NCBI GenBank assembly: GCA_964525635.1
Contig: CAZGJX010000087.1
Coordinates: 1 to 18,539 of the forward strand
Source of the DNA: an uncultured archaeon
Lineage (GTDB): Archaea > Asgardarchaeota > Lokiarchaeia > Sigyniarchaeales > SOKP01
Length of the DNA stretch: 18,539 nucleotides
Reading direction: 5' to 3'
Under the pieces are notes generated by a model. It saw only the letters and a list, made by a program, of their open reading frames with translations, made no database searches and was not told the origin of the DNA. Of the stretch, positions 1 through 18,539 are shown one piece after another (position 1 is the stretch's first letter; the number at the start of each line of letters is the position of its first letter). The position numbers were made by a program, and so were the translations under genes.

Positions 1-835
1 AATTCTCTACTTTTTGTTTTTTCTGTATTTTTCTTATTTTTCTAAAACCTGAAATGAGTTTTCTAATTGAGAATCCTCTAAATGTTTTTCCATTATCTTT
101 ACAGTTTGGTAATACATATGGAAGTACTTTATTGCAGCTTTCTTCAATATCAGTTGCTACATATTTCATAACTAGATCTAATTCTTCTTTATATGTTTTT
201 TCATCTTTCCATTCTTTAATAACACTTGATCCTTTGATTAAATTTGTTTTTATCATCCCTGGTTGAAATATGTTTATCTTTATATCTTCTTCTTCTTTTT
301 TAAGCTCTTCTGCTAAACATCTAGAAAATGCGGTTACTCCACCTTTAGATGCTGAATAAATTGTCATATGTTCAATTGGACGATCTGCTCCTCCTCCCGA
401 AAGGGTTACAATTCTACCATATCCTTGTTTTCTCATTTGTGGTATAACAGCAGCAATTGAATTCATAACACCTATTAAATTAGTTCCTATTACCATTTTC
501 GCATCGTTATTAACTTTTTCCAATGTTAAAAAATTAAAGGGGCCATAAGTTAAATTAAGTCCTGCATTTGCTATTAAAATACGAATTGAACCAAATGTAT
601 TTTTTGTTTTTTCTACGAGTTCCTTAAGTTCTAAAGGATTATTTACATTACAAACAAATCCAATAACAGAATCTCCAAACCTCTTTTTAAATTTAACAAG
701 TGTTTTATTTACATTATCTTCGTTTCCAGAACATATTGCGACTTTACACCCTTCTTTGAGAAATATTTCTGCTAGTTTTTTTCCAATCCCGCTTGTAGAA
801 CCCGTTATAATAGCAGTTTCATTGTTTAATCTCAT
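1..835 (-). CDS. Short-chain dehydrogenase/reductase (SDR, FabG-like); 3' end runs off the window edge
   Basis: Not in the ORF track. Manual translation from ATG at 835 gives MRLNNETAIITGSTSGIG (TGxxxGIG), later ILIANAG and catalytic IYSASKGG (YxxxK). GAGGTG RBS lies just upstream. No stop seen in the last codons before position 1. Confidence 0.93.
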   Translation of the reverse strand, partial: MRLNNETAIITGSTSGIGKKLAEIFLKEGCKVAICSGNEDNVNKTLVKFKKRFGDSVIGFVCNVNNPLELKELVEKTKNTFGSIRILIANAGLNLTYGPFNFLTLEKVNNDAKMVIGTNLIGVMNSIAAVIPQMRKQGYGRIVTLSGGGADRPIEHMTIYSASKGGVTAFSRCLAEELKKEEEDIKINIFQPGMIKTNLIKGSSVIKEWKDEKTYKEELDLVMKYVATDIEESCNKVLPYVLPNCKDNGKTFRGFSIRKLISGFRKIRKIQKKQKVEN

Positions 836-1148
836 TAAATACACCTCAAGATTATACTTATTTTTTTTTAATCATAATCGAAAATTGGACGGATAATTTA
901 AACTATATTAAAAACAATTTAATATTAAATTATTTACTCAATTTAGTTAATAATATTTATATTAATAGAATTTTATTACTAATTCAATTAAGACTCTATA
1001 GGTAAAATCTTAGAATATGATAATAATAAACTATTTTTATATAATTATTTGATTTTTAAGAATTAAAAATATAAATATGAATAATAAAAATTTAAATTCC
1101 TAATTTTTTATTAAAATAAAAATTATCAGAATTTTTAAAAAAAATAGC

Positions 1149-2261
1149 ATGAGAGAAATTGTTATATCATCTGTCGCCATTTATATTGTTTCGATTTTTG
1201 TTTTTGCTGTAGTATCTTTGTATTTTTTTATTTTTTTCCTCAAAACTTATATTAAAACTAAACAAAAAATGTTTGGTTATTTATCAGTTTATTTTTTAAC
1301 TCATATACTTGCTAATATATTTGGCATCTCAAAACTCTCCTCAAATGGAGATATAGCAACAAATTTCCATATATTAAATAAAATATTTGAAATGTTAGTT
1401 TTATTAGTCCTTATTTTACTTCTTGAAGTATTTGAAAAAAATATTCAATTCTCAACTAAACAAACTATTATGACTATGTTAATTTTTACTATAATTGGAG
1501 GTTTTATCTCAGATCCACCTAGTAGAGATGATTTTCTTAACTATTTTAATATATTTACTTATCATGGAAGTCCAATTTTAATTCTTCAAGCTATTTTTTA
1601 TATATTAACGGTCTTTTGGTTAGCTATAATGCTCTATAGAAGTAAAAAAAAAGCATGGTCATTAAAACAAAAAACCTTTATGTCTAGGCTTATAGTTGGT
1701 GTCTTTCTTTCAATTTCTTCTGCACTTATTCCAGTTTTAGTAGAAATTACAGATCCTTTTGAATATGGGACTTTATTTGTTATTATTGTAACTATAACCT
1801 TTATGGTTCAACATTTTGGGGTATATATAAATGGATATGCTTTTCTCAAAGTATGGAAAAATCCTTGGTTATTACAAAGACAGAAAATTCATTTACTTTT
1901 AGTATTCAATAAAAATGGGATTGAATTATTTACTAAATCATTTGATAGAGAACTTAATCTAGGAGATTCTGTTCTAATAGGAGGAGTCTTCTCAGGTATT
2001 AATTCATTAATTCAGGAAACAACAAAAACTAAAACTCATATTGAATCTATTAATTTGAAAGGGAAGGAGCTAAGATTTATTACAAGAGAAAACTTTGTAA
2101 GTGCTATTATTATTGATTATTCCACTCAAGCATCTGAAATTGCCCATAACAAATTTGCAAAGGATTTTGAAAAAAAATTTTCTAGAAATTTGGCAGTTCT
2201 CCAAGGTCAAACTTCAAATTTTAGCTCAGCTGAAGAGATAGCACTGACTTATTTTTCATAG
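1149..2261 (+). CDS. Seven-TM membrane protein with C-terminal longin-like domain
   Basis: About seven hydrophobic helices in aa ~1-235. The soluble ~125-aa tail (IHLLLVFNKNGIELFTKSF...LIGGVFSGINSLIQE...IESINLKGKELRF...FAKDFEKKF) follows the beta-beta-alpha-beta-beta-beta-alpha pattern of Asgard longin domains. Confidence 0.75.
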   Translation: MREIVISSVAIYIVSIFVFAVVSLYFFIFFLKTYIKTKQKMFGYLSVYFLTHILANIFGISKLSSNGDIATNFHILNKIFEMLVLLVLILLLEVFEKNIQFSTKQTIMTMLIFTIIGGFISDPPSRDDFLNYFNIFTYHGSPILILQAIFYILTVFWLAIMLYRSKKKAWSLKQKTFMSRLIVGVFLSISSALIPVLVEITDPFEYGTLFVIIVTITFMVQHFGVYINGYAFLKVWKNPWLLQRQKIHLLLVFNKNGIELFTKSFDRELNLGDSVLIGGVFSGINSLIQETTKTKTHIESINLKGKELRFITRENFVSAIIIDYSTQASEIAHNKFAKDFEKKFSRNLAVLQGQTSNFSSAEEIALTYFS

Positions 2262-2431
2262 GTCTTTAATGAATTTAATCTTAATAGGGTAATTTAAAAT
2301 TGGATTTTATTTATATTTTTCAAGATATTCTTAAAAGCTAATTTTGTTTAAATATAATCCTAAAGTTTTAAAAAACATTTTTTTTTACAATAATTTAAGA
2401 GATCGTAATAGTTCAAAATAACATAATAATT

Positions 2432-2455
2432 AAATAGAATTATTTCATTCTATTT
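2432..2455. promoter_or_regulatory. Inverted repeat upstream of the LRR-TIR gene, possible operator
   Basis: AAATAGAAT-N6-ATTCTATTT, perfect 9-bp arms, about 50 bp before the ATG at 2506. AT-rich, so chance occurrence is possible. Confidence 0.3.
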
Positions 2456-2505
2456 CTAAATTTTAAATAATTACCAAAAAAAAAATCTTCAATAGTGAAA
2501 ATAAG

Positions 2506-4167
2506 ATGAGTAATGACATGGATATTATTAAGGAACTTGAAAAGATAACTGAAAAAAAATTTGCAGAATATACTTCATTATATGATGATGATATGAATTA
2601 TCATTATATTACTAAAGATAACAATGTTATTGAAATAAGTTTAGATATAATGAAATTAAATTTAAATGATAAGAAACTTGAACTCGTAGATAAAGTTATT
2701 AAAAAATTACATAATTTAAAAAGACTTAATATAATATACAGTAAAAATAATGAACTCCCAGAATGTTTAAAAGATTTTATTAATTTAGAGCATTTAAGTT
2801 TATATAATAATAAATTGGCATCACTTCCCAATTGGATTGGAGAATTCAAACATTTAAAGACCTTAAATCTAGAAGGAAATAATTTAATTAATATACCTGA
2901 CGTCTTTAAGAATTTTAATAACCTTGAATACCTAAACCTTACTAAAAATGATATATCTGATTTATCAGATTGGTTATTAACTCTAAATAATTTAAATAAT
3001 CTCTTACTAAAGAATAATTTTAACCTTAAATGGAATCAGAAGAATTTAAAGATTTTAAAACAACTACATAGTAAAGGAACTAAAATAGAAGCACCTGAAA
3101 TATTTTCTCTTCAAATTCAAAATAATCTTCCTGAGGAACAAATAGAATTAATAAGAGATTTTGAAAAAGAAAAAATAGAAATGAATAAAAAAGGAAAATA
3201 TACAAATCCACTCAATATAAAAATAGTTGATGGGAAAATAGTTAAATGGAGAATGTTTGAATATTCTTTTACATCCTTACCTGATAATTTTGGTGTCTTT
3301 AAAGATTTAAAATCATTAGAAATAGTGAATACTCCCCTTGAGAATCTTCCTGATTCTTTTGGACAACTAACAAATTTAGAATATCTTGATTTATCTAATT
3401 GTTCTCTTAGTTCTCTACCAGACTCATTTGTTAATTTAATTTTAATTTCCAAATTAAAATTAAATAATAACAAGTTTAATGAGATTCCTACACCTTTATG
3501 GGCGCTTAATGAATTAGTAGATTTAGATCTTACAAACAATCCTATAAGTGATGAAGAAAAGAATATTATGCAGAAAGCTCCAGATACAATAAGAGAATAT
3601 CTAAGAAAGAAGGCAACAATTAAAATCTTTATATCTCATGCAGTTATTGACTTTAATCCATACCGAATAAAGGAAATTGTAGAATATTTAGAGAAACAAA
3701 AAGAAATCTCTGAAGTATTCTTTTGTGAAGAAGATCTTGCTGGAAATATTGACGAATGGATGTTAAACGCCGTACAGAAATGTCAATTACTATTATTTAT
3801 AGGTACGAACAAATCCGTTTTTAATTCACCTGACTGTGCTAATGAATTACAACTTGCTGATAAATTTTCTATCCCCGTGATTCCTATCAAAGGGGATGAT
3901 GTAGATTGGCCAGATTTAGCTAAAATTAATTTATCTAGGGAATTAGGTCTCGAATATGATATAGATAATTTTGATGAATTCAGCAGCAATCTTTACAAAT
4001 ATATAGAGAATTTTAAACGAGAAATTGATTTAATGAGTAAAGAAGGTAGGGTAAAAGGTATTACAGATATTTATGAACGATTCCGTCTCATATTAGATGA
4101 AACTGTTGGCGATTTAAAAAATAAAATAACCCTACTTGAAAAAAGAATTGAGAACCTTGAAAAATAA
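2506..4167 (+). CDS. Leucine-rich repeat protein with C-terminal TIR domain and coiled coil
   Basis: Two blocks of LxxLxLxxNxLxxLP repeats. TIR motifs start at ~3619 (KIFISHA...SPDCANEL..A...IPVIPI). Heptad tail LKNKITLLEKRIENLEK. No TM segment or signal peptide. Confidence 0.9.
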   Translation: MSNDMDIIKELEKITEKKFAEYTSLYDDDMNYHYITKDNNVIEISLDIMKLNLNDKKLELVDKVIKKLHNLKRLNIIYSKNNELPECLKDFINLEHLSLYNNKLASLPNWIGEFKHLKTLNLEGNNLINIPDVFKNFNNLEYLNLTKNDISDLSDWLLTLNNLNNLLLKNNFNLKWNQKNLKILKQLHSKGTKIEAPEIFSLQIQNNLPEEQIELIRDFEKEKIEMNKKGKYTNPLNIKIVDGKIVKWRMFEYSFTSLPDNFGVFKDLKSLEIVNTPLENLPDSFGQLTNLEYLDLSNCSLSSLPDSFVNLILISKLKLNNNKFNEIPTPLWALNELVDLDLTNNPISDEEKNIMQKAPDTIREYLRKKATIKIFISHAVIDFNPYRIKEIVEYLEKQKEISEVFFCEEDLAGNIDEWMLNAVQKCQLLLFIGTNKSVFNSPDCANELQLADKFSIPVIPIKGDDVDWPDLAKINLSRELGLEYDIDNFDEFSSNLYKYIENFKREIDLMSKEGRVKGITDIYERFRLILDETVGDLKNKITLLEKRIENLEK

Positions 4168-4284
4168 ATCCTAATATCTTTCAAATTTTGTTTACAGATT
4201 TTTTTTATTAATTTATTTTCTTTTTATTAGTATCAATATACCTTGATTTATTTAGATTTTTTATGAAAATTAATACTGAATAGA

Positions 4285-4339
4285 ATTGAAATTTCAATAT
4301 TATTTTTTTGTGGGACCTTTGGTCCGAAATCATTTATAT
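4285..4339 (+). promoter_or_regulatory. Putative archaeal BRE/TATA promoter with adjacent palindromes for the ABC operon
   Basis: Perfect palindrome ATTGAAATTTCAAT (4285-4298) and GGACC-TTT-GGTCC (4313-4325). These are followed by CGAAA and TTTATAT (4333-4339), about 85 bp before the ATG. Confidence 0.45.
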
Positions 4340-4421
4340 TCATACTTAAATTTTACTATTTAAATTCAAACTTTTTTAAGTATTAAAAAAAAAAGTTAGA
4401 AAATAAATAAAGTGAAAAAAT

Positions 4422-5489
4422 ATGGCGGAACCAGTGTTAAAATTAATAAATTTAAAGAAAAAGTATGGGAAATTTACTGCTATAAATGAGATAAATCTGG
4501 ACGTATATAGTGGTGAAATAATAGGATTTGTTGGTCCTAATGGAGCAGGTAAAACTACAGTGATTAAAATGATCGCAAATTTAATCCAACCCACTTCAGG
4601 TGGAATTCTTGTTCAAAATATCAAAGGTGAATTACAAAATATTTATTCAAAATCTAATAATTATATTGATTTTGGATTCTTAATAGATCAACCTTATTTT
4701 TATAAAGATTCAACCCCTAAACAGGTCTTAAGATATCTTGCAAGAGCACAACATTATCCTAAAAAGGAAATTAATAATAGAATTGATAAATTACTCAAAA
4801 TGTTTAATTTATATCAATGGAAAGATGAAAAAATAAAAAATTTTTCAAAGGGAATGAGGCAAAAGTTAGGAATCGCACAAGCACTTCTAATTGATCCAAA
4901 AATCATTATTTTAGATGAACCTCAAACGGGATTAGATCCTAAAGCACGTATAGAACTAAGAACATTACTCCGGAAACTTCAAAGGAATGGAAAAACTATT
5001 TTCGTAGCTTCTCACTTACTTCATGAAATATCAGAAGTGTGTGATAAGATAGCATTAATTAATCAAGGAAAAATAATAGCCTTTAATACTATTGAAAACT
5101 TAGAAAATAATCTAAAAACTAATCTAATAGAATGTCAACTCTTAAAACCAATCAAAAATAAAAATAACAACATTATAGACATATTGATAAAAGCACTTGA
5201 ACCTTACTTAGATATGAATATGATTTCAGAATTAAATAAAAAACCTATTTATATTAATCCAGATAATAATAATTTGGATATATATTTTGATGGATCTAAA
5301 GAATCAATGGCGGAGATATTAGATATTTTAGTCACTAGATTTAAACCTGAAATTAGATTAGTTTCATTTGCCCAGCAACGTACTTCTCAATTAGAAAGAA
5401 TATATGCTGAATTATTAAATGAATATAATGAACAAAAAATTCCATCAACAATAATAAATAAAGGTGAGAACGTTGCAATTGCTCGATAA
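4422..5489 (+). CDS. ABC-2 type exporter ATP-binding subunit
   Basis: Walker A GPNGAGKTT, signature FSKGMRQK, Walker B IIILDEP, H-loop ASH. Confidence 0.96.
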   Translation: MAEPVLKLINLKKKYGKFTAINEINLDVYSGEIIGFVGPNGAGKTTVIKMIANLIQPTSGGILVQNIKGELQNIYSKSNNYIDFGFLIDQPYFYKDSTPKQVLRYLARAQHYPKKEINNRIDKLLKMFNLYQWKDEKIKNFSKGMRQKLGIAQALLIDPKIIILDEPQTGLDPKARIELRTLLRKLQRNGKTIFVASHLLHEISEVCDKIALINQGKIIAFNTIENLENNLKTNLIECQLLKPIKNKNNNIIDILIKALEPYLDMNMISELNKKPIYINPDNNNLDIYFDGSKESMAEILDILVTRFKPEIRLVSFAQQRTSQLERIYAELLNEYNEQKIPSTIINKGENVAIAR

Positions 5490-6342
5490 AGAAGATTTAA
5501 GAATGGTTTTATATCAAAAAAATAAAACTTATTTAACATTAAAAACAATTGCCGTAACTATCATTTTTGAATTGAAAAGAAATTGGAAAAAATTTATAGG
5601 ATTCGCAATAGTATCATTTTTGTTTGTTTTAGCATTAAGCATTTTACCATATGTTTTAATTCCTGAATATCCTTTACCTGAAACTCAAAATGAATATTTC
5701 ACAGAGGGCCTTCAGTTTTTTATAATAATTATTATAATTGCTGCATGTCTATTTTTTGGTGGCATTATTTGTTCAGAATATAGTAATAGAACTGGATATA
5801 TTGTTTTTCCTATAATTGGGAAACAAAAAGCATTCATAGGGAAATTTATAGGAGGTATAATCTATATATATTTGATTATAGGAATTTTTTATTTGACTCT
5901 TGGTATAGCTGGTTTATTTTTATATGGAAAACTTATAGATCTTTTCTTTATGAGTTTCGTTTTTGCATTAATATGCTCTTTAGCTATGTGCTGTTTTATA
6001 TCATTATTGAGTTCATTTCTAAAAAATACAACTTTATCAATTGTTATATCAATAACGATTTTATTAGTGGGAGATCGGATCTTAAGTACTCTTATGAGTC
6101 TTGTGGCTCCTGATTTTGAACCATTTTACTCATTAAATTATGCATCTAATATAATAATATATGTGTTTGATAATGATTTCCTATTAGGAGAAATGGTGAG
6201 ATTTCATGAGAGATATAGAATGGGTTTTGAAATTACTGTCTGGATAACTCCCTCTTTGGAAGCAGGATTAGCTATAATGATTTCATATATGGTGATAAGT
6301 TTAATCCCAACTTTTCTGTTCCTAAAACGGAGACAATTATAA
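5464..6342 (+). CDS. ABC-2 type exporter permease (start may be TTG 5473 or ATG 5503)
   Basis: About six TM helices with a ICSEYSNRTG...PI...AFIGKF motif typical of ABC-2 permeases. Overlaps the ATPase end; AAGGTGA RBS precedes TTG 5473. Confidence 0.9.
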   Translation: MRTLQLLDKEDLRMVLYQKNKTYLTLKTIAVTIIFELKRNWKKFIGFAIVSFLFVLALSILPYVLIPEYPLPETQNEYFTEGLQFFIIIIIIAACLFFGGIICSEYSNRTGYIVFPIIGKQKAFIGKFIGGIIYIYLIIGIFYLTLGIAGLFLYGKLIDLFFMSFVFALICSLAMCCFISLLSSFLKNTTLSIVISITILLVGDRILSTLMSLVAPDFEPFYSLNYASNIIIYVFDNDFLLGEMVRFHERYRMGFEITVWITPSLEAGLAIMISYMVISLIPTFLFLKRRQL

Positions 6343-6347
6343 AACCA

Positions 6348-6364
6348 ATTTTTATTTTTTTTTT
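6348..6364 (+). terminator. Oligo-T archaeal terminator candidate
   Basis: T-rich run immediately after the permease stop codon. Confidence 0.4.
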
Positions 6365-6496
6365 CTATCAATTTTAAAATATGATTAAAAACTTAGGGAT
6401 ATATACTTATATTATAATTCTTCTTTAAGATGGATATATTAATTAGATTGTCAGAAAAGAAAAGATATCTATTAAATGTAAAAATATAATTTTTAC

Positions 6497-6805
6497 TTGA
6501 AAAGGATGGTAAAAAAAAATTATCGTACTTCAAATATGATTATCCAAAACATATTAGAAGGAATACTACGAGAAAATAAAAAAAATCCAGTAATCCAGAA
6601 AGGAATAAAGAAATCTCATTTAATAGTATATTGTAAATTAAAGACAATCACTGCTGAAAAATACCTTATAAAAATGACAAATGCAGGATATATTAGACTT
6701 TTTGAAGAAACTTGGGGTGAACGAATTATTAAGATTTATGATATAACTAAACTTGGAAGGGAAAGATATGAGTGGTTTGTTAAAATAAATGCTGAAGTGG
6801 GATAA
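6497..6805 (+). CDS. Archaeal winged helix-turn-helix regulator (HTH_45-like); likely start ATG 6506
   Basis: RTSNMIIQNIL...GIKKSHL...C.L.....EKYL..M...GYI...YDITKLGRE pattern. Confidence 0.8.
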   Translation: MKRMVKKNYRTSNMIIQNILEGILRENKKNPVIQKGIKKSHLIVYCKLKTITAEKYLIKMTNAGYIRLFEETWGERIIKIYDITKLGRERYEWFVKINAEVG

Positions 6806-6874
6806 TTTAAATGATATATGCTAAATATCAATAAAAAAGGGAAAAAAATTCAATAAAAGTGAAAAAATAAAAAC

Positions 6875-7540
6875 ATGAGTAGTATAGATAAAATAGATAA
6901 ATGGGGCTTGAATTATATTAGAAAAACAAGATTTTATTTAAAAATAAGCGCAATTCTACCCATTTATACGATTATTATTGGAATTATAAATCTCGGTTTT
7001 TTAATTTATTTATATACGATCTCAACAGAATCTCATAAGGTTATTCCTATTCATGGAATAATAGTTTTTATATGTTTTATTTCAATTCTGCTTATATCAT
7101 TATTACAATTTTTATTTTTAAGAAAATGGAATTTGAAAATCAAAGTATATAATAAAATGATAAAAATAGAAAAGAATGATAACAGCAATGTATTGGATGA
7201 AAATATTAATAAAAATATAAAAATGGATGAAATGTCTTTAACAGATATTTTTTATGAGGTTATAAACCATATGGAAAAAATAAGAAAATTATTTATTATT
7301 CTCAATATTTTTTCAGCAATCTACATTTTTTACAATTCTCTCATGTTTGTTCGGTTATTTATTTTTATCAAAAAAGCATTTATTTTGATTTTTCAAACAA
7401 TTAGATATCTAAATTTGAGTGTAGCAATTGTTCTAATTATTTATTTAATATATATGTGGCACCATTATATCAAATGGAATAAAAAATTAAAAAAACTTAA
7501 GAATTATGAGATAATGATTAGTCAAGAGCTCAACCTTTAA
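6875..7540 (+). CDS. Hypothetical membrane protein, 4 TM, apparent internal duplication
   Basis: Two TM hairpins, each ending in a similar motif (FLRKWNLKIKVY and YIKWNKKLKKL). Confidence 0.75.
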   Translation: MSSIDKIDKWGLNYIRKTRFYLKISAILPIYTIIIGIINLGFLIYLYTISTESHKVIPIHGIIVFICFISILLISLLQFLFLRKWNLKIKVYNKMIKIEKNDNSNVLDENINKNIKMDEMSLTDIFYEVINHMEKIRKLFIILNIFSAIYIFYNSLMFVRLFIFIKKAFILIFQTIRYLNLSVAIVLIIYLIYMWHHYIKWNKKLKKLKNYEIMISQELNL

Positions 7541-7587
7541 ATTCTCTTGAAATTAAGCTGACCTCTTTTTGTTCTCCAAATGACTGA

Positions 7588-7951
7588 TTATTTAATAGAT
7601 AGACCATATATTAATAATACATCTTCATGAGTTATAGCAATAAACCAATCTATACCTTTATTCATAATAATATAATCATAATCTTCCCAATAATCCAATT
7701 TCTTTAAATATTCCATAAATAGGAATAACCTTATAAAGATTTCTCTCTCTCTCATCATATAATAAAATTTCTTCTTTTTTATTGACTTTTAATTCTTTTA
7801 ATCTGTTTAAATTAGCTGTTTTTACTATAACTTTGAGGGAATTCCACAATAATGAATTATCTATTAATAATTTATCAATAAACTTCTCAATAAAAATATT
7901 AAGATACTTATCTTTATCTTCAATTTTAATAAAATCCTTATTTAAATCCAG
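7588..7951 (-). pseudogene. Frameshifted small gene, DUF4275-like C-terminus
   Basis: Frame A reads LDLNKDFIKIEDKDKYLNIFIEKF...LLWNSLK...EILLYDERER. Frame B reads FMEYLKKLDYWEDYDYIIMNKGIDWFIAITHEDVLLIYGLSIK* (TAA 7588-7590). The frames overlap around a (GA)6 tract. No in-frame ATG (CTG at 7951; ATG at 7961 is out of frame). Family suggested only by the D-Y-I...W...THE motif. Confidence 0.55.
7742..7753. repeat. (TC)6 / (GA)6 dinucleotide microsatellite
   Basis: Directly visible: tctctctctctc. Confidence 0.9.
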
Positions 7952-8029
7952 TCTATATCATCTTAAAATATGAATTATTTTATCAGAATTATCAAGTAAT
8001 TAAATAAAAATAAGAAATAAAAAAAAGCT

Positions 8030-9181
8030 TTATCTTTCTAATTCCATTTGTTTAATAGCACTAGCACTTCTGAATGGAATATCTTCAATAGATTCTCCAG
8101 GAGTATAATTGAATTTCTCTTTAAAAACTTCATTAAGAGATTGAAAATATAATGATAATGGTAAATGCATAGGACAATTATTATCACAATTCCCACATTC
8201 TATACACCTATCCGCATCATGTGCAATCCGAGTTAATTGATATGTAATATTGTCTATATTTTTGTCTTTTCTTTTCTTTTGTAAAATACAATCAACACAA
8301 TAACAAACAGGGCAACCTCGAATACACATACCACACATGGTGCATTTCTTCAATAACTCTAATTTTTCTGCTTGAGGTTTTTCTTTCCATTCATTGAGAT
8401 CTTTTATTCTTTTTTCTTCAGCTGTTTTTAGTATTTGATTTAAAGTGTTCTCATGATCTTTTTTAATTTTATCATTAAGATTCGTTGTTTTAATGCCAGA
8501 TTTCTCCAATAAGTTATTGCCTTTATCAGAATAAATTTTAATAATGAGCTCATCTGAATCAATAGGTAATCCAATATCACTTATAGAAATATCTGCAATC
8601 ATTGGGATTTTTCTTGTACATCTAGAACAATTTTCAGCAACATCAATGTTTACTTCTTTTGTCTTCCCATCTTTTAATAATAGAATTAATTTTTTATCAC
8701 CAACTTTTTCTTTAGTGATCTTTAAAGGATCGATATTTTTTTCTTTTTTAATCTCTTTTGAAACATTTAATACTATTCCTCGATCCTCAAAAGCAAAAAT
8801 AAATAGATTATCTAAATTGACTTGTTTAATTTTAGCAAGCTCTATTAGTGCTCTTGTATCACATGGTCGAGCAATTAATCCTATTTTTTCACTTTTGGCG
8901 CCCTGAACAGATTTATGTAAAAATTTTGAAGCAGAATCTGTTCTTGAATAACCATAAGCAAGAAGATTGGATAGGGGGAAATTTTCAGTCTTTTCTGGAC
9001 TATCCCATAATTCAGGAGTAATTGTAAACCTATCCTCTTCTCCTGATTTCTTATTTACCTTAATCTTAGCTCCTATAATTTTATCAACGATTTTTTCCTT
9101 TATCAAGGTCGATAATAATTTAGGAAAATCCTTTTCTTTAAATAGATATTGAGCTATTATATCCAAAGCTTTACAACTCAA
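8030..9181 (-). CDS. fdhB: FdhB-like (FrhB/FdhB family) F420-interacting flavoprotein with C-terminal 4Fe-4S dicluster
   Basis: KIGLIARPCDTRALIELAKIKQV motif, NCSRC, CTMCGMCIRGCPVCYCVDC and RCIECGNCDNNCP. TTG start with an in-frame TAA just upstream. Confidence 0.85.
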   Translation of the reverse strand: MSCKALDIIAQYLFKEKDFPKLLSTLIKEKIVDKIIGAKIKVNKKSGEEDRFTITPELWDSPEKTENFPLSNLLAYGYSRTDSASKFLHKSVQGAKSEKIGLIARPCDTRALIELAKIKQVNLDNLFIFAFEDRGIVLNVSKEIKKEKNIDPLKITKEKVGDKKLILLLKDGKTKEVNIDVAENCSRCTRKIPMIADISISDIGLPIDSDELIIKIYSDKGNNLLEKSGIKTTNLNDKIKKDHENTLNQILKTAEEKRIKDLNEWKEKPQAEKLELLKKCTMCGMCIRGCPVCYCVDCILQKKRKDKNIDNITYQLTRIAHDADRCIECGNCDNNCPMHLPLSLYFQSLNEVFKEKFNYTPGESIEDIPFRSASAIKQMELER

Positions 9182-9306
9182 ATTTGATTATTCTTGTTAA
9201 TTTCAAATATATATAATTTATAATTTTTAAAAATATATTCTATATTCTATTGATTTAAATAATTATTAAGAGTATTTTATTCAATAAAATGTGATAAATG
9301 GGGCTT

Positions 9307-9356
9307 CCATCTCTTCGACAAGATTCTAAATTTTATAATCTCATTTCATAAGATAA
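9307..9356 (-). promoter_or_regulatory. Eukaryote-like (Lokiarchaeal-type) SECIS element in the 3' UTR of vhuD
   Basis: Minus strand reads UUAUCU U AUGA A AUGAGAUU AU AAAA UUUAG AAUCUUGU C GA AG AGAUGG. It has an AUGA...GA core (9349-9346 / 9316-9315), a ~10-11 bp upper helix, apical AAA and a 6-bp lower helix. The core starts 12 nt after the stop of a two-UGA gene. Confidence 0.88.
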
Positions 9357-9361
9357 CACAT

Positions 9362-17848: not shown

Positions 17849-18485
17849 CTCTTAACTTATAATAATTCTTTATTTTTATTATACAAATTGATATCCAAAT
17901 TGCAATAATTATAATTCCTATTGGAATTAATATATAACTTACTAAATAAGAATCAGCAGGAGGATATTCAGTAAAATCTTTATTATATTTAGTATTTAAA
18001 TATTGGAAGATTGGCCATAATCCAATTAACGTTAATCCTGCTCCTATTATAATAATTATTATCATATGATTTTCTTTTATCCAATCCAAAAGTCCAGTAA
18101 TTCTTGGAATAATAATTAGACAACCTCCACAAATAGCCAAAATTATACTAATTAGTATTAATGCCCAAGGAATAATCATTTTCTCTTGATATATATAAGA
18201 AAATAGTATAGCTAGAACTGCAGCAGGTACTAAAAAGATGATTCCTAAAGTTAGTGTCAAAATTTGCTTGTCATCTTTATTTTCTATTATAAAATTTATT
18301 AAATATAATAACATTATTATCCCTCCAATTACAAATATAATAAAGCAAATAATTGCGGATCTTAATAAACCAGATGATCCTGAACCTACCTGAGACAAAA
18401 CTCCATAAACTGTTGCATATAATCCTCCAAATGCCATTAAAATTATTCCAATTATCATACTTATTTTTTTTATTTTTTCTCTCAT
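17832..18485 (-). CDS. Hypothetical membrane protein, about 6 TM helices
   Basis: 217-aa ORF of hydrophobic helices; no recognised family. Confidence 0.8.
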   Translation of the reverse strand: MREKIKKISMIIGIILMAFGGLYATVYGVLSQVGSGSSGLLRSAIICFIIFVIGGIIMLLYLINFIIENKDDKQILTLTLGIIFLVPAAVLAILFSYIYQEKMIIPWALILISIILAICGGCLIIIPRITGLLDWIKENHMIIIIIIGAGLTLIGLWPIFQYLNTKYNKDFTEYPPADSYLVSYILIPIGIIIIAIWISICIIKIKNYYKLRGEIRN

Positions 18486-18539
18486 TTTTTGTTATGTGGA
18501 CAAATTTTTTGTCAGGGTTTTGCGTAATTAAAAATGTCA

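What the first reader, a model, noticed from the sequence alone, without database searches (positions are those of the whole stretch)
2506..4167. Soluble LRR-TIR-coiled-coil protein: Toll-like domain order without TM or NTPase
Seen: two LRR blocks, then a cap (NNPIS...PDTIREYLRK) resembling the one before the Roc domain in Roco proteins, joined directly to a TIR domain. The TIR retains the predicted catalytic Glu (DCANE447L, codon 3844-3846) and is followed by a terminal coiled coil. Established: prokaryotic and plant TIRs are oligomerisation-activated NADases; LRR-then-TIR is the Toll-like receptor order; prokaryotic versions commonly have Roc-COR or STAND domains in between. Inference: a minimal cytoplasmic pattern-recognition immune receptor in an Asgard archaeon.
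Basis: partly seen in the sequence, partly recalled or inferred. Interest (0 to 1): 0.75.

Follow-up and report, generated by a model that had tools for sequence, protein, structure and literature searches.

The report
Asgard soluble LRR-TIR sensor protein
This gene of a Loki-type Asgard archaeon encodes a soluble protein that joins two variable leucine-rich-repeat blocks directly to a well conserved TIR domain and a helical tail. It looks like a one-chain sensor-effector of the innate-immune kind, but its catalytic motif is unusual and its function is untested.

Summary
ORF 2506-4167 (+) encodes a 553-aa soluble protein. It has two capped LRR modules of the SHOC2/Roco type, then a TIR fold joined two residues after the LRR cap, then a 41-residue heptad helix. 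The TIR model has pLDDT 91 and matches SPARTA, plant and SARM1 TIRs at Z about 14. Glu447 (codon 3844-3846) aligns with the catalytic Glu of TIR-1/SARM1 and AbTir and is kept in 137 of 140 relatives.

Three things fit a diversifying sensor-effector:
- The family is confined to Loki-type Asgard genomes and is patchy within them.
- Copies sit in different neighbourhoods, sometimes in tandem, and some are decayed.
- The LRR part is about 36% identical between orthologs and varies most on its concave face, while the TIR and tail are about 76% identical, like HdrA.

Against this, no defence model matches and the window is not a defence island. The active-site helix reads D-C-x-x-E, not W-x-x-x-E. 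It lacks the aromatic residue found in all cyclic-ADPR-making TIRs and carries the plant-type Cys, so the chemistry is open.

The Toll-like resemblance is domain order only: there is no membrane segment, and ancestry was not tested. This scan has noted the same family repeatedly on other DNA. No paper searched describes it.

The parts
2506..4167 (+). Whole gene, 553 codons plus stop at 4165-4167. An alternative start lies at Met5 (2518).
2506..2709 (+). N-terminal cap of module 1 (residues 1-68): helix 4-15, beta-hairpin 33-47, helix 55-65
   Evidence: AF2 full-length model
2710..3024 (+). LRR block 1 (residues 69-173), five 23-residue repeats. This is the most variable part between orthologs.
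3025..3300 (+). Cap helix of block 1, helical linker and second beta-hairpin (residues 174-265)
3301..3546 (+). LRR block 2 (residues 266-347), four repeats, homologous to block 1
3547..3618 (+). SHOC2/Roco-type LRR C-cap (residues 348-371, NNPIS...PDTIREYLRKK). It ends two residues before the first TIR strand.
3619..4023 (+). TIR domain (residues 372-506): betaA FISHA, BB-loop Gly413, alphaC, betaD, alphaE
3832..3846 (+). alphaC motif D443-C444-A-N-E447. E447 (3844-3846) sits at the catalytic-Glu position, D443 at the place of AbTir W204, and C444 at the place of the plant TIR Cys.
4039..4161 (+). C-terminal long helix (residues 512-552) with heptad pattern. It contains the motif DIYERFRL (521-528), invariant in the orthologous group.

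Best explanation
This is a single-chain cytoplasmic sensor-effector. The concave faces of the two LRR modules bind a variable ligand, most likely a protein of foreign origin or a marker of stress. Binding releases or re-orders the rigidly attached TIR domains so that they pair and form a composite active site around Glu447. The TIR then hydrolyses NAD+ or a related nucleotide without cyclising it, which arrests the cell or marks the infected state. The heptad tail holds the chains together or keeps the TIR inhibited until the ligand arrives. Shown here: the domains, the fold, the conserved Glu, the variable-sensor/conserved-effector pattern, and the accessory-gene distribution. Inferred: ligand binding, oligomerisation, the substrate, and the defence role.
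For: The TIR fold matches enzymatic TIRs (SPARTA, RUN1/RPV1, RPS4, SARM1, TIR-1, AbTir) at Z 12-14. E447 aligns with the Glu of TIR-1 'KEL' and AbTIR 'YEL' and is present in 137 of 140 relatives. The betaA motif FISHA is the same as in AbTIR, and the BB-loop Gly413 is kept in 112 of 140. The LRR part is a median 36% identical and the TIR-tail 76%. The concave x positions carry 2.37 bits of entropy and the convex ones 1.67 (Mann-Whitney p 2.5e-5). TIR-tail conservation equals that of HdrA (74-87%) across the same genomes. The family is patchy: 52 of 301 genomes of the phylum match, nearly all in one family, and the orthologous type is missing in two of three same-genus genomes. Flanks are not shared with the same-genus G019 or with the P0003 and P0070 loci. 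Tandem duplicates occur in G204 and G216, and copies with internal stops occur, including C68 in this genome. The genome also carries TPR-TIR, WD40-TIR and TIR-LRR-Ras proteins, so the effector recurs on different sensors. A precedent for a helical domain that inhibits a TIR NADase is AbTir (bioRxiv 10.64898/2026.10.06.757174).
Against: No PADLOC model matches. The neighbours are an SDR, a 7TM protein, an ABC transporter and Hdr-type genes, which is not a defence island. D443 occupies the position of AbTir W204. An aromatic residue is found there in every TIR that makes a cyclic ADPR, and L6 W131A and ROQ1 W82A lack NADase activity. No member of this family has an aromatic there. AbTir K202, which binds the diphosphate, has no counterpart. 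The residue mapping rests on weak sequence alignments (E 0.3-1.6) backed by the fold match. No downstream signal receptor is adjacent. Very strong TIR-tail conservation would equally fit a conserved cellular partner.
Confidence: 0.45

Rival explanations
1. The TIR is an enzyme with a different chemistry. It would act on RNA/DNA or NAD-capped RNA, or make 2',3'-cyclic nucleotides as plant TIRs do, not deplete NAD+ or make cyclic ADPR.
For: C444 is present in 137 of 140 relatives. It aligns with AbTIR T205, the position of the conserved plant Cys (L7 C132, RBA1 C83). [quoted passage not shown] The NAD-stacking Trp is replaced by Asp. Plant TIRs are among the top fold matches. TIR proteins, including one archaeal protein, decap NAD-RNA (PMC10937652 abstract).
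Against: Fold scores do not separate plant from bacterial or animal TIRs: Z is 14.3 for SPARTA, 14.1 for RPV1 and 13.3 for SARM1. Plant TIRs keep the Trp as well as the Cys. No nucleic-acid-binding feature was tested.
Confidence: 0.2
2. The protein is a cellular signalling component of the expanded Asgard LRR/small-GTPase network, not an antiviral one. The LRRs bind host partners and the TIR-tail docks on a conserved host factor.
For: The TIR-tail is as conserved as HdrA. The tail motif DIYERFRL is invariant. The LRR is of the SHOC2/Roco type, which scaffolds Ras/PP1 signalling. The same genome has a TIR-LRR-Ras/Roc protein. There is no defence context here.
Against: The gene is absent from many complete genomes of the same family and genus. 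Contexts vary, and tandem and decayed copies occur. The concave face is hypervariable. These features are unusual for a fixed cellular pathway.
Confidence: 0.2
3. The TIR is a non-enzymatic adaptor that only nucleates homotypic assemblies, as in TLR/MyD88.
For: MyD88 and Hydra TRR-2 TIRs also match (Z about 13). The WxxxE aromatic is missing.
Against: Near-invariance of E447, C444, S437, S441 and Gly413 across 140 relatives points to a conserved pocket, not only a surface. No other TIR adaptor partner is encoded nearby.
Confidence: 0.1

Closest known systems
Enzymatic TIR effectors coupled to a sensor (SPARTA TIR-APAZ, SARM1/TIR-1, plant TNL TIRs such as RUN1/RPS4, AbTir)
   Same: The fold matches at Z 12-14. 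The Glu lies at the catalytic position, the betaA FISHA motif and the BB-loop Gly are present, and a sensor is attached to the TIR. A helical or coiled-coil accessory is present, as in AbTir.
   Different: The sensor is a short double LRR fused directly to the TIR, with no Argonaute, ARM-SAM or NB-ARC. The alphaC motif is DCxxE, not WxxxE. Sequence similarity to solved TIRs is at noise level (E 0.3-1.6).
Animal Toll-like receptors
   Same: The N-to-C order is LRR then TIR.
   Different: There is no signal peptide or membrane segment. The LRRs are of the cytoplasmic SHOC2/Roco type with their own caps. The TIR keeps an enzyme-type Glu. Common ancestry was not tested.
Roco proteins (LRR-Roc-COR, e.g. 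C. tepidum Roco, LRRK2)
   Same: The LRR type and C-cap match, and Roco is the best full-length fold match (6hlu, E 3e-13). The TIR sits where Roc sits.
   Different: There is no Roc GTPase and no COR domain.
Thoeris (ThsB TIR plus ThsA effector)
   Same: Both use a prokaryotic TIR with a catalytic Glu in a presumed conflict role. B. cereus TIR appears among the fold matches.
   Different: There is no adjacent effector gene. The aromatic residue tied to cyclic-ADPR signal production is absent. PADLOC Thoeris models do not match.

Membership tests
TIR domain superfamily | Flavodoxin-like five-strand alpha/beta TIR fold | tested here: met
   The AF2 model has pLDDT 91.3. VIA Z is 12-14 over 125-137 residues at rmsd 2.3-3.0 to many TIRs. 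The Foldseek top matches are TIRs.
TIR domain superfamily | Match to a Pfam TIR model (TIR_2, PF13676) | tested here: inconclusive
   The protein's own sequence gives no TIR_2 match, only DUF4062 at E 0.009. TIR_2 is matched by 24 of 31 orthologous C-termini (best 7.3e-9) and by 54 of 85 family representatives (best 5.4e-31).
Enzymatic (NADase-type) TIRs | Catalytic Glu in alphaC | tested here: met
   E447 aligns with the TIR-1 'KEL' and AbTIR 'YEL' Glu. It is present in 137 of 140 relatives.
Enzymatic (NADase-type) TIRs | Aromatic residue four positions before the Glu (WxxxE), required for cyclic-ADPR products | tested here: not met
   D443 lies at that position. The family has D, A, N, P, R or E there and never an aromatic. 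The requirement comes from bioRxiv 10.1101/2022.05.07.491051.
Enzymatic (NADase-type) TIRs | NAD+ cleavage activity | not testable with these tools
   This needs a biochemical assay.
Toll-like receptors | Extracellular LRR ectodomain, one membrane helix, cytoplasmic TIR | tested here: not met
   The highest 19-residue hydropathy mean is 1.13, the N-terminus is hydrophilic, and the LRR cap runs straight into the TIR.
Roco proteins | Roc GTPase with COR domain after the LRR | tested here: not met
   P0001 has no Roc, Ras or COR match. A separate TIR-LRR-Ras/Roc protein exists on contig C25.
NLR / STAND receptors | Central NACHT or NB-ARC NTPase | tested here: not met
   Pfam and NCBIfam find no NTPase domain. 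None appears among the 25 commonest Pfam families of 85 relatives.
Known anti-phage defence systems (PADLOC-DB 2.0) | Match to a defence protein model | tested here: not met
   No family matches at E up to 1.
Thoeris | TIR gene next to a ThsA-type effector | tested here: not met
   The flanks hold a 7TM protein and an ABC transporter. There is no small or effector ORF in the 244- and 254-bp spacers.

The most novel reading that the evidence does not exclude
The Loki-type LRR-TIR family is a distinct catalytic class of TIR, with D-C-x-x-E combining the plant-type Cys with loss of the NAD-stacking Trp. On this reading it makes a product, or uses a substrate, not yet described for TIRs, and it represents an archaeal single-chain pattern-recognition receptor relevant to how LRR and TIR modules came together in eukaryotic immunity.
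Probability: 0.12. Interest if true: 0.8.

Novelty: new variant of a known kind. Interest (0 to 1): 0.45.

Why it matters
TIR enzymes fused to sensors are central to immunity in bacteria, plants and animals, and Asgard archaea are the closest known relatives of eukaryotes. A large Asgard-restricted family joins a diversifying LRR sensor directly to a strongly constrained TIR with an altered catalytic motif. Such a protein would be a simple system for asking two questions: how ligand binding switches a TIR on, and what chemistry a Trp-less, Cys-bearing TIR performs. The Asgard defence survey that was read (PMC11291487) does not list it. It does not by itself show ancestry of Toll-like or plant receptors.

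Tried and rejected
- **Sequence searches for the TIR.** The C-terminus alone and two family profiles were searched against PDB sequences. Only noise-level matches came back: a mitochondrial CDP-DAG synthase, coiled coils, and TIR-1/AbTIR at E 0.3-1.6. The fold search was needed to settle the TIR. A bridging attempt through a paralog TIR (P0268:1-135) found no TIR in PDB by sequence.
- **Homodimer prediction.** Complex prediction on two copies of residues 365-553 scored 0.06 against a mark of 0.42, a 'no answer' verdict. It is not used as evidence either way.
- **Partner gene.** Earlier notes of this scan mention a small Sm-like partner or a paired dead-TIR partner. Neither is next to this gene.
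- **Conserved synteny.** None was found with the same-genus G019, P0003 or P0070 loci. A sub-lineage (14 of 39 loci) has an N6_Mtase/Eco57I-type methylase nearby, with GNAT, AMP-binding and enoyl-CoA hydratase genes. This is not a coherent defence island and is not present here.
- **Viral carriage.** No copy was found in IMG/VR.
- **Downstream ABC ATPase.** Its PADLOC hits (mad3, AriA and others) are generic ABC-ATPase similarity, and a permease gene follows it. It was rejected as defence context.
- **Wider locus search.** The search for related loci with the wider TIR alignment failed for lack of a conserved stretch.
- **Literature.** No paper holds both 'Lokiarchaeota' and 'TIR domain'. The Asgard defence survey mentions no LRR-TIR.

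Full report
**The gene.** The window has an open frame at 2506-4167 on the plus strand, giving 553 aa from an ATG start. An identical database protein is called from Met5 and has 549 aa. The gene stands alone: AT-rich spacers of 244 bp and 254 bp flank it and hold no credible small ORF. Upstream lies a 7TM protein with no Pfam match. Downstream lie an ABC ATPase and its permease. The genome is 4.45 Mb with GC 26.8%. Record names of the closest proteins and loci are Promethearchaeota/Lokiarchaeia MAGs.

**Anatomy.**
- Pfam finds LRRs in two blocks.
- The full-length AF2 model (65-sequence alignment, pLDDT 88.9) shows two similar modules. Each has a helix, a beta-hairpin, four or five 23-residue LRRs and a cap helix. 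The two halves are homologous (BLASTP E 2e-11).
- The LRRs are of the SHOC2/Leptospira/Roco type.
- The best full-length fold match is the LRR-Roc-COR fragment of C. tepidum Roco.
- The cap helix ends at residue 369 and the first TIR strand begins at 372, so the TIR occupies the place of Roc.
- There is no hydrophobic segment (maximum 19-residue Kyte-Doolittle mean 1.13) and no NTPase domain.

**Is the C-terminus a TIR?**
- By its own sequence it is not recognisable. It gives no TIR_2 match and only DUF4062 at E 0.009. PDB sequence searches give nothing significant.
- 24 of 31 orthologous C-termini do match TIR_2, as do 54 of 85 wider relatives (best 5.4e-31).
- The AF2 model of residues 365-553, built on 140 diverse relatives, has pLDDT 91.3.
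- Foldseek ranks SARM1, SPARTA, TcpB, MyD88 and RPP1 TIRs first.
- VIA-align gives Z 12-14 over 125-137 residues at rmsd 2.3-3.0 to SPARTA, RPV1/RUN1, RPS4, SARM1, TIR-1, Hydra TRR-2 and AbTir.
- The fold is settled.

**Active site.**
- E447 is at codon 3844-3846.
- A TIR-only family profile aligns, weakly but in the expected register, with C. elegans TIR-1 and with AbTIR. The family Glu falls on the 'KEL' and 'YEL' Glu of those enzymes.
- Across 140 relatives the signature is F375-x-S377-H378, G413, S437, S441, D443-C444-x-x-E447-L448, A451, P460 and W468. E is present in 137 of 140, C in 137 of 140 and D in 107 of 140. No aromatic residue ever occupies position 443.
- In the AbTIR alignment D443 lies on W204 and C444 on T205.
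- Manik et al. report that W204 stacks on the nicotinamide mimic. An aromatic residue is present there in all cyclic-ADPR-producing TIRs, and L6 W131A and ROQ1 W82A lose NADase activity.
- The pocket is therefore conserved and enzyme-like, but it is not a standard WxxxE NADase pocket. The residue mapping is inference from weak alignments supported by the fold match.

**Tail.** Residues 512-552 form one long helix. Core hydrophobic residues fill 67% of a/d positions against 20% elsewhere, and 100% against 6% in the last 24 residues. Orthologs differ by 7-residue indels that keep the register. The motif DIYERFRL (521-528) is invariant in 65 orthologs but not in the wider family. A homodimer prediction gave no verdict.

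**Family and distribution.**
- More than 150 clusters at 90% identity share the TIR-tail at 70-86% identity.
- In 1.84 billion representatives only 643 match at E up to 0.001.
- Among 85 representatives, 58 carry LRRs, a few carry WD40, LVIVD or TSP3 repeats, and no NTPase family is among the 25 commonest.
- Across one genome per species of bacteria and archaea, the two conserved peptide patterns retrieve 39 loci. Nearly all are labelled Promethearchaeota. The odd labels (Odin, Hermod and one 'Nanopelagicaceae') are probably naming or binning issues.
- Within the phylum, 52 of 301 genomes match, 46 of them in the window's own family. The orthologous type (E below 1e-100) is present in only one of three other genomes of the same genus.
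- Tandem duplicates (G204, G216) and copies with internal stops occur.

**Evolutionary pattern.**
- The LRR part is a median 36% identical to orthologs and the TIR-tail 76%.
- Column entropy falls from 1.9 bits in LRR block 1 to 0.56 in the TIR.
- Within the repeats, concave-face x positions are more variable than convex ones (2.37 vs 1.67 bits, p 2.5e-5; the columns are not independent).
- For scale, HdrA from this window is 74-87% identical to its orthologs in five genomes of the family.
- The LRR-TIR similarities in the same genomes (51-62% overall) do not follow the HdrA order. The same-genus copy is not the closest.
- Flanking genes are not shared even within the genus or with two other loci.
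- This is the profile of an accessory, diversifying sensor with a tightly constrained output module.

**Own-genome repertoire.** The TIR profile finds about ten copies:
- five or six LRR-TIR proteins, on C54, C16, a tandem pair on C67, and C68, which is broken by a TAA;
- a TPR-TIR on C163;
- a WD40-TIR on C97;
- a membrane/zinc-ribbon-TIR on C59;
- a TIR-LRR-Ras/Roc protein on C25.

**Context and defence evidence.** PADLOC has no model for the protein. The window is not a defence island. No viral contig carries a copy. In 14 of 39 related loci an N6_Mtase/Eco57I-type methylase is nearby, but otherwise the neighbours are metabolic.

**Literature and earlier notes.** The Asgard defence survey does not mention LRR-TIR proteins, and no paper holds both 'Lokiarchaeota' and 'TIR domain'. 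This scan has noted the same family many times on other DNA. Its leads were checked here. The missing signal-making residue was confirmed as D443. A small partner gene or a paired dead-TIR partner is not present at this locus.

**Verdict.** The most likely reading (0.45) is a single-chain LRR sensor coupled to an enzyme-type TIR in a conflict or stress role. The substrate and product are open because of the DCxxE motif. Rivals are an alternative TIR chemistry (0.2), a cellular signalling role (0.2) and a non-enzymatic adaptor (0.1). It is a new variant of a known kind, a repeat sensor plus a TIR effector, and not a Toll-like receptor, Roco or NLR member.

Noticed in passing
G000 contig C67:17045-21852 (loci L013, L014): Two adjacent LRR-TIR genes (854 and 774 aa). 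One TIR matches the family profile at 1e-50 and the other at about 1e-24. The same pairing recurs in at least seven other genomes (G216, G204, G252, G186, G174, G165, G282). Earlier notes of this scan describe such active/dead pairs.
   Followed up: partly
G000 contigs C163, C97, C59, C25 (L015-L018): The same genome carries TPR-TIR (889 aa), WD40-TIR (467 aa), a membrane/zinc-ribbon-TIR (310 aa) and a TIR-LRR-Ras/Roc protein (502 aa). All keep a Glu at the alphaC position.
   Followed up: partly
G000 contig C68:508-2001 (L019): An LRR-TIR paralog is interrupted by an in-frame TAA inside the TIR, probably a decaying copy.
   Followed up: no
window 16889-17311 (+): A 140-aa NADAR-domain protein (PF08719, E 9e-30) that also matches PADLOC candidate PDC-M42C. 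NADAR domains are linked to NAD/ADP-ribose metabolism. It lies 12.7 kb from the TIR gene, with no evidence of linkage.
   Followed up: no
window 1149-2261 (+): A 370-aa multi-pass membrane protein with a soluble C-terminal domain lies directly upstream. It has no Pfam or PADLOC match and is not found next to orthologs elsewhere.
   Followed up: partly
window 9812-11620 (-): Two same-strand ORFs with HdrA-type FAD and 4Fe-4S domains are separated by only 15 nt.
   Followed up: no
window 13854-16205 (+): Two consecutive ORFs carry caspase-like pieces (Peptidase_C14, then C13-like), TSP3 repeats, a membrane segment and three zinc ribbons. This may be one split or frameshifted gene.
   Followed up: no
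L053 (DATKTW010000024.1): A contig labelled 'Candidatus Nanopelagicaceae bacterium' carries a copy 70% identical in the TIR-tail. This is most likely a mis-binned Loki-type contig.
   Followed up: no
L020:10354-12429 and 13 other related loci: An N6_Mtase/Eco57I-type methylase of about 690 aa lies close to the ortholog in 14 of 39 loci of other genomes, but not in this window.
   Followed up: partly
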